Assembly: GCA_023447635.1 (NCBI GenBank)
Contig: JAEXNA010000085.1
Coordinates: forward strand, 200-64,199
Reading direction: 5' to 3'
From: Vulcanimicrobiota bacterium
GTDB lineage: Bacteria; Vulcanimicrobiota; Xenobia; Xenobiales; JADMJV01
DNA length: 64,000 nt
The notes beneath the pieces are model-generated. The model did no database searches. It saw only the letters and a list, made by a program, of their open reading frames with translations, and was not told where the DNA came from. A program made the position numbers and the translations under genes. Shown here piece by piece: positions 1-64,000 of this stretch. How positions within the stretch are numbered: the stretch's first letter is position 1; each line of letters opens with the position of its first letter.

Positions 1-94
1 CGCGCCGGCCGTGGGAAAGGTCGTTTGCTCTCTACTGGAAACCTGAGGAGAGCGCTCAGGGGTAAGACTTCGCCCCGCGAAATCCGACCTCGTT

Positions 95-820
95 TCAGGT
101 TGCCCCGGGCTGCTCGTAGGTTACGCTGTCCAGTCGATTGTAGTGGTTGGGGTAGCCAAACGCGCCGCCACGAATCATGTGGTAGGGTCGCTGCGCGGTG
201 GGCTCGTCGCCGACCCACTCGAACGCGTTTCCGACCGTGTTGAGAAGGCCATAGGGCGAGGCGCCGGCCGGGTTCGAAGCGACCGCAACCAGGTCGCCCC
301 ACGAGCAAGAAGTATGCCCTTTCTCGCCGTGACCGGGATGCGCCCCCGGCTTCCCCACGTGAGCCCGTCCGGTAAAGCTGGCCTCGTTGCCCCAGGGGTA
401 GATCCGGGCATCCTCGCCCCGCGCGGCTTTTTCCCACTCTAACGAGGACGGAAGCCGTTTCCCCATGCGCGACAACACGTCGACCGTCTGGTTGAAAGAG
501 AGTGCCGTAGCCGGCTTGTCGCCCTGCCCCGGCATCACCACGTGCTCGGGCCAGACCTTTTTGACTTCAGCGTTGCTCACTTCGGTCTTGTCGATGAAGA
601 AGGGCCCGACGTAGACCTTACGGAGCGGGCCGATGTCAGGCTCGAAGGAGTTCTTCTCGGAGCCGGTGGTGAAGTCTCCACCCGGGACATAAGCCATGCC
701 TGGGGGAGGTTTCACCTGGGAGGCTGGGGGAGAAGGGGGATGGGACTCGCAGCCTGCGAGCAGCGGAGACAGCAGTGCGGTCAGCAGCACGCCTCCGGCG
801 TATCTTTGTAGTGAGGTCAC
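95..820 (-). CDS. FGE-sulfatase (SUMF1 / formylglycine-generating-enzyme-like) domain lipoprotein
   Basis: 241-aa ORF. N-terminal signal peptide with lipobox LLAGC. Family motifs YPWGNE, GNAFEWV and RGGAF are present. The GTG start at 820 lies only 5 nt from the divergent hemW ATG, so the exact start is uncertain. Confidence 0.7.
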   Translation of the reverse strand: MTSLQRYAGGVLLTALLSPLLAGCESHPPSPPASQVKPPPGMAYVPGGDFTTGSEKNSFEPDIGPLRKVYVGPFFIDKTEVSNAEVKKVWPEHVVMPGQGDKPATALSFNQTVDVLSRMGKRLPSSLEWEKAARGEDARIYPWGNEASFTGRAHVGKPGAHPGHGEKGHTSCSWGDLVAVASNPAGASPYGLLNTVGNAFEWVGDEPTAQRPYHMIRGGAFGYPNHYNRLDSVTYEQPGAT

Positions 821-825
821 AACCT

Positions 826-2010
826 ATGTCGTTCGACGACTGTGCCAGGAGTCTTGCCGGAGGCCCCCCCCTGGGCCTTTATGTCCACTTTCCCTATTGT
901 CGTCAACGCTGCACTTACTGCGATTTCAACGCCCACCTGGTGCCGGCGTCAGCCGACCAGGCTTACCAGGACTATCACCGCGCCCTGATGGCGGACGTAG
1001 CGTCCTTGCCGGCGGCCAGGATCCGGACCGTGTTCTGGGGCGGAGGAACCCCCTCGATGATGCCGCTGCCCTTTCTGGTCGAGGTCCAGAAGGCGCTTGA
1101 CGACCGTTTCACGTGGACGGACGACCTGGAGAACACCCTGGAGGTGAACCCCGGAACCATGGACGAGCGGGGCTTCGAAACCCTGCTGGCCAACGGCTGG
1201 AATCGACTCTCGCTGGGGGCTCAGGCGTTCCAGCCCGAACTGCTCGAACTGGTCGGGCGAGTGCACAGCGCCGAAGATATCGAGACCACCTTCCGGGCCG
1301 CCCGCCGGGCCGGCTTTGGCAACCTCTCCCTGGACTTGATCTACGGCTTCCCTCAGCAGACGATGGAACAGTGGAGGGAGAGCCTGCATCGCGCTCTGGC
1401 TTTAGAGCCGGAGCACCTTTCCATCTACAGTCTGACCATCGAGCCTTCGACCAGGCTCGAACGGCAGTTGGCCCAGGGGCTTCTGGAGCTGCCCGAAGAC
1501 GAGATTCGGGAAGAGATGGACGACGAGATGATCGCCATTCTCACGGCGGCCGGCTTTCGCCGCTACGAAGTGAGCAACTGGGCTCTTCCTGGGCGGGAGA
1601 GTCAGCACAATCTTCTCTACTGGACGGATGCCTCGTATCTGGGCGTGGGTTGCGGCGCTGTCTCGTACCACGACGGTTGGAGGCGAGAGCGGATCAAGCC
1701 GCCTCTCTACTATCAGAAGGCTTTGGCGGAAGGTCGTACTCCGATCAGCTTCGCCGAGCGGCGCAGCAACGACGGCGCCCTCAAGGATGCGCTGATGATG
1801 GGGCTCAGGGTGGCCGAAGGGGTCTCCTTGAAGGAATTGCACGCTCGGTTCCCAGGGTTCTCCGAAGCGCAGCTCGAAGAGTTCTTTTGCAGGCTTCCGA
1901 AGCATTGGTGGGAGTGCGACGGAGAGCGCTATCGGTTGACGCGAGCGGGTTGGGACTTCCATTCCGACGTCACGATGGAGCTACTGGGTGTCCTGTTTTC
2001 ATTTTCGTAA
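826..2010 (+). CDS. hemW: Radical SAM haem chaperone HemW (oxygen-independent coproporphyrinogen-III oxidase-like)
   Basis: CxxxCxxC radical SAM motif in YVHFPYCRQRCTYCDFN, with HemN/HemW-like length and C-terminal domain. I chose the ATG at 826 (GAGG 9 nt upstream) over the GTG at 775. Confidence 0.85.
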   Translation: MSFDDCARSLAGGPPLGLYVHFPYCRQRCTYCDFNAHLVPASADQAYQDYHRALMADVASLPAARIRTVFWGGGTPSMMPLPFLVEVQKALDDRFTWTDDLENTLEVNPGTMDERGFETLLANGWNRLSLGAQAFQPELLELVGRVHSAEDIETTFRAARRAGFGNLSLDLIYGFPQQTMEQWRESLHRALALEPEHLSIYSLTIEPSTRLERQLAQGLLELPEDEIREEMDDEMIAILTAAGFRRYEVSNWALPGRESQHNLLYWTDASYLGVGCGAVSYHDGWRRERIKPPLYYQKALAEGRTPISFAERRSNDGALKDALMMGLRVAEGVSLKELHARFPGFSEAQLEEFFCRLPKHWWECDGERYRLTRAGWDFHSDVTMELLGVLFSFS

Positions 2011-2112
2011 TCTTTCCTATTTGGGGATCGGGTAGACTCGAAACGTGGTAGTTTGTGGGAACATCGGTTGGCTAGCGGGACACCGCCAGGTGGGCTTGGC
2101 GGGAGGGCGCTC

Positions 2113-5100
2113 ATGACCGTGATCTCTGGAGGGGGGCTTCCTCTTACTCCACCTCCCTCGCCCATGGCTCCGGCGACGGTCTCGCCCCGAGTAGAGTATG
2201 TCGCTCCCAGCGAGCCTGTCGACGGCCTGCAGATCGCGGACCCCCTGGGCAAGCTTTCGGCTCATCAACTCGAGGGGCAGAGCCTTCAGGACCTGCGCCA
2301 GATGGCCGGGGTCAAGAAAAAAGGCTTCTTCTCCCGCGCAGCCCAGACGGTCAGCAGCTGGATCACTGGCGTCCAATTGGCGCTCGCGGTAGGTCCCACC
2401 CTGGGCCACACCATCATCGCTAAGCATCTCGCGGATTTCGAGTCGGTCATGACCGGAAAGTCCGCGCTGGCGCCGCTAGATTACCTGAGGGAGCGTCGTC
2501 CGGAAGCCTATGTCAAGAGTCTGGGAACCCTGCTAGAGGCCGCCTCGGGTCCCGCCGAGGCCTCCCAGGGTCTTTCTCCCACCGACCTCCTGTCGGTAGA
2601 GCAGCATTTCTATCAGGCGATGGAGCCGGTTGCGCATCCCGACGGTGGCAAGACGATCGCTCCTTATCTGGCCGAACTGGCCAAGGAGCCTTTCCGTAAC
2701 GGTGGGGAACAGCGCGCAGCCTTCGTCTTCCTGGGCGAGAAGTTTCAGGCCGACGCCGACTCCGTCACCGGGCTGTGGAACTCTCCCGACCGTCCGGCGG
2801 TCAATCCGTTTCCTAAAGAGGACCAGCGCAGCCTGATCTGGGACCGCCTCGAAGTCGAAGCCAAGAAGGGTTTACTGCCCGTCTTTGTCGACGTGGACGG
2901 CGATTACAGCACCTTTACCGGGACCGAGTTTGTGGCCAAGCGCACTCTGGCCTCGCTGGGCGAGCGTAACAACTCGCTGGGAGACGGCTTCACCGAGTCC
3001 GGGATGTACTTCGCCTGGCTAGCCACCCGCCTGGAGTCGACTTCGACCGAATTGGCGCCGTATCTGGCCAAGGGCGACAAGAAGCTGGACAAGCAGCTGA
3101 AGCGATTCAAAGAAGTGCTGACCCCGCCCTGGCTCGACGGCAAGGAAGGTATCGGACCGTGGCCCGCGCTCGAGCGGGTGCGCGAGATTCCGTCCCAGTT
3201 GGCCGACATTCGTCAAAAGAAGGGCGAGGGCGCCTGGATCGACTCGTTGGTGTCGCTGGACCGCGATGTTCTGAGCGGCGTCCAGACGCATTGGATCAAG
3301 CTGCTGCGCGAACTGCCTCGCGGTCATCGCATCGAGATGCTGAAGGACCTGCCGGCCAGCATGTTCGCGCTGAATCTGCGAGAGCCGGGCAGTCCTGGTT
3401 ACGATGCGGTGTCTCCGCCCGATGCTCCGCTGCTGACCGAGATGGGCGGTCGTAACGATTTGCAGATGAGGCATCGTCCCTACGACCGCGCGGTGGCGCT
3501 CAAAGAGGTTCTCGACCACACTTTGGACGGGTTAGGCATCGCCGAGCGTCGAGCCCTGCTCGATGGACTCAACGAGCAGGCACAAAGAGAGCTGCCCCGG
3601 ATGGCGGCTCGAGAAGAGCGGCTGCGCGAGGCGGTCGGCCCGGCTTACGCTGGCCTCGACATCGCCAAAGTCCTCGACGGTAGCGTCTCAAAGGCGGAAC
3701 TGCGCGAAGGTCTCAAAGCTCTGCGCGAGTTCGCCGACGCGAAGCCGCGCGAAGCCAACGCCCAGGAAGCGAGACGGCACGGGCAACTGCTGGCGTTCTT
3801 GTACGACATGGACCATCGCTACGGCGAGGTGGACCAGATCATGACTCGGCTCTCCGGCGACTTCGAGACCCATCCGTTTGCGGTGAGCGAATTCTTTATC
3901 CCTCCGGCCTCCAACAGCGCTATCTCTCCGTTGCGCCAAACTTCGACGACGCCCGTGCGCATGGGCAATCCGGACGACCCGAACCCCTTGAAGGTCAGCC
4001 AGGTGTTCGAGGGCGGCGGTGGGCGTGGGTTTGCCTACGTCGAGTGCCTGAAGCAGTTCGAGAGCGCCTTTGCCAACTCGGCCAACGGCTACGAGATCGA
4101 TGAATTTATCGGCACCTCGGCCGGCTCGCTGATGGCCATTTTGCTGGCCGCCGGCTATGGACCCGAAGAGCTGCGCGGGGTGCTGGAGTCGGTCGACTTT
4201 ACCTCGTTCAACGGCGATGCTGTCTGGATGATGGGCGGGGTCGATCCGAAGGTGCGCGGAGTCGACCGGAACGGGCTGTTCTCGACCCAGAAGATGTACC
4301 AGACCTTCTCCAAGCTGCTCTCGGATAAGCTAGGCATCGAAGGGCGCCCCATCCTGTTCCGCGACCTGCCGCACAATCTGAAAATGATCACGACGCTGGT
4401 CAACAGCGACATGCCTGAGGGGCATCCGCTCCGCGAGCACCTGGATAGCGACGGCCGCATGACCTGGAGCTCCGAAGGGACGCCCAATGTCGACGTCGTC
4501 GGCGTCCTGGTAGCCTCGGCGGCCGTGCCGGGCTTCTTCCAGTCGCCTCAGGTCCTGGCGGCCCAGCCTCAGGAAGACGGCACGGTGTTGCGCTCGCGTC
4601 TGCAGATGCAAGACGGCGGTATCGTCGACAACCTCTCCTTGAGTTCGGCCGACCGGGAAGGCGATCGCACTATGGTCGTGCTGCCTTCGCACACCCGAAC
4701 CCGGGACCCTGAAACGGGGGAATGGGTCGGCCTGGATACCCTGAACTTCGACACCGGGAACCTGGATATGGTCGACGCTCATAACCGGGAGCTGTACGGC
4801 AAATTCATGCCGCAGATGGACAACTATCTGCAGCGCATGAAGGAGCACGGGGTCGGTCGCGCCGTGATCGGATTCAATCTGGTGAACGAGAGCCAACAGT
4901 CGATGCCCGCCATTCAGGGGAGCAGCGAGTCGCTCTCTCTCAAAGGGATCATTCACGCGAAAGAGCTAGGACTGCCGGTGATGTCCAAAGACAAGGGCGA
5001 CGCGCTGATCCGCTTCACCCAGCGTCCTCCTGGCACCCTGACCAACGTGCTAGGCGGATTTTTTGATAAGTATATCGACAACCGTCCCGGCGAAGGTGAC

Positions 5101-5262
5101 GGGCAGGGCAAGCTGTACCGTAACGGAGACGGCTTCCACTTCCGAGTGGGGCAGCACGAAGAGGGCGATCTTTTCGAGTCGGTCCGCTCGACCGGTGCGG
5201 CTGCGCTGTCGGCCAGCCAGAGCGAATACGCCGAGCGTCGCTTCGAGCGCGAAGACGCGTAG
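2113..5262 (+). CDS. Large patatin-like phospholipase (about 640-aa unknown N-terminal region, patatin domain, about 170-aa C-terminal region)
   Basis: Oxyanion-hole motif GGGGRG, nucleophile elbow GTSAG (GxSxG) and catalytic Asp in MQDGGIVDN occur in the expected order and spacing. The ATG at 2113 is preceded by GGGAGGG. No signal peptide is visible. Confidence 0.8.
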   Translation: MTVISGGGLPLTPPPSPMAPATVSPRVEYVAPSEPVDGLQIADPLGKLSAHQLEGQSLQDLRQMAGVKKKGFFSRAAQTVSSWITGVQLALAVGPTLGHTIIAKHLADFESVMTGKSALAPLDYLRERRPEAYVKSLGTLLEAASGPAEASQGLSPTDLLSVEQHFYQAMEPVAHPDGGKTIAPYLAELAKEPFRNGGEQRAAFVFLGEKFQADADSVTGLWNSPDRPAVNPFPKEDQRSLIWDRLEVEAKKGLLPVFVDVDGDYSTFTGTEFVAKRTLASLGERNNSLGDGFTESGMYFAWLATRLESTSTELAPYLAKGDKKLDKQLKRFKEVLTPPWLDGKEGIGPWPALERVREIPSQLADIRQKKGEGAWIDSLVSLDRDVLSGVQTHWIKLLRELPRGHRIEMLKDLPASMFALNLREPGSPGYDAVSPPDAPLLTEMGGRNDLQMRHRPYDRAVALKEVLDHTLDGLGIAERRALLDGLNEQAQRELPRMAAREERLREAVGPAYAGLDIAKVLDGSVSKAELREGLKALREFADAKPREANAQEARRHGQLLAFLYDMDHRYGEVDQIMTRLSGDFETHPFAVSEFFIPPASNSAISPLRQTSTTPVRMGNPDDPNPLKVSQVFEGGGGRGFAYVECLKQFESAFANSANGYEIDEFIGTSAGSLMAILLAAGYGPEELRGVLESVDFTSFNGDAVWMMGGVDPKVRGVDRNGLFSTQKMYQTFSKLLSDKLGIEGRPILFRDLPHNLKMITTLVNSDMPEGHPLREHLDSDGRMTWSSEGTPNVDVVGVLVASAAVPGFFQSPQVLAAQPQEDGTVLRSRLQMQDGGIVDNLSLSSADREGDRTMVVLPSHTRTRDPETGEWVGLDTLNFDTGNLDMVDAHNRELYGKFMPQMDNYLQRMKEHGVGRAVIGFNLVNESQQSMPAIQGSSESLSLKGIIHAKELGLPVMSKDKGDALIRFTQRPPGTLTNVLGGFFDKYIDNRPGEGDGQGKLYRNGDGFHFRVGQHEEGDLFESVRSTGAAALSASQSEYAERRFEREDA

Positions 5263-5402
5263 ACCGATTCCGCGAGCGGGATGCGATCTGCTGAGAGATA
5301 AAATTGATAAATTTTCATTTTTCGGTAGGAGAGGCATGCGCGAAAGGGAACGTCCCCAACGTGCGCTACCGTGCTCCATATCTATCCGCTCTGAATTTCC
5401 TG

Positions 5403-5645
5403 ATGTTCTGCGTTTTTGTGGGCTGCATCTGGGGCTATAACGTCGTCAGCGGACGGGTCGGCGCCAAGTTTGGGCCTACCGAGGTGCAGATGCTGATGTT
5501 GCAGTCGGTCTCCGTCCTTCTGATGATCGGCGCGATGCAGATGTCGCCCAAGAAAGAGCGGGCCTGGAGGGCGATTTTGGTAGGGCTGGCCTTCATCGCG
5601 CTTTCCGAGTCTAGTCTCGTTGCACTGCTTAGCCCGGTAGGATAA
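5403..5645 (+). CDS. Small membrane protein, possible EamA/DMT-like fragment
   Basis: The ORF frame 5304..5645 is hydrophobic with 2-3 predicted TM segments. IWGYNVVSGRVGAKFGPTEVQMLMLQS resembles the start of an EamA domain. The protein is too short for a full transporter, and the start (ATG 5403 versus an upstream alternative start) is unresolved. Confidence 0.3.
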   Translation: MFCVFVGCIWGYNVVSGRVGAKFGPTEVQMLMLQSVSVLLMIGAMQMSPKKERAWRAILVGLAFIALSESSLVALLSPVG

Positions 5646-5695
5646 TCTCTCGTGCTCCGGGAGGATTCGAATGCAGGTCCGCAAATGCGGCGGGC

Positions 5696-6271
5696 ATGCA
5701 CCAGACCGACAACGTTCCTCAAGAGCTTTCGAGCATTCTCCTCGACCAGGAGACCCTTCAGAACCGCATCGCCGAACTAGGCGCCGAGCTGAACCGCGAT
5801 TACGCGGGCGAAGAGCTGGTGATGCTGTGCGTGCTCAAGGGAGCGACCAACTTTCTGACCGACCTTTCCAAGCACCTCAATTTCCGGGTTGCCTGGGACT
5901 TCATCAGCATCTCGTCCTACGGCGAAGCGACCAAGTCCAGCGGCGTGGTCAAGATGGTCAAGGACATGGAAGAGAGCATCCGTGGCCGTCACGTCCTGAT
6001 CGTCGAAGATATCGTGGACACTGGTTTGACCCTGGACTACCTTCGCCGCTCCCTGCTGATGCGCGAGCCCAAGTCACTGAAGATCTGCTCGCTGCTTTCC
6101 AAGGCCGCGCGACGCAAGATCGAGATGCCGATCGACTACGTCGGTTTTGCCATCGAGGACCACTTCGTGGTGGGCTACGGGCTGGACTACCTGTCGTTCT
6201 ATCGTAACCTTCCCTACATCGGTATTCTGGACCCCACCCGTATCGACGAGACGGGTAAAATCAAAGTCTAA
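5696..6271 (+). CDS. hpt: Hypoxanthine-guanine phosphoribosyltransferase
   Basis: PRPP-binding motif LIVEDIVDTGLTL and the VLKGATNFLTDL loop are present. 191 aa, a typical Hpt length. Confidence 0.9.
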   Translation: MHQTDNVPQELSSILLDQETLQNRIAELGAELNRDYAGEELVMLCVLKGATNFLTDLSKHLNFRVAWDFISISSYGEATKSSGVVKMVKDMEESIRGRHVLIVEDIVDTGLTLDYLRRSLLMREPKSLKICSLLSKAARRKIEMPIDYVGFAIEDHFVVGYGLDYLSFYRNLPYIGILDPTRIDETGKIKV

Positions 6272-6285
6272 TTTTTCCAGCAGAC

Positions 6286-6319
6286 AAAAAAGCCGCCCAG
6301 AGGGCGGCTTTCTTTGTTT
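6286..6319. terminator. Bidirectional rho-independent terminator between hpt (+) and the PP2C gene (-)
   Basis: AAAAA AGCCGCCC aga GGGCGGCT TTCTTTGTTT: a perfect 8-bp GC stem flanked by an A-tract and a T-tract. Confidence 0.75.
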
Positions 6320-6335
6320 CTGGAGGCAGCTCGTC

Positions 6336-7343
6336 TCAGGCCTTTCGAGCGACCACGATGGTGACGTTATCCTTGGCGTCGGTTTCCAGAGTCCGCTTGA
6401 GAAGCGCCTGGGCCGCCTCTTTAGGCGAGGCGCTAGAGGTAAGGGTGGCTTCGATTTCGTCGTTGCTCAGCTCCGAGTTCAGGCCGTCACTGCACAGCAG
6501 AAGCCAGCTTCCCGTACTCCACACCCGGTAAGGCGCTTCGTCTTCGCGCCATTTCGGCTCGACGGTCAGCCGGTTGGCCTCTTTGCCGCCCCCCAGGCTC
6601 GACGTCAGTTGAGAGCGGAAAGGATGATCCTTGACCTCGGCTTCGGAGATGATCCCCTCTTCCAGGAGCAGGCGCACGACCGAATGGTCTCGGGTCATGT
6701 ACGAGATCTCTTTACCGTCGATCTGGTAGAGCCGGGAATCGCCGATGTAGCAATGAACAAAACCGTCTTGATTGACTACGGCGGCAACGGCTGTGGTACC
6801 CATACCGTGTAGCTCCCGCTCCTTGCTGGCGCGCTGCTCGATGGCGGCGTCGGCGCGATGCAGCGCCTCGCTGAGCCCTTCGTAAAGGCTCTTGGGCTGA
6901 TTGCCCTTTTGTTTTCTCACCACCCCGGCTATCAGGCTTGCGGCCAGTTCCGACGCGACTTCGCCGCCGGCGTGTCCACCCATCCCGTCACATACCAGGA
7001 GAAGGGCGTAGTCCGAACCTAGCTCGGGAAGGGGGTAGAGGCGAAAGGTGTCCTGGTTGTTCCTCCGGGTTTTGCCCAGGTGGGTTAGCCCGAACAGTTC
7101 GATTCCGTCGACTTTCAAGGCGACTTCGGAGTTTTTCCAATCCGGTTCACTCACGACGGGCTCCTTTTCGGGGGCGATGGGGGGCGCGGCTTCTTCCTCG
7201 GGCTGCTGGCGGGAAGAGCGGAGCACGGCCAAAGCGACCGCCACGCTGGCGCCACCGAGCAGCAGTCCCGCGAACAGTTTGGCCCAGCGGGGCGCCCCCT
7301 CGTCAGCGGGGAAGTTGGGGTACAGATTCCATAGATCGATCAT
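6336..7343 (-). CDS. Membrane-anchored PP2C-family Ser/Thr protein phosphatase
   Basis: PP2C motifs LLVCDGMGGHAGGEVAS and DNVTIVVA are present. One N-terminal TM helix (LFAGLLLGGASVAVALAVL). The ATG has AGGGAG 7 nt upstream. Confidence 0.85.
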   Translation of the reverse strand: MIDLWNLYPNFPADEGAPRWAKLFAGLLLGGASVAVALAVLRSSRQQPEEEAAPPIAPEKEPVVSEPDWKNSEVALKVDGIELFGLTHLGKTRRNNQDTFRLYPLPELGSDYALLLVCDGMGGHAGGEVASELAASLIAGVVRKQKGNQPKSLYEGLSEALHRADAAIEQRASKERELHGMGTTAVAAVVNQDGFVHCYIGDSRLYQIDGKEISYMTRDHSVVRLLLEEGIISEAEVKDHPFRSQLTSSLGGGKEANRLTVEPKWREDEAPYRVWSTGSWLLLCSDGLNSELSNDEIEATLTSSASPKEAAQALLKRTLETDAKDNVTIVVARKA

Positions 7344-7363
7344 CGATAAGCTCCCTGGTCGTC

Positions 7364-8437
7364 CTAGAGTGAAGGTCCGGGCGCCAGCACCGGCTCGGCG
7401 GGGCCGACCGCCGCTCGCTCGTACCCCTGAGCCCGTTCGGCGGCGCGACCGGGATCGTCGGCCGGAGGGGCGAACTGCAGGACGATGCGTCGTTCTTCTA
7501 CGGCGAAGGTCTCGACCCGTTTTCGCAGGTCGATCGGCACCTTGCCCCAGGGGTTGATTCTCATCGATTCGTTCGACGTCTCAACCAGCCCCTTGAGCTT
7601 CTTTTCGACAAAGGTGCGGAACAGTCCCAGCAGCGCGGTGCGGGTAAAGCCAGGGAGCTTCATGTTGGTTCCCGGCAGGTAGAATCGGTCGAAGTAGATG
7701 CCGAACATATCGTTCTCCGTCTCCAGGCGCAGGTCGACTCGGAAGGAGACGGGGACTTTGACTCGGGCCCGAGCGTCGACCACCATGACGGGACCAGGAA
7801 GTTCGATGTCGAGCTTTTCCACGACCGGGGGGATCTTCTTTCGAACCGCTTGCAAGATCCGTTCGAAGAAACGCTGCTCGACTTCGAGGCGCATCTTTCT
7901 GAGCACCACGATCGCCTCGCGCTGGGCGACAGCGGGCGGCTTTTTGGTGTCCCAGTCCAGAATCGAAAGGGACAGGTCTTTGATCCGGATGAGTTCTTCC
8001 TGATCGTGGTTGAGGGTCAGTTGCTCGAGATCGACATCGACGTGAGCCACTTTGGCGCTGGTCAGCCGGATCTGTTTGCGCACTTCGGACAACTCGACCC
8101 GGTTGATCGCCTGGTGCATTTCGGCAATCACCGGCTCGCCAGCGAATTCCGCCGCGCGGGCAAAGAAGCGATCGTCGAGGTCGACGCGCAAGCGACGGGC
8201 GTACGGATCGACCGAGACCGCCGGGTCCTGTTTGTTGGGTAGGGCCAGGCGGTGGAGTCCGAAACCGGCCAGCGAGATGGTGATACCGGGGTCCGAGCCG
8301 TCGGCTGCGGTCAGCTTGAGGCCGTCGAGACTGGCCTCGAGATTCAGGCGGGCGCCCGAGGTAGGGTTCGCCTGGCCCGAAAGCCCGTCGATACGAAAGC
8401 TGTTGATGACCCCTAGGGCTTTGACGATGTGGTCCAT
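7364..8437 (-). CDS. Hypothetical protein (357 aa), probably co-transcribed with the PP2C phosphatase
   Basis: Long ORF with protein-like composition and an ATG start. Its stop lies 20 nt upstream of the PP2C start on the same strand. I recognised no motif. Confidence 0.5.
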   Translation of the reverse strand: MDHIVKALGVINSFRIDGLSGQANPTSGARLNLEASLDGLKLTAADGSDPGITISLAGFGLHRLALPNKQDPAVSVDPYARRLRVDLDDRFFARAAEFAGEPVIAEMHQAINRVELSEVRKQIRLTSAKVAHVDVDLEQLTLNHDQEELIRIKDLSLSILDWDTKKPPAVAQREAIVVLRKMRLEVEQRFFERILQAVRKKIPPVVEKLDIELPGPVMVVDARARVKVPVSFRVDLRLETENDMFGIYFDRFYLPGTNMKLPGFTRTALLGLFRTFVEKKLKGLVETSNESMRINPWGKVPIDLRKRVETFAVEERRIVLQFAPPADDPGRAAERAQGYERAAVGPAEPVLAPGPSL

Positions 8438-8625
8438 CCTGGGAAGCTGACCTTTCTGCGGCGGAAACTGTCCCGGCCGCCCTTGAAGTGGGCTTCTCCG
8501 AGAGGGGCCGCTTCACCACCGAGAAGGGGGTTCCTGGTGGTTGGAATATGCCCTAATGGGGTAAGAGAAGGGTGCCGGCCCCTTGCCGACCAGGCGAAGG
8601 GGGGCAATTCCGGGGTCGGCGGAAT

Positions 8626-9048
8626 GTGAGTGACGTGTCCGAAACCGAAATCGTGATTCCGCAAAAACCCAACGGAGCCGGGGGCATCTTCTTCTGGTGG
8701 CTCAAGAAGCTGTTCTGGGTAGGCGCTAGAACTTACTGCCCTCGCTGTGAGCAAGGTCTGATGTTCGAGAGCTTCTTCGGAATCCGCAAACGCTGCCCCG
8801 TCTGTAACGTCAAGCTGCAGCCCCACGCGGGCGATGATCTTGGCGTGATCGCGGTAGGCTATTTCCTGACCACCATCCCGGCCCTGATAGGTTTGCTTCT
8901 GGCGTATAAGTACACCGACTGGACTCCCTATCAGTTGCTCTTCTTTTTCTTCTTCCTAACGACAGTGATTCTGGTGGGCGGCTATCGAAATATGAAGGGG
9001 ATTTGGGTCGCCTTCAATTTTCTCCTGACCGGACTCAAGAGGCTATAA
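8626..9048 (+). CDS. DUF983-like zinc-ribbon membrane protein
   Basis: CPRC..x..CPVC zinc ribbon followed by two hydrophobic helices ([20 protein letters not shown] and [16 protein letters not shown]), the architecture of DUF983. The start is ambiguous (GTG 8626 or 8635, ORF opens at 8572). Confidence 0.5.
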
Positions 9049-9102
9049 CGGGCTTCCCACAGGGCAGGGATCAGTATTTGGAGCCGGTCCCGGCCATGGG
9101 GG

Positions 9103-9130
9103 TTGCATTCCGAAGGCAGATAGCTATAAT
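9103..9130 (+). promoter_or_regulatory. Putative sigma70-type promoter of rpmA
   Basis: TTGCAT (9103-9108), a 16-nt spacer, then TATAAT (9125-9130), about 70 nt upstream of the rpmA ATG. Confidence 0.45.
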
Positions 9131-9200
9131 ATGGCACCTACGTCAAAACCGTGGCCGCGCCGTGTCTAAGGCAACAGCGCCCACTAATGGAGTTTCAACG

Positions 9201-9488
9201 ATGATTTGGATGGATTTAACCCGGTTCGCCCACAAAAAGGGAATGGGATCGACCAAGAACGGTCGCGATTCCAACGCCAAGCGCCTGGGCGTGAAGCGTT
9301 ACGGTGGTCAGGTCGTTTCCGCCGGCAGCATCCTGGTGCGCCAGCGCGGCAACAAGTTCTACCCCGGTGAGAACGTCATGGCCGGTCGCGACCACACCCT
9401 GTTCGCTACCGTCGACGGCGTGGTGAAGTTCGAGAATAAGGCTAACAAGGCCCTCATCTCGGTGGTCGCCGAGGAAGCCGAAGCTTAA
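9201..9488 (+). CDS. rpmA: 50S ribosomal protein L27 with N-terminal extension
   Basis: [28 protein letters not shown] is the conserved L27 N-terminus. It is preceded in frame by [13 protein letters not shown] lies 8 nt upstream of the ATG at 9201. No in-frame start codon lies directly before AHKK. Confidence 0.9.
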
Positions 9489-9517
9489 GCTTCCCTTCTT
9501 CAACCGTAAGCGAGAAG

Positions 9518-11012
<1,495 letters not shown>

Positions 11013-11061
11013 GGGCGTGCCCAGTCCGGTCATGAGACTGGACCTGGATGGGAGAAAGAAA

Positions 11062-11099
11062 AGAGCCCCGGTCTCTGACGAGACCGGGGCTCTTTCGCG
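11062..11099. terminator. Bidirectional rho-independent terminator between obg (+) and the Big_2 lipoprotein gene (-)
   Basis: AGAGCCCCGGTCTC tgac GAGACCGGGGCTCT TTCGCG: a perfect 14-bp stem with an A-rich 5' flank (GAAAGAAA). Confidence 0.75.
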
Positions 11100-11114
11100 T
11101 CGTCGGACGAGACT

Positions 11115-12875
11115 CTAGGTGTTGCTAGAGGTCACGCGGATGTTGTTGAACAGGAAGGCAGCCGTAGGGGAAACACTTTCCATGCCCGGACGGATCTGGA
11201 AGAGCAGGCGGTCGACGAGGGTCGGCGAGGCCAGTACCGGAGTGTTCCTGAAGTAGTCTTCCCAGCCGGTGCCGGTGTGAACAGTAGCTCCATCAACGTA
11301 AATGGTCAGCTCGTCGTTGGCCTCGATGTCTCCAGGTCCATCTACGGCTTTCCAGACAATGCGTATGTTGTGCGGTGTGGTGCGGCTCAAATTGCTGGCG
11401 ATGGTTTCTCCATCAGTGAACGCTCCGGTGTTAGGGCCGGTTCGTTCGTAGTTGAACAGCACGACATCAGTTCCGGTCACGTTGTCGACCAGGCGGATCA
11501 CGCTCTGGCGGCCTTCGTCGTCGTCGCTAGGACCGATGTTGATCCGCAGCCCCTCCTGATAGGCTTCGCTAGAGGTGGTGAAATCGAAGGAGGCGTCGAA
11601 AGTGTTGTTCCGCGTCACGTTAAGGGGGGCGGCACCGGTCTCTCCAACAGGAACGGCCAGCGGCGGGGTCTGAAGAGCGGCGTTGAAGGCGTTCTCCGTG
11701 GCGCCGCCTTCAACTCGCAGAGCCCGGGTGCCGAAGTCGGCAAAAGCGGCTCCCGTGCGGTTGACGTTAGCGATGACAGCGGTCATGCCGCCATCGTTAG
11801 AGTAGCCGGTTTGTCCGTCGATCTCGCCGGTGTTGAAGGTGTCGAAGTTGCTGTCGCTTCCCGCGATTACGGTCACGGTCGAAGTGGCGTTCAGGGTCGC
11901 GCCGCCAGCGGCGTTGTCGCCCGTGTAGGTCACGGTGATGGTGGCGTTGCCGATACCGGTGCTCTGGACTACCAGGGTACCGCCGGTCTCGTTGACGGTG
12001 GCTACGGCGGGGTCGCTGCTCACGGCTTCGAAGTCGGCAGCCGTCAGGGTCGCCGTCTGGTTGTTCGCGTCGATTCCGTTCACCGTCAGGGTGGCGGTCT
12101 CGTTGACTAACAGCGTGCTGCTGGCGGGCTGGACTTGCAGACCGGTGTAGGCGCCCACGGGAGGGTTGCCTACGCTGACGGCGACAGTGTCGACGATAGC
12201 GGTGTCGCCCAGGGTCACGGTCACGGTGACGGTGGCGTTGCCTTGGGCTTCGCCGCGCACCTGGCCAGAGGCGCTGACGCTGGCGATGCCGGCGGGTTCG
12301 ACCTCGTAGCTGACGGTTCCGTCGGCGGTGGTGTTGCTGCCGGCCAGGTTAACGGTCGCTCCGTTGCTGAAGCTTGCCAGAACCGCCAGGTTGGCGGTCT
12401 GGTTCAGGGCCAACTGCAGGCTGGCGGGGGTTACGTTCAGCTCTTCGAAGGTGACCGCTTCGGCGACGGCGCCGGTGAAGTCGACCACAGTGTTCTGCAG
12501 GACGGTCACGGGGCTGGCGACGGTTACGACCGTCAGCGGAACGCCGTTCGCGCCCAGGAAGGTCAGGACGCTCGAGCGCACCGAGGCGGGTACGTTGGTG
12601 AGGGTGATGCTATCCGCGTAGGTGCGGGTCTCGTCGACCACCTGGTCGCCACTTCCGGCATCGCCGGTGAACAGTTCGAAGCGGATCGCTTCGGTGCCGG
12701 CGGGAACGCCGTAGGCTGCCTGGGCCAGAGGTTGGGTGAAGTTGTAGGTCAGAGAGCCCGTGTTGGGGGTCGGCGCGGTGCCGGTGTAGACATACTCTTC
12801 TCTGCTGTCTCCGCAGCCCACGATCAGGAGGGCGGCGGCCAACAGAAATAGGAGTCTTCGTGTATAGTTTAACAA
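11115..12875 (-). CDS. Surface/secreted lipoprotein with tandem bacterial Ig-like (Big_2-like) domains and a C-terminal LamG/concanavalin-like domain
   Basis: Lipobox LIVGC after a hydrophobic leader. Repeated T/V/A/N-rich Ig-like segments (NATVTVTVTLGDTAIVDTVAVSVG, NATITVTYTGDN...). Beta-rich C-terminal domain. TTG start with AAGGGA upstream. Confidence 0.65.
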   Translation of the reverse strand: MLNYTRRLLFLLAAALLIVGCGDSREEYVYTGTAPTPNTGSLTYNFTQPLAQAAYGVPAGTEAIRFELFTGDAGSGDQVVDETRTYADSITLTNVPASVRSSVLTFLGANGVPLTVVTVASPVTVLQNTVVDFTGAVAEAVTFEELNVTPASLQLALNQTANLAVLASFSNGATVNLAGSNTTADGTVSYEVEPAGIASVSASGQVRGEAQGNATVTVTVTLGDTAIVDTVAVSVGNPPVGAYTGLQVQPASSTLLVNETATLTVNGIDANNQTATLTAADFEAVSSDPAVATVNETGGTLVVQSTGIGNATITVTYTGDNAAGGATLNATSTVTVIAGSDSNFDTFNTGEIDGQTGYSNDGGMTAVIANVNRTGAAFADFGTRALRVEGGATENAFNAALQTPPLAVPVGETGAAPLNVTRNNTFDASFDFTTSSEAYQEGLRINIGPSDDDEGRQSVIRLVDNVTGTDVVLFNYERTGPNTGAFTDGETIASNLSRTTPHNIRIVWKAVDGPGDIEANDELTIYVDGATVHTGTGWEDYFRNTPVLASPTLVDRLLFQIRPGMESVSPTAAFLFNNIRVTSSNT

Positions 12876-13064
12876 TTGATATCCCTTGTATTGATTCTTC
12901 TGCTCTCAGAAGAGACAGAGGGCATGACCTTCTTCTACTCCTGTGGAGGTCCTGTGCAGGAGTACGAATCAACGACAATTGGAGGCCCTGGGATGGGGCG
13001 GGGGGAGACCAGGGGTGTTATCCCGGTATGGGGTCGCGTTGCGGAGAAGCGGGTGACGACTCCG

Positions 13065-13757
13065 TTAGGTGGGAGCGACCTTGGCTGGGCGCTTACGGAT
13101 CTCGAGATTCCTTTTGTCTTCAAGTCCGCGCTGTTTTTTGCTCGAGGCCCAGGAGCAGATGGGGCAGTCTTCGAGTTTGTGGTAAAGCGCGGGGCAGTAC
13201 TGGCGGCCAAAATAGATGATCTGCAAGTGCAGCTTGGCCCAGGTTTCTCGAGGGAACACGGCCTTGAGGTCTTTTTCCGTCTGAACAACGTTTTTGCCGT
13301 TGGACAGCCCCCAGCGCTCGGCGAGCCGGTGGATATGGGTGTCGACCGGAAAAGCGGGAAATCCGAAGGCCTGGGCCATGACGACCGAGGCCGTCTTGTG
13401 GCCCACGCCGGGAAGGCTCTCCAGCTCCTCGAGGGTGCGCGGCGTCTCGCCTCCGTACTGCTCGACCAGGATCGTCGATAACTTCGAGATGTTGGCTGCT
13501 TTGGTAGGAGCCAGGCCGATCTGTCGGATCAGTTCGCGAATCTCTTCCACCGGAAGGGCGCTCATCGCCCCGGGCGTAGCCGCACGGGCGAACAACGCCG
13601 GAGTGACCTCGTTGACCTTCTTGTCGGTCGTCTGGGCGCTGAGCAAGACGGCGAGCAGCAGGGTGTAAGGGTCGGTGTGGTCCAGCGGAATCGGGGGATG
13701 CGGGAACAGCTCCTCGAGTTGTTCGAGGATCCGCTGAGCTTTCTCTTTGCGTGTCAC
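13065..13757 (-). CDS. nth: Endonuclease III (DNA glycosylase / AP lyase)
   Basis: Helix-hairpin-helix GPD motif LPGVGHKTASVVM...PVDTHIHR and the LSAQTTDKKVN motif are present. The C-terminal Cys cluster has only three Cys (CPALYHKLEDCPIC). Confidence 0.88.
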   Translation of the reverse strand: MTRKEKAQRILEQLEELFPHPPIPLDHTDPYTLLLAVLLSAQTTDKKVNEVTPALFARAATPGAMSALPVEEIRELIRQIGLAPTKAANISKLSTILVEQYGGETPRTLEELESLPGVGHKTASVVMAQAFGFPAFPVDTHIHRLAERWGLSNGKNVVQTEKDLKAVFPRETWAKLHLQIIYFGRQYCPALYHKLEDCPICSWASSKKQRGLEDKRNLEIRKRPAKVAPT

Positions 13758-13760
13758 GGG

Positions 13761-14723
13761 TTAGCTGGAGGGGGTCAGCTCTTTCCGCATGGCGGAAAGC
13801 TCTTTAGGAAGGGTGAACTGCACGTCTTCCTCGATCACGTCGAGGTCGCAGAACTCGATGCTAAAGTTCTTTTCCAGCCAGCGGACGACATCTTGGACGA
13901 GGTGTTCGGGGGCGCTGGCGCCAGCGGTGATGCCCAGGCGCTTGATACCTTCGAACATCTCGACCCTCAACTGGCCGCTGTCGTTGATCAGGTGCGAGCG
14001 GCAGCCGCGGCTCTGAGCGACCTCGACGAGGCGGTTCGAGTTCGAGGAGGTCGGCGAACCGATCACCAGGATCATCTCGCACTTGTCGGTCATCTCTTTG
14101 ACCGCAGCCTGGCGGTTGGTGGTGGCGTAGCAGATGTCGTCCTTAGGGGGCGACTCGATGCCGGGGAAGCGAGCGCGCAGGGCGTCGATCACCGCCTGGG
14201 TGTCATCGATGGAAAGAGTGGTCTGAGTCAGGTAGACGATCTTGGCGTCGTCGGGGAACTCGAGTTTCGCGACGTCCTCCGGAGCCTCGACCAGAACCAT
14301 GGCTTGAGGAGCCTCTCCCATAGTGCCTTCCACTTCCACGTGGTTCCGGTGACCGATCAAGACAATCTGATAACCCTTCTTTGCATACCGGATCGCTTCC
14401 AGGTGCACTTTGGTCACCAGGGGACAGGTCGCGTCGATCACCTTGAGGTTGCGTCCCGCGGCCTGAGTACGGATCGACGGCGAGACGCCGTGGGCGGAGA
14501 AGATGGTGACCGCGCCTTCAGGGATCTCGGTCACGTCGTCGAGGAAGATGGCGCCTTTGCCGCGCAGATCGTTGACGACGTGATCGTTGTGCACGATCTC
14601 GTGGCGGACGTAGACCGGCGGTCCGTAGATGTCCAGGGCGATCTCTACTACATCGATGGCGCGATCCACGCCAGCGCAGAACCCGCGCGGTTTAGCCAGA
14701 AAAACTTTCATCATCTTCTCCAT
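13761..14723 (-). CDS. ispH: 4-hydroxy-3-methylbut-2-enyl diphosphate reductase
   Basis: Conserved Fe-S Cys motifs are present: FCAGVDRAI, ATCPLVTKVH and DICYATTNRQ. I chose the start MEKMMKVF (ATG 14723, with alternatives at 14714 and 14711). The 615-aa ORF extension upstream looks non-coding. Confidence 0.9.
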   Translation of the reverse strand: MEKMMKVFLAKPRGFCAGVDRAIDVVEIALDIYGPPVYVRHEIVHNDHVVNDLRGKGAIFLDDVTEIPEGAVTIFSAHGVSPSIRTQAAGRNLKVIDATCPLVTKVHLEAIRYAKKGYQIVLIGHRNHVEVEGTMGEAPQAMVLVEAPEDVAKLEFPDDAKIVYLTQTTLSIDDTQAVIDALRARFPGIESPPKDDICYATTNRQAAVKEMTDKCEMILVIGSPTSSNSNRLVEVAQSRGCRSHLINDSGQLRVEMFEGIKRLGITAGASAPEHLVQDVVRWLEKNFSIEFCDLDVIEEDVQFTLPKELSAMRKELTPSS

Positions 14724-14912
14724 TCGAAATCGGCGGCCTTTCGCTGCCGGGCTTGCGCCGTTCCCCCGTTTGGCTGGGGTTTGCGACCCCAGGCCTGGAG
14801 CACTTCCCCAGCTAGGGGCAGCGCCAAACGCCAGAGGCCACTTTACTTTGCCGTTCTCGGGGAATCCTCTGCCTGGGGCCAGGAACCCCGGACGGGTGAG
14901 GGAAGTTAAACC

Positions 14913-15683
14913 GTGGCCATGAAACGAAAGTTGCTCCTCCTCGCCTTGCTCTGGACCCTGCCGGTGGGCGCCCTGCCGTTGACTCCGACCGTCTATCTCA
15001 ACGAGAAAGTTCGTCTGTGCGAACTGGCGATCGGTCAACGGGCGACCTTGCGTTTCGACTTGCGTCCGATCGGGGGCGAGCATCTGAAGGTTCGTCTCTA
15101 TCGCCACGATCAGATGACGAACGACGAGCCGGTAAGAGAGTGGCTGCTCGATCGAGCGGCTGGGGAAGAGCGGCTTTCGTTTAAAGATCTTCCTCGCAAC
15201 GTCTACACGCTGACCGCTTTCGCTTGCGATGCGGAAGGTCAACCCCTGGCCCAGTCGGCCCCTTACATTCACGTGCAGTATGGCGGCTGGCGAGCCTGGG
15301 AGAAGTTTCAGCCGCTGGTCGAAGAGGTGAAGGAGGCGCCCGAGGCGTTCTCTGACCTGGACGTGGCAACCCGCATGAACAACCGCGATGTGCAGATCGC
15401 CATCGATCCTCCCGCCATCGTGGTGCGGCCGGGGGGCGAGGTGCAGCTGCGGGCCGGTTTCCGGGGGATGGAGCCAGAGCGGCTGCGCTGGTCCGTGGTG
15501 GGAGAGGGGAAACTCACGGCCATCGATGGCTACCACTACGTCTACACCGCCCCCACCGGTCAGGTCGGGAGCAAGTTGATTCGGGTCGAGATTCAGAGCG
15601 AAGCGCATCCCGACATCGTGGGCGGATCGATGATCCTGGTGACCGATGCCGATCCCGAAAGTCTGAACGGCTCCGGGGAGTAG
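14913..15683 (+). CDS. Secreted hypothetical protein
   Basis: Clear Sec signal peptide (MAMKRKLLLLALLWTLPVGA) and beta-rich composition. It occupies the strand opposite the spurious ispH ORF extension. Confidence 0.55.
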   Translation: MAMKRKLLLLALLWTLPVGALPLTPTVYLNEKVRLCELAIGQRATLRFDLRPIGGEHLKVRLYRHDQMTNDEPVREWLLDRAAGEERLSFKDLPRNVYTLTAFACDAEGQPLAQSAPYIHVQYGGWRAWEKFQPLVEEVKEAPEAFSDLDVATRMNNRDVQIAIDPPAIVVRPGGEVQLRAGFRGMEPERLRWSVVGEGKLTAIDGYHYVYTAPTGQVGSKLIRVEIQSEAHPDIVGGSMILVTDADPESLNGSGE

Positions 15684-15690
15684 TGCCCCT

Positions 15691-16821
15691 TTAGTTCGCT
15701 TCGGCGGGCGGTGTAACGCCCGGTCGGTCGTCTCGAACTCCGAAGTAGAAGGGACGGAATCCGACGACCTTATCGCCGTCGTAAAAGCGGGCGATCACTT
15801 TTTCGGCGTTGGCCTCGGGCGCGCCGCTGACCAGAAACGCGTTGTTTCCGGTCGGTTCGAACGTGTAGGAGCGTGATGGGTATCCGCTCTTGTCCAGCCA
15901 GACCACTCGAAAGTCGGGATGCTCCTTTTGCAGGCTCTCGTTCGGCTCGAAAGCGATGGCCAGCGGCTTCTCAGGGGCAAGCCAGTAGCGTCCTTTGGGA
16001 GAATGAGGGTAAGCGCTGACCGTTTCATTCACCGCCAGCGACCCGTCGCGCTGTAGCGCCTCTTTCATCGCGGGCGAAGACGCCTCTAAGCCCGTCAGGC
16101 TAAAATCGCCAGCTTCCAGGAACGAGCGGATTTCTCTATTTTCGACCTCCTGCGACAGCAGCAGCGAAGTCAGCGCGTTACCCTGAGCATGAGAGCCCGA
16201 TGAAAGGCTGATGCGCAGGTCCGTGTGATAGTGACGCACAGCGTCCTTCTCGGTGTAGTAGCCTTCGCCAAACTGAGCGTCGGGATTCAAGCGGTGGGCA
16301 AACAGGTCGGCCAGCCCTTCGTGCAGCCGGACGGTGGGTAGCTCTTCGGGCGAAGGTAGGTCGGGATACGCCTTGATCAGCAGGGCGTGAAAGATCTCGT
16401 GGTTGATGACGTCGTCCGAATCGAGGCCGGCATTCTTTACAGAGTCGAGATAGGGCAGGCAGATAGCGTCATTGACGAAATTGTAGCCGGTTCGCAGCGC
16501 ATCGGTGGCTTTGCCGACCTCGAATCGCAGTTCCGAAGCTACCGGGCCGAAGTTCTCCCGGAAATAGAGCATGGCGTCGTGGGCTACCGAGCGCAACCGC
16601 GCGAGGTCCCGCGGCGCGACTTCGGGCGAAGCTGCGATCACGATGGCGGGTAGCGCTTCTGTTTCCTCGGAAGGGCCGTCCGAAACGGCTGCGGCAGTGG
16701 CCTGAAAGCTCTCGTGGGGGGAGGGAAGGGCGGGCTCGTCTGCGAGAGGGGATGGCGAGCCAGCCGCCTTGGCGCGCTGGGGCGTCGGCGGAACGGAGCG
16801 GCTTTGCGAGGGGATGTTCAA
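15691..16821 (-). CDS. Putative gluzincin (thermolysin-like HExxH...E) zinc metallopeptidase
   Basis: HEIFH is followed 25 residues later by LHEGLADLF, resembling the M4-type HExxH ... NEAxSD arrangement. Pro/Ala/Ser-rich N-terminus without a signal peptide. The TTG start is poorly supported. Confidence 0.45.
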   Translation of the reverse strand: MNIPSQSRSVPPTPQRAKAAGSPSPLADEPALPSPHESFQATAAAVSDGPSEETEALPAIVIAASPEVAPRDLARLRSVAHDAMLYFRENFGPVASELRFEVGKATDALRTGYNFVNDAICLPYLDSVKNAGLDSDDVINHEIFHALLIKAYPDLPSPEELPTVRLHEGLADLFAHRLNPDAQFGEGYYTEKDAVRHYHTDLRISLSSGSHAQGNALTSLLLSQEVENREIRSFLEAGDFSLTGLEASSPAMKEALQRDGSLAVNETVSAYPHSPKGRYWLAPEKPLAIAFEPNESLQKEHPDFRVVWLDKSGYPSRSYTFEPTGNNAFLVSGAPEANAEKVIARFYDGDKVVGFRPFYFGVRDDRPGVTPPAEAN

Positions 16822-16922
16822 GCTAGAGAAGGTTCGTCTCCCTCATCCGTTTTCCTGTGGGCTGACGTCTCTGGAGCGATGTTGGGAATGGATTCGCGCG
16901 GAGACGACGAACGGGCGCCAAC

Positions 16923-17882
16923 ATGAGACTCTTCGCTCGGGCGCTTCGTCGCTTTTCCTTGCGCGGGCTCGCCGGGGTTGGGGCGCTCCTCTGGGTTCTG
17001 CACGCTCCTCTGGCCGCCCAGCAGCTCTATGTTCGTAATCAGCCTTTCGAAGGCGTGGTTTCCCGCGAGGCGGGGGCGCTCTGGGTCGACTTGGCCGTGC
17101 TGCAGCGAACCCTGGGTTTCGAGTCGACCCTGGAAACCGACGGAGCCAGAGTGCAGGGGAAACTGGTGCGGACTCGGACGGAGAGCGGGATCGTTCTGGT
17201 TTCGCTATCTCAGGTCGCGGCAGCGCTCGGAGCGGTGGTCCGTGAGGACCCCCAGTTCAACACCGTCGACGTGCACCTGGCGGTGAAGCCCAAAGTGGGT
17301 GTCGGGTTAGAGATAGGCGACTCTTCGTCCGTCTCGGTCCCCGGTGCCGAGGCGTCCGCTCCGCTGCCGCCCGGCGAGAAGGTCCAGACGGCAGCCTTCA
17401 ATTTCGTCCTACCCGAGGGGATGCTGGTCACTCGCGACCCGCGAATGATCCGGAGCTTTCTCGAGGATGGCGCCGGCCCGCTCGACGGCGACTTCAAGCT
17501 GGACGCGATGGTCTACTTCAAAGACGATCCCAAGTTCAAAAAAGGCGCCGCCGTCTTCAGCTGGTTTCTGGGAGATGTCCCGCCTGGTCTCGAGGACGAG
17601 CGACGGCTGCTAGCTTATCAGCAGCAGGCCGTGGCTTCGATCCTTGCGGACATGGGGGTCAGCTTGGCCGATATGCCCCAGGTGGTGAGTACGGGTGGCC
17701 AGCGCTTCGTGCTGGGGGCGGGGGTCTCACGACGCCCGCCGCCCAAGGGGCTGATGGCTCTACTGCGGATCGACCCGAAAAGAAAGCGCTACTATCAGGT
17801 CCTGGCCAGCGACATCTCCCAGTCCGAAGAGAAACCCACCGTCGCCTTCATGCAGCTGCTCTCGAGCGTGACGACGAAGTAG
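16923..17882 (+). CDS. Secreted hypothetical protein (N-terminal part resembles a copper-amine-oxidase-N/stalk-like domain)
   Basis: Signal peptide (LAGVGALLWVLHAPLAAQQ). The segment LYVRNQPFEGVV...LWVDLAVLQRTLGFE resembles Cu_amine_oxidN1-type domains, a weak call. Confidence 0.45.
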   Translation: MRLFARALRRFSLRGLAGVGALLWVLHAPLAAQQLYVRNQPFEGVVSREAGALWVDLAVLQRTLGFESTLETDGARVQGKLVRTRTESGIVLVSLSQVAAALGAVVREDPQFNTVDVHLAVKPKVGVGLEIGDSSSVSVPGAEASAPLPPGEKVQTAAFNFVLPEGMLVTRDPRMIRSFLEDGAGPLDGDFKLDAMVYFKDDPKFKKGAAVFSWFLGDVPPGLEDERRLLAYQQQAVASILADMGVSLADMPQVVSTGGQRFVLGAGVSRRPPPKGLMALLRIDPKRKRYYQVLASDISQSEEKPTVAFMQLLSSVTTK

Positions 17883-17892
17883 GCCGGCCCAC

Positions 17893-19251
17893 TCAGGAGC
17901 GAGCACGGAAGTGCAGCAGCAATTCCACGTGGTGGGTCTGCGGAAAGAAGTCGAACGCCTGATAGGCGAGCAGTTCATAAGAGGCGTCGAGATCGTCGAG
18001 CTCTTCCATCAGTCGATGGGGGTTACACGAGATGTAAAACAGCTCTTTGGAGGGCGGACGCTCGCGGAGCAGCTTGAGCAGCTTCGGGTGGCAGCCAGAG
18101 CGCGGGGGGTCTAGCAGCAGAAGGTCCGTTTCGAGATGGCTCCAGTTTTCGGCCGGCATGGCCTCGAAGCGCGCCTCGATACCGTTGCGGCTGGCGCTGA
18201 CTCTCGCATCGAGAACGGCCTGCTCGACCAGTTCCACCCCGGTCAGAGAATCGCCGGGACGGGCCAGGTAGAGCCCGATAGAGCCGACCCCACAAAAAAG
18301 ATCGAGTAAGCGACCACCGGTCGGGGTCTGGCGCCAGGCCTTCATCGTGTCGAGCAGGCGAAGGTAGGCAGGGGGGTTGACCTGATAAAAGGAGCGCCAG
18401 TTCAGTTCGAACTCGAGCTCTCCCAGCTTCTCGGTCCAGCTTTGAGGGCCGTACAGCGGCTCTTCCCGCTCCGGAACCACCGCGCCCGTGACGACAGACT
18501 GCCAGAGCAAAAGGGCGCCGCGGATCCCGGCCCGCTGAAGCCGGTCGATCAGCTCCTGGCGGGCTTCAGCGGTCAGGTCGGCGGTCGTTTGCACCACCAG
18601 CGCCAGCAGATCCTGATTGGAACTCGAGGAGCGGCGGTAGAGCAGGTAGCGCAGATCGCCCCCGCCGTGACGGCCATCCCAACCCTTGAGGTCGTAACGA
18701 TGGGCCCACTCTCGGAGGGAGGCGATCGTGGTGGCGGGAAGCGCGGTCAGCCAGCAGCGATGAACATCGACGAGTTTGTCGAAGCGGCCGCGTCGGTGAA
18801 ATCCCAGCCGGGTCACCCCGTCGGATTCTCGCAAGAAGCTCAGTTCGACTTTGGTGCGATAGGCAAACGCGGTGGGCGAACCGACCGGTGGGTGGGCTGC
18901 CGCCTCGGGGAACCGCTCGGCTAACTGGGCGTACAGGGGCGATGTCTTGACTTCCAGGGCGTGCTCTTCGGGCATCTGCTGCATAGTGCAACCGCCGCAA
19001 ACCCCAAAATGAGAGCAAACGACCGGACGGCGAAGCGGATGAGCTTGCTCGATCTGTAACAGGTCGCCCTGTTCGCCACGACGCCCACGCTTGCCGCGCC
19101 GAGCCCGCACCGTCTCTCCGGGGATACCGCTGTGAAAGTTCAGGGGTCGCCCCGTGCCGGGCAGTTCAATCCAGAACCGCCCCTTTTTGTCCGGTCCGAG
19201 GGTCACTCCGCTAAGCGGCGCCTGCCGTACCTGTCCTCGCCTTTTCGCCAT
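17893..19251 (-). CDS. 23S rRNA (uracil-C5)-methyltransferase, RumA/RlmD (TrmA) family
   Basis: Fe-S Cys cluster CSHFGVCGGCTMQQM, SAM motif LDLFCGVGSIGL, DPPRSGC and catalytic YISCNP are all present. Confidence 0.85.
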   Translation of the reverse strand: MAKRRGQVRQAPLSGVTLGPDKKGRFWIELPGTGRPLNFHSGIPGETVRARRGKRGRRGEQGDLLQIEQAHPLRRPVVCSHFGVCGGCTMQQMPEEHALEVKTSPLYAQLAERFPEAAAHPPVGSPTAFAYRTKVELSFLRESDGVTRLGFHRRGRFDKLVDVHRCWLTALPATTIASLREWAHRYDLKGWDGRHGGGDLRYLLYRRSSSSNQDLLALVVQTTADLTAEARQELIDRLQRAGIRGALLLWQSVVTGAVVPEREEPLYGPQSWTEKLGELEFELNWRSFYQVNPPAYLRLLDTMKAWRQTPTGGRLLDLFCGVGSIGLYLARPGDSLTGVELVEQAVLDARVSASRNGIEARFEAMPAENWSHLETDLLLLDPPRSGCHPKLLKLLRERPPSKELFYISCNPHRLMEELDDLDASYELLAYQAFDFFPQTHHVELLLHFRARS

Positions 19252-19355
19252 TCGGGCGCTTTGCGCTAAGCTACCTGGGAAATCCTGGAAGGGAGCCTAC
19301 AGTTGGTCGAGACGGTAGCAGTAATCCAAGGAAGGGGGGGCGAACGGCGCTGGCC

Positions 19356-19979
19356 ATGGCCAGTATCTATGAACTCAAAGGACGATTTCAGGGTCTGTTG
19401 CGCCCTCTTACGCGAGGGCTGGCTAAGGCCGGAGTGACGGCTAACGGCGTCACGACGGCGGCCCTGTTTCTCTCTCTGGCGATAGGGCTGGCCTGCTGGC
19501 TGATTCCGGATCCCAGAGTGCTGCTGTTACTCCCCATCGGACTGTTCGTCCGTATGGGTCTCAACGCCATCGACGGGATGCTGGCTCGAGAGCACGGGCA
19601 GAAGTCCGTGCTGGGCGGCTTCCTCAATGAGGTCGGCGACGTGCTGAGCGATGCGTTCGTCTACCTGCCGTTAGCCTGGCGCCCGGAGTTTTGTGGTAGT
19701 GCCATCGCGCTGTTCGTCGGGATGGCTTTCCTGACCGAGTTCGTGGGCGTGGTGGCCGTCAGTCAGGGCGCCAGCCGACGCTACGACGGTCCGATGGGGA
19801 AGAGCGATCGCGCTTTCCTGTTGGGCGCTATCGGTCTGCTTTTGGGGCAGGGGGTCAACCCGTTTCTGTGGTTGACCGCGCTGCTCTGGTTGGGCGTGGC
19901 GCTGGGCGCGCTCACGGTGGCTCGACGTGTGGGCCGCAGTCTCGAAGAGGTGCAATCAGATGAACTCCCTGTGGACTAA
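19356..19979 (+). CDS. CDP-alcohol phosphatidyltransferase family protein (YnbA-like)
   Basis: The NAIDGMLAREHGQKSVLGGFLNEVGDVLSD region matches the DG(x)2AR(x)8G...D(x)3D family signature. Multi-TM protein of 207 aa. Confidence 0.8.
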   Translation: MASIYELKGRFQGLLRPLTRGLAKAGVTANGVTTAALFLSLAIGLACWLIPDPRVLLLLPIGLFVRMGLNAIDGMLAREHGQKSVLGGFLNEVGDVLSDAFVYLPLAWRPEFCGSAIALFVGMAFLTEFVGVVAVSQGASRRYDGPMGKSDRAFLLGAIGLLLGQGVNPFLWLTALLWLGVALGALTVARRVGRSLEEVQSDELPVD

Positions 19980-20940
19980 CCCTCCTTCCGTCATGGATCT
20001 CAAGGCCGTGGACAACCCGGTTGTCCTGTGGGCCCTGGCCAGCCTGTTCCTGATCCTGGTGGTCGCCACCATTATCGTGAACTATCTCCATTCCCGTGGG
20101 GGATCGGGAGAGTTCGACGAGATTGTCCAGCGGTTACGCACGTGGTGGATCATCGTGCTCCTGCTCTCTTCGGCGATCCTATTGTCCTCGGGCGCGTCCC
20201 TGGTCTTCTTTGCCTTTATCTCGTTTTTGGCCCTGAAAGAGTTCCTGACTCTGGCGCCGACCCGCAAAGTCGACCGGAACGTGCTGTTCTATATCTACCT
20301 GGCCATCCCGGTTCAGTACCTTTGGGCAGCGCTGGAATGGTACGGCATGTTCATCATCTTTGTCCCGGTCTACCTGTTCTTGTTCGTGCCGCTGCGCATG
20401 GTGCTGTCTGGCAACACCAAGAACTTTCTCAAGGCTGCGGGGATCCTGCACTGGGGCGTGATGACCACGGTCTTCTCGATCTCCCACCTGGGTTTTCTGC
20501 TGATGCTTCCGGCCGCTCCCGGCAATCCGTATGGGGATGGGCCGGCGCTGGTGCTGTATCTGATCATTTTGACCCAACTCAACGACGTGGCTCAGTACGT
20601 CTGGGGCAAGACGCTGGGCTCCCGTCGCGTGGTCCCGAGCGTCAGCCCTAACAAGACATGGGAAGGTCTGGTAGGAGGGGCGCTGACGACCACTCTGCTG
20701 GCCACCATCCTGAGCCCCTGGATGACCCCTCTGAACCTGTGGCAGGGCGCCCTGGGCGGCCTGGGGATCGGCCTCTTCGGCTTTGTCGGGGACGTCTGCG
20801 TTTCGGCCGTGAAGCGCGACCTGGGGATCAAGGATACCTCTCAGATGCTTCCTGGCCACGGCGGTGTGCTCGACCGGGTCGACAGCCTGACCTATACCGC
20901 GCCGCTGTTTTTCCACTACGTCTACTACATCTGTCACTAA
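19960..20940 (+). CDS. Phosphatidate cytidylyltransferase family protein (CdsA/YnbB-like)
   Basis: CTP-transferase_1 signature SAVKRDLGIKDTSQMLPGHGGVLDRVDS, plus SPNKTWEG. The ATG at 19960 overlaps the end of the preceding gene, suggesting translational coupling. Confidence 0.85.
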   Translation: MNSLWTNPPSVMDLKAVDNPVVLWALASLFLILVVATIIVNYLHSRGGSGEFDEIVQRLRTWWIIVLLLSSAILLSSGASLVFFAFISFLALKEFLTLAPTRKVDRNVLFYIYLAIPVQYLWAALEWYGMFIIFVPVYLFLFVPLRMVLSGNTKNFLKAAGILHWGVMTTVFSISHLGFLLMLPAAPGNPYGDGPALVLYLIILTQLNDVAQYVWGKTLGSRRVVPSVSPNKTWEGLVGGALTTTLLATILSPWMTPLNLWQGALGGLGIGLFGFVGDVCVSAVKRDLGIKDTSQMLPGHGGVLDRVDSLTYTAPLFFHYVYYICH

Positions 20941-20952
20941 GGGGGCTTCCGT

Positions 20953-21603
20953 ATGCTGGCTCGTATCGCGCGTTTTATCTGGTTCAACCTGTTTGTCCGG
21001 CCGCTGGTCTTCCTTTACCTCGGGGTGAACATCCGACGGCGCAATCTGCTGCCTCGTAAGGGGCCGGCCATTCTGGTGGCCAACCACAACTCTCACCTCG
21101 ACACCTTGCTCCTGATGATCGCGGTCCCCTCGTCGCTGCTCCGGCATCTGCGACCGGTGGCTGCCGCCGACTACTGGCTCAAGGGGAAGTTCCGCACCTG
21201 GTTCTCCCACAACGTGCTCAATATCGTCCCTATCTTCCGCAACAAAGCCGACCGTGGCGAGAATTCGGACCCGCTCGCCGGGATCGATAAGGCCCTCGAC
21301 GAAGGTTCGGCGGTAATCTTCTTCCCGGAAGGCTCGCGCGGCGAGCCGGAAGAGATGACCGGGTTCAAACGGGGCATCGCCATCCTGGCAGCGCGGCACC
21401 CTGACGTTCCGATCGTGCCTATCTTCCTCCAGGGACTGGGGCGCGCTCTTCCGCGCGGCGAGGGCATGGTCGTCCCGTTCGTGTGCGACATGTTCGTGGG
21501 AGAGCATCTTTATTGGGGCGGCGATGAGGCCGAGTTCATGGACCGCTTGAAGCGCCGCTTCGACACCCTGTCGCGCGAAGGCTATCGGCCTCAATGGGAG
21601 TAG
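20953..21603 (+). CDS. plsC: 1-acyl-sn-glycerol-3-phosphate (lysophospholipid) acyltransferase family protein
   Basis: HX4D motif VANHNSHLD and FFPEGSRG motif are present. It starts 12 nt after the CdsA-like stop. Confidence 0.8.
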   Translation: MLARIARFIWFNLFVRPLVFLYLGVNIRRRNLLPRKGPAILVANHNSHLDTLLLMIAVPSSLLRHLRPVAAADYWLKGKFRTWFSHNVLNIVPIFRNKADRGENSDPLAGIDKALDEGSAVIFFPEGSRGEPEEMTGFKRGIAILAARHPDVPIVPIFLQGLGRALPRGEGMVVPFVCDMFVGEHLYWGGDEAEFMDRLKRRFDTLSREGYRPQWE

Positions 21604-21613
21604 GCTCTCAGGG

Positions 21614-22948
21614 ATGAGTAAAGCGTTTCGCCCCTCGGCCGCCGTCCTGCTGCATCGTGGCTCTCAGGTCTGGCTGGGCCAGCGCGGCGCGACTCGTTTC
21701 CTGCCCGGATTCTGGGTTTTCCCCGGCGGCGGGTGCGACGCCGCCGAGTCGGCAGAGCAGGCGGCTCGTCGCGAGTTGGAAGAGGAGACGGGGCTCTTAC
21801 TCGAGACCCCGCTCGGGCCGCTGGCCCGAGCCATCACTCCGGCCTATGCGCCGGTTCGCTACGACTGCCTGGTCTATCAGGCCGAAATCCCCTCAGGGGT
21901 CGAACCCGTGGCCGACGGCACCGAGTTGGTCCAGGGGCGCTGGTTCGAGGTCGAAGAAGCGCTGGAGTTGCGCGACCGCGGGCTGTTACAGCTGGCTCCG
22001 CCCACCTGGCGCCAGCTTCGCCTGTTCGCCTCGGTGCTAGCTGGAGAGCGGGCGTTCCCGGACGAGGCCGAGGCGTTTGCCGGGCCCGCGCCGGCCGACC
22101 AGGAGGTCCTACCGATGGCCTCGGGAGTGACCGTTGTTCCGCTGCGCTCACCGGCCATGCCGCCGGCGGCTTGGACCAACGCTCTGCTGGTGGGGGAGCA
22201 GCGTCTCTATGTGATCGACCCTGGAGGGGAGGACCCTGCGGTGCTCCGCGACGAGATCGACCGCAGGCGGGCGAGCGGGGCCGAGATCGCCGGGGTCGTT
22301 CTTACCCATCACCATCCCGACCACCTGGCCGGATATCTCTCGCTAGGGCTGGCCGACCTTCCGCTTTACTGCCATCCGATCACCCGCCCGCTCTTGCCTG
22401 AGAGTTTTCCCACCCCTCTCGACTGGAACGACGGCGAGCGTCTCGAGGTCGAGCCAGGTCTGAGCATGGTGGCTCACTGGACTCCCGGCCACGCTCCCGG
22501 GCACCTGGCTGTCGAGGTCCCCGAGCGACGTTGCCTGCTGGCGGCGGACCTGATCAGTAGTCTTTCTTCGATCGTGATTCCATCCTCGAACGGCGACCTG
22601 GTAGCCTACTTGGATTCGTTGGCTCGGATGCGGGCACTGGACTGCCACCTGGTGATCCCGTCGCACGGCCCGCCTTACGGCCAGGGCAGCGACCCTTTTG
22701 GTCAGGCCATCGCCCATCGACAGAAGCGGGAGGAGCAGGTTCTGCGAACTTTGCAAAGCGTCGAGACCCCGGTCGCGCTCGACGCTCTGACCGGGGTTAT
22801 CTATCGCGGGCTCGACGAGCGGCTCTTTCCCGCGGCTCGCGCCAACGTCTGGCATCACCTTCGGAAGCTGGCCCAGGAAGGACATTGCTCCGAGGGGGAG
22901 GCCGGGTGGTCTCCCCTAGGGCCCCCGCCGCCAGGTCAGGGCGGGTAG
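21614..22948 (+). CDS. Fusion protein: N-terminal NUDIX hydrolase, C-terminal MBL-fold metallo-hydrolase
   Basis: Nudix box GGGCDAAESAEQAARRELEEETGL at the N-terminus. MBL motif VVLTHHHPDHLAG plus a downstream His (SHGPP) in the C-terminal half. Confidence 0.75.
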   Translation: MSKAFRPSAAVLLHRGSQVWLGQRGATRFLPGFWVFPGGGCDAAESAEQAARRELEEETGLLLETPLGPLARAITPAYAPVRYDCLVYQAEIPSGVEPVADGTELVQGRWFEVEEALELRDRGLLQLAPPTWRQLRLFASVLAGERAFPDEAEAFAGPAPADQEVLPMASGVTVVPLRSPAMPPAAWTNALLVGEQRLYVIDPGGEDPAVLRDEIDRRRASGAEIAGVVLTHHHPDHLAGYLSLGLADLPLYCHPITRPLLPESFPTPLDWNDGERLEVEPGLSMVAHWTPGHAPGHLAVEVPERRCLLAADLISSLSSIVIPSSNGDLVAYLDSLARMRALDCHLVIPSHGPPYGQGSDPFGQAIAHRQKREEQVLRTLQSVETPVALDALTGVIYRGLDERLFPAARANVWHHLRKLAQEGHCSEGEAGWSPLGPPPPGQGG

Positions 22949-23971
22949 CTGAAGCCCCTGATCGGCCGGCGACTCGAAGGACTCCCCGGTGGCATCGTCG
23001 TGAGGAAAAATCTCCAGCGCCACGTGGCGTAGCCAGGCTCCGCCTTCCAGGGGAAACTGTCGACGGACCGAGTAGCGATAGCTTCGCCGGCCATTCAGTA
23101 GCCCGGCCAGGTCTCGGCGCAGGGGGTCTTCGGCCTGGGCGCCTCGCCCAAGGGCGCGGCTAAAGACCGTCAACAGAGCTCTCCCGCGGGGGGTCAGCGC
23201 TTCCACCAGCCTGCTCAGCAGTTCGAGAAAGTGAGAGGCGGGGCCGGTGGCGTAGAGCGTCGAGCGCCCTCCCAGTTCGGGGGATAGGGTCGGTGGGTTG
23301 CCGACGATGAGGTCGTACCTGCTGTCGAGGACGGATGTGGCCTCGGAGCAAACGTAGCTGTAGTTCGTCAACCCCTGGGCCCGAGCGGCCAGTTCGGCCA
23401 GCTGTATGGCCGGCTGGTGGATGTCGACGCCTACCAACTCTCCGGGGAAGACGGAAAGTCCCAGCCCTACGCCTCCTCCACCACAGCAGAGGTCGAGGAC
23501 CCGGAGGGGAGGTCCCTGTAGAAAACCCAGGAGTCGCCGAGCGCCCGCCATCAGGAACAACGTGTCGTCGCCGAAGTAGACCAGGGAGTCGTCCTGGATT
23601 TCGGGTCGGCTGTGCAGAACGTAGCGACCGAAGCGAGAAAGCAGTCGCCAACGCGGAAGGGGTCCGTCCCACAGCGCCTGGAGGGCGGGTGGGGAGGGAG
23701 ACCCTGGGCGCCTGTGGCCCAGCGTCAGCTGACGGAAAAGGTCGTGCAGAGAAGGGGAGAGTCGACGCCAGTACCAGCGCGGCACGGCGACCTCTTCGAT
23801 ATTGCACTCCCCCGCGCGGAAGCGCTGGAAGGCCCGTCGTTCGCGAGCCGGCGACCAGTGGCGCGCGGTGAACAGCGGAAGACGTGAGGTCGCGCTATAG
23901 CCCAGGGTGTCCAGGGCGGAAAAGGCCTCCCGCAGCTCGTTGGGCGCAGGGCATTCGGGCAGCCGATGCAT
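22916..23971 (-). CDS. Class I SAM-dependent methyltransferase (HemK/N6-N5 NPPY-type-like)
   Basis: SAM-binding motif VLDLCCGGGGVGLG and DLIVGNPPT (an NPPY-like motif IV). About 150-aa N-terminal domain of unknown function. Its 3' end overlaps the convergent Nudix-MBL gene by 33 nt. Confidence 0.65.
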   Translation of the reverse strand: MHRLPECPAPNELREAFSALDTLGYSATSRLPLFTARHWSPARERRAFQRFRAGECNIEEVAVPRWYWRRLSPSLHDLFRQLTLGHRRPGSPSPPALQALWDGPLPRWRLLSRFGRYVLHSRPEIQDDSLVYFGDDTLFLMAGARRLLGFLQGPPLRVLDLCCGGGGVGLGLSVFPGELVGVDIHQPAIQLAELAARAQGLTNYSYVCSEATSVLDSRYDLIVGNPPTLSPELGGRSTLYATGPASHFLELLSRLVEALTPRGRALLTVFSRALGRGAQAEDPLRRDLAGLLNGRRSYRYSVRRQFPLEGGAWLRHVALEIFPHDDATGESFESPADQGLQLPALTWRRGP

Positions 23972-24012
23972 GGCGAGAAAGATTCTTTCCGCCGACCGCG
24001 TAGTCCCTTCAG

Positions 24013-24480
24013 GTGAGGCTCGATCTACGTAAGAAACTTCATCCCTATACGACTCTGCTCGAGTTGGCCGACGCTCTGGACGTCACCTTGCCTCACCTGA
24101 TGCGGCGTCTGCGGGAGCTTGACGCCCGTGACGAGCTGACTCTCGAGCGACTGTCGCTGAGTCTGGGGGCCAAAGAGCCGCCTCGTCGTCGCGACGATCT
24201 GTTCCAGGTCTTTCATCGCCACCAACTCTGCCTGGTCTGCGGTAGTCCGATGGAAGAGGTGACCGAACGGCAAGCCGGCTGGGGAGAGTTTCGGCAGTGC
24301 CGTTTCTGCCTTTTCTCGGCTCACGAGAATTCGGACTTCGAACGTCTGCGCGAGGTGGCCAGCGGCCAACTCGACGATCTGGATCACGCTTTTCGCGAGG
24401 CGAACCGGGTGTTCCAGCGCCGCACGGCGCGTGGGCGCAGCCTGCGCCTGGGCGAGCACGGGCCAAACGGCCTCGCCTAG
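24013..24480 (+). CDS. Hypothetical protein with putative HTH-like N-terminus and CxxC...CxxC zinc ribbon
   Basis: 155-aa ORF with a GTG start. CLVCGSPMEE...CRFC is present. No family recognised. Confidence 0.35.
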   Translation: MRLDLRKKLHPYTTLLELADALDVTLPHLMRRLRELDARDELTLERLSLSLGAKEPPRRRDDLFQVFHRHQLCLVCGSPMEEVTERQAGWGEFRQCRFCLFSAHENSDFERLREVASGQLDDLDHAFREANRVFQRRTARGRSLRLGEHGPNGLA

Positions 24481-24499
24481 GCCACCAGGCCCGGTCGGT

Positions 24500-24976
24500 C
24501 TAGCCGAAAAGCCCGAACGCTTTGTGGGTTCCGTACTCGGTCAGTTTGCCCCAGAAGGCAGACAGGGGGTTCTCTCGCTTGTGGGGATCGTAGGTCTGGC
24601 CCTGAGCCGTTACGCTGACGACTTTGCCGATGACGGCTGATTTGGGTAGCGCTTCTTTCTTTCCGAAGCCGTCATAAGCGAAGAGCAGATATTCTCCCTG
24701 CTTGGTCATCTTGAGCTTCACGAAGCGACGAACTACCGTGTCGCGGCCGTGGGCGCAGCAGACGATCTCGCCCATTTGCAGTTTGGTAAAGTTGACGGCT
24801 TGCACCTCGAGCACGGCGCCATCAGGGATGAGCGCGGCCAGGTCGCTTTTGGGGAGCCGGATTTTCTTGGAGCCCCCGCCGACGGACAAGGAGACGGAAG
24901 CCTCGGCGGCTTTCATGTCTCCGGCGATCTCGTTTTGCAGTGCGGAATAATCTTTCGACAAGGCTGATCCTTTCAT
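24500..24976 (-). CDS. Hypothetical protein, S24/S26 (LexA/signal-peptidase)-like beta-barrel without the catalytic Ser motif
   Basis: The pattern GEIVCCAHGRDTVVRRFVKL...LLFAYDG...VIGKVV resembles the S24 fold, but no GxSMxP motif is present at the expected position (LIPDGAVLEV). Confidence 0.35.
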   Translation of the reverse strand: MKGSALSKDYSALQNEIAGDMKAAEASVSLSVGGGSKKIRLPKSDLAALIPDGAVLEVQAVNFTKLQMGEIVCCAHGRDTVVRRFVKLKMTKQGEYLLFAYDGFGKKEALPKSAVIGKVVSVTAQGQTYDPHKRENPLSAFWGKLTEYGTHKAFGLFG

Positions 24977-25230
24977 ACAGCGATCTTAACCGCTGGGCGG
25001 CCTGTCCCCACAGAGAGCAATTGCTTCTTTCCCCCAGGCGCTGGTAGTCGGATTCAACTATAACCACAAGACATAGTCTCGCCAAGATCCCAGAAGGCTG
25101 CAATTCCTATCCTCCTAGAGGAACCGGGGGAACTGCGATGGAGAGGTTGGAGGGGAGGGAAAACTTTCTCGCCTCACGCAATGTGTCACACCACGATGCA
25201 GTGGACCACTCTTTTCCCCTAGGAGCGCGT

Positions 25231-26253
25231 ATGTCGAGCGGTAAGTTGGTCACCTTGACCCGACACATCATCGAGGAGCAGGCCAAGCATCCGGGGTCGA
25301 CGGGGACCTTCTCCAGTCTGCTGCACGACCTGACTCTGGCTTTCAAGATCATCGCTCGCGAAGTGAGCAAAGCCGGTCTGGTAAACATCCTGGGAGAGAC
25401 CGACGACAGCAACGTGCACGGCGAGACGGTGATGAAACTGGACCGCTACGCCGACGACCGGATCTTCAAAGCGATGGACCACGGAGGTCACCTCTGCTGC
25501 ATGGCCAGCGAAGAGTGTGAAAACCTGATCAAGATTCCGGCTCGTTATGACAAAGGCGACTACGTGCTGGTGTTCGACCCGCTCGATGGCTCTTCGAACA
25601 TCGATAAGAACGTCTCGATCGGAACCATCTTTGCCTTATTCAAGCGGGTCACGCCTGCGGGTGGAGACGGAACGCTGCAAGACGCTCTGCAGCCCGGGAC
25701 CAAGCAAGTGGCTGCGGGCTACTGCATCTTCGGCTCGTCCACCATGCTGGTCTACACCACCGGGCAGGGCGTTCACGGTTTCACCCTGGACCCTTCGGTT
25801 GGAGAGTTTCTGCTCAGCCATGAGAATATCCGCTGCCCCGAGAAGGGCAAGACCTACTCGGCCAACGAGGGGAACTACAACTATTGGGACCCTGGCACAC
25901 GGGCTTTCATCGACTATCTCAAGGCTCCCGGAGACCGGGAGAAGGGCGACTATTCGCTGCGCTATATCGGTTCACTGGTGGCGGATTTTCACCGCAATCT
26001 TCTGGCTGGCGGCGTCTTCCTGTACCCTACGGATAACAAGAATCCCGACCACCCTCGCCCTAAACTGCGACTGCTTTATGAAGCCTCTCCGTTGGCATTC
26101 ATCGCCGAGCAAGCGGGTGGAATGGCCACCACCGGCAAAGCACGCATTATGGAACAGACCCCTGGCAGTCTTCACGAGCGGATACCGCTGGTGATCGGCA
26201 GTCGGTGGGAAGTCGAGAAATATCTGGAGTTCTACCAGAAATTCAATCCCTGA
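25231..26253 (+). CDS. fbp: Fructose-1,6-bisphosphatase class 1
   Basis: The N-terminus LVTLTRHIIEEQAKHPGSTGTFSSLL...KIIAREVSKAGL...NVHGE..KLD is typical of class 1 FBPase. The ATG at 25231 is preceded by AGGAG. Confidence 0.9.
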   Translation: MSSGKLVTLTRHIIEEQAKHPGSTGTFSSLLHDLTLAFKIIAREVSKAGLVNILGETDDSNVHGETVMKLDRYADDRIFKAMDHGGHLCCMASEECENLIKIPARYDKGDYVLVFDPLDGSSNIDKNVSIGTIFALFKRVTPAGGDGTLQDALQPGTKQVAAGYCIFGSSTMLVYTTGQGVHGFTLDPSVGEFLLSHENIRCPEKGKTYSANEGNYNYWDPGTRAFIDYLKAPGDREKGDYSLRYIGSLVADFHRNLLAGGVFLYPTDNKNPDHPRPKLRLLYEASPLAFIAEQAGGMATTGKARIMEQTPGSLHERIPLVIGSRWEVEKYLEFYQKFNP

Positions 26254-26254
26254 G

Positions 26255-27622
26255 GTGATCATGACCGGAGAGTCTAAAGTTTATCTTCTCGATACCAGTG
26301 TTTTGCTGCATCGCCCCGAGGCGATCTACTCCTTCGGCGGCGACAACCAGGTGGTTATTCCGGTCGTCGTGCTCGACGAGTTGGACAACTTCAAACGCGG
26401 TTCGATGGAGATCAACCGAAACGCTCGCCACGTGATCGGCTTGTTCGACGAACTGCGGGCCCGAGGTCCGATTTTCGAGGGAGTCGAACTCGACCACGGC
26501 GGTCGCCTGAAGGTCGAGACGGAACTGGGGCGCGATACCAAAGGGCTACTTCCCAAAGGGTTCGAGAACACGGCCGACAACTGCATCCTGGCCACCGCTC
26601 TCGGAATTAAGAAGGGCGCTCCCGACCGCAAGGTGATCCTGGTCACCAAGGACATCAACATGCGGGTCAAAGCTGAAGCGCTGGGTCTGCTGGCCCAGGA
26701 CTACAAAGCCGACCAGTTGGTCGATCCCGACGAGATGTACACCGGCCACGCCGAAGTGGTGGTGCCGCAAGAGTTCATCGACCAGATGTACAAAGAAAAG
26801 TCGGTCTCGGTGAACGGCTCGCTGGGCAAGTCTCAGGACAAAGAGCAGACCTTCTACCCCAACCAGTTCCTGATGTTGGTCAGCGCCGAGTCGCCCTCGA
26901 TCACCGCGCTTACCCGCTACGACGGAGACAATCTGGAACTGCTGCGCGACCCGCGTCACGACATCTGGGGTATCCGCCCTCTGAATCGAGAACAGCGCTA
27001 CGCGGTCGAACTTCTGCTCGATGACAATATTCCGCTGGTCACCCTGGCGGGCAAAGCGGGTACGGGAAAGACCATTCTGGCGATCGCTGCGGGCTTGCAG
27101 AAGGTGGTCAACGACAAACTGTTCCGTCGTCTTTCTATCTATCGTCCCGTCGTCCCGATGGGTCGCGACATCGGCTACCTGCCCGGCACCGAACAGGAAA
27201 AGCTGACCCCCTGGATGCAGCCGATTTTCGACAATCTCGAATTTTTGCTCAACGAAGGCGACCGCAAGAATCGCGGCACCTCGAAGCTGGATTACCTGAT
27301 CGACAGCAACGTGCTCGACATCAAGGCGCTGACCTACATCCGCGGACGCAGCCTGCCGCACCAGTTCATCATCGTGGACGAGGCTCAGAACCTGACCCCC
27401 CACGAGGTCAAAACGATCGTCACTCGAGCCGGTCACGGCACCAAACTGGTGCTGACCGGCGACCCTTATCAGATCGATTCGCCGTATCTGGACTCGACTT
27501 CGAACGGGTTGACCCATGTGGTGGAGCGGTTCCGCGGCCAGAAGATGGCGGCCCACGTCACCCTGCAAAAGGGCGAACGTTCGCCGCTGGCCGAGTTGGC
27601 GTCCGAGATTATGGAGCGCTGA
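26255..27622 (+). CDS. PIN-domain / PhoH-like ATPase (PhoH2/YlaK family)
   Basis: N-terminal PIN domain (VYLLDTSVLL ... DNCILATAL). Walker A AGKAGTGKT and Walker B IIVDEAQNL. The start is GTG 26255 or ATG 26261, immediately after the fbp stop. Confidence 0.85.
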   Translation: MIMTGESKVYLLDTSVLLHRPEAIYSFGGDNQVVIPVVVLDELDNFKRGSMEINRNARHVIGLFDELRARGPIFEGVELDHGGRLKVETELGRDTKGLLPKGFENTADNCILATALGIKKGAPDRKVILVTKDINMRVKAEALGLLAQDYKADQLVDPDEMYTGHAEVVVPQEFIDQMYKEKSVSVNGSLGKSQDKEQTFYPNQFLMLVSAESPSITALTRYDGDNLELLRDPRHDIWGIRPLNREQRYAVELLLDDNIPLVTLAGKAGTGKTILAIAAGLQKVVNDKLFRRLSIYRPVVPMGRDIGYLPGTEQEKLTPWMQPIFDNLEFLLNEGDRKNRGTSKLDYLIDSNVLDIKALTYIRGRSLPHQFIIVDEAQNLTPHEVKTIVTRAGHGTKLVLTGDPYQIDSPYLDSTSNGLTHVVERFRGQKMAAHVTLQKGERSPLAELASEIMER

Positions 27623-27671
27623 ATTCTGGTCACTTTAGGAACCCAGGCTCTGTTCTCTGGTTGAGGTTGAT

Positions 27672-28127
27672 ATGAAAAGTCTCTATACTCGTGATATGAG
27701 CCAAAGACTGCGCCCCCTCATCGTGTCGCTTCTGTTCCTCCTCGTCTCCGTCGGGTCTTACCATGTCGGGTCGAGCTATCTCTCCTCTCAGGGAACCTCG
27801 GCCGAGTCGCCAGCGGGAACCTGGCAACAGTATGTGATCGCTGATGGCCGACCGGTCTATCTCGCCACTTTCAGCTTCGAGCAAGAAGGTTCGGACTTTG
27901 GGGTGCGAGCGGTCGATGTGGCGCCCTGCACCTTCCCGCAGAGCGGTTTCCGCACGTTTGGCCATGAGTACGACGGCAGCCACTGGAGCTTTCACTCCGA
28001 CTGGCATGAGTACGGTGTCGCCGAGTTTGAACTCGACAAGGTCGACGCTAACAGGTTCGAGGGCTACGCCTATCTCGATGGCGAGCAACGTCCCTACCGA
28101 CACATCCTCATCCGTGTCGGCGACTAA
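27672..28127 (+). CDS. Hypothetical exported or membrane-anchored protein
   Basis: N-terminal hydrophobic segment (LIVSLLFLLVSVGS) and a beta-rich remainder. Followed by a terminator hairpin. Confidence 0.5.
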   Translation: MKSLYTRDMSQRLRPLIVSLLFLLVSVGSYHVGSSYLSSQGTSAESPAGTWQQYVIADGRPVYLATFSFEQEGSDFGVRAVDVAPCTFPQSGFRTFGHEYDGSHWSFHSDWHEYGVAEFELDKVDANRFEGYAYLDGEQRPYRHILIRVGD

Positions 28128-28159
28128 CTCGCCACGTTCCTTCCAGTGAACGCCCTCCT

Positions 28160-28199
28160 AGTGCCGGCTCCCCTCGGGGACCGGCACTTATTCTTTGTG
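28160..28199. terminator. Rho-independent terminator downstream of 27672..28127 (possibly also serving the convergent LCP gene)
   Basis: AGTGCCGG(c)TCCCC tc GGGGACCGGCACT followed by TATTCTTTG. Confidence 0.55.
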
Positions 28200-28272
28200 A
28201 GGCCGTCTGTCAGTGCCGAGCGTCGAGTTCAGCGACCGGGGCCATAGACCAGGCTCTCGGTCGCGGTCACAC

Positions 28273-29538
28273 TCACAGAATGTCATTCTCGTCGCGCAGG
28301 CGCAGGGTGACGCTAGGCGGGTCGTCCGACGCTTTCTTGAAGATCGGGACGGAGGGAAACAGCTTGGGCAGAGCTTTCTCGGCGGCGGGAGAGGTGCCGG
28401 TGATCAGGAGTGAGGTGCGCTCGACCGTTTTGCCCTGGCGCGCTGGAGTCACCAGCGAGACATCGCCGAAACCGCCGTTTTGGAAGCGGTTGGTAAAAAC
28501 CAGGCGGCGTCGTTCACCTTCTCGGTAGTCTTCGATGACGACGGGAATCTTGGCCAACTTGGGGTCGGGGAGGGGAGGGAACAGTTTGCGCACGGTGGCC
28601 TGCGGCTCTCCTTCGACCGGGATGAGGTAGGCGATCTCATTTTCCCAGTAGTCGGCGACTTCGGGCCGGCCCTTCTCCATGCTGCCCAGGGGAAAATTTC
28701 GGTACAGGTTGGCTAGCGAGGCCATCTGGTCGATGGTGAGATCGGTGGTCATCTTTTTCGAGACGGCTTCGGCCAGGTCGTCATACTCGAAGAGGTGTGA
28801 GGGCTTCTTTAACTCCTTGATGAGCGCGGTCAGGAACTGCTGCTGGCGCCGGATGCGTCCAAAGTCGCCCTCTTCGTCGTTGCGGAAGCGCAGGTAGCCC
28901 ACAGTCTGAGCGCCGCTCAGGACCTGCTCGCCGGGTTTGAGATGGATGTGAAGACCGGCCCAGTTGTCGTCGTAGTCCATCTGCTTTTCGACGGTGACCG
29001 GGACCCCGCCCAGAACGTCGACCATGTCGGCAACGACGTCGGACTTGACCACGATGTGGTGGTCGATCTTTAGCCCGAGCAGGTTCTCCAGGGTTTTTCG
29101 GGTGGTCCGGATCCCACCGACCGTGTAGGCCGAGTTGATCTTGTCGTAAGCGCCGCCGGTTCCCGCAATTTCGACCAGCAGGTCGCGCGGGATGCTCATC
29201 ATAGAAAGCTGTTTGGCGCGCGGCTCGACCCGCACCAGCATGATGGTATCGGTGCGGGCGTCTTTGGTGTGGCGCTGGGCCCGCGAGTCGTAGCTGTAGT
29301 CCAGCCCGCAGAGCAGGATGTAGAGACTATCCTTGTCGCCAAAGGCGGTTTTCTTGGGAGCCAGCACCGTTTTGGCCACGCCGACGACGGTTTTCGGCAG
29401 ATGAGCCGGACCTAGCCAGATAGCCATCAGCCCTACACCGATCGATAAGAAGACGGCCGCGAAGAACAGCTTCTTTACCAGATTGAACAGCTTGCCTATC
29501 ACATCATCTCCGAACCGGGGTTCGACCGGACCTTCCAA
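28273..29538 (-). CDS. LytR-CpsA-Psr (LCP) family cell-envelope phosphotransferase with LytR_C-like C-terminal domain
   Basis: N-terminal TM anchor. LCP motifs RTDTIMLVRVEP and SIPRDLLVEI are present. Confidence 0.8.
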   Translation of the reverse strand: MEGPVEPRFGDDVIGKLFNLVKKLFFAAVFLSIGVGLMAIWLGPAHLPKTVVGVAKTVLAPKKTAFGDKDSLYILLCGLDYSYDSRAQRHTKDARTDTIMLVRVEPRAKQLSMMSIPRDLLVEIAGTGGAYDKINSAYTVGGIRTTRKTLENLLGLKIDHHIVVKSDVVADMVDVLGGVPVTVEKQMDYDDNWAGLHIHLKPGEQVLSGAQTVGYLRFRNDEEGDFGRIRRQQQFLTALIKELKKPSHLFEYDDLAEAVSKKMTTDLTIDQMASLANLYRNFPLGSMEKGRPEVADYWENEIAYLIPVEGEPQATVRKLFPPLPDPKLAKIPVVIEDYREGERRRLVFTNRFQNGGFGDVSLVTPARQGKTVERTSLLITGTSPAAEKALPKLFPSVPIFKKASDDPPSVTLRLRDENDIL

Positions 29539-29670
29539 TTGGCGTTATGGAGGGAGCCGATTCAAAGGACACCTCCGGAAAGGAGGAGAACCCATCGGCT
29601 CTACCAGAGGCGTGAAACCACGAATCCCTCTGGCGGTTTTTATCAAAATTCTAGCCTCAGGGGAAGATTT

Positions 29671-31191
29671 ATGTTGGAAACACCACCCAAAGCCCAGGGA
29701 ACCCGCGCCGATAACGAGTTCATGTCGTTCATCGACGGCGCCTTCGTGTCCATCGAGGACGCCAAATCCGAGCCGAACATCAACCCGGCCACCGGGGAAG
29801 AGATCGGGCGCAGCTATATGCTGACCCGCGAGCAGTGCGAGCAGGCCATCGAGAACGCGCACAAAGCGTTTCCCGCCTGGCGCGACACGCCCGCCCCGGT
29901 CCGCGCCAACGTGCTCTGGAAGTTCCAGCGCATCCTGGAACAGCGCAAGGAAGAGTTGGCCGCCGCGCTGACGGCCGAAGAGGGGAAAAAGTACAACGAA
30001 GCGCTGGGCGAGGTGCAGAAGGCGATCAATATCGTCGAGTTCACCGCTGGCGAAGGCCGTCGCCTTCTCGGCAAGACGGTCCCGTCCGAAATGGCTGCGA
30101 CCCTGGCCTACACCGTTCGAGTCCCGCTGGGCGTGGTGGGGATCATCACCCCCTGGAACTTCCCCGTGGCGATCCCGGTCTGGAAGATGGTGCCCGCCCT
30201 GGTGGCCGGTAACGCGATCGTTTTCAAGCCCGCTTCGAACACGACCAAGACGGCCTGTCTGCTCATGGAGATGCTGCACGAAGCCGGCCTGCCCAAAGGC
30301 GTGGTGCAGCTGACCATCGGTCGCGGCAGCGCGGTGGGAGACTGTATCGTCAATCATCCCAAGGTCAAGGCGCTCTCTTTCACCGGCAGCAACAACATCG
30401 GCCAGCGTCTGTACCTGGACGGCGCCAAGCGCGGAGTCAAGGTGACCTGCGAAATGGGCGGCAAGAACCCGATCGTGGTGCTTAACGACGCCGATATCGA
30501 CCTGGCGGTCGACGCCACCATCCAGGGCGCCTTTGGCAGCACGGGTCAGCGCTGTACCGCGACCTCGCGCGCGGTCTTGCAGGATGGCATCGCCGACGAA
30601 TTCGTGGAGAAGCTTCTGGCCCGGGCCAAGGCGATCCGCCTGGGCGACGGTATGAGCAAAGACGTCGACATGGGCCCCATCGTGGACCAGGAGCAGATGA
30701 ACTCCGTGGATGAAGGCGTCGAGCGGGCCAAGAACGACCCGGCTTGCGGTAAACTGATCTTGGGCGGAAGTCGAGCCATGGAAGGCGCTCTGGAAAAGGG
30801 CTTCTTCTATCCTCCCACGGTGTTCGACGAGGTTCACCCCGACAGTTTCCTGGCCCAGGAAGAGCTCTTCGGGCCGGTGCTTGCCATTACCCGGGTCAAG
30901 ACCTTCGACGAGGCGCTGGAAGCAGCCAACAACTGTCAGTACGGGCTGTCGTCATCGATCTATAGCCGGAACTCGGACCTGATCTTCCGCTTCCTCGAGC
31001 ACATCGAGACGGGGATCACCCACGTCAACTCTCCCACCATGGGCGGCGAGGCCCAGATGCCTTTTGGTGGGGTCAAGGCCACCGGCGTCGGCTCGCGCGA
31101 AATGAGCACCGAAGGCGTCGAGTTCTTCACCGAACTCAAAGCCGTCTACATCGACTACACCGGCAGCAAGCGCGACACCAACATTTACTAG
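29671..31191 (+). CDS. NAD(P)-dependent aldehyde dehydrogenase
   Basis: ALDH motifs FTGSNNIG, the catalytic Glu in CEMGGKNP and the catalytic Cys in GQRCTA. I chose the ATG at 29671 because the upstream part of the ORF is junk-like. Confidence 0.85.
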   Translation: MLETPPKAQGTRADNEFMSFIDGAFVSIEDAKSEPNINPATGEEIGRSYMLTREQCEQAIENAHKAFPAWRDTPAPVRANVLWKFQRILEQRKEELAAALTAEEGKKYNEALGEVQKAINIVEFTAGEGRRLLGKTVPSEMAATLAYTVRVPLGVVGIITPWNFPVAIPVWKMVPALVAGNAIVFKPASNTTKTACLLMEMLHEAGLPKGVVQLTIGRGSAVGDCIVNHPKVKALSFTGSNNIGQRLYLDGAKRGVKVTCEMGGKNPIVVLNDADIDLAVDATIQGAFGSTGQRCTATSRAVLQDGIADEFVEKLLARAKAIRLGDGMSKDVDMGPIVDQEQMNSVDEGVERAKNDPACGKLILGGSRAMEGALEKGFFYPPTVFDEVHPDSFLAQEELFGPVLAITRVKTFDEALEAANNCQYGLSSSIYSRNSDLIFRFLEHIETGITHVNSPTMGGEAQMPFGGVKATGVGSREMSTEGVEFFTELKAVYIDYTGSKRDTNIY

Positions 31192-31210
31192 ACGCTCTGC
31201 AGCGGTAAAG

Positions 31211-31236
31211 GAGGCGCGGAAGCGCCTCTTTTTTTT
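31211..31236 (+). terminator. Rho-independent terminator of the aldehyde dehydrogenase gene
   Basis: GAGGCGC ggaa GCGCCTC followed by a T8 tract. Confidence 0.8.
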
Positions 31237-31375
31237 GCCGTCTCGAGCTGAATGGTAAGAATTGACCAGGTATATCTCCCGGGATACCCCATTCGTATCT
31301 CGTGCCTCCTGGCCGATAAGGACTAAGAGCAAGTTCCCAGCGACTTCTCTCGCTGGACTCTCGCTCCTTATCACT

Positions 31376-33133
31376 ATGAACTACCTGGGGTCTTTGTCGA
31401 AATTCAATTTTGGACGGTCGCTGCTGGCCTGGGCGATAGCCCTGGCCCTTGGCGTGCTGTTGGGAGCCAGAGCGCTTCAGCCTGGCGTCGAGGGGGGGGG
31501 ATCGGGCGCGGAGTTCGGTCTGCTCGCCCTGGGCGCGGTAGCTGCGGCGGCCTCCGTTCCTGCCTGGTGGTCGCGTCGCCGAAGCTCGCAAGTCACCCAC
31601 GAGCACCTGCTTCACCTGGTCGGTGTCGTGGGACTCGATACGCCAGACGCGTTAGTTCTCGTCGACGGAGAGGGGCGTCTGGTTTACGCGAACAGCTCTT
31701 TCCAGGACTGGACGGCGGGTGAGATCCCGTTGGGCAGCGACCTGCTCGCTCTGGCCGTCGAAGGAGAGCGCTGCGGGGCGGCTCGCGCTCTGCAAGAAGC
31801 GCTGGCCGGCGGCGGAGCGGCGCGCCTGGCCATGCGCACCTCCAACGGAATGCTGTTGGAGGGTCGGCTTCATGCCGTGCCGGGCGAAGCCGGCAAACCG
31901 CTGGCCATGGGGATCTTCCGGAACGTCGGCGCCGGGCCGGCGCGCCCCCAGGAGCTCCGGCCTCTGGCCGAGCGTTCGGGTCAGTCTCAGAAGGTCGAGG
32001 CGCTCAGCCGTCTGGCCGGCGGAGTAGCTCACGACTTCAACAACTTGCTGGCTATCATGATGCTGAACCTCGACGCTATCGATTCGGCCCTGGATAAGGG
32101 CAGCCCGGCGCGTCGGCACGTCGATGAAATCTCTCTGGCGGCCCGTAAAGCGGCCGGGATCACTCGGCAGCTTCTGCTGTACTCTCGTCGTAAGGGAGAG
32201 CCGCTCGGCGTCTCTTGCCACAGCCTGGTCGACGACACGGGGAAACTGACCCAGGGGCTGCGTGGAGGGATCCGCTTCGAAACGTCCCTGGGAGCGCCCC
32301 ACGACCGGGTGCTGATCGAGGAGGGACAGTTGGACCAGGTCCTCTTGAACCTGGTCGTCAACGCCAAAGACGCGGTGGGCACCGACGGGCTGGTCAAGGT
32401 CGAGACGGAAAACCGGGTTCTCGAGCGGGGCAATCGCGACGAGTTGGCCCCTGGCGAGTATCTGGTGCTGAAGGTCAGCGACAACGGCGCCGGTATCCCT
32501 AAAGAGATTCAGGAAAAGGTTTTCGAGCCCTACTTTACCACCAAGGTCAAAGGGAAGGGCACCGGACTAGGCCTGGCCACGGTCTCGGTGATCGTCGAGA
32601 AAGCCGGCGGCAAAGTTCAGGTTTACTCTCGCCCCGGGTCGACCACCTTCGAGATTTTGCTCCCCGTCGCTGAACGACGAGGCCTGCCGGTATTTCCCGC
32701 CGAGCCCCCCGCCGTCGAGCCGGTGGCCGCAGTTCCTGAGTCTAGGCCGACGCGAAGCGTGCTCCTGGTAGAAGACGAGGCGCCCATCCGTGCCCTGGTC
32801 CACCGCCTGTTGGAAGGCAAGGGGTACACCGTGACCTCCGTCGCGGCCGGGCAAGCCGCGGTGGACTTGATGGGTCAGCGGGACGGCTTTGACGTTTTGA
32901 TCACTGACATCTCGCTGCCGGGGATGCAGGGACCAGATATCGCTCGCGCGTTCTACCGGACTCAGGCCAGCGGCAGGGTCCTGTTCATGTCGGGCTGCCC
33001 CTCGTCGGCGCTCGACGTCAAGCGGATGCCGGGCAACGCCCGCTTTCTACCCAAGCCGTTCTCCCCCGCTCAACTGTTCGGCGCGCTCGACGAACTGATG
33101 CAGCCGCAGGCGGCGATGCTCGAGGCGGTCTAG
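31376..33133 (+). CDS. Hybrid sensor histidine kinase (TM, PAS, HisKA, HATPase_c, receiver)
   Basis: H-box GGVAHDFNNLL, N-box LNLVVNAKDA, G1 DNGAGIP and G2 GTGLGLA. C-terminal receiver domain (LLVEDE ... DVLITDISLPGM ... LPKPF). Confidence 0.8.
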   Translation: MNYLGSLSKFNFGRSLLAWAIALALGVLLGARALQPGVEGGGSGAEFGLLALGAVAAAASVPAWWSRRRSSQVTHEHLLHLVGVVGLDTPDALVLVDGEGRLVYANSSFQDWTAGEIPLGSDLLALAVEGERCGAARALQEALAGGGAARLAMRTSNGMLLEGRLHAVPGEAGKPLAMGIFRNVGAGPARPQELRPLAERSGQSQKVEALSRLAGGVAHDFNNLLAIMMLNLDAIDSALDKGSPARRHVDEISLAARKAAGITRQLLLYSRRKGEPLGVSCHSLVDDTGKLTQGLRGGIRFETSLGAPHDRVLIEEGQLDQVLLNLVVNAKDAVGTDGLVKVETENRVLERGNRDELAPGEYLVLKVSDNGAGIPKEIQEKVFEPYFTTKVKGKGTGLGLATVSVIVEKAGGKVQVYSRPGSTTFEILLPVAERRGLPVFPAEPPAVEPVAAVPESRPTRSVLLVEDEAPIRALVHRLLEGKGYTVTSVAAGQAAVDLMGQRDGFDVLITDISLPGMQGPDIARAFYRTQASGRVLFMSGCPSSALDVKRMPGNARFLPKPFSPAQLFGALDELMQPQAAMLEAV

Positions 33134-33145
33134 GCCGGTCTAGGC

Positions 33146-33688
33146 CTACAGTTTTGGGTTCGATGCTTCGGTGGGGGAGGCCGTTTCCAAGGTCGCTTCC
33201 TCGTCGATCGGTTTGGGAAGAGCGTTGGCCAGTATCGCCGCGTGGACGGCGGCGGCGACCCAGAACCCGGTGCTTAGCACGATCCAAAGCGCCATGCGCG
33301 GTAAGTTGGGCATGCTGGGGATGGTGAACGCCTCCTGCATGTCGACCATCTGCTTCATCAGCTTGAGCAGTTCGGGCAGCAGTTCCCAGAGTTCGTAGAC
33401 CACGCCCAGGGTGGTCAGGGTGAACAGGGCCGCGTAGGCGATCCCCTGTCTCTTTTGGCCCACCAGGAAGTGGCCCGCTCCCGGGTAGCCAAACAGCGAC
33501 ACCGTCGCGACGAAAAGAGGGCTGGGCGGCCGATCCGGCGCTTGCTCTGCGGGCTGAGGTTTTCGTTCCACGAGAGAGGGGTTCTTGACTCTCCGTGCGA
33601 TCCCTCGGCCTTCCGTTCTCAGCTCCCGTCCCTGCTCTGAGGGGATCGGAAGCCGAGTGCCGAAAAGGAGAGATATGGACGCGCTCAC
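33146..33688 (-). CDS. Membrane protein, weakly TM2-domain-like
   Basis: SLFGYPGAGHFLVGQKRQGIAYAAL resembles the TM2 GxxGxHxFxxG motif, and a second hydrophobic helix lies near the C-terminus. The GTG start at 33688 would overlap the divergent gene start, so the true start is probably further downstream. Confidence 0.35.
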   Translation of the reverse strand: MSASISLLFGTRLPIPSEQGRELRTEGRGIARRVKNPSLVERKPQPAEQAPDRPPSPLFVATVSLFGYPGAGHFLVGQKRQGIAYAALFTLTTLGVVYELWELLPELLKLMKQMVDMQEAFTIPSMPNLPRMALWIVLSTGFWVAAAVHAAILANALPKPIDEEATLETASPTEASNPKL

Positions 33689-35129
33689 TTATCTCATAGG
33701 ACGGAATTGGCCCTCCGGGACCCGTTGCGCCGCTATCCTGCTGACCGCTCTGGGACTGAGCTGGTTCAACGGCAAACTGCTGCTGGCGCTACCGTCGCTG
33801 TTCCCGGGGCTGCACCAGTACTGGCTGCTGAACTCGCTCTGGGGGCTGGCGCTCTTTCTGGTCTGGTTGGTAGCCGTGGCGGCCTTGACACTGGGCCTGG
33901 CCGTGGCACCGTTTTACGGTTTCAACAGGGCGCTGAGGTTCGTGCAGAGTTGGACGCGCCAGAGAGTTCTCGACGAGATGATCTGCGCCGGTATGTCGGG
34001 GGGCAAAATTCTCGATGGGCTGGTCCTGTACAGCGTCCGCTGGTGGGCTACGGTCGCCACGCCTTGTTTGCTGGTCGGTGGTCTCTGGCTCTCTCCCCAC
34101 CTGGGGAAGGTTTCGCCGGGGTCTATGGCCTGGGCGATCGTCCTCTACATCCTGGCATGCCTTGGGATCGGGTACACCGTTCTCGCCTTCACCTGTCTGA
34201 GCAGCACCCCCGGTGGCCAGGTCAAAGTGCCACTCGCTCTGGGGGCGGGAGCGCTCTCGGTCGGTCCGGCCGGGATCTTTGCGGCTTGCGGTGGTGAGCC
34301 GGGAGCGGTCGGATTCGCCCTCGGTTTCCTCTACCTCTGTGTTGCTGCGCGAGCCCTCTCCACCAGGGCGCTGGAGAATCAGGACCGCCTGGCCAGTCTC
34401 GAGATCCGTTTTCGTCGTATGCTGAGGTTCCAGGGGGGCAAAGTTGGGACTCTAGCCGAGAACCCGATCGTAGCCCGCGAAAGTTTTCGCGGCTCGGACG
34501 CCAGCGACACGGCCTTTCGGGCTATCACTTTGGGAGGCTTCATCTTCTGCTCGCTGGTCGCTTCCCTGAGCAACGCTCCCTGGATCTTCCTCTTTCTGCT
34601 CTTTCCTGTGGTTCTCCGTAGCGCCTATCGCAGCGCCAGCCGGATGTCGCAGGTCGTCACCGAAGAAGTCGAAGGGTCGACCATCGAAACCATCCGCTCG
34701 ACCCCAATGTCCTCTGGCACTTTTCTCAACGGCTGGCTTCGCGTCGTGGTCGGGGCGCAGTGGCGTGACCTGGGCATGTTGTTTGCCGGAGTTTTCGCCG
34801 TGCTCTTACTCAACGGCAACGGCGTCTTGCTAAACAACGGGATGGTAGCGATGGGCGTTTTCTTGAGCGCGCTGCTACCTCTGGTGGGAGCTTACGTCGG
34901 CGCTTCTATTGCCGGCCAGGCCAAGACGCGCTCGCAAATCTCGGGACAGCTCATGGCCTCGTTCGCTGCCGTGATGGTGGTCGGGGTTCCGCAGGTGGTG
35001 GTCAGCGCCGAGATTATTTACCCCCCGGTAACCATGGTAGCGCTGGCCGTGCTGGCCTGGGCTATCTGCTGGGTACTCGACGCGGGTGCTCGAAAGAGCC
35101 TCAACCGTACTTTTCTTCCTCAGAGATAG
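33675..35129 (+). CDS. Polytopic membrane protein with ABC-2-type permease-like C-terminal half
   Basis: At least 10 hydrophobic segments. NPIVARESFRG and EEVEGSTIETIRSTPMS resemble the ABC-2 permease motifs (NPv..kE.r and ErE.GTlE.L...P.s). The ATG at 33675 follows AAGGAGAG. No ATPase gene is adjacent. Confidence 0.5.
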   Translation: MDALTYLIGRNWPSGTRCAAILLTALGLSWFNGKLLLALPSLFPGLHQYWLLNSLWGLALFLVWLVAVAALTLGLAVAPFYGFNRALRFVQSWTRQRVLDEMICAGMSGGKILDGLVLYSVRWWATVATPCLLVGGLWLSPHLGKVSPGSMAWAIVLYILACLGIGYTVLAFTCLSSTPGGQVKVPLALGAGALSVGPAGIFAACGGEPGAVGFALGFLYLCVAARALSTRALENQDRLASLEIRFRRMLRFQGGKVGTLAENPIVARESFRGSDASDTAFRAITLGGFIFCSLVASLSNAPWIFLFLLFPVVLRSAYRSASRMSQVVTEEVEGSTIETIRSTPMSSGTFLNGWLRVVVGAQWRDLGMLFAGVFAVLLLNGNGVLLNNGMVAMGVFLSALLPLVGAYVGASIAGQAKTRSQISGQLMASFAAVMVVGVPQVVVSAEIIYPPVTMVALAVLAWAICWVLDAGARKSLNRTFLPQR

Positions 35130-35140
35130 GCGATTTAGAA

Positions 35141-36205
35141 ATGACTGCAGAGACGACCGCCACCCTGGCGGCCATGCTGGACAAACGCGTCGGGTCTTCC
35201 GAGCGTTCTCGAATTCTGGAGCTTTTGCGCCCCCTGGGGACGGAGCAGTTTGCGGAGGTTCTTCACGCCGTGGATCTGCGGCGGTTGATGAAGGCGCTGG
35301 ACTGGCGCTCCTGGGGGTCGAACTCTCGAGCCGAACTGCTGACCCTGCTCGAACGTCAGGTCGGCGGGCTCAACCTCGAAAGCAAGACGCTGCTGGCCAA
35401 CCTGCTGGCGGATGGGCCTACTTCGTTTCGGGAAGAGAAGGTTCTGCGAGCTCTTTTCCTCTCCGAGAGAGGCGCCGCCTTGACCGACCTGAAGCTTCGT
35501 ATCGACACCTCGGATGCGGGACACGATCTGCTCAGTCTGCTGACCTCGGACATCGACGCGCCGGAGCTTCGCTACGATATCTTGAAGCATTTCCGGGATG
35601 CCGCCGAGGTGCCGAAGAACCTGAAAGAGCGTCCGCTGCGCGTGGTCAGCGATATTGACGACACTCTCTACTCGAGTCTCAAGGATCCCCGTCACCCCAA
35701 AGGGAGCTTGTACAAAGGGGTGCTGGAACTCTTCGCGGCGCTCTCGTCTTTGCCACCGATTTTCCTGACGGCTCGCCCCGAACTGGTTGCCGCCCTTTTT
35801 GAACGGCTGACCCATCGCCAGCTTCGTCGTTACGGCTTAGAGCAGCCGACGGTGCTCTCAGGCACCCTTCGCGGGCTCTTCGGGCATCGTCGAATGGCCG
35901 AGCAGAAAGCCCGCACCCTGACCTCCTACACCGAAATGTACCCGGAGTTTCGCTTTCTCTTCTTCGGCGACAGCGGGCAGGGCGACATGGCTCTGGCCGA
36001 ATCGCTGCTAGCCTCGGATGAGCCGGTCATCGAGCGCGCCTTCATTCACAAAATTTCCGACAGCCACGCCGGTTCGCGCACCAGCCATCCGAAGATCCAT
36101 CTGTTCTCGGACTATGCCGAGGCGGCCGAGCAGCTTCACGGCCTGGGCTACCTGCAGGACGATATCCGGGACAGCTTGACTTCGCTCGTCCGCACTCCCG
36201 TCTAG
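35141..36205 (+). CDS. App1-like (DUF2183) phosphatidate phosphatase family protein with unknown about 170-aa N-terminal domain
   Basis: DxDxT motif VVSDIDDTLY and FFGDSGQGD, as in the App1 catalytic domain. Confidence 0.55.
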   Translation: MTAETTATLAAMLDKRVGSSERSRILELLRPLGTEQFAEVLHAVDLRRLMKALDWRSWGSNSRAELLTLLERQVGGLNLESKTLLANLLADGPTSFREEKVLRALFLSERGAALTDLKLRIDTSDAGHDLLSLLTSDIDAPELRYDILKHFRDAAEVPKNLKERPLRVVSDIDDTLYSSLKDPRHPKGSLYKGVLELFAALSSLPPIFLTARPELVAALFERLTHRQLRRYGLEQPTVLSGTLRGLFGHRRMAEQKARTLTSYTEMYPEFRFLFFGDSGQGDMALAESLLASDEPVIERAFIHKISDSHAGSRTSHPKIHLFSDYAEAAEQLHGLGYLQDDIRDSLTSLVRTPV

Positions 36206-36328
36206 AGGGCGGGGGGCGTTCCAGGCCGACCTTCAGGCCCTCCGAAACCCGTCGGAAAGTAGGGGGTTTGCAGTTTGACCCGATTCGGGTAGAATGCGGT
36301 ACATTTTTCAATGCCCCCTGGAGGTTGC

Positions 36329-37126
36329 ATGGTTTCACTATCAATGGTCGTTCCGGCCCTGAACGAAGAAGAGCTCGTCGACGAGTTCATGGAAAAATCT
36401 GTCAAAGATCTTTCCGCCGTGGCCGAAGATTGGGAGATCGTTTTCGTTGATGACGGCTCTACCGACCGCACGGTAGAGTTTGCCAACGCCTGGGTGGCCC
36501 GCTACCCGGAACGGGTCAAAGTGGTCAGCCTGGGGCGCAACCTCGGTAACGGGGCCAACGTCGAGGTTGGTTTCCAGCACGCCACCAAAGAGGTGGTGTT
36601 CAACAACACCGTGGACGCCTTCTTCAACACCGAAGACCTGGTCTGGGTGTTGCCCCACCTCGATACCTACGACTCGATCAGCGGCTGCCGTAAGGACCTT
36701 TCCGCCAACAACCCCTATCAGAAGCTGCTGACTCTGGGGAACCTGACCTTGATTCGTACGCTGTTCCCTCTCAAGCTGAGAGCCTACCAGACCGTGCAGT
36801 TCCACCGTCGCACCCTGTTCGACCAGATCCGCATCGAGGGGCGGAGTTCGTTTGTCTCGCCCGAGCTGCTGATCAAAGCTCACTACCTGGGGTACAGTAT
36901 CGGCGAGGTCCCTGTGACCTTCCACCCGCGCCTCAAGGGTACCGCCAAGGGCGGTGGCCTCAAGCACGTCGCCCGCACTTTCCGGGACATCTTCCGCTTC
37001 TGGTTCAAGTGGGTCGTGCTGAAAGAGCCGATCGCCGTACGCCAACTGGAAAACGTCGAAAACGGCTCCGCGAATACTCCCGGCGCCTCGAACGGGGTCG
37101 CCAGCGGCGAAACCGTCGCGCGCTAG
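36329..37126 (+). CDS. Family 2 glycosyltransferase (polyprenol-phosphate glycosyltransferase-like)
   Basis: LSMVVPALNEE and VFVDDGSTDRT motifs. The ATG at 36329 is preceded by GGAGG (ORF opens at 36311). A possible promoter, TTGCAG-16 nt-TAGAAT, lies at 36268-36295. Confidence 0.8.
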   Translation: MVSLSMVVPALNEEELVDEFMEKSVKDLSAVAEDWEIVFVDDGSTDRTVEFANAWVARYPERVKVVSLGRNLGNGANVEVGFQHATKEVVFNNTVDAFFNTEDLVWVLPHLDTYDSISGCRKDLSANNPYQKLLTLGNLTLIRTLFPLKLRAYQTVQFHRRTLFDQIRIEGRSSFVSPELLIKAHYLGYSIGEVPVTFHPRLKGTAKGGGLKHVARTFRDIFRFWFKWVVLKEPIAVRQLENVENGSANTPGASNGVASGETVAR

Positions 37127-37140
37127 AATAGACGGCCGCC

Positions 37141-37188
37141 GGACACAAAAAGGGACCCGCTCGGAGCGGGTCCCTTTTTTTGTGTCCG
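37141..37188. terminator. Bidirectional rho-independent terminator between the GT2 gene (+) and the response regulator gene (-)
   Basis: GGACACAAAAAGGGACCCGCT cgg AGCGGGTCCCTTTTTTTGTGTCC: a GC core stem with an A-tract and T-tract that pair into a long extended palindrome. Confidence 0.8.
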
Positions 37189-37211
37189 TAGCTACGTCGC
37201 CGAGCGGTGAC

Positions 37212-37580
37212 TTACCACTGCAGAATTTCGTTGACCTGGTCGGCTAACGACATGGGGTCGAACGGTTTGGCGATCACGCCGCTGACGCCGATCTCCTTGA
37301 ACCGTTCTTTGTCGGCAGCCTGAACTTTCGCGGTCAACAGGATCACCGGGGTGTTCGACAGCGCGGGGATCTCGCGCATCTTCAAAAAGGTGGACGGCCC
37401 GTCCATGTCGGGCATCATCACGTCGAGCAGGATGGCGTCGGGTGACACCTCCAGCGCCTTTTCGATGCCAGCGGCCCCGTTGTTGGCGCTTTCGATCTTC
37501 CAACCCGCGGTCATCTCCAGGCTCATCTGAGCCACTTCTCGAATATCGTCCTCGTCGTCGACGAGCAAAACCGTTTTCAA
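37212..37580 (-). CDS. Single-domain response regulator (CheY-like receiver)
   Basis: VLLVDDEDDI, phospho-acceptor region AILLDVMMPDMDG, LLTAK and AKPF motifs. 122 aa. Confidence 0.85.
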   Translation of the reverse strand: MKTVLLVDDEDDIREVAQMSLEMTAGWKIESANNGAAGIEKALEVSPDAILLDVMMPDMDGPSTFLKMREIPALSNTPVILLTAKVQAADKERFKEIGVSGVIAKPFDPMSLADQVNEILQW

Positions 37581-37750
37581 CTGAATCCTCCGTGCTTGCG
37601 GGGCGCGATGCCTGGGGCTGTTCCGCCCCTCGCCTTAGATACTCCCTCGGCCCTCTAGAACCTTCAGCCCGACACTTCGTTCCGTCGGCAAGATGAAGGT
37701 TCTCTAAACGGGTCGGGAGTCTTCCCGGTTCAGTTGCTTCCCGAGCCTGT

Positions 37751-38407
37751 TTAGCCTGCTGCGTCGCGCGGCCAGGAGATGTGGATATGGGTATTGTGGC
37801 CGGCGTCCCCCGGACCGAGCACCTCGGTGGCGCCCATCTCGTGGGCCAGGGCCATGAAGGATCGAAAGTCGGGATGATCCTTGCTCAGGCGCTGGCCGTT
37901 GAGGGTGTCGATGTCGAAGCTTACCCCCAGATAGTGACGGGAGCGGGCCGAGTGCGACCCGCCGGCCAGGGCGGTGATGCGGAAGGTGTAGTCTTCGGAA
38001 AAGGTCTTCAGCCCTTCGAGCAGCGGGAACGACAGGGCGACTCGGCCGCCCGGAGCGTTGCCGTAGGACGAGCGCTTAGCCTGGCGTCCCACCGCCGTGT
38101 CAGCGATGTTGGAACGCGCGTCGGCCCCGTCGTTGCGCCCGCTGACCTGAACTGGCAGCAGGTCGATACGACCTTCCTGGTGGCGAGCCCAAAGGGTCTC
38201 GCCCAACTCCTTGCGGTAGGCCTCGGTTCGCTCGGGCACAGCGGTGCTCGCGGCGGTCGCCTGGCTCGAGCCCAATTCGACCGAGTCGATCGGGTCGTGG
38301 ACGGCCCGGCTCGATTCGGACGCCCCAGGAGCGGGAGTCGTGGACGCAAGGGCGTTGGCGGCTAAGGTTCGGTTCGCTCCCGTAACGGGAGATAAGGTCA
38401 TCAACAT
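37751..38407 (-). CDS. Peptidase M15 / D-Ala-D-Ala carboxypeptidase-family-like metallohydrolase
   Basis: SARSRHYLGVSFDID (SxHxxGxAxD-like) and GHNTHIHISW (HxH) resemble the zinc ligands of the M15/VanY/hedgehog fold. The ATG has AGGAGA upstream. Ala/Ser/Thr-rich N-terminus with no signal peptide. Confidence 0.5.
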   Translation of the reverse strand: MLMTLSPVTGANRTLAANALASTTPAPGASESSRAVHDPIDSVELGSSQATAASTAVPERTEAYRKELGETLWARHQEGRIDLLPVQVSGRNDGADARSNIADTAVGRQAKRSSYGNAPGGRVALSFPLLEGLKTFSEDYTFRITALAGGSHSARSRHYLGVSFDIDTLNGQRLSKDHPDFRSFMALAHEMGATEVLGPGDAGHNTHIHISWPRDAAG

Positions 38408-38558
38408 AATCTCTCCTAATCTTAGCCTTTAGCCTAGCCGACTTGGGCTCGAAGGAAGTAAAAAAACTGTTACAGTTATGGACAGCTTGCGACCGTTCGG
38501 CAGGTTTTCTTCTTCCCTCGTTCATATCTGTCTCCAACAAACTTTCGAGGAGACGGCC

Positions 38559-39917
38559 ATGAAACTCTGGGGCGGACGCTTCAAAAAACCGACGGATCCC
38601 GTATTCGAGGCGTTTGGACGCAGTCTGGATTCCGACCGCCGGCTCGTTCATCACGACTTGCGCGCCTGTACAGCGCACGTCCTGATGCTGACAAACGGCG
38701 GGGTGATTGAGCCTGAAGACAGCGAGAAGCTGGTGGCCGCCCTGCGCTCGATCGGGGAAGAGCTCGACGCCGGGGGAGAAATTTCCGGCAACGACGAGGA
38801 CATTCACTCCTGGGTCGAGCGCCAGCTCAAAGAACGCGTCGGCGAACTGGCGTCCTCGATCCGCATCGGACGTAGCCGCAACGACCTAGTCGTGACCGAC
38901 TTCCGTCTCTACTGTATGGAAGCTTGCAAAGAGCTCTCTCTGGCGGTCAAGGAGCTGCAGGCAGCTCTTCTCACTCGGGCCGAGGCCGAGCCGACGACCA
39001 TCTTGCCCGGCTACACTCACCTTCAGCGGGCCCAGCCAGTTCTGTTGGCACACCATCTCCTGGCCCATTTCTGGGCTCTGGAGCGGGACCGTGGCCGACT
39101 GGCCCGCGCCCATCACGAGGCGGACTGCTGCGTGCTGGGAGCTGGCGCGTTAGCCGGCAGCTCCTGGCCGGTCCAGCCCGAGCAGACCGCCTCGCTGCTG
39201 GGCTTCTCCAGGGCTCTCGACAACAGCCTGGACGGGGTCAGCGACCGCGACTTCGCCCTGGAGTTCTTGTTCGCGTGCGCGACTTGCGCGACCCACCTCT
39301 CTCGCCTGGCCGAAGAGCTGGTGCTGTGGAGCACGTCCGAGTTCGCCTTCGTGCGTTTTGACGACGCCTGGTCGACCGGCTCTTCGCTGATGCCGCAGAA
39401 AAAGAACCCCGACCCGGCGGAGCTGGTCCGGGGCAAGACGGGCCTGTTCCTGGGCAACCTGATCGACCTGCTCACCAACCTCAAAGCGCTGCCGCTGGCC
39501 TATAACCGCGACCTGCAGCAAGACAAGCCGCCGGTCTTCCGCAGCCGGGAAGAGCTGGCGGCCATCCTCGCCGTGATGAAGGGAACTATTGAGACGCTCG
39601 AGTTCCAGGGCGACAAAATGGCGGCGGCGGCTGCCGACCCCGGACTACTGGTCACCGACCTTGCCGACTATCTGGTTCGCCAGGGGCTGCCGTTCTCTCG
39701 GGCCCACGAGCTGGCCGGGCGCAGCATGGGCGACCTCTCGGAGCTAGAGGAGTCCGACCAGGCGCTGATCAAGGCCGCCTGGGAAGTGCTCGACGTCGAG
39801 CGAGCGGTAGCCCTGCGAGCCCATCAGGGCGGCGCCGGTCACGACTCGGTGCAGCGCCAGGTCGAAAGGGCCAGGACCTTACTGGACGCTCCCCACCGCT
39901 GGGACCCCCAGGGGTAG
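38559..39917 (+). CDS. argH: Argininosuccinate lyase
   Basis: MKLWGGRFKK N-terminus and the fumarate-lyase signature GSSLMPQKKNPD. The ATG at 38559 is preceded by GAGGAG. Confidence 0.92.
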   Translation: MKLWGGRFKKPTDPVFEAFGRSLDSDRRLVHHDLRACTAHVLMLTNGGVIEPEDSEKLVAALRSIGEELDAGGEISGNDEDIHSWVERQLKERVGELASSIRIGRSRNDLVVTDFRLYCMEACKELSLAVKELQAALLTRAEAEPTTILPGYTHLQRAQPVLLAHHLLAHFWALERDRGRLARAHHEADCCVLGAGALAGSSWPVQPEQTASLLGFSRALDNSLDGVSDRDFALEFLFACATCATHLSRLAEELVLWSTSEFAFVRFDDAWSTGSSLMPQKKNPDPAELVRGKTGLFLGNLIDLLTNLKALPLAYNRDLQQDKPPVFRSREELAAILAVMKGTIETLEFQGDKMAAAAADPGLLVTDLADYLVRQGLPFSRAHELAGRSMGDLSELEESDQALIKAAWEVLDVERAVALRAHQGGAGHDSVQRQVERARTLLDAPHRWDPQG

Positions 39918-39922
39918 TCCTC

Positions 39923-42244
39923 TCAGCGCAAAGGCGTGACTCGGCCTCGCTCGTCGAGGTCGACCTTCCAGCCGTTCCAGCGCGGCAGGTGTTGGGCGTT
40001 CATTTTGGCCCCCTTGGGCCCGTTACGCCAGGTCAAGGTGACCTTGCCTGGGCGATAGTCGACGTCGTAGCTCACTCCGCCATACTGATAGAGACGGGGG
40101 TAAGCCTTCTTCAGCTCCTCTTCGGGGGCGGGAGGCAGCAGGTCCCGGTCGTCGAGCAGGTCCAGTTCGTCACTGCTTTCCAGCCCCAGCGTGATCAGCC
40201 GGGCCAGCAGGAGCTCTTCGCTGGTCGGAGGTGGGGGCGACCCGTCCAAGCGAGCCTCCAGGACCGCGTAGTAGGCGTGTTCTTCCCAGGCCTCCCACAG
40301 TTCTCGCTTCCAGGAGCCTTGACGGGTGAGCTGCAGCAACGCCTGGCGCAGAGAGGCGCCTGTTAATTCTTGTTCCTCGTTGCCCAACACGCGGCCGACG
40401 TGGGTCAGCGCTACCCGGGCCCAGACTTTGCCGTCGCGCCAGCGGATTTTGGACAGTTCCGGCTCGCCGTAGCCGGCCTGACGGAGCAGCGAGAGCGAGA
40501 TCGGGAGGGCCGCCGAGCCGCGTAGCTCCACCCTGAGGCCCCTCCCCATGACCGGCTCCACCCCCAGAATCGCAGCTGCCACACACTCTTCGGGGAGCTC
40601 CTCGCCGCGACGCAGACGGCACTCGACCTGCCCGTTGGCCCAGGCATCCCGAGTAGCCCGCCGTACGAAGTGGCGCTCTGGCCAGGCCTGGGCCAGAAAC
40701 AGCCCCAGTTCAGGGTGCGGCCCAGGCCGGGCCGGCTCCAACCCCGCTTCGCCCTCCCCTTGGGCCAGCAGCGCCTGCAGCTCCGAGGAGAGGCGACGCG
40801 CCTCGGAAAGCGCCTCGCCGTCCAGCCCGTGCCGGGAGGGGTCGCCCGTTCGTAAAGTGCTCAGGATTCGACGCCACGGCTCTTCGCCAAAGTCAGCTTT
40901 CCTGCGCTCTGCCTGATCCTCACTGCTGGAGGGAAGATGCAGGCTGCGACGGCCCGCGGAAAAGGCGTGCAAATCGCACAGATCGGCCCGCAGATGGGGC
41001 GGAGCCAGCGCCAGCACCCGGGCCCAGCCGGTCTCGACCGGCAGCCGCTCGGCCCGCCGTCCTAACTCGGAGGCTCGACCGTCGGCTCCCACCAGTCCCG
41101 AGCTCCTCAGCCGCTCCAGGGCCCGTTCCCAGGCGAAGGCGGGAGGAGGGTCCAGCCAGGTCAGGGGAGTTTGCAGCCCCTGGGGCAGGCCGGCCAGGAA
41201 CATCAGAAGTTCATCGAGTTCCATCCGCTCGAGGTCGGGGGCCCGATGAGGGGGGAGCTTGGCCGACGGGTCCCACATGCGAAGGCAGCGACCGGGAGCG
41301 GTGCGTCCGGCCCGGCCCGCCCGCTGGTCCGCCGAGGAAAGGGCGATCGCCACGGTACCCAGGGCTACGTAGCCCGACTGATGGACCGGCCGCTTCTCGA
41401 GCCCGCTGTCGATCACCGTGGTGATGCCCGGGACGGTCAGAGAGCTTTCCGCCACGTTGGTGGCCAATACGATACGCGGCGCGTCGTCAGAGAAGGCGCT
41501 GTCCTGGCGCTGCGAGGTAAAGGTGCCATGCAGCAGGCGCACCGGCAGGCGGGGGAGGCGTTGCTGCACCTCACGCATGCTGGCCAGCCCGGGCAGGAAA
41601 ACCAGGGTCCCTCCTTCCTTATCCCAGTGCTGCTCGATGGCTCGGGCAACGCGCTCGGTCAGCCGCTGGGCGGAAGGCGCCACCACCCCTTCTTCTCGCA
41701 GATAGCTGATCTCGACGGGAAAGGAGCGGCCAGAACTCTCGATCCGCTGAGCTCCGTAGAACTCCGCCAGGCGACCTGCCGCCAGAGTGGCCGACATCAG
41801 CACCAGGCGCTGGGGGGATGAGCCCGACGAGAGGGCCGCCATGACGGTGTCGGTTTCCCATCCGCGCTCATGGAATTCGTCAAAGATGATCGTTCCGAAG
41901 TCGTTCAGACGACCTTCGGTGAGGAACCGTCGGGCGACTCCTGGAGTGACGAAGAGCAGATCGGTGGCTTCGGAGAAGCGCTGCTCGTAGCGGATCGAAT
42001 AGCCCACCCGGCCGCCCACCGGCTCTCCCTGGCCGGTCGCCACCCAGCCGGCCAGAGTGCGGCAGGCCAGTCGACGCGGCTCGATCACCAGCACCGGGCC
42101 CAGGCCGGCCTCCCGGCACCAGACCGGGATGCGGGTCGACTTGCCGCTGCCAGTGGGAGCAGAAAGAACCAGGCGACCTCCTTCGGGAAGGCTGCCGAGA
42201 GCCTCCATCACGGCGGTCTGGGAGGCGTCGATGGGGAGAAGCAT
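39923..42244 (-). CDS. hrpB: ATP-dependent DEAH-box RNA helicase HrpB
   Basis: Motif I APTGSGKST, motif II DEFHER, SAT in MSATL, TNVAESSLTVPGI and QRAGRAGR, plus an HrpB-type C-terminal domain. I chose the ATG at 42244 (MLLPID...) because the ORF extension to 42355 overlaps the upstream gene. Confidence 0.85.
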   Translation of the reverse strand: MLLPIDASQTAVMEALGSLPEGGRLVLSAPTGSGKSTRIPVWCREAGLGPVLVIEPRRLACRTLAGWVATGQGEPVGGRVGYSIRYEQRFSEATDLLFVTPGVARRFLTEGRLNDFGTIIFDEFHERGWETDTVMAALSSGSSPQRLVLMSATLAAGRLAEFYGAQRIESSGRSFPVEISYLREEGVVAPSAQRLTERVARAIEQHWDKEGGTLVFLPGLASMREVQQRLPRLPVRLLHGTFTSQRQDSAFSDDAPRIVLATNVAESSLTVPGITTVIDSGLEKRPVHQSGYVALGTVAIALSSADQRAGRAGRTAPGRCLRMWDPSAKLPPHRAPDLERMELDELLMFLAGLPQGLQTPLTWLDPPPAFAWERALERLRSSGLVGADGRASELGRRAERLPVETGWARVLALAPPHLRADLCDLHAFSAGRRSLHLPSSSEDQAERRKADFGEEPWRRILSTLRTGDPSRHGLDGEALSEARRLSSELQALLAQGEGEAGLEPARPGPHPELGLFLAQAWPERHFVRRATRDAWANGQVECRLRRGEELPEECVAAAILGVEPVMGRGLRVELRGSAALPISLSLLRQAGYGEPELSKIRWRDGKVWARVALTHVGRVLGNEEQELTGASLRQALLQLTRQGSWKRELWEAWEEHAYYAVLEARLDGSPPPPTSEELLLARLITLGLESSDELDLLDDRDLLPPAPEEELKKAYPRLYQYGGVSYDVDYRPGKVTLTWRNGPKGAKMNAQHLPRWNGWKVDLDERGRVTPLR

Positions 42245-42302
42245 AGCCTGGGCTTTGCCCTTGCCGAGGGTCAACTCCTCCGGGCGATCCTCCGGGCGAT
42301 CC

Positions 42303-43091
42303 TCAGGGCTGGAACTGGGCCAACCAGGTGGCCATAGCGTCGACCTCGGCCGCACTCATGCTGTTCGAGGCTACGACCGGGTCGGTCGAGTCGGGATCGA
42401 ACTCGGGGTCCTGGCCCTCGATGTAGAACTCTCCCACCATCGTGGTGTAGGACAGGTCGGCCCCTTCGCTGGACCCGGCGAACGGGTCGACCGCGCCGGG
42501 GTCGCGGATCGAATCCGCGATGTAGGCGCGCCAGTCGCCTTCGGAAGGCGTGTTGTTAGGCATGCCTCGGCCTTGATAGTCCATCGTCGAGGTAGGGATG
42601 ATCGGCCCCAGCGGTACCCGATAGCGATCGGTGGGAGAGCCGGCCTGAGGCAGCGAGTGACACTGCACGCAGCCGAACTTTTCGAAGGCGGCCTGGCCCG
42701 GATCGACCACCACGTCGCAGCGAACCGTGCGGGCCGACCGCGTTCCGTGCTCGGGGTGAGTGACTGAGACTTCGACCACCGCCGTTCGAGTCGGGTCTTC
42801 TCCGGGGACCGGAGAAAGGGCGATAGAGAAGCGGTAGTCGTCCAGGGGCGAGGGGAACGGCAGATCCAGGCCGGCCTGAGCCGCCAGTTGAGGATACGGA
42901 AGGACGCGAAGTTCGGCGAGTTTGCGCCGCGTCAGGTTCTCGAGGTCGTGATTTTGGGTGGCCTGTGCGGTTTGGCGCAGGCCGGTGACGAACATCGTCA
43001 TGATAGCGGTCGAAACCACAAAGAGGATAGTGGCAGCCACGGCCAGTTCTGGCATGCTGAGCCCGTAAAGCGAACTCCGTCGGTTTCTCAT
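42303..43091 (-). CDS. Pseudopilin-like (GspI/PilV-like) protein fused to a C-terminal class I cytochrome c domain
   Basis: The N-terminus MRNRRSSLYG/LSMPELAVAATILFVVSTAIMTMFV has Gly and then Glu at +5, followed by about 20 hydrophobic residues. Beta core AVVEVSVTHPEHG..RTVRCDVVV. Haem-binding CVQCH is encoded at 42657-42671, with downstream Met/Pro-rich cytochrome c features. The ATG has GGGGGAAGAG upstream. Confidence 0.6.
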   Translation of the reverse strand: MRNRRSSLYGLSMPELAVAATILFVVSTAIMTMFVTGLRQTAQATQNHDLENLTRRKLAELRVLPYPQLAAQAGLDLPFPSPLDDYRFSIALSPVPGEDPTRTAVVEVSVTHPEHGTRSARTVRCDVVVDPGQAAFEKFGCVQCHSLPQAGSPTDRYRVPLGPIIPTSTMDYQGRGMPNNTPSEGDWRAYIADSIRDPGAVDPFAGSSEGADLSYTTMVGEFYIEGQDPEFDPDSTDPVVASNSMSAAEVDAMATWLAQFQP

Positions 43092-43111
43092 CTCTTCCCC
43101 CCGGCTGCCTT

Positions 43112-43783
43112 CTAGTTGATGCCCGGCGGCGCTTCACACGCCACGTAGCAGGTGATCGGATGGCCCAGGCTGTCGACCCACAGATCGGCCCTGGTCAAGG
43201 CGACGCCAGAACTGCTGTCGCTAAGGACCTGAAAGTCGCGAACGTTCCTGGCCAGCACCCGACCGTCTTCGGTCTCGCCATCGACCGGCGTCATGCTGGC
43301 CGCTTCGAACAGGGTTCGGCGAAGTTGACCCGGCTTGCTCGGAGGGGGAGAGTCGGCCGTGACGACGCCGTCTTCCTCGGGGTGCGGCTCGAACCAGTAG
43401 ACGGCCACCACCTCCTCGGTGACGTCGTCGTAGGTCGAGGCGGGATCCTGGCGCAGGCGAGCCACCATCAGGGGTTGGTCAGCCGTGGGGCGTAGTGCGT
43501 CGGCGGGCAGCGGGGCGTTGTCCAGGGTCACTCGCGACGAGAACCGCGCTGCCTCGATGTCCCGGGCCAGGAGATCTTCCGCCAGGGAAGCGTGGCGGAT
43601 GGCGTCGAGTTTGACCACCGCCTGCTCCTGGGTTCGCTGGGCCAGCACCAGGGCGCCGCCCACCATGCCGGTGAACAGTCCGAAGAGCGAGCCGGTGACC
43701 AGCAGTTCTATCAAGGTGACCCCGAGGGTCGAGTTTGGATATCTTCGTTCGTGATGTCTGCCGAAGCTAAAGCCTCTGATCAT
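43112..43783 (-). CDS. Prepilin-type N-terminal cleavage/methylation domain protein (GspJ/PilW-like minor pseudopilin)
   Basis: Canonical class III signal ...NSTLG/VTLIELLVTGSLFGLFTGMVGGALV with Glu at +5. 223 aa. Its ATG overlaps the 3' end of the upstream gene by 17 nt. Confidence 0.7.
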   Translation of the reverse strand: MIRGFSFGRHHERRYPNSTLGVTLIELLVTGSLFGLFTGMVGGALVLAQRTQEQAVVKLDAIRHASLAEDLLARDIEAARFSSRVTLDNAPLPADALRPTADQPLMVARLRQDPASTYDDVTEEVVAVYWFEPHPEEDGVVTADSPPPSKPGQLRRTLFEAASMTPVDGETEDGRVLARNVRDFQVLSDSSSGVALTRADLWVDSLGHPITCYVACEAPPGIN

Positions 43784-44171
43784 AACTGTTCACGGACCTC
43801 CCGTACGGAACATAGATCACTCTTTCGGCCACCACATTCCCCCGCCCGTCGAGCACACGCCCACGGGCCCAGTAGCTGTCGCCTAAATCCATCCGTTCGA
43901 CTTCCATCTCTTCCAGGTCGGGTACGACCTCGCGCGTGACCACTTCGCTGTTGGCGACCGCCGCGCCACTGTAATACCGATACTGGTAGTACTCGACGGC
44001 CGCCCGAGCCAGTGTTTGGGCCTGACGGTCGGCCTGCTGCTGGCGTTGGAAGAAGAGGTCGTGCTGGCAAAAGGTCAGGAAGCCGATCCCCAGACAGAGC
44101 AGGACCAGCGTGAGCAAGATCGAGGTCGCCAGCGCCGCGCCACGGATTGACAGACCTCGTTGGATGCTCAT
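43767..44171 (-). CDS. PilX/GspK-like minor pseudopilin (PilX_N-like N-terminus)
   Basis: MSIQRGLSIRGAALATSILLTLVLLCLGIG resembles the PilX N-terminal QRG(A/S)xL + hydrophobic helix without Glu5. It is the first gene of the three-gene set. Confidence 0.5.
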   Translation of the reverse strand: MSIQRGLSIRGAALATSILLTLVLLCLGIGFLTFCQHDLFFQRQQQADRQAQTLARAAVEYYQYRYYSGAAVANSEVVTREVVPDLEEMEVERMDLGDSYWARGRVLDGRGNVVAERVIYVPYGRSVNSYDQRL

Positions 44172-44223
44172 ATGTTGAATTTATCAGACTACGGTCGATT
44201 GACCGCATCCAGGAGGATGCCGA

Positions 44224-44901
44224 GTGACAACCCCATACGCCTCCTCATCGCTCCTTGTTCTGCTCCTGCTCTGGGGCTGCTCGAACCCCGCCGAGCCTCC
44301 GCCCGCCGCCTCGACAACCCCTGGTATCAGAGGGGTTGCGGCTTCGACTGCGGCAAAGGGCGAGGCCTCGTCGGAGGGTGGAGGTGGTCTTTTGGGAGGG
44401 GATGGGGATAGGTCGGAGGGGGCATCCCAGCCGTCCAGGGCGGAACGCGACCAGGCCTACCAGCAGGCCCGAGAGGGGTTCCCTCAAGAGTCCTCCCGAG
44501 CCCCCAACCCCAGCCAGGCCCGGCGGCAAGCCTCGCCGAAAACGCTCGAGCAGACCGCTCCGATGAGCGGACGAGACGAGGTGCTGGCTATGACCGTCAC
44601 CGCTTCCTCGCTCGAGTCGGTCCAGTCGGGTAAAGAGCTGTACGCTTCGTCCTGCGCGGCCTGTCATAAGATCGACGGTTCGCCGGAGCGAGGGACGGGC
44701 AATCTGGCGGCCTACAACATGGCCAACCTTTCCGACCCGCTACGCTATAAATATGGGGCCGACGCTCGAGGGGTGTTTCGCTCCATCGCCTTCGGGGTGC
44801 CGGCGCCGCCTCACGGGATCTATAAGAAGCGGCTCAGCGACGCGCAGATCTGGAACCTGACCAACTTCGTCCTCTCCCTGCAGAAGCCGGCCGAGAGCTA
44901 A
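44224..44901 (+). CDS. Lipoprotein monohaem class I cytochrome c with low-complexity linker
   Basis: Lipobox LLLWGC. Pro/Ala/Ser/Gly/Glu-rich linker of about 100 aa. Haem site CAACH is encoded at 44653-44667. The GTG start lies 7 nt after AGGAGG. Confidence 0.7.
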   Translation: MTTPYASSSLLVLLLLWGCSNPAEPPPAASTTPGIRGVAASTAAKGEASSEGGGGLLGGDGDRSEGASQPSRAERDQAYQQAREGFPQESSRAPNPSQARRQASPKTLEQTAPMSGRDEVLAMTVTASSLESVQSGKELYASSCAACHKIDGSPERGTGNLAAYNMANLSDPLRYKYGADARGVFRSIAFGVPAPPHGIYKKRLSDAQIWNLTNFVLSLQKPAES

Positions 44902-45329
44902 GCGGTGGCCGAGCCGCCAAAGAGGCGGCGGAAGAACCCCACGGGCGACGGCCTGGCCTCCTCGGCAGGGGTCGGCTGGCCCTCTGTGGCGGCCAGGTAC
45001 TGACGGATCTTGGTCAACTCGCCGTCATCGAGCCACATCCCGTGGTCTCGACACATGTCGACCAGCACACCGCTGTCGACCATGTAGACGTGGCGCTTCA
45101 TGCGCAGGGAGCAGTCGGGGCACTTGATGGTGTGCTCCAAGGCGACGCCAGGAGTGTCGCACTGCAGGGTCGGCTCGATATCCGAGCTTTCCAGTTGAAG
45201 GTCGGAGAGGCGCAGCACTTTGTCGAACTGATCGAAGCCGAACCAGCAGCCTTCGCAGCGCGAGCAGAGACTGCCCAGCGGGGTCGGGTTCAGGGTTTGG
45301 GCACAGCGAGGGCATTCGGATTGCGGCAT
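44898..45329 (-). CDS. Zinc-ribbon protein (zf-TFIIB / PF13453-like, two modules)
   Basis: Two modules: CPRC...CSRCEGCWFGFDQF and CPDC...VDMCRDHGMWLDDGEL. Confidence 0.55.
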   Translation of the reverse strand: MPQSECPRCAQTLNPTPLGSLCSRCEGCWFGFDQFDKVLRLSDLQLESSDIEPTLQCDTPGVALEHTIKCPDCSLRMKRHVYMVDSGVLVDMCRDHGMWLDDGELTKIRQYLAATEGQPTPAEEARPSPVGFFRRLFGGSATA

Positions 45330-45442
45330 AGGCTAGCATTCTCCATCGACGGCAGGGCCCCTCGCCGCTGCTTCGGAGGCAGGGAAAGTCCCGCCGTGGC
45401 GTCCAAGGGGTGGGGACAAAGATTTGACAAGAGAGGCCTCCC

Positions 45443-46624
45443 GTGACCGATATCCTTCATCCTCGCTCGGACTTCTACATGCTAGAGTCGACCCTGACCC
45501 CCCAGCAGCAGGACCGCCTGCGCCAGGTGCGCGCTTTTATGCGCGAGCGCGTGCAGCCGATCATCAACGAGTTCTGGACCCGAGAAGAGTTTCCTCACGC
45601 TCTGATCCCGGATATGGCTGAGCTCGAAATTGCTGGTAACCCCTACCAGGGCTACGGCTGCCCCGGCGAAAGCTGGCTATTCGACGGCTTCCTAACCCAG
45701 GAACTGGCCCGCATCGACTGCTCTATCGCGACCTTCTTTGGGGTTCACAGCGGTCTGGCCATGGGTTCGATCTATCTGTGCGGTAGCGATGAGCAGAAGG
45801 ACCGCTGGCTACCGAAGATGCGCAAGATGGAGCTGATCGGTGCCTTCGGTCTGACCGAGCCCGACCACGGTTCGGACGTTTCCAAGGGGCTCGAGACGAC
45901 CGCCAAGCGGGACGGCGACAGCTGGATCCTCAACGGGATGAAGAAGTGGATCGGTAACGCGACCTTCGCCGACGTCACCGTGATCTGGGCCCGCGACGTG
46001 GACGACGGCCAGGTCAAGGGGTTCCTGGTCGAACGCGGCACCCCCGGCTTCGAGCCGCGCAAGATGACGGGCAAGATGGCGCTGCGGGTGGTCCAGAACG
46101 CCGAGATCTCCCTGCAAGACTGCCGTGTGCCCGAGAGCAACCGACTGCAGCGCGCCAAAAGCTTCGCCGACACGGCCAAAGTGCTGCGTATGACCCGGGC
46201 CGGTGTGGCCTGGCAGGCCGTCGGTAACATGGCAGGTGCCTACGAGCTGACTCTGGACTACACCAAGAACCGCAAGCAGTTCAACCGCCCTATCGCCGGC
46301 TTCCAACTGGTGCAGGACCGCCTGGCTCTGATGCTGGCCAATATCACTTCGTCGCAGACTCTGGTCTACCGCCTGTCGCAGATGCAGGACGCCGGCCAGT
46401 TCAACGAAGAGCACGCCTCGCTGGCCAAGATGGTCTGCACGGTGAAGATGCGCGAAACGGTCGGTCTGGCCCGCGAACTGCTGGGCGGCAACGGTATCTT
46501 GCTCGACCATCACGTGGGCCGCTTCGTGGCCGACGCCGAAGCGATTTACTCCTATGAGGGGACTCGTGAAGTGAACGCCCTGATCGTGGGCCGCGCGGTC
46601 ACCGGCCTGGGCGCTTTCGTTTAA
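45443..46624 (+). CDS. Acyl-CoA dehydrogenase, glutaryl-CoA dehydrogenase-like
   Basis: Acyl-CoA dehydrogenase signatures FGLTEPDHGSD and IYSYEGTREVNALI, with overall GCDH-like N-terminus and length. The GTG start lies 7 nt after GAGAGG. Confidence 0.85.
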   Translation: MTDILHPRSDFYMLESTLTPQQQDRLRQVRAFMRERVQPIINEFWTREEFPHALIPDMAELEIAGNPYQGYGCPGESWLFDGFLTQELARIDCSIATFFGVHSGLAMGSIYLCGSDEQKDRWLPKMRKMELIGAFGLTEPDHGSDVSKGLETTAKRDGDSWILNGMKKWIGNATFADVTVIWARDVDDGQVKGFLVERGTPGFEPRKMTGKMALRVVQNAEISLQDCRVPESNRLQRAKSFADTAKVLRMTRAGVAWQAVGNMAGAYELTLDYTKNRKQFNRPIAGFQLVQDRLALMLANITSSQTLVYRLSQMQDAGQFNEEHASLAKMVCTVKMRETVGLARELLGGNGILLDHHVGRFVADAEAIYSYEGTREVNALIVGRAVTGLGAFV

Positions 46625-46634
46625 AACGGGGCGG

Positions 46635-47291
46635 TCAGCCTTCGCCCATGTTGGCGCTGGGCTGGTCGCGCAGACCGTCGCTCCAGGTCGACACGGCCAG
46701 CAACAGCCGGTTCCCCTCGCAGGCCGACTCCCAGGCCTCGTCCAGGTCCCCCTCGCGGCTCTGGGCGAAGGCCTGGAACCAGCTGGCGAAGGCGTCTTCG
46801 AGGTAGCGATGGCCGGCTACCGATTCGGCCGTGACTTCGCCTTCTTCGACTTCGATGGCGGAATAGTCCGTCCAGATAGCACGAAACTCGGCCTCCAGCG
46901 CCGTCAGGCGCCCCTCCAACCGCAGGCCCCTGGCTTCATCGGGCTCTGAGTCCAGACCGCGCAAGATCGCTTCGAAGCGGTCCAGGCGATCGCTTCCGTA
47001 GGCCTCCTCGTCGAGCGACCCGGCCACCTGCTCGAGGCCTTCCTCGACCATCTCGAGCGGGGTCAGGGACTGAGGTAGCAGATGGGAGAAACGGTCGCGC
47101 AGTTCGGCCAGCTTCTCGGGCTGGAAGTCCGGGTCTTCCAGATGCTGCTCCAGCGCCTCGGCCAGATCGTCATAGCGCTTCTTTTCAGGTAGCGCCTGAA
47201 AGACGCGCTCGAGCATATCGCGCGTGGCTCCGCGCTCGTGACCCGACAGGTCGGTCAGCGCCAACCAGCTCAAAAACTCCTCGACATCCAT
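46635..47291 (-). CDS. Hypothetical acidic helical protein downstream of pilC/gspF
   Basis: Glu/Asp/Leu-rich ORF with no motif recognised. The start is ATG 47291 (or TTG 47342), 27-78 nt downstream of the pilC-like stop on the same strand. Confidence 0.45.
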   Translation of the reverse strand: MDVEEFLSWLALTDLSGHERGATRDMLERVFQALPEKKRYDDLAEALEQHLEDPDFQPEKLAELRDRFSHLLPQSLTPLEMVEEGLEQVAGSLDEEAYGSDRLDRFEAILRGLDSEPDEARGLRLEGRLTALEAEFRAIWTDYSAIEVEEGEVTAESVAGHRYLEDAFASWFQAFAQSREGDLDEAWESACEGNRLLLAVSTWSDGLRDQPSANMGEG

Positions 47292-47368
47292 TCGGGTCGC
47301 GTTTTCGCTCGGCTTCCGCCGGATCCCCTCAGGGGAGAGCAAAGCTCGGGTTTTCCGTCAGGCGAAGC

Positions 47369-48520
47369 TCAGGCTCCGCCTAGCTTAGCCAGCACGCCGT
47401 AAATGGGCAGAAACATCCCGACGAAGAGGACGGCCATAGCCATTCCCATCCCGCAGATGACCAGCGGCTCTATCAGGGCGGTGATGGTGCCGATCAGGCT
47501 GTCGATCTCCTCGTCCATCAGGCGTTTGTTGGCCTCTAGCATCTGCTCCATACTGCCGCTCTCCTCTCCCACCACTAACATAGAGTGGAAGATCGGCGGA
47601 AAATAGCTGATCGACTCCAGCGCCCCGGACAGACTGCCCGACATGGTCAGCGCCTTACGGGCCTCGCGCAAGGAGGCGCGATGAGATTCGAAGGGCGTAG
47701 CGTTGATGATCATCTGCAGCGAACGATGCACCGGGATGCCGTCGCGATGTAGGTAGGCCAGGGTCTCGCAGAGCGAGGCGCACAGCAGTTTCCCCACGAT
47801 CGGTCGGCTCCACGGACACCAGAGCAAGGCGTCGAAAGCTTTCTGGCGCAACTCTTCGCGGTACATCACGGCGGCCACGAACAGCCCCAGCAAGCCGCCC
47901 AGGGTCAAAGGGTGGTCCAGCGCACCGACGGCCAGGAAGACCAGGCGAGAGATCAAGGGGAAGGTCAGATCCATCTGCTCGTAGAGCGCCACGAACTTGG
48001 GGAAGACCAGCTTCACCACCAGGAACAGCACCGTGCCGCAGAGCGCGGCGGTGATCAGGGGAGAGGTCAGGGCGTCTTTGATCTTATGGCGAAAGTCGAT
48101 CTGGTTCTACATCAGCCCGGCCGCGCGGCGCAGTCGTCCTCCGATATCGCCGCCTTCCTCTCCCGTCCGGATCACCGCCAGGGTGCTGGCGGGAAAGTGG
48201 TCGGGATAGCGGGCGAAGGCCGCCGACAAGGTCGAACCCGAGTGCACGCGGCGCGTGATGTCGTCGAGCACGACGGCAAAACGCGGGTCGTCTTGCTGCC
48301 GGGCCAGCGAATCGAGCGCCATCCCGGGCGACAGCCCGTTGGTGATCATAATCCCCAGTTGGTCCAGTACCACACAGGCCGCTTTTTCGTGGCTCGGACG
48401 AAAGGCTTCCGCAAAACGCCGGAGGCGCGTGGCCGGGGAAGAGGTTAGGGTCGAGGAGAGGCGCGGCGAGGGGGTCGAGGTTCGTGACGCGGCGAGCATA
48501 CCGATCACTGTACCTTTCAA
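47369..48520 (-). pseudogene. Type II secretion / type IV pilus platform protein GspF/PilC, interrupted by one in-frame TAG (complement of 48107-48109)
   Basis: ORF 48107..48520 encodes the first T2SSF domain (...VIRTGEEGGDIGGRLRRAAGLM*). The same frame continues directly as NQIDFRHKIKDALTSPLITAALCGTVLFLVVKLVFPKF... into ORF 47369..48031, which carries the second T2SSF domain (...MLVVGEESGSMEQML...LIEPLVICGMG). 48106 minus 48031 equals 75, so both parts are in one frame. Confidence 0.75.
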
Positions 48521-48727
48521 GCTTTGTGCGTCCTAGCCGAAGGTGGAGGTGTCCGACCTATACGATGGGTCGCCTCCCCACCCATACTGCTGTCGGGCCG
48601 GGCCATGGCGACGAGATCGGTGGCCAGTTAACATTCTGGACTCAATCTCGACGGCATGCTGCGGTAAGGTAGCCCCACACAAAGAAGATAACTTCCAGGT
48701 CCATATACAGAAAGAATCCAGAAAACG

Positions 48728-50194
48728 ATGATCAACCTCGACCCCAGCCGCAACTTCGCCTCCATCAGCGCCCCGCGTAACTACAACGCCGCTGCCAAGC
48801 CCGTCGCCGCCAAAGCCGTGGAGACCGCATCCCTTCCCGCCGAGAGCGCCTCGTTCTCGTCGCTGCCCGCCCGCATCGCCAACGTCGCCCCTTCGGCCGT
48901 GGCTGCCGTGGCCCAGAGCATGGAAGGCGCCGAGTACGTTCCCGGCGAGCTGATCGTCAAGTTGAACAGCGGTGTCGAAGCCGGACTGATGGGCGACTTC
49001 GCCTCCGAGTACGGCGCCACCGTGGTCGAGCACTTCGACGTGCCCGAATCCGTTTTCAAATCTTTCGGAGGCGAACTGGTTCGCCTTCAGCTGCCCCAGG
49101 GCATCGAACTCGCTGAAGCGATCGCCGCGATGCAGGGCGACTCTCGCGTCGCTTACGCCGAAGGCAACGAAGTGATCCGCCTCGCCGACGTACAGAACCA
49201 CGGCGAAGCCGAAGCCCCCAACGACCTGGACAAGAAGCTCTGGGGTCTCAACAACACCGGTCAGGACGGCGGTAAGGTCGGAGCCGACATCAGCGCCCTC
49301 AAGGCCTGGGAAGTCACCACCGGCGACAACAGCGTCAACGGCCCCCTGATCGCCGTGATCGACACCGGCATCGACTACAACCACCCTGACCTGAAGGCCA
49401 ACATGTGGGTCAACCCGGGCGAGATCCCCGGCGACGGTATCGACAACGACGGTAACGGCGTGATCGACGATGTCTACGGCTACAACGCTCAGGCGAACAC
49501 CGGCAACCCGATGGACGGCCACTCTCACGGCACCCACTGCGCCGGAACCATCGGCGCGGTCGGCAACAACGGTGAGGGCGTCACCGGCGTGATGCAGAAC
49601 GCTCGTATGATGGCCGTCAAAATCTTCTCGGACAGCGGCAGCACCTCGACCGACGCCATCGTGCGCGGCCTGATGTACTCGGCCAAGATGGGCGCCACCA
49701 TCACCTCGAACTCGTGGGGCGGCGGCGGACGCAGCCAGGCCATCTACGACGCCTTCGCTTCCAACCCGGCGCTGCACGTCATCGCCGCCGGTAACTCGAA
49801 CTACGACAACGACAAGCGGGACAACTTCCCGTCCAACTACGACCTGGACAACATCGTGGCTGTCGCCGCCACCACCCGCAACGACGACCGCGCTTCGTTC
49901 TCGCAGTGGGGCGCCACCACGGTCGACGTGGCCGCTCCCGGCGCCCAGATCTGGTCCACCATCCCCGGCGGCAAGTACGGCAACAAGAGCGGCACCTCGA
50001 TGGCTACCCCCCACGTCTCTGGCGTGGCCGGCCTCATCGCTAGCGCTTACCCCGAAGCCTCTAACGCCGAACTGAAAGAGCGCCTCATCAAGGGCTCCGA
50101 CCCGGTTCCGGCTCTGGCCGGCATCTCCGTCTCCAACGGCCGCGTCAACGCCGCGAAGTCGCTGGAAAAGGACCTGGTCGCTCCCACCGCTTAA
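48728..50194 (+). CDS. Subtilisin-like serine protease (S8) with I9-like propeptide
   Basis: Catalytic triad motifs AVIDTGIDYNHPDL, HGTHCAGTIGA and GTSMATPHVSG. I9-like segment ELIVKLN...GATVVEHF...LVRLQL. No hydrophobic signal peptide at the N-terminus (MINLDPSRNFASISAPRNYNAAAKP...). Confidence 0.85.
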   Translation: MINLDPSRNFASISAPRNYNAAAKPVAAKAVETASLPAESASFSSLPARIANVAPSAVAAVAQSMEGAEYVPGELIVKLNSGVEAGLMGDFASEYGATVVEHFDVPESVFKSFGGELVRLQLPQGIELAEAIAAMQGDSRVAYAEGNEVIRLADVQNHGEAEAPNDLDKKLWGLNNTGQDGGKVGADISALKAWEVTTGDNSVNGPLIAVIDTGIDYNHPDLKANMWVNPGEIPGDGIDNDGNGVIDDVYGYNAQANTGNPMDGHSHGTHCAGTIGAVGNNGEGVTGVMQNARMMAVKIFSDSGSTSTDAIVRGLMYSAKMGATITSNSWGGGGRSQAIYDAFASNPALHVIAAGNSNYDNDKRDNFPSNYDLDNIVAVAATTRNDDRASFSQWGATTVDVAAPGAQIWSTIPGGKYGNKSGTSMATPHVSGVAGLIASAYPEASNAELKERLIKGSDPVPALAGISVSNGRVNAAKSLEKDLVAPTA

Positions 50195-50216
50195 GGCCGG
50201 TAGGCCGATAGCCTCA

Positions 50217-50249
50217 GCAAAGAGACCCGAAAGGGTCTCTTTTGCTTTG
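50217..50249 (+). terminator. Rho-independent terminator of the S8 protease gene
   Basis: GCAAAGAGACCC gaaa GGGTCTCTTTTGC followed by TTTG. Confidence 0.7.
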
Positions 50250-50266
50250 TCGCGATGTTAGGCAGT

Positions 50267-51487
50267 ATGTCTGGGACCTATGATGCTATCGTGATCGGCG
50301 CGGGAGCGGCCGGGATTTTCGCTGCCTTGCGGGCTAAGGAGTGCTCGCCGGGTCTGCCTCTGGTGGTGCTGGAAGGGTCAGGGAAGCCGCTGCGCAAGGT
50401 GGGGATTTCGGGGGGAGGCCGCTGCAACGTGACCCACGCCTGTCACGACCTGGACTGGTTGCTGCGCTGCTACCCCAGGGGAGGGCCCCGGTTAGAGGCC
50501 GTGCTGGGCCGTTTCATGCCCGAGGATACGGTGCGCTGGTTCGCCGACCACGGGGTGGCTCTGAAGACCGAGCGGGACGGCCGCATGTTCCCCACCACCG
50601 ATTCCTCCCAGACCATCATCGACTGCCTGCTGGGCGAGGCCCGCAGGCGGGGCGTAGAGCTGAAGACCGGGGTCAAGGTCGAGCGGGTCAAGAAGCGAGG
50701 AGCGGGCTTGTTCGAGGTGCGCTGCGGCGAGGAGAGCACTCTGCTGGCTAGCAAGGTTTTGCTGGCGACCGGTGGAGGGTCGAAAGCGACCGGATGGCTG
50801 GGCGACCTGGGGCATAAGGTGGTGCCGGATATCCCTTCGCTGTTCACCTTCTGCTGTCGGCATCCGGTGATTGACGGACTGCCCGGAGTCGCCGTCGAGA
50901 AGACGCGGCTTCGACTGAATCTCGAGGGCGGCTTCGAGAGCGATGGGCCGTTGCTGATCACTCACTGGGGTCTCAGCGGTCCCGCCGTGCTGAAACTGTC
51001 GGCCTTCGCGGCGCGCGCGCTGCACGCTACCGGCTATAAGGGCGAACTGATCTGCGACCTGCTCCCCGAGGTCGAGGACGAGGAGCTCTGGCAAACCCTG
51101 GAGGGGGGAGGGGAGGGGCGCGTCAGCACGGCATCTCCGTTCCCCGCCCTCTCGAAGCGACTCTGGCAGCGCCTGGTGGCGCAGGCCGGTATCGCAGAGA
51201 CCACGACCTGGCGCAAATTGCCGCCCGCGGCCTCGCAGAAACTGGGCGATTCGCTGCGCCGGCTGGTGCTTCCGGTCTCTGGCAAGGGCGCTTTTAAGGA
51301 AGAGTTCGTGACCGCGGGCGGCCTGCCGTTGGCCGAACTGGATCCGTACAGCATGGAGAGCCGCAAGGTGCCCGGACTTTACGTGGCGGGCGAACTGCTG
51401 GATGTCGACGGCATCACCGGCGGCTTCAACTTCCAGAACGCCTGGGCCAGCGGCTACGTGGCCGGCGAGGGGCTGGCCTCAAGCTAG
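50267..51487 (+). CDS. HI0933/BaiN-like FAD-dependent oxidoreductase (aminoacetone-oxidase family flavoprotein)
   Basis: Dinucleotide-binding motif YDAIVIGAGAAGIFAA and the family motif GGGRCNVTH. Start is ATG 50267 (ORF opens at 50255). Confidence 0.8.
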   Translation: MSGTYDAIVIGAGAAGIFAALRAKECSPGLPLVVLEGSGKPLRKVGISGGGRCNVTHACHDLDWLLRCYPRGGPRLEAVLGRFMPEDTVRWFADHGVALKTERDGRMFPTTDSSQTIIDCLLGEARRRGVELKTGVKVERVKKRGAGLFEVRCGEESTLLASKVLLATGGGSKATGWLGDLGHKVVPDIPSLFTFCCRHPVIDGLPGVAVEKTRLRLNLEGGFESDGPLLITHWGLSGPAVLKLSAFAARALHATGYKGELICDLLPEVEDEELWQTLEGGGEGRVSTASPFPALSKRLWQRLVAQAGIAETTTWRKLPPAASQKLGDSLRRLVLPVSGKGAFKEEFVTAGGLPLAELDPYSMESRKVPGLYVAGELLDVDGITGGFNFQNAWASGYVAGEGLASS

Positions 51488-51490
51488 GGC

Positions 51491-52624
51491 TCAGGAAGCT
51501 TTGCGCTGCTTTTTGCCCTGGGCTTCGGCGGCTTTGACCGCAGCTTCCAGGTTCAAGCGACCGGCGCCCTGAGTGTTGGCACGAACGCCGTCCATCGGGA
51601 CCGCCGTCTCGGTCAGGATGTGCTTGATGTCGGCGTGGGTCAGCGCCGGGTTCACCTGCAGCAGCAGGGCAGCAGCGCCCGAGACCATGGGGGCGGCCTG
51701 CGAACTGCCGCTGATCGACAGGTAGTCGGCGTGGCCCTCGAGTTGGTTGGAGTAGGCCGAGTCGGGAGCCAGCACCGAAACCACCGAGGTGCCCTCGGCG
51801 ATCAGGTCGGGCTTACCGCCCAGCAGGGCGCCCTGGCTGGATTTTTCCCAGATTTTGTCGTCTTTGTGCGAGGCCGTGCCGCCGTCGTCAATCACTCCCA
51901 CCGTGATGACGTCGGGAGAGATGCCGGGAGAGGCTATGGTAGAGGGGTGGATCCCGCCGCGGCTTTCGTTGCCGGCCGAGGCCACGACGACCAGGCCAGC
52001 CGCCACGGCGCGCTCTGCGGCCAGGCGCAGTTCATCCTTGCTGGCGTCCGAGTTGGCGGGCATTCCCAGCGACAGGTTCAGCACGTCGATCGAGTATTTG
52101 TCCTTATTGGCGATCACCCAGTCGACCGCCTTGACGGCCTCTTTCTCGGAGGTGATGCGGCAGGCCACCAGGTCGGCTTTAGGAGCGACCCCGTCGACCT
52201 TCTCACCATCGCCCAGGATGATGCCGGCGACGTGGGTTCCGTGACCCTTGGGGTCGTGCGGGATGCGACGGCGCGAGCCGAAATCTTTGAAAGCTTTGAT
52301 ACGGTCGCCGAAGTCGGCGTGAGGGGCGACACCGCTGTCGACCACGGCCACGGTGACGCCTTCGCCATCGACGCCGCGCTTGTGCAGGCGGTCCATCCCC
52401 TTGGGGCGGGAGATGTAGCCGACGTCGTCAGCCTCGAAGCCGGCCAGGCTGTCCTGGCTCAGGTTGCCGTCGTTCACGGAGGCGAGCGCTTCAGCGGCTT
52501 CGCTCTCCATCGCCTCGGTGGCGGAAACGCGGGCTGCCAGAGCGGCGCGCAGAGTTCCGGCGTCGATGTTACGAGCACTCAACTGGTGGCGAAGTCTCTC
52601 GATCTGGGCAGCGGTGTTGATCAC
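51491..52624 (-). CDS. Subtilisin-like serine protease (S8), no I9 propeptide recognised
   Basis: VAVVDSGVAPHADF, HGTHVAGIILG and SGSSQAAPMVSGAA motifs. The GTG start at 52624 lacks a clear RBS, so the N-terminus is uncertain. No signal peptide is seen. Confidence 0.8.
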   Translation of the reverse strand: MINTAAQIERLRHQLSARNIDAGTLRAALAARVSATEAMESEAAEALASVNDGNLSQDSLAGFEADDVGYISRPKGMDRLHKRGVDGEGVTVAVVDSGVAPHADFGDRIKAFKDFGSRRRIPHDPKGHGTHVAGIILGDGEKVDGVAPKADLVACRITSEKEAVKAVDWVIANKDKYSIDVLNLSLGMPANSDASKDELRLAAERAVAAGLVVVASAGNESRGGIHPSTIASPGISPDVITVGVIDDGGTASHKDDKIWEKSSQGALLGGKPDLIAEGTSVVSVLAPDSAYSNQLEGHADYLSISGSSQAAPMVSGAAALLLQVNPALTHADIKHILTETAVPMDGVRANTQGAGRLNLEAAVKAAEAQGKKQRKAS

Positions 52625-52821
52625 GATCTGAGAGTATACTTATCCCCGCCTCGACATGTTTCAGATTTGTAAACCGGAGCCCTGATTTTCCATGATCAGG
52701 ACCTTTATGCTAGGCGATTTTCTTCAATGTTTATGCCAATTTCGAACTCCCCGGCAGAGGAAAGGCGCGGCGAGCACCGCGCCGGTCGACAGCGAGGCGA
52801 CATATCGGCTATCCTCGTGCC

Positions 52822-54198
52822 TTGTCTAGCTTTCTTCAAGAGATTCGAGCGACGCTGAAGCTGGGGCTACCGATGGCGGGGGCTCAGCTAAGCCAGTTGG
52901 CTATGACCACCACCGACGTGGCCTACGTGGGACGCCTGCACGAAGGGGCGCTGGCCGCTATGGCGGTGGGTCAGGCCTCGTACAGCTTTTTTCTGGCTTT
53001 CGGGATCGGTCTGATTGCTGCGGTAGGTCCGCTGTCGGCCCAGGCTCACGGCGCCGGACGCGCTCGCGCCGACCGGCCCATGGGGGTCGGGATCTGGTGT
53101 GCCGTGATCTACGGCCTGCTGAGCTGGGCAGCGCTCTACAACATCGACCGACTTTACGCCCTGCTGGGGTACGCGCCGGAGGTCGCCGATCTGGCCACCG
53201 TCTACGTGCGCTCCATCATGCTGGGACTTCCGGGCTTTTTCATCTACCTGGCCGTCAAGAACTACTTCGACAGCACGGGGCGTCCGCGACTGGCTTTCCA
53301 GGTCGCCTTCCTGGCGATCGGGCTGAACGCTCTGGTGGCCTATGGGCTGGTTTTCGGGGCCTGGGGACTGCCGAGCTTTGGAGTCGTGGGGGTGGGGATG
53401 ACCACCTCTGTTGTGAGTTGGTGCATGGCGTTGGCGCTGCTGATTCAGGCGCGAGCATCTTTGCGGGCGGGCGTCTTGCGAACCGACCCGGTCGAGGTGC
53501 GAGAGTTCCTCGCCGTCGGCTTGCCGGTCGCCGGCTCCCTGCTGATGGAGGTGGGGCTGTTTGCGGTGGCGGCCTTGCTGATGGGTAAACTGGGCGCGGA
53601 AGAGGCGGCCGCGCATCTGATCGTGATCACCTGCGCCTCTTCGACCTTCATGGTGCCGCTCGGAATCTCGTTTGCGGGCGCGGCGCGAGTTGGGCAGGCG
53701 ATCGGCGCCGGAGAGTTTCGGCGGGTTCGGCTGGCTGGACTTGCCGCAGTGGCGGTGGGCGCCGGCTGTATGATGCTGAGCGCCATCGTCTTTGCCGCGA
53801 TCCCGGACGCCCTGGTCAGAGTTTTCTGGGACCCCAGCGGCGACGCGGGGAAAGTTCGCCAGATGGCCACCCAACTATTCCTGATCGCCGGTGTCTTCCA
53901 GATCTTCGACGGTCTCCAGGTCACGGCCAGCGGGGCGCTGCGCGGTATGAAAGATGTGAAAGTTCCGCTCTTGATCGGTTTCCTATCGTACTGGTTGGTG
54001 GGGCTGGGCACGGCGACCTACCTTTCTCTTCATACTCCCTTGCGCCATCTCGGCGTCTGGCTTGGGCTGCTCGCGGGGCTGGCTTGCGCGGGAGTGACCT
54101 TGACCTTGAGGTTCCATCTGCTCAGCGGCCGACTGGCGCGGGACAGCCGTTTGCAACAGATTTCTCAGGTCGAGGCGGTGTCCCCAGGAGAGATCTAG
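52822..54198 (+). CDS. MATE family efflux transporter
   Basis: 12 hydrophobic segments. MATE-like N-terminus (EIRATLKLGLPMAGAQLSQLAMTTTDVAYVGRL) and a repeated half-structure. TTG start. Confidence 0.8.
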   Translation: MSSFLQEIRATLKLGLPMAGAQLSQLAMTTTDVAYVGRLHEGALAAMAVGQASYSFFLAFGIGLIAAVGPLSAQAHGAGRARADRPMGVGIWCAVIYGLLSWAALYNIDRLYALLGYAPEVADLATVYVRSIMLGLPGFFIYLAVKNYFDSTGRPRLAFQVAFLAIGLNALVAYGLVFGAWGLPSFGVVGVGMTTSVVSWCMALALLIQARASLRAGVLRTDPVEVREFLAVGLPVAGSLLMEVGLFAVAALLMGKLGAEEAAAHLIVITCASSTFMVPLGISFAGAARVGQAIGAGEFRRVRLAGLAAVAVGAGCMMLSAIVFAAIPDALVRVFWDPSGDAGKVRQMATQLFLIAGVFQIFDGLQVTASGALRGMKDVKVPLLIGFLSYWLVGLGTATYLSLHTPLRHLGVWLGLLAGLACAGVTLTLRFHLLSGRLARDSRLQQISQVEAVSPGEI

Positions 54199-54261
54199 AC
54201 ATCGCTACTGGGAGTGGGATGAAGAAGGATGAACCCAAGTGATCACCAATGAGGATCAATT

Positions 54262-55557
54262 ATGCAGTACTTGCCTTCTTTTCTCTGCCAGCTTATCGAC
54301 GCCGTAGCTTATAAGCGCGATCCCGCCGAGTTCGGCGAGGATTGGGAGACCTGGAAGGAAGACTTCGAGACCTATTTCGAGCGGGAAAGCGACTACTCTC
54401 TGTCCGACGAGGACGGGATGGTGGTGCAGAATGTCCCCCATCTGCTCGAGCAACTCGACGGGCTGGTCGGCCGTAGCTTGAAGGGCGAGAACCTGCTGGA
54501 AGAGCTGATCAAGGCCTCGGTAGCGTTCTTCGACGCTCACGACAAGTTTTACAACGAGCGCGAGCGGTTGTACTTCGTGCAGAGCGCGCCGATCGACCGT
54601 CTGCTCAAGGCGTCTATCGCCCACCTGCAGGGCCGGGCCCACATCGACGCCGTCCACCGGCGGGAAGTCGACGCGGCGCTGGCGGTCGACGTGCTCCATT
54701 CGATCTGGCAGATGGCCCGCGCCGACCTTCCCGAGGACTTTAACCGCGGCACCATCGACGGTTTTCAGCGGGCCCAAAAAGGGTTTCATATGTTGGCCGA
54801 GCACCCCGATGCGGTCCCCGGCCCGGTGCTGGAAGAAGCAGTTTTCGAGATCAAGAGCGCGGGAGAACTGCTCGAGCATCTCCCCAATCTGATGCGCCGC
54901 TATCAAGAGCAGGCGGGCTCGATGATCCCCGTGATCGGAGAGCTGATCACCTCGTTGCGCGCCAAGCCTGACGACGACGAACTGATCACCCTGCTGCGAG
55001 AAGAAGCTGTGCCTGCGCTGCTCGAGATGTGGGATGCTCGTCAGGACGGCTGGATGCTGGAGCCGTCCGAGGCGCCAGGCCTGTTGGAAGATGCCAATCA
55101 CGCGATCGGCCTGCTCTCGGAGCAGCTCGAGACCTATCCGGACAACGAGGACGAGTTCTGGCAGACGGTAGACAACCTCGAAGACCTTTTTCTGCAGTTC
55201 CGCGATCAGACCATGAGCATCGAAGAGCTGCGCGCCTCGCCTTACTGGCCCGAGGCCCAGATGCTGCTGAACCTGCTGCGCGGCGGTGCGCCGCGTTACG
55301 CCGCTTACACCTTCGCCAACGGGGTTAAGGAGGGCGACGCTCCTGAAGTCATCAAGGGGCTGGGTAAGGCGCTGGAAGAGTATCTCAAGGAGCCCGACCC
55401 GGTCATCCTGCTCGAGGCGCTGCAGCTACTCAAACAGGACCAGGAGCTGAACAAGACCACCCGCCCTTGCGGGGCCTGTGGGGTCCGCATCCCGTTGCAG
55501 GCTAAGACTTGTCCCGATTGCAACGCCAAAGTCGAAGAGTTCTCCCTCTCCGGCTAA
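54262..55557 (+). CDS. Hypothetical acidic helical protein with C-terminal double-Cys zinc ribbon
   Basis: 431 aa, Glu/Asp/Leu-rich, ending with CGACGVRIPLQAKTCPDCNAK. The ATG follows an AT-richer patch. The antisense ORF 54256..55101 looks like GC-bias noise. Confidence 0.5.
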   Translation: MQYLPSFLCQLIDAVAYKRDPAEFGEDWETWKEDFETYFERESDYSLSDEDGMVVQNVPHLLEQLDGLVGRSLKGENLLEELIKASVAFFDAHDKFYNERERLYFVQSAPIDRLLKASIAHLQGRAHIDAVHRREVDAALAVDVLHSIWQMARADLPEDFNRGTIDGFQRAQKGFHMLAEHPDAVPGPVLEEAVFEIKSAGELLEHLPNLMRRYQEQAGSMIPVIGELITSLRAKPDDDELITLLREEAVPALLEMWDARQDGWMLEPSEAPGLLEDANHAIGLLSEQLETYPDNEDEFWQTVDNLEDLFLQFRDQTMSIEELRASPYWPEAQMLLNLLRGGAPRYAAYTFANGVKEGDAPEVIKGLGKALEEYLKEPDPVILLEALQLLKQDQELNKTTRPCGACGVRIPLQAKTCPDCNAKVEEFSLSG

Positions 55558-55561
55558 ACGG

Positions 55562-57220
55562 CTAGGGCGTCGGGACCGACCAGGGCAGGGGGTCCGCGTC
55601 ACAGCCGCCGGGCGGGGTTAGCCCCAGAGTCAGGCAGATGGTGCTGACCAGTTGACGGGGCGAGCAGGTTCGCCCGTCGACGCCGCGCTGCGACCAGCCG
55701 TACATCAAAAGCGGAACGTGCGAGTCGTCGTTCCAGGGGGTGCCGTGGTTGGTGCCTCCGGGCTTTTGGAATCCCAACTGGTAGTTCGGCCTCCAAACCA
55801 TCGAGAGGTCGCCGGTGCGACCGGGAAACAGGCTGCGGGCGGCTTTGTCTTCCCAGGAGGTGCCGCGATGTTCTCCCCTGGCCAGAAGCTCGCTGTCGAG
55901 CACCGTCAGCATCCCCTCCGTGGCCAGAATCTCTTCCTTCAGAGCGGCCAGCATAGCGGGTTTGTCCGCCTCTTTGCCAGGCGCTGTCGTGACGAAGATA
56001 TAGGGGTCGGTGATGTCGAGTTTGTAGCCTGACCATTGTTTCGCCAGACGCGCTTCGAGTCGAGCCCGAAACGGCGTGGAAGGAACCTGAGCGGCGTTGG
56101 TACGTAGCTCTTGGAGCCGGGTGGCCAGTGGGGTGATGCCGTGGTCGGCGGTCAGGACCACCAGGCAGTTGCTCAAGCCGACCTTCTTTTCCAGTCCACT
56201 GAGCAGTTTGGCGATCTCGCGGTCGATCTGAAGCAGGGTCTCCAGCGCCTCGGGAGAGTCGGGTCCAAAAGAGTGTCCGACGCGGTCGAGGGTGGCTACG
56301 CCCACGTACAGCAGGTCGGTGGGGCCCTCTTTGCCGAGTTCGTAGAAGTCGACCGACTGCAAAGCTAGATCGACGGTCGAACTCAGACCCCACGGAGTGT
56401 GAGTCCAGGCCACGTAAAAGTCTTCGCTGGGGCCTTCGGGGTGCCCGCCGTCAATCTTGTGAGGAAACGCTTCGCCCAGCCCCGCGTAGTAGGCAGCGAC
56501 GCCCTCCGAGCCTGTCGAAATCGAAGCAGGGATGGGAGTGGGAAGCAGTTCGGGAGTCCACTCTTTGGCAAAGTCCTGATCGGGGTGATGGGCCCTGTTC
56601 CACTCTTCGACGAAAGGCGGGAGGCTGCCGTCGGGAGCGTAGTGACGGCTGGTCACCCAGTTCCCGCTCTCTTCATCGAACCACAGGGAAGCATCGGCCG
56701 AGGTGCCGCCGAGCAGGACGGCCGTGCGGTCTTTCAAGGCGACGGCCACCACCTTGGACTGCCCCCCCGTGGCCTCTTTCAAGGTGTCGCCCAGGGTTGG
56801 AGCCGTCAGATCGCGAGGCGAGTAGCCGGGGCTACCCTTCTTGCCTCCGACCAGAGGAGAGTCGGGATCCCAGCCTGCGTCACTGAGCTTTCCGTCGCCC
56901 AGTCGCTTCCAGCGGTTTCCGACAACGCCGTGAACCGAAGGGAGCGCCCCGGTCGAAATCGCCGAGTGGCCTACGGCCGTGTGGGTAGGGAAGTGGTCGT
57001 GGAAAGCTCTCTGATGCTCGATGCCAAACTGAGAAAGTCGGCGCAGGCCTCCCTGTTCCGGGCCCAGGTACAACGAGCGGTAGCGTTCTAGCTGGTCCTG
57101 TCGCATCTGGTCGACAACCACAACCACGACCAACTTCTTGTCGGTCTTACCGGGAGCGGCGGGCAGGGCCTGGCACGATAAGGTGAGCAGGCAGAGAAAC
57201 GGGATCATTCGGCGCATCAT
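55562..57220 (-). CDS. Secreted alkaline-phosphatase-superfamily enzyme (nucleotide pyrophosphatase/phosphodiesterase or PafA-like)
   Basis: Signal peptide MMRRMIPFLCLLTLSCQALPA. Metal/nucleophile motifs VVVVVDQMRQD, HSAISTGALPSVHGV, DRVGHSFGP and LTADHG. Confidence 0.75.
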   Translation of the reverse strand: MMRRMIPFLCLLTLSCQALPAAPGKTDKKLVVVVVVDQMRQDQLERYRSLYLGPEQGGLRRLSQFGIEHQRAFHDHFPTHTAVGHSAISTGALPSVHGVVGNRWKRLGDGKLSDAGWDPDSPLVGGKKGSPGYSPRDLTAPTLGDTLKEATGGQSKVVAVALKDRTAVLLGGTSADASLWFDEESGNWVTSRHYAPDGSLPPFVEEWNRAHHPDQDFAKEWTPELLPTPIPASISTGSEGVAAYYAGLGEAFPHKIDGGHPEGPSEDFYVAWTHTPWGLSSTVDLALQSVDFYELGKEGPTDLLYVGVATLDRVGHSFGPDSPEALETLLQIDREIAKLLSGLEKKVGLSNCLVVLTADHGITPLATRLQELRTNAAQVPSTPFRARLEARLAKQWSGYKLDITDPYIFVTTAPGKEADKPAMLAALKEEILATEGMLTVLDSELLARGEHRGTSWEDKAARSLFPGRTGDLSMVWRPNYQLGFQKPGGTNHGTPWNDDSHVPLLMYGWSQRGVDGRTCSPRQLVSTICLTLGLTPPGGCDADPLPWSVPTP

Positions 57221-57306
57221 CGTCCTTGGGGTTGCCGTGAGGAGGGGAGGATCCCTGCCTGCAGCCCTGATCAGGGGGAGGTAAGGCGCCAGGGGAGGAA
57301 GCCGGA

Positions 57307-58689
57307 TTGGTGAGGGAGAGTGTGTCGTGGGCCGAACGGTTGGTGGCGCGTCCTGGTTTTGACCTGGCCGTGTTGGGGCTGATCATCGTGTCGGTGGTCC
57401 TGCTCTGCTTAGAGATCGCCCACCCGATCGGCGACCCGACGCACGAGAAGCTAGCCTTCGTCAGCAACATCATTACCGCCATCTTTGTGCTCGAACTGGG
57501 GATTCGCTACCAGGCCAGTCGACGCAAGCGTCGTTTTCTGAGGGAGTACTGGATCGACATCCTGGCCGTGCTTCCGTTGTTCCGCGCCTTGCGTTTTCTG
57601 AGGCTTTTGCGCCTCTTGCGGCTGTTCCGAGCGGTTAACCTGGTGACTCGGCAGACCCGGCTGTTCGAATGGCTGTTTCGCAAGCGCGTCACAGAGTATC
57701 TGTTTATCGTGCTCCTGCTGCTGTTCGCGACGCTTTTCGGAACGCTGGGATTGGCCCATTTCCATGTAGCGGGTGGGGCCGGCTGGGGTTTGTTGGAGCG
57801 CTCGTTCTGGGAGACCCTGTTTACCCTGGTGGCCGGCGAGCCGATCACCGAATTTCCCGGGACTCTGGGCGGGAGGGTGGTCATTCTCCTGGTTCAGCTC
57901 AGCGGGCTGACGTTCTTTGCGCTGCTGACCGGTACGGTGTCGGCGGTCATGATTGAAAAAGTGAGAGAGGGTACCGTGTTTCAGCAGATTTTGCTCGAGG
58001 ATCTCGAGAACCATATCTTGATATGTGGCTTCAATGCCGGCGTCGAGACGGTCGTTGGCGAGTTGCAGAACCACCCCGACTTTCGCGACCGCGAGATCGT
58101 GGTGATCAGCGAGCGGGAAGAGCTTCCCCAACTCGATGTGCCGTTCCCTAGCCGAGTGCGCTCGGTCAAAGAAGATTTCACCAGGGTCGAAGTGCTGAAG
58201 AAGTGCAACGTCGAGCGCTGCGCCGTGGCCGTGATCGTATCCGAGATAACCCATAACCGGTCGCGCCAGGACGCGGATGCTCGAACCGTTCTGGCCGCCC
58301 TGACCATCGAAAAGCTCAAGCCGGGAGTTCATACCTGCGCCGAGCTTTCTAACGCTCAGAGCGAACCGCACCTTCGTATGGGCGGGGTCAACGAAGTGAT
58401 CGTGACCCGCAATATCGCCGGTCATCTTCTAGCCCAGGCCGCCATGTATTCGGCCAACGTCCATTTACTGCAGGAGTTGCTCAAGCCGACTTCCGGTAAT
58501 ACCTTACAGCCGATGGAGGTCCCTTCGGAGTTGGTAGGCACGGGGTTCTCGACCGCGTTGGCCACCATGCACTCGGAGCACGGGATCATTTTGATGGCGG
58601 TCGAGAAAAGCAGCGGTGAGGTTCTGCTGAACCCCAGGGAGTACACCCTGGCCGAAGGCGATCGCCTGATCTGCGTGGCGGCCGGTTAG
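57307..58689 (+). CDS. Voltage-sensor-containing 6TM ion channel with C-terminal RCK/TrkA domains and a non-canonical pore
   Basis: S4 helix LRFLRLLRLLRLFRAV. The pore region SFWETLFTLVAGEPITEFPG occupies the place of TVGYGD. An RCK-like Rossmann start ILICGFNAGVETVV follows, plus a TrkA_C-like end (LAEGDRLICVA). Confidence 0.75.
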   Translation: MVRESVSWAERLVARPGFDLAVLGLIIVSVVLLCLEIAHPIGDPTHEKLAFVSNIITAIFVLELGIRYQASRRKRRFLREYWIDILAVLPLFRALRFLRLLRLLRLFRAVNLVTRQTRLFEWLFRKRVTEYLFIVLLLLFATLFGTLGLAHFHVAGGAGWGLLERSFWETLFTLVAGEPITEFPGTLGGRVVILLVQLSGLTFFALLTGTVSAVMIEKVREGTVFQQILLEDLENHILICGFNAGVETVVGELQNHPDFRDREIVVISEREELPQLDVPFPSRVRSVKEDFTRVEVLKKCNVERCAVAVIVSEITHNRSRQDADARTVLAALTIEKLKPGVHTCAELSNAQSEPHLRMGGVNEVIVTRNIAGHLLAQAAMYSANVHLLQELLKPTSGNTLQPMEVPSELVGTGFSTALATMHSEHGIILMAVEKSSGEVLLNPREYTLAEGDRLICVAAG

Positions 58690-59024
58690 CCGGCTAGCGG
58701 GGTCTCCGGTTGGTGGACGAGTTCTAGCAGTTCCGGTTTCCCGGTCAGACCTTCGTGGCGGGCCACCAGAACACCGGATCGAAATAGGCAAAGCGAGGGG
58801 TTCCGGGTCACCGAGTAGGTGCGAGCCAGGTCGGGTTCATCTTCGACGTTGACCTTACCGAGCGCGACGCTGTCCCCCCATTCGGGCGCCAGTTCCAGCA
58901 AGAGGCGCTCGAGCTTTTTGCACGGGGCGCACCAGTCGGTGCCGAAGTGAACCAGAAGAGGGGCCGCCGTGCTGCTCACGGCTTCCTGGAAGGTGAGAGA
59001 GGTGAACTCTCGGAGTCTAGGCAT
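58686..59024 (-). CDS. trxA: Thioredoxin
   Basis: Active site WCAPC in LVHFGTDWCAPCKKL. 112 aa. Confidence 0.85.
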   Translation of the reverse strand: MPRLREFTSLTFQEAVSSTAAPLLVHFGTDWCAPCKKLERLLLELAPEWGDSVALGKVNVEDEPDLARTYSVTRNPSLCLFRSGVLVARHEGLTGKPELLELVHQPETPLAG

Positions 59025-59094
59025 GTCGACTTGTCTTCCCCCTCCGCTCGGGAATCCTTTCCGATTGGATAAGAAAGCCGTGCCGGCGACGTTA

Positions 59095-59565
59095 CTAGTC
59101 GATCCAGAGGTTGCCGAGAAAGACGGTGTCTTGCTCGCGATAAGAGAGCCCGGTAGCGCCCATTTGCGCCAGCGTGGGCCCGATGGGAGGATGGAAGGTC
59201 AGGTCGGCCACCTGCGAGATCGGAATCCAGGCTACGTCGGTGATCCGCTCTTCTTTCAGGAGAGCGGTCGGAGCGCAGCCCAGGCGTCGGGCGCTGAACA
59301 CCAGGTGTAACAGATGGCGTGCGCCGTCAGGCGCCACCGTCTCGCTGGCCAGCAGAAGGTGACCGATTTCGGCCTCCACGCCGGTCTCTTCGAGCAGTTC
59401 CCGACGAGCCGCCTCTTTGACGCCCTCGCCCCACTCGAGGCCGCCTCCCGGCAGCAGCCAGTACTTGTGGTCGCCTTTGGAGTGTTCGACCAGAAGGAGG
59501 CGGTCGTCTTCACACAGGGCCACGGCCACACGGATGCGGGGCCGGCTTCGGGATTGCGCTGTCAT
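59095..59565 (-). CDS. NUDIX hydrolase
   Basis: Nudix box LPGGGLEWGEGVKEAARRELLEETGV. Confidence 0.8.
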   Translation of the reverse strand: MTAQSRSRPRIRVAVALCEDDRLLLVEHSKGDHKYWLLPGGGLEWGEGVKEAARRELLEETGVEAEIGHLLLASETVAPDGARHLLHLVFSARRLGCAPTALLKEERITDVAWIPISQVADLTFHPPIGPTLAQMGATGLSYREQDTVFLGNLWID

Positions 59566-59718
59566 GGCCCGCCTTCTTCCCCAAGCGTCTAGCGCTCCCT
59601 GCCCGGGGATGGGGAGTAGGGAGAGGGATAAGCGAGTTCTATCCGAGAGTGGCTCCGAAGGTCTTCGTAGCTGGACTACCTTGAACGAATACAGTCATGA
59701 GCAAGGAGGCAATTCAAT

Positions 59719-59973
59719 ATGCTCACTATGGAGAAGACCGAACTGACGACCTGGATGGAAAAGGCGTTCCGCGGCGATCTGCCGGAAGAGGTCGAGATGT
59801 TGCTGCGGCAACGAGAAACCGATTTTAACATCCTGACCGAGATGATGACCCAGTGGCCGGCTTCGATCAAGGAGCCGATGGACCACCTGGTCCGGCTGCA
59901 GCAGGCCGACACCCAGTTGATGTACGCCGTCATCGAGAAACTCTTCACTCGCCATCTCGAGTCCCATCCCTAG
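59719..59973 (+). CDS. Small hypothetical helical protein (84 aa)
   Basis: The ATG lies 8 nt after AAGGAGG, and a terminator follows. No motif recognised. Confidence 0.45.
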   Translation: MLTMEKTELTTWMEKAFRGDLPEEVEMLLRQRETDFNILTEMMTQWPASIKEPMDHLVRLQQADTQLMYAVIEKLFTRHLESHP

Positions 59974-60010
59974 ACCTAGAGTTCCCGGAGAGCCGAGAGT
60001 CCAGAAGCAG

Positions 60011-60039
60011 AAAAAGGCGCCCCAGAGGGGGCGCCTTTT
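60011..60039. terminator. Bidirectional rho-independent terminator between 59719..59973 (+) and rplL (-)
   Basis: AAAAA GGCGCCCC agag GGGGCGCC TTTT. Confidence 0.75.
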
Positions 60040-60058
60040 CCAAGAGCGGAAGCTCAGG

Positions 60059-60442
60059 CTACTTGATGGTGACCTGGGCGCCGACTTCTTCGAACTGAGC
60101 CTTGATCTTCGCAGCTTCGTCCTTGGAGACGGCTTCTTTGAGGATCGAGGGAGCTCCATCGACCAGGTCCTTGGCTTCTTTCAGGCCCAGGTTGGTGACG
60201 GCGCGGACGACTTTGATCACGGGGATCTTGTTTCCGCCAGCGTTGGTGAGCTCGACGTTGAACTCGGTCTTCTCTTCTTCAGCGGCGGCAGCGCCACCAC
60301 CAGCAGCCGGGGCGGCCACGGCCACGGGAGCGGCAGCGGACACACCGAGTTTCTCCTCGAGCTCCTTGACGATGTCGGCAGCTTCGAGCAGGGTCAGATT
60401 GCAGATAGCCTCGATGAGGTCAGCTTTCTCGACTTTAGCCAT
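60059..60442 (-). CDS. rplL: 50S ribosomal protein L7/L12
   Basis: N-terminal dimerisation helix, Ala/Gly/Glu hinge and conserved C-terminal domain ([23 protein letters not shown]...[10 protein letters not shown]). Confidence 0.95.
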
Positions 60443-60460
60443 GATTGTTTCTCCTTGAGA

Positions 60461-61039
60461 TTACTCGGCTGCCGCGGGGGCGGCGCCTTCTTCTTGTTTC
60501 ACGCGCCAAGCTTCGAGAAGCTGGACGACTTGTCGACTGTTGCCGTTCATCGCACCCATGATGTTGCGGTGCGAGGAGAGCATCAGTCCCAGAATCTGCT
60601 GTTGCAGTTGCGGCAGTGTCGGCAGATCGGCGAGGGCCTTGAGATCCTTCGGATCCAGAACCTTACCGTTCATGTAACCGGCGTGCGGCTTAGGAACGCC
60701 CTTGGCCTTCAATTCGTTGGCATAATCAAGGACGGTCTTAGCGACCGCGGCCGGGTCATCGTAACCGAAAGCAATGGCCATGGGGCCTTTGAGATGACTG
60801 TCCAGACCCTCGTAGCCGAGTTCCTTGGCGGCCTTGGCTACCAGGGTGTTTTTGACGACGCGGTATTCGCCGCCAACGGCACGCAGCTTCTTGCGAAGTG
60901 CGGAGATCTCTTTCACGGTCATTCCCGACCCGTCGCCACGGTAATCGGTTAGGATCGCGACACTCGAGCGCTCCAGGCGATCCCTGAGTTGATTCAGGAA
61001 TTCGCCCTTGCGCTCCATCTGTTCGGCATGAGTTTTCAT
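60461..61039 (-). CDS. rplJ: 50S ribosomal protein L10
   Basis: L10-like sequence (SVAILTDYRG.MTVKEISALRKKLR...YRVVKNTL). It lies immediately upstream of rplL with an 18-nt gap. Confidence 0.9.
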   Translation of the reverse strand: MKTHAEQMERKGEFLNQLRDRLERSSVAILTDYRGDGSGMTVKEISALRKKLRAVGGEYRVVKNTLVAKAAKELGYEGLDSHLKGPMAIAFGYDDPAAVAKTVLDYANELKAKGVPKPHAGYMNGKVLDPKDLKALADLPTLPQLQQQILGLMLSSHRNIMGAMNGNSRQVVQLLEAWRVKQEEGAAPAAAE

Positions 61040-61292
61040 CGCGTTCCTCCGTTAAAATTTTGGAGAACTTGCTCCTTTTTGGGGAGCCCGCCAGAAACGA
61101 AGTGGGCCCGTCCACCATAGACGGGCCCGCTTGCACTCCCTTTGTGGGGGAGAACATCTCCAGAGGACCTCGGCGGGAGATTAAGGAGCCTGAGCTCCAC
61201 CCGCTGTCTACGGTGTTTGGCTTGTGTGACGAGTCGCGACCTGCCGGTCGTGACTCCGAAAAACCCGTGAGGGCCCTCCAGAGGAATCTAGC
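61040..61292 (-). promoter_or_regulatory. Long 5' leader of rplJ-rplL (candidate L10 autoregulatory leader)
   Basis: About 250 nt lie between the predicted transcription start (just downstream of the TATAAT at 61299-61304) and the rplJ ATG. The region is non-coding and GC-rich with several self-complementary stretches. Assignment as an L10 leader rests on position only. Confidence 0.45.
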
Positions 61293-61298
61293 GGTCGG

Positions 61299-61328
61299 AT
61301 TATAGACAGCCAGGCGACCCGGTGTCAA
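61299..61328 (-). promoter_or_regulatory. Consensus sigma70-type promoter of rplJ-rplL
   Basis: The minus strand reads TTGACA (61328-61323), an 18-nt spacer, then TATAAT (61304-61299). The -35 hexamer forms the loop of the hairpin GACCCGG TTGACA CCGGGTC just after the scpB stop. Confidence 0.6.
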
Positions 61329-61346
61329 CCGGGTCTCCGAATTTTT

Positions 61347-62051
61347 CTAAAACTCCAGCTCTTCGAGGCTGGTTTTGGGGTTGTCTCCCCGGATTTTGCT
61401 CAGCAAACGGGCCAGGCCCGTAGACGGTCCGCTGATGTCTTCGGCCAGCGCCTGCATCTCGCGAGAGCGGATCGGCTTCTCTTCTTCCATCGACTCTTCC
61501 AGCGAGAACGAGGGCACGTCGCCGTCGGCTTCGTCCCAGGCAAGCTCGGGAAGTTGGCCGACGTCGGACAGTCCGAAATGCTCCAGGAAAAGCTCGGTGG
61601 TCGAGAACTCGAAGGGGCGGCCGGGAAGCTCGGAGCGTCCCGACTGGGCCACGAGCTCGAGGTCGACGAGTTGGGCCAGGGTGCGGTCCGAGTTGATGCC
61701 TCGGGCGTCCTCGAGCTGGGCACGAGTCACCGGCTGCTTGTAGGCCACGATGGCCAGCACTTCCATCTGAGCCCGGGATAGGCGTTTTTTGTTCTGCACC
61801 TGCAAGATCCGCTCGATGTACGGCGCCACGTCGCTACGAGTCATAATCTGGTAGGCTCCGGCCACTTTGCGCACTTCCAGGGCGCGGTCGCGCAACTGGC
61901 GGCGAAGGCGGTCGATGAACCGCTCGGTATCGTCGGTGTCCCAGCCGCCGGCTTCGGCGATCTCTTCGAGGTGAAGCGCTCCTGGGGCTGCAAACAGCAT
62001 GGCTTCGATGGCCTTTTCCGGGGCGATTTCGTCTTTGCTTCTGCCAAACAT
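61347..62051 (-). CDS. scpB: Segregation and condensation protein B
   Basis: ScpB winged-helix repeats (IEAMLFAA..., SRAQMEVLAIVAYKQPVTRAQLEDARG). Directly downstream of scpA. Confidence 0.85.
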   Translation of the reverse strand: MFGRSKDEIAPEKAIEAMLFAAPGALHLEEIAEAGGWDTDDTERFIDRLRRQLRDRALEVRKVAGAYQIMTRSDVAPYIERILQVQNKKRLSRAQMEVLAIVAYKQPVTRAQLEDARGINSDRTLAQLVDLELVAQSGRSELPGRPFEFSTTELFLEHFGLSDVGQLPELAWDEADGDVPSFSLEESMEEEKPIRSREMQALAEDISGPSTGLARLLSKIRGDNPKTSLEELEF

Positions 62052-62063
62052 AGCGTGTTCTTT

Positions 62064-62843
62064 CTAATTCAAGCTGACCGGAGCCACGGGGTACGCGGAT
62101 TCGGCGGTTTCGCGCATCTCACACTCGAGTTCGCTGCGATAGTTGTCCTGGTAGAGAATGACTCGGTCGCGTCGGGCCATCTCTAGCAGAGCCAGAAAGG
62201 TGACCACGACCAACCCTTTACGGTCGCCTTCGCGACGCAGCAGTTCGGAAAAGGTCACCCGGCGGCGTTCGCCACGAAGATGGCTCCAGATCTCTTCGAC
62301 GCGTTCGGGCACAGAGAGCTCGACTTTGCGGTAGCCGATCGGCTCTTTGAAAGGCTTGCGGGGGCGCAGGATACGCAGCGCCGCCAGGTGCAAGGAGCGT
62401 CGGGAAACGTTCAGCAACGGGCTCTCGGGTTCGCTCAGGCCGCTGGGGTGGGGGTAGCGAGCCAGGCTCTGAGATTCGCGGTCAGCCAGCCAGTTGGCGG
62501 CTTTCTTCAGGCGCTGGTACTCGCGCAGGCGGGCGACCAGGTCATCCTCGCCCGGCTCGTCGTCGTAGCCCATCATCATACCGTCATCTTCGGGTTCGAT
62601 GACAGGAAGCAGCAACCGGGACTTCAACTCGAGAAGCTGAGCAAACACCACCAGGTAAGAGCTCTCGATCTCGACATCGAGGTTGCCCAGCAACTCCAGG
62701 TATTCCCGATACTGGCCGGTCACCTGAGACAGCGAGACCTCGGTGATGTCGAGTTCGGAGCCTTCGACAAGGCTCAGCAGCAGGTCGAGCGGTCCTTCGA
62801 AAAAGGGCAGTTGAACCTTGTATTTGACGTCTTCGGCTTCCAT
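62064..62843 (-). CDS. scpA: Segregation and condensation protein A (kleisin)
   Basis: N-terminus MEAEDVKYKVQLPFFEGPLDLLLSLVEGSELDITEVSLSQVT is typical of ScpA. The ATG at 62843 overlaps the upstream TAA (TAATG). The ORF extension to 63038 is rejected. Confidence 0.85.
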   Translation of the reverse strand: MEAEDVKYKVQLPFFEGPLDLLLSLVEGSELDITEVSLSQVTGQYREYLELLGNLDVEIESSYLVVFAQLLELKSRLLLPVIEPEDDGMMMGYDDEPGEDDLVARLREYQRLKKAANWLADRESQSLARYPHPSGLSEPESPLLNVSRRSLHLAALRILRPRKPFKEPIGYRKVELSVPERVEEIWSHLRGERRRVTFSELLRREGDRKGLVVVTFLALLEMARRDRVILYQDNYRSELECEMRETAESAYPVAPVSLN

Positions 62844-63511
62844 TACTTCACTCCCAACAGAAAACCGAGCACGGTTTGGTTCGCCACGTAGAGCAACTTC
62901 TGGCCACCCAGCCACATCAGCACCAGCAGTCCGACCAGAGACCAGATCCCCATCCTGGCTTCCATCCGGCGCATCTGCTCGGTCATCGCCTCGGGCAGCG
63001 CCGCGCCCAGAATTTTCCAGCCGTCCAGGGGCGGCCACGGGATCAGGTTGAACAGTCCAAAACCGACGTTGGCCATCACCATGCGGACCAGCACCACCTC
63101 GAGCGGAGTGCCCCCGAAGACGCCCGTCAGGTACAGCATCGAGCAGGGGATGGCGAAGGCGAAGTTGATGAACGGGCCCGCGGCGGCAACCAGAGCCGTG
63201 TCCAGAGAGCGGCTTTTAAAATTGTCCGAGTTGATAGGCACGGGCTTGGCCCATCCCATGATCAGGGTTCCCTTGGACATGATGTAGGTCAGCGTCAGAG
63301 CGATGGCGCCCATCGGCTCGAAGTGGACCAGTGGGTTCAGGGTCAAACGCCCATCATACTTGGCGGTAGGGTCGCCTAGCTGATAGGCCATCCAGGCGTG
63401 CGCGAACTCGTGGATGAGCAGCGCAAAGGCTAGGCACAATAGGCCGATGGCTATGGCGACGGGATCCACCCCCGGAGATTGGCGTTTCCTTGACAGCAAT
63501 CCTCTCGCCAT
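62843..63511 (-). CDS. Site-2 protease family (M50) zinc metalloprotease
   Basis: HExxH within a TM helix (LLIHEFAHAWMA). Polytopic protein of 222 aa. Confidence 0.8.
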   Translation of the reverse strand: MARGLLSRKRQSPGVDPVAIAIGLLCLAFALLIHEFAHAWMAYQLGDPTAKYDGRLTLNPLVHFEPMGAIALTLTYIMSKGTLIMGWAKPVPINSDNFKSRSLDTALVAAAGPFINFAFAIPCSMLYLTGVFGGTPLEVVLVRMVMANVGFGLFNLIPWPPLDGWKILGAALPEAMTEQMRRMEARMGIWSLVGLLVLMWLGGQKLLYVANQTVLGFLLGVK

Positions 63512-63576
63512 GCTGAGAAATTCTCAAGGGGAGGGGGCTCTTTCCTCGAGTTCATGGCGCTTTGCCCCCGGCCTGG

Positions 63577-64000
63577 TCAGGAGATGGCAAGGAGGAAGAG
63601 GTCGTTGAGGTTCAGGCCGGACGGTCCGGTGCGCAGCAGCGAGCCTGGCAAAGCTTCCAAAAGTCCGCTGCTGTCGTGTCGAGCGAGCCTTTTCTCCGCA
63701 CCCTCCTCTCCCCAAGCCTGGAGGAGTGCCGACCAGGTCTCTCCGTCGACTACGGCGCCCGCGTAAGGGGTTGGACCGTCCTGACCGTCGGATCCGGCCG
63801 CTAGCAGACTGATGCCGGACTCGCCCGCGATAGCTCGGGCAAAGTGAACGGCGAGTTCCTGGCAGCGTCCGCCGCGACCCGTTGCCTTGACTCGAAGTCG
63901 GACGGTGGGTTCGCCGGTGGCCACCAGGACTGTTTTTACACCCTGAGCCTTCAGGCGTCGGGCTAGCGCAGCCCAAGAACGAGCCAGTTCTTCGATATCG
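63577..64000 (-). CDS. Glycerate 2-kinase / hydroxypyruvate reductase (MOFRL family), 3' part only; the gene continues past the window edge
   Basis: VLVATGEPTVRLRVKATGRGGRCQE and LLAAGSDGQDGPTPYAGAVV are MOFRL-domain hallmarks. The frame stays open to position 64000. Confidence 0.7.
   Translation of the reverse strand, partial: DIEELARSWAALARRLKAQGVKTVLVATGEPTVRLRVKATGRGGRCQELAVHFARAIAGESGISLLAAGSDGQDGPTPYAGAVVDGETWSALLQAWGEEGAEKRLARHDSSGLLEALPGSLLRTGPSGLNLNDLFLLAIS

Follow-up and report, generated by a model that had tools for sequence, protein, structure and literature searches.

We identified, on the minus strand of a 64,000-nucleotide stretch of DNA (hereafter, the window) from a so far uncultured bacterium of Eremiobacterota type, an operon of three pilin-like genes whose last member encodes a pilin module fused to a cytochrome c. 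Both the operon and the fusion are real and conserved. Judged from its sequence and those of its homologues, the fusion protein is a genuine pilin module followed by a class I cytochrome c with predicted His/Met ligation. Literature searches found no published description of a pilin-cytochrome c fusion, just as the first-pass annotation of this DNA knew of no characterised pseudopilin-cytochrome c fusion. The best explanation that we can offer is that the fusion is a haem-bearing pilin carried at the tip of a filament, with a nearby membrane-tethered cytochrome as its electron partner; taken as a whole, this explanation is about evenly balanced between right and wrong. Within it, the three genes would supply a type IV filament with a set of minor-pilin-type subunits, the first encoding a cap-like, K-like subunit without Glu5 and the second an ordinary prepilin-type subunit.

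The operon consists of a K-like gene (43767-44171, minus strand, 134 aa), a second pilin-like gene (43112-43783, minus strand, 223 aa) and the fusion gene (42303-43091, minus strand, 262 aa), in that order. The first two share a 17-nt overlap, and a 20-nt gap separates the second from the fusion gene. An ORF check bore out these three frames and that of the divergent cytochrome gene described below as first annotated, with their coordinates, overlap and gap. The same gene order is contiguous in the window and in all related loci examined (L001-L014, L017 and L018). The fusion architecture is common to at least 37 clusters at 50% identity, all of them metagenome-derived; the narrow alignment used for a metagenome scan yielded 3 loci.

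Pilin and cytochrome c modules of the fusion protein

The pilin module (42708-43091, minus strand; residues 1-128) comprises a leader, a cleavage motif, the alpha-1 helix and four beta strands. Its N-terminus reads MRNRRSSLYG|LSMPELAVAATILFVV, where the residues before the bar form a basic 10-residue leader and the junction is a prepilin-type cleavage motif, G10|L11-S-M-P-E15 (43047-43064, minus strand). G10 is invariant in the 10 close orthologues that have a complete N-terminus, and E15 (Glu5) is invariant in 12 of 12 close orthologues and present in at least 90% of 34 homologues. The Pfam N_methyl model matches 8 of the 12 orthologues (best E 1.6e-5); the window copy has no match of its own at E <= 1. 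The fusion family thereby carries the class III signal of the pilin superfamily (PF07963/IPR012902), with the window copies themselves below threshold. AlphaFold2 models (pLDDT 79 and 83) predict a helix of ~50 residues (13-63) and four strands at 74-125, followed by a helical cytochrome-like domain.

Assignment of this module to a named pseudopilin family was less straightforward. Foldseek comparison of the full model, and of the pilin module alone, against the PDB gave no match at E <= 0.001. When profiles of the three families were run against PDB sequences, no pseudopilin was recovered, and the matches obtained were all marginal and centred on the haem motif. A profile built from the fusion family (A1) recovers ~130 small N_methyl-only pilins, aligned over positions 4-120. 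Neither T2SSI nor T2SSJ matched the fusion, the second gene product or ten small relatives in Pfam and NCBIfam searches, which found only N_methyl. Membership of GspI (PF02501) or GspJ (PF11612) was rejected because no family model matched and the PDB profile searches recovered no pseudopilin. The fusion had initially been described as a YG/LSMPE prepilin N-terminus with a hydrophobic helix and a GspI/PilV-like beta core; the prepilin N-terminus stands, and the GspI/PilV assignment, lacking a T2SSI match, does not. Likewise, among the models suggested at that stage for searching these proteins, N_methyl and Cytochrom_C matched orthologues, and PilX_N, T2SSI and T2SSJ gave no significant match.

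The class I cytochrome c module (42306-42707, minus strand; residues 129-262) follows after a linker of ~5 residues. It contains a CVQCH haem site (42657-42671, minus strand; C141-V-Q-C144-H145), to which haem would be covalently attached, and an axial Met218 (42438-42440, minus strand) that is conserved family-wide. C141, C144, H145 and M218 are invariant columns in an alignment of 34 homologues reaching down to ~20% identity, and CxxCH is also invariant in the 12 close orthologues. Met218 is the axial ligand across the whole fusion family, Met245 being invariant in the close clade only. Cytochrom_C (PF00034) matches 10 of 12 orthologues (best E 1.7e-6), and the window copy scores 17.9 bits, under the Pfam cut-off of 21.3; the CxxCH motif, the distal Met and the family match that mark class I c-type cytochromes are thus all found among the orthologues. 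By hhalign, the module also aligns with the family of the tethered cytochrome (probability 81%, E 1.3e-5). For the pilin and cytochrome halves of the fusion alike, dN/dS is ~0.09 (0.08-0.15), so both are under purifying selection and a pseudogene or chance ORF was rejected. The first-pass annotation had ended this protein in a class I cytochrome c with an intact CVQCH at the same coordinates, a reading that the invariance of CxxCH in 34 homologues strengthens. Decay of the motif in orthologues, which it had named as evidence that would count against its proposal, is not seen in any of them.

Modular pilins combine an N-terminal pilin module with a short-linked C-terminal functional module, as in Streptococcus sanguinis PilB (vWA) and PilC (lectin), and they are expected at the filament tip, where the added module is probably exposed (PMC8179133). 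The known modules bind ligands or are peptidases, and a cytochrome c signature is absent from the 264 architectures in Dataset S1 of Raynaud et al. 2021 (PMC8179133). The protein studied here has the corresponding layout, residues 1-128 and 129-262 flanking the short linker, and in other proteins its pilin module carries NHL propellers or CarboxypepD_reg. Because the fusion architecture recurs and NHL propellers are found on this pilin module too, the fusion is a modular pilin with a cytochrome c module, new to the catalogue. As in the described modular pilins, a small class III-signal pilin module bears its C-terminal module via a short linker and is reused with other cargo (PMC8179133); in contrast to them, the cargo here is a haem c redox domain, and a dedicated partner cytochrome is genetically linked.

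Companion pilin-like genes, tethered cytochrome and platform gene

The K-like protein has the N-terminus ...IRG|AALATSILLTLVLL, in which Glu at +5 is missing; the motif IRG|AALAT, with Thr at this position, is kept in 9 divergent orthologues. K-like orthologues occur in every locus type, and G11, A13, D38, A55 and Y61 are invariant in their alignments. The NCBIfam T2SS_GspK model matches weakly over positions 2-57 (E 0.048 for the window protein, 3.3e-4 for L014 and 0.16 for L011), at 13-20 bits versus a cut-off of 130. Pfam PilX_N reached at best E 0.2, in 2 of 6 family members, which is not significant. GspK/PilX cap pseudopilins are ~300 aa long and have a large alpha-domain inserted in the pilin fold; the K-like protein, at 134 aa, lacks this domain. 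The absence of Glu5 noted in the first reading is therefore upheld, and the match of the N-terminus to GspK is weak.

The second pilin-like protein carries the class III signal TLG|VTLIELLV, and its family is kept across all locus types. N_methyl matches 7 of 7 orthologues with a best E of 8.4e-6; the protein in the window stays sub-threshold at E 0.41. No T2SSJ match was obtained for this protein with Pfam. Its initial description as GspJ/PilW-like with a class III signal thus survives for the signal, which the orthologue matches support, and falls for the GspJ/PilW family.

Divergently oriented to the operon lies a gene for a membrane-tethered monohaem cytochrome c (44224-44901, plus strand, 225 aa), assigned by Pfam Cytochrom_C and alignment. 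The protein has a lipobox Cys19 (LLLWG|C19; 44278-44280, plus strand), a low-complexity linker of ~100 residues, a CAACH haem site (44653-44667, plus strand) and His197 at the distal-ligand position (44812-44814, plus strand). It exceeds the Pfam cut-off for Cytochrom_C (42.7 bits, E 1.5e-10) and matches the ccoP C-terminal domain in NCBIfam (1.7e-7). In the tethered cytochromes of the Xenobia clade, His occupies the position of the distal Met of their relatives, and their redox potential may therefore be very different. The divergent intergenic region between the K-like gene and this gene spans 52 bp (44172-44223), with an AGGAGG Shine-Dalgarno sequence 7 nt ahead of the GTG start. A promoter-like site, TTGACA-18-TATGTT (44147-44176, plus strand; a consensus match only), overlaps the spacer in part. 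Our sequence check agrees with the earlier account of a lipoprotein CAACH cytochrome 52 bp away, divergent and behind AGGAGG.

The tethered cytochrome gene adjoins the pilin trio in L001-L010, L011, L014 and L018. Its pairing with the fusion, whose co-occurrence in relatives the first-pass annotation had proposed to survey, recurs: a tethered cytochrome of one family lies beside the trio in 4 of 6 informative divergent lineages, in two gene arrangements. In the Xenobia clade, L011 and L018 its gene lies upstream of the trio and points away from it; the L014 protein, encoded downstream of the trio in the same direction, has a transmembrane anchor.

A GspF/PilC-type platform gene with two T2SSF domains (47369-48520, minus strand), which the first-pass annotation did not mention, is linked to the trio less often. 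In the window it is broken by an in-frame TAG at 48107-48109; in L009, a relative at 83% identity, the codon is CAG and the gene is intact. Against the NCBIfam GspF model it scores 181-191 bits, under the 424-bit cut-off. The platform gene adjoins the module in L001-L005 and L010 and shares its operon in L011, where it starts at the last base of the fusion stop codon in an otherwise unrelated neighbourhood. Of 6 divergent lineages, just 2 have it beside the trio.

Pfam scanning of ~50 window genes found no assembly ATPase (T2SSE), prepilin peptidase (peptidase A24), secretin or major pilin, and none was seen in the related loci either. No cytochrome maturation genes (Ccm/Ccs) were recognised among the same ~50 genes. 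The only cultured member of the Eremiobacterota is a diderm that makes type IV pili and has pilMDTC genes (PMC9758169).

The lack of a major pilin, ATPase or secretin at any locus examined would also fit a static periplasmic scaffold, in which a membrane-anchored heterotrimer never forms a fibre and holds the cytochrome c at a fixed height, where, jointly with the tethered cytochrome, it would carry electrons from one respiratory complex to another. Such a scaffold would resemble an arrested priming complex, or the bindosome of archaea, whose binding proteins are anchored by class III signal peptides. Both cytochromes look like ordinary class I carriers (the tethered one ccoP- or c6-like, the fusion His/Met), and the anchoring of both suggests that membrane retention matters; however, a plain transmembrane or lipid anchor, such as the partner cytochrome uses, would suffice for this. 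The strict retention of two extra pilin-like genes, Glu5 and the platform gene points instead to a type IV filament assembly route, and the pilin module is the one that elsewhere bears NHL propellers, a fold typical of ligand binders exposed at the surface. We regard a static scaffold as tentative and unlikely.

Comparison with known filament and cytochrome systems

The tip-complex explanation draws on the GspI-GspJ-GspK (PilV-PilW-PilX) minor pseudopilins. The present locus likewise has three consecutive pilin-like genes, one of them without Glu5 and weakly GspK-like, and a linked GspF/PilC-type platform gene, and the modelled pilin module of the fusion (~120 residues, helix plus small sheet) would resemble GspI in size and topology. 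It differs in that T2SSI, T2SSJ and PilX_N are unmatched, the K-like protein has 134 aa and no alpha-domain, the order is K-J-I, an H-type subunit is absent and no other T2SS or type IV pilus genes lie nearby.

A monohaem cytochrome c co-encoded with minor pilin genes has a precedent in TfcP of Myxococcus xanthus, a noncanonical protein from the minor-pilin/PilY1 cluster_1 that pilus formation requires and that probably does not transfer electrons (PMC8833165). This soluble protein, confined to Myxococcales, carries a type I signal, His/Cys ligation and a charged C-terminal helix; it acts on PilY1 and is not in the pilus (PMC8833165). In contrast, the fusion described here is covalently part of a pilin, with His/Met ligands and a class III signal, its partner is membrane-tethered, and no PilY1-like gene was seen in the loci examined. 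Homology to TfcP was rejected on the His/Met pair and class III signal of the fusion, the lipobox and distal His or Met of its partner, and the lack of a PilY1-like gene.

The TfcP precedent nevertheless raises the question of whether the fusion haem carries electrons at all (PMC8833165). It might be a structural, chaperone-like or sensory (O2, NO, redox) element that stabilises or regulates the minor-pilin priming complex without electron flux; a single haem cannot form a wire, and the distal His of the Xenobia tethered cytochrome hints at altered chemistry. Against this, TfcP is set apart by the features just listed, whereas the fusion keeps the canonical His/Met pair in 34 of 34 homologues, and the two co-occurring cytochromes look like a donor-acceptor pair. 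A non-redox role is, in our judgement, quite unlikely.

Monoderm bacteria possess small membrane-anchored cytochromes c, of the lipoprotein or transmembrane-anchored c550/c551 types. The product of the divergent gene is similar, a monohaem cytochrome of class I whose flexible linker joins it to a lipid or, elsewhere, a transmembrane anchor. It differs in being encoded beside pilin-like genes instead of genes for an oxidase or bc complex, and in having a distal His in the Xenobia clade. That the fusion, too, is a plain signal-anchored cytochrome c with a hydrophobic anchor as in Gram-positives, its prepilin resemblance and pilin-like neighbours being coincidental, is very improbable and largely refuted: the window copy has no N_methyl match at E <= 1 and Foldseek finds no pilin match, but the family as a whole keeps G(-1) and Glu5, N_methyl matches 8 of 12 orthologues, anchor and cytochrome are separated by ~110 conserved residues of helix plus beta-sheet, and in ~15 loci from at least six divergent lineages the fusion gene is never apart from both pilin-like genes. 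The first-pass annotation had itself named a plain anchor with orthologues outside pseudopilin contexts as the case against its proposal; two pilin-like genes precede the fusion in every locus examined.

Conductive filaments of Geobacter share with our proposal the idea of linking type IV filament machinery to extracytoplasmic cytochromes. The PilA-N/PilA-C pili are haem-free, and OmcS and OmcZ are multihaem cytochrome polymers without pilin; to our knowledge, none of these filaments is a pilin covalently fused to a cytochrome. They have no sequence relationship to the fusion.

A proposed haem-bearing tip and its meaning

According to the tip-borne haem pilin explanation, a prepilin peptidase would process all three pilin-like proteins, and the GspF/PilC-like platform protein would be the site where their N-terminal helices bundle to form an initiation or tip complex. 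The bundling of the trio would in turn carry the haem domain of the fusion away from the cytoplasmic membrane, to the far end of a short pseudopilus or pilus. The divergent monohaem cytochrome, held by its lipid or transmembrane anchor and a linker of ~100 residues, would be the electron partner and connect the fibre haem to the membrane redox chain. Because one tip haem cannot conduct along a fibre, electron transfer would need fibre dynamics or a very short fibre. A more specific version, which we consider unlikely, is that a dynamic filament or pseudopilus tip with covalent haem shuttles single electrons between the tethered cytochrome and an outer or extracellular donor or acceptor, by extension and retraction or as a short piston spanning the periplasm. 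A physiological role in extracellular electron transfer, of whichever direction, or in redox sensing is purely speculative.

Adhesins, lectins, DNA-binding modules and peptidases are all known cargo of type IV filaments; whether, or how, the filaments themselves contribute directly to electron transfer is a long-standing dispute, chiefly over Geobacter. The fusion adds a redox module to the modular-pilin catalogue, and this conserved, undescribed arrangement could place a redox centre on a pilus-like fibre. A conserved pilin-cytochrome c family with a linked tethered cytochrome would give a concrete test case for filament electron transfer. Should the haem be purely structural, the family would extend the TfcP precedent of cytochromes repurposed for pilus biogenesis. 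Were the shuttling-tip version true, the filament would be the first of the type IV class to incorporate a redox cofactor, and extracytoplasmic electron transfer would gain a new, mechanical mode. The fusion suggests that Eremiobacterota (WPS-2) and further uncultured lineages possess an as yet unstudied envelope structure.

Layout of the pilin genes and the divergent cytochrome gene

The four open reading frames proposed in the first-pass annotation were all recovered at exactly its coordinates: a K-like gene (43767-44171, minus strand, 134 aa), a second pilin gene (43112-43783, minus strand, 223 aa), a gene fusing a pilin module to a class I cytochrome c module (42303-43091, minus strand, 262 aa) and, divergent from this trio, a gene for a tethered lipoprotein cytochrome c (44224-44901, plus strand, 225 aa). 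The haem motif of the fusion, CVQCH, lies at 42657-42671 on the minus strand, and that of the tethered cytochrome, CAACH, at 44653-44667 on the plus strand. The described spacing was likewise reproduced, with a 17-nt overlap between the K-like and second pilin genes, a 20-nt gap before the fusion gene and a divergent spacer of 52 bp with an AGGAGG. This AGGAGG lies 7 nt before the GTG start of the tethered cytochrome gene. GC3 is 0.76-0.80 in all four frames, in line with genuine genes of the window (62% GC). In Pfam the tethered cytochrome matches Cytochrom_C clearly (E 1.5e-10); the fusion as encoded in the window falls below the threshold of that family (17.9 bits vs a cut-off of 21.3), and the window copy of the second pilin matches Pfam N_methyl only at E 0.41. 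Domain calls made from the window sequence alone are weak, and it is the comparative data that settle them.

Two flanking genes were also noted. The frame of an 810-aa HrpB-like helicase, listed from a GTG at 42355, shares 53 nt with the 3' end of the fusion gene (window region 42290-42355), and a tandem 12-nt duplication (ggatcgcccgga x2, encoding PEDRPEDRP) is found within this helicase/fusion overlap. Because the helicase is called 43-108 nt past the fusion stop in most relatives (L003-L005, L008 and L010), its true start in the window is probably further downstream. On the other flank, 44898-45329 (minus strand) encodes a protein of 143 aa that contains two zinc ribbons of the TFIIB type (PF13453); it is arranged tail to tail with the tethered cytochrome gene, its stop covering the last 4 nt of the latter. 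This gene adjoins platform or cytochrome genes in every Xenobia-clade locus reaching that far.

Conservation and modules of the fusion

A search of 5.8 billion proteins returned 12 full-length close homologues of the fusion (47-100% identity). E15 (Glu5, at +5 after the cleavage motif), C141, C144, H145 and one Met of the cytochrome half are among the residues invariant in their alignment, and G10 is invariant in the 10 of the 12 with a complete N-terminus. When the members were scanned one by one, N_methyl was matched in 8 (best 1.6e-5) and Cytochrom_C in 10 (best 1.7e-6). An exhaustive search of 1.84 billion cluster representatives with the family profile yielded 183 matches, ~37 of them proteins of 200-290 aa with the two-part pilin and cytochrome architecture. 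The only invariant columns in an alignment of 34 of these ~37 proteins, extending to ~20% identity, are V110, C141, C144, H145 and M218, and the CxxCH conservation raised in the first-pass annotation thus holds over this whole range; Glu5 is retained in at least 90% of the 34. Since M218 sits in a motif, YI..SI..P......M, that resembles mitochondrial-type cytochromes c, the haem of the fusion is most probably His/Met ligated. Measured against two orthologues, dN/dS is 0.08-0.15 and equal in the pilin and cytochrome halves. Sequence comparison thus indicates a conserved gene under selection with both halves intact, annotated publicly in family members as "pseudopilin PulG" or "hypothetical protein".

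The full fusion and residues 1-129 of it were modelled with AlphaFold2, with the family alignment supplied in both cases. An unbroken helix (13-63) was predicted, followed by a short helix and then by an antiparallel sheet of four strands (74-125) (pLDDT 79 and 83), and in the model of the fusion a helical cytochrome-like domain begins ~5 residues past the last strand. The family profile also recovered ~130 small proteins (120-150 aa) aligned over query positions 4-120; the ten that were checked contain N_methyl and no other domain. Because the pilin module is joined in ~10 more matches to NHL-repeat propellers, and in others to CarboxypepD_reg domains (for example in repeats in P0157), it is a general carrier. 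The propeller proteins include metagenomic products of ~400-500 aa with NHL-repeat, SMP-30-like beta-propellers (P0039, P0049, P0053, P0054, P0065, P0093, P0115 and P0152). Foldseek against the PDB gave no significant match for the model of the whole fusion or of the pilin module, profile searches against the PDB gave none, and T2SSI and T2SSJ were not matched. Of the earlier label "GspI/PilV-like", size and predicted topology agree, and none of these searches lends it further weight.

The K-like protein begins, as had been noted, with an N-terminus devoid of Glu5 (IRG/AALAT). Its match to the NCBIfam GspK model is weak and covers the first 55 model positions (E 3.3e-4 to 0.16); the protein is without the GspK alpha-domain at 134 aa, and gives no significant PilX_N match.

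Gene neighbourhoods and the partner genes

The window and its close relatives form one lineage, with one genome locus from a Candidatus Xenobia (Eremiobacterota) MAG. The sufficiently long loci of this lineage share one series of genes: acyl-CoA dehydrogenase, Zn-ribbon protein, GspF/PilC-like platform, tethered cytochrome c (encoded on the other strand), K-like gene, second pilin, fusion, HrpB-like helicase and argH. Because the whole neighbourhood is syntenic, linkage within this lineage alone proves little, and the informative loci are those of distant homologues (21-32% identity), whose surroundings are unrelated. Locus L002 (JBBCJA010000004.1) carries the title of a Selenomonadaceae MAG. 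Gene for gene, it is syntenic with both the window and the Candidatus Xenobia locus L001; the taxonomic label appears to be a mistake of binning or labelling.

Among the distant loci, L011 contains a divergent lipoprotein cytochrome c, K-like, pilin and fusion genes and a platform gene beginning at the last base of the fusion stop codon; L018 contains a divergent cytochrome c followed by the three pilin-type genes; and in L014 the three are joined by a transmembrane-anchored cytochrome c of the tethered-cytochrome family, co-directional with the fusion gene and overlapping it. Three pilin-like genes only are found in L012, L013 and L016/L017. The K-like and second-pilin families are each homologous across all distant loci (L011-L014, L016/L017 and L018), and because these two and the fusion family recur at every one, the trio is the invariant unit. 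The pairing with a tethered cytochrome, first noted in the window, recurs in four of the six informative lineages, where it takes two different arrangements, and the platform gene accompanies the trio in two of the six. In L018 the gene set (3766-5981) lies ~2 kb away from the ferrous iron uptake genes feoAB and near a PilZ-domain gene, a placement that could be fortuitous or could hint at an iron link.

Every full-length tethered cytochrome has a lipobox, replaced in L014 by a transmembrane helix, and a low-complexity linker of 80-120 residues leads to a ccoP- or c6-like haem domain. Profile-profile comparison (hhalign) identified the haem domains of the tethered cytochrome and the fusion as homologous (probability 81%) and aligned Met218 of the fusion with His197 of the tethered cytochrome (44812-44814), in a conserved APPHG motif. 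APPHG is invariant in Xenobia-clade tethered cytochromes, whereas in distant ones the aligned residue is Met, within SAMG or ASMG (L011, 3179-3736, minus strand; L014, 6534-7172, plus strand). Because of this difference the Xenobia-clade protein may have a haem with bis-His ligation and a lower potential, and ligation may have changed from His/Met to His/His in this clade. The invariant Met166 (YNMANL) is an alternative candidate ligand.

The platform gene (47369-48520, minus strand) encodes a divergent GspF/PilC/ComGB family member, and because it scores 181-191 bits vs a 424-bit NCBIfam equivalog cut-off it is not assignable to T2SS, type IV pili or Com. In the window it is split by an in-frame TAG (48107-48109). 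At this codon L009, a relative at 83% identity, reads CAG (Gln), and its product of 326 aa is intact; dN/dS is ~0.06 before the TAG and 0.11 after it. The pattern argues against an old pseudogene and for a nonsense mutation of very recent origin, strain variation or a sequencing error. In most relatives the gene lies directly beside the tethered cytochrome gene, but in the window and L009 both it and a gene for an acidic protein of 235-251 aa (window 46635-47342) are displaced ~2.5 kb, to the far side of the acyl-CoA dehydrogenase gene, indicating local rearrangement (window 44898-48520 vs L001 5254-8145).

Possible roles and relation to known systems

Modular pilins are an established kind, comprising >1,200 proteins in 264 architectures, and have been argued to be tip-exposed (Raynaud et al., PMC8179133). 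A cytochrome c signature is absent from Dataset S1 of that study (PMC8179133), which fits the sub-threshold Pfam scores of the fusion family. In agreement with the first-pass annotation, no description of a pilin-cytochrome fusion was found in the literature searched. The fusion resembles modular pilins in its carrier pilin module and differs in its redox module and linked partner.

From the observed architecture, conservation and linkage we infer a K-J-I-type minor-pilin set, the smallest member of which would be a modular pilin bearing a His/Met cytochrome c. A short type IV filament, assembled on the GspF/PilC-type platform, would carry the processed set at its distal end, where haem attached to the fusion would exchange electrons with the membrane-tethered cytochrome. 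We give this reading a roughly even chance. That the filament mechanically shuttles electrons via its haem-bearing tip is unlikely.

The same proteins might instead form a static scaffold, never extended, for anchored periplasmic electron transfer, a possible reading that we hold only tentatively. No ATPase, prepilin peptidase, secretin or obvious major pilin was found in any locus, and Pfam detected none of the four among the ~50 scanned window genes. Such machinery is plausible in the phylum because the sole cultured Eremiobacterota member, a diderm aerobe with a cbb3 oxidase, is piliated (pilMDTC; PMC9758169). A structural or sensory, non-redox haem is improbable, and has a counterpart in TfcP of Myxococcus, a soluble cytochrome c from a minor-pilin/PilY1 cluster that is required for pilus formation and has His/Cys ligation, and for which electron transfer is considered unlikely (PMC8833165). 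TfcP is no relative of the fusion; it provides a precedent for the association of cytochromes with minor pilins and a functional warning. That the fusion N-terminus is a plain signal anchor is hardly credible, given the modelled helix and four-stranded sheet and the ~130 N_methyl relatives.

Modular pilins themselves are known; what the fusion system adds is a redox module on such a pilin, together with a genetically linked partner.
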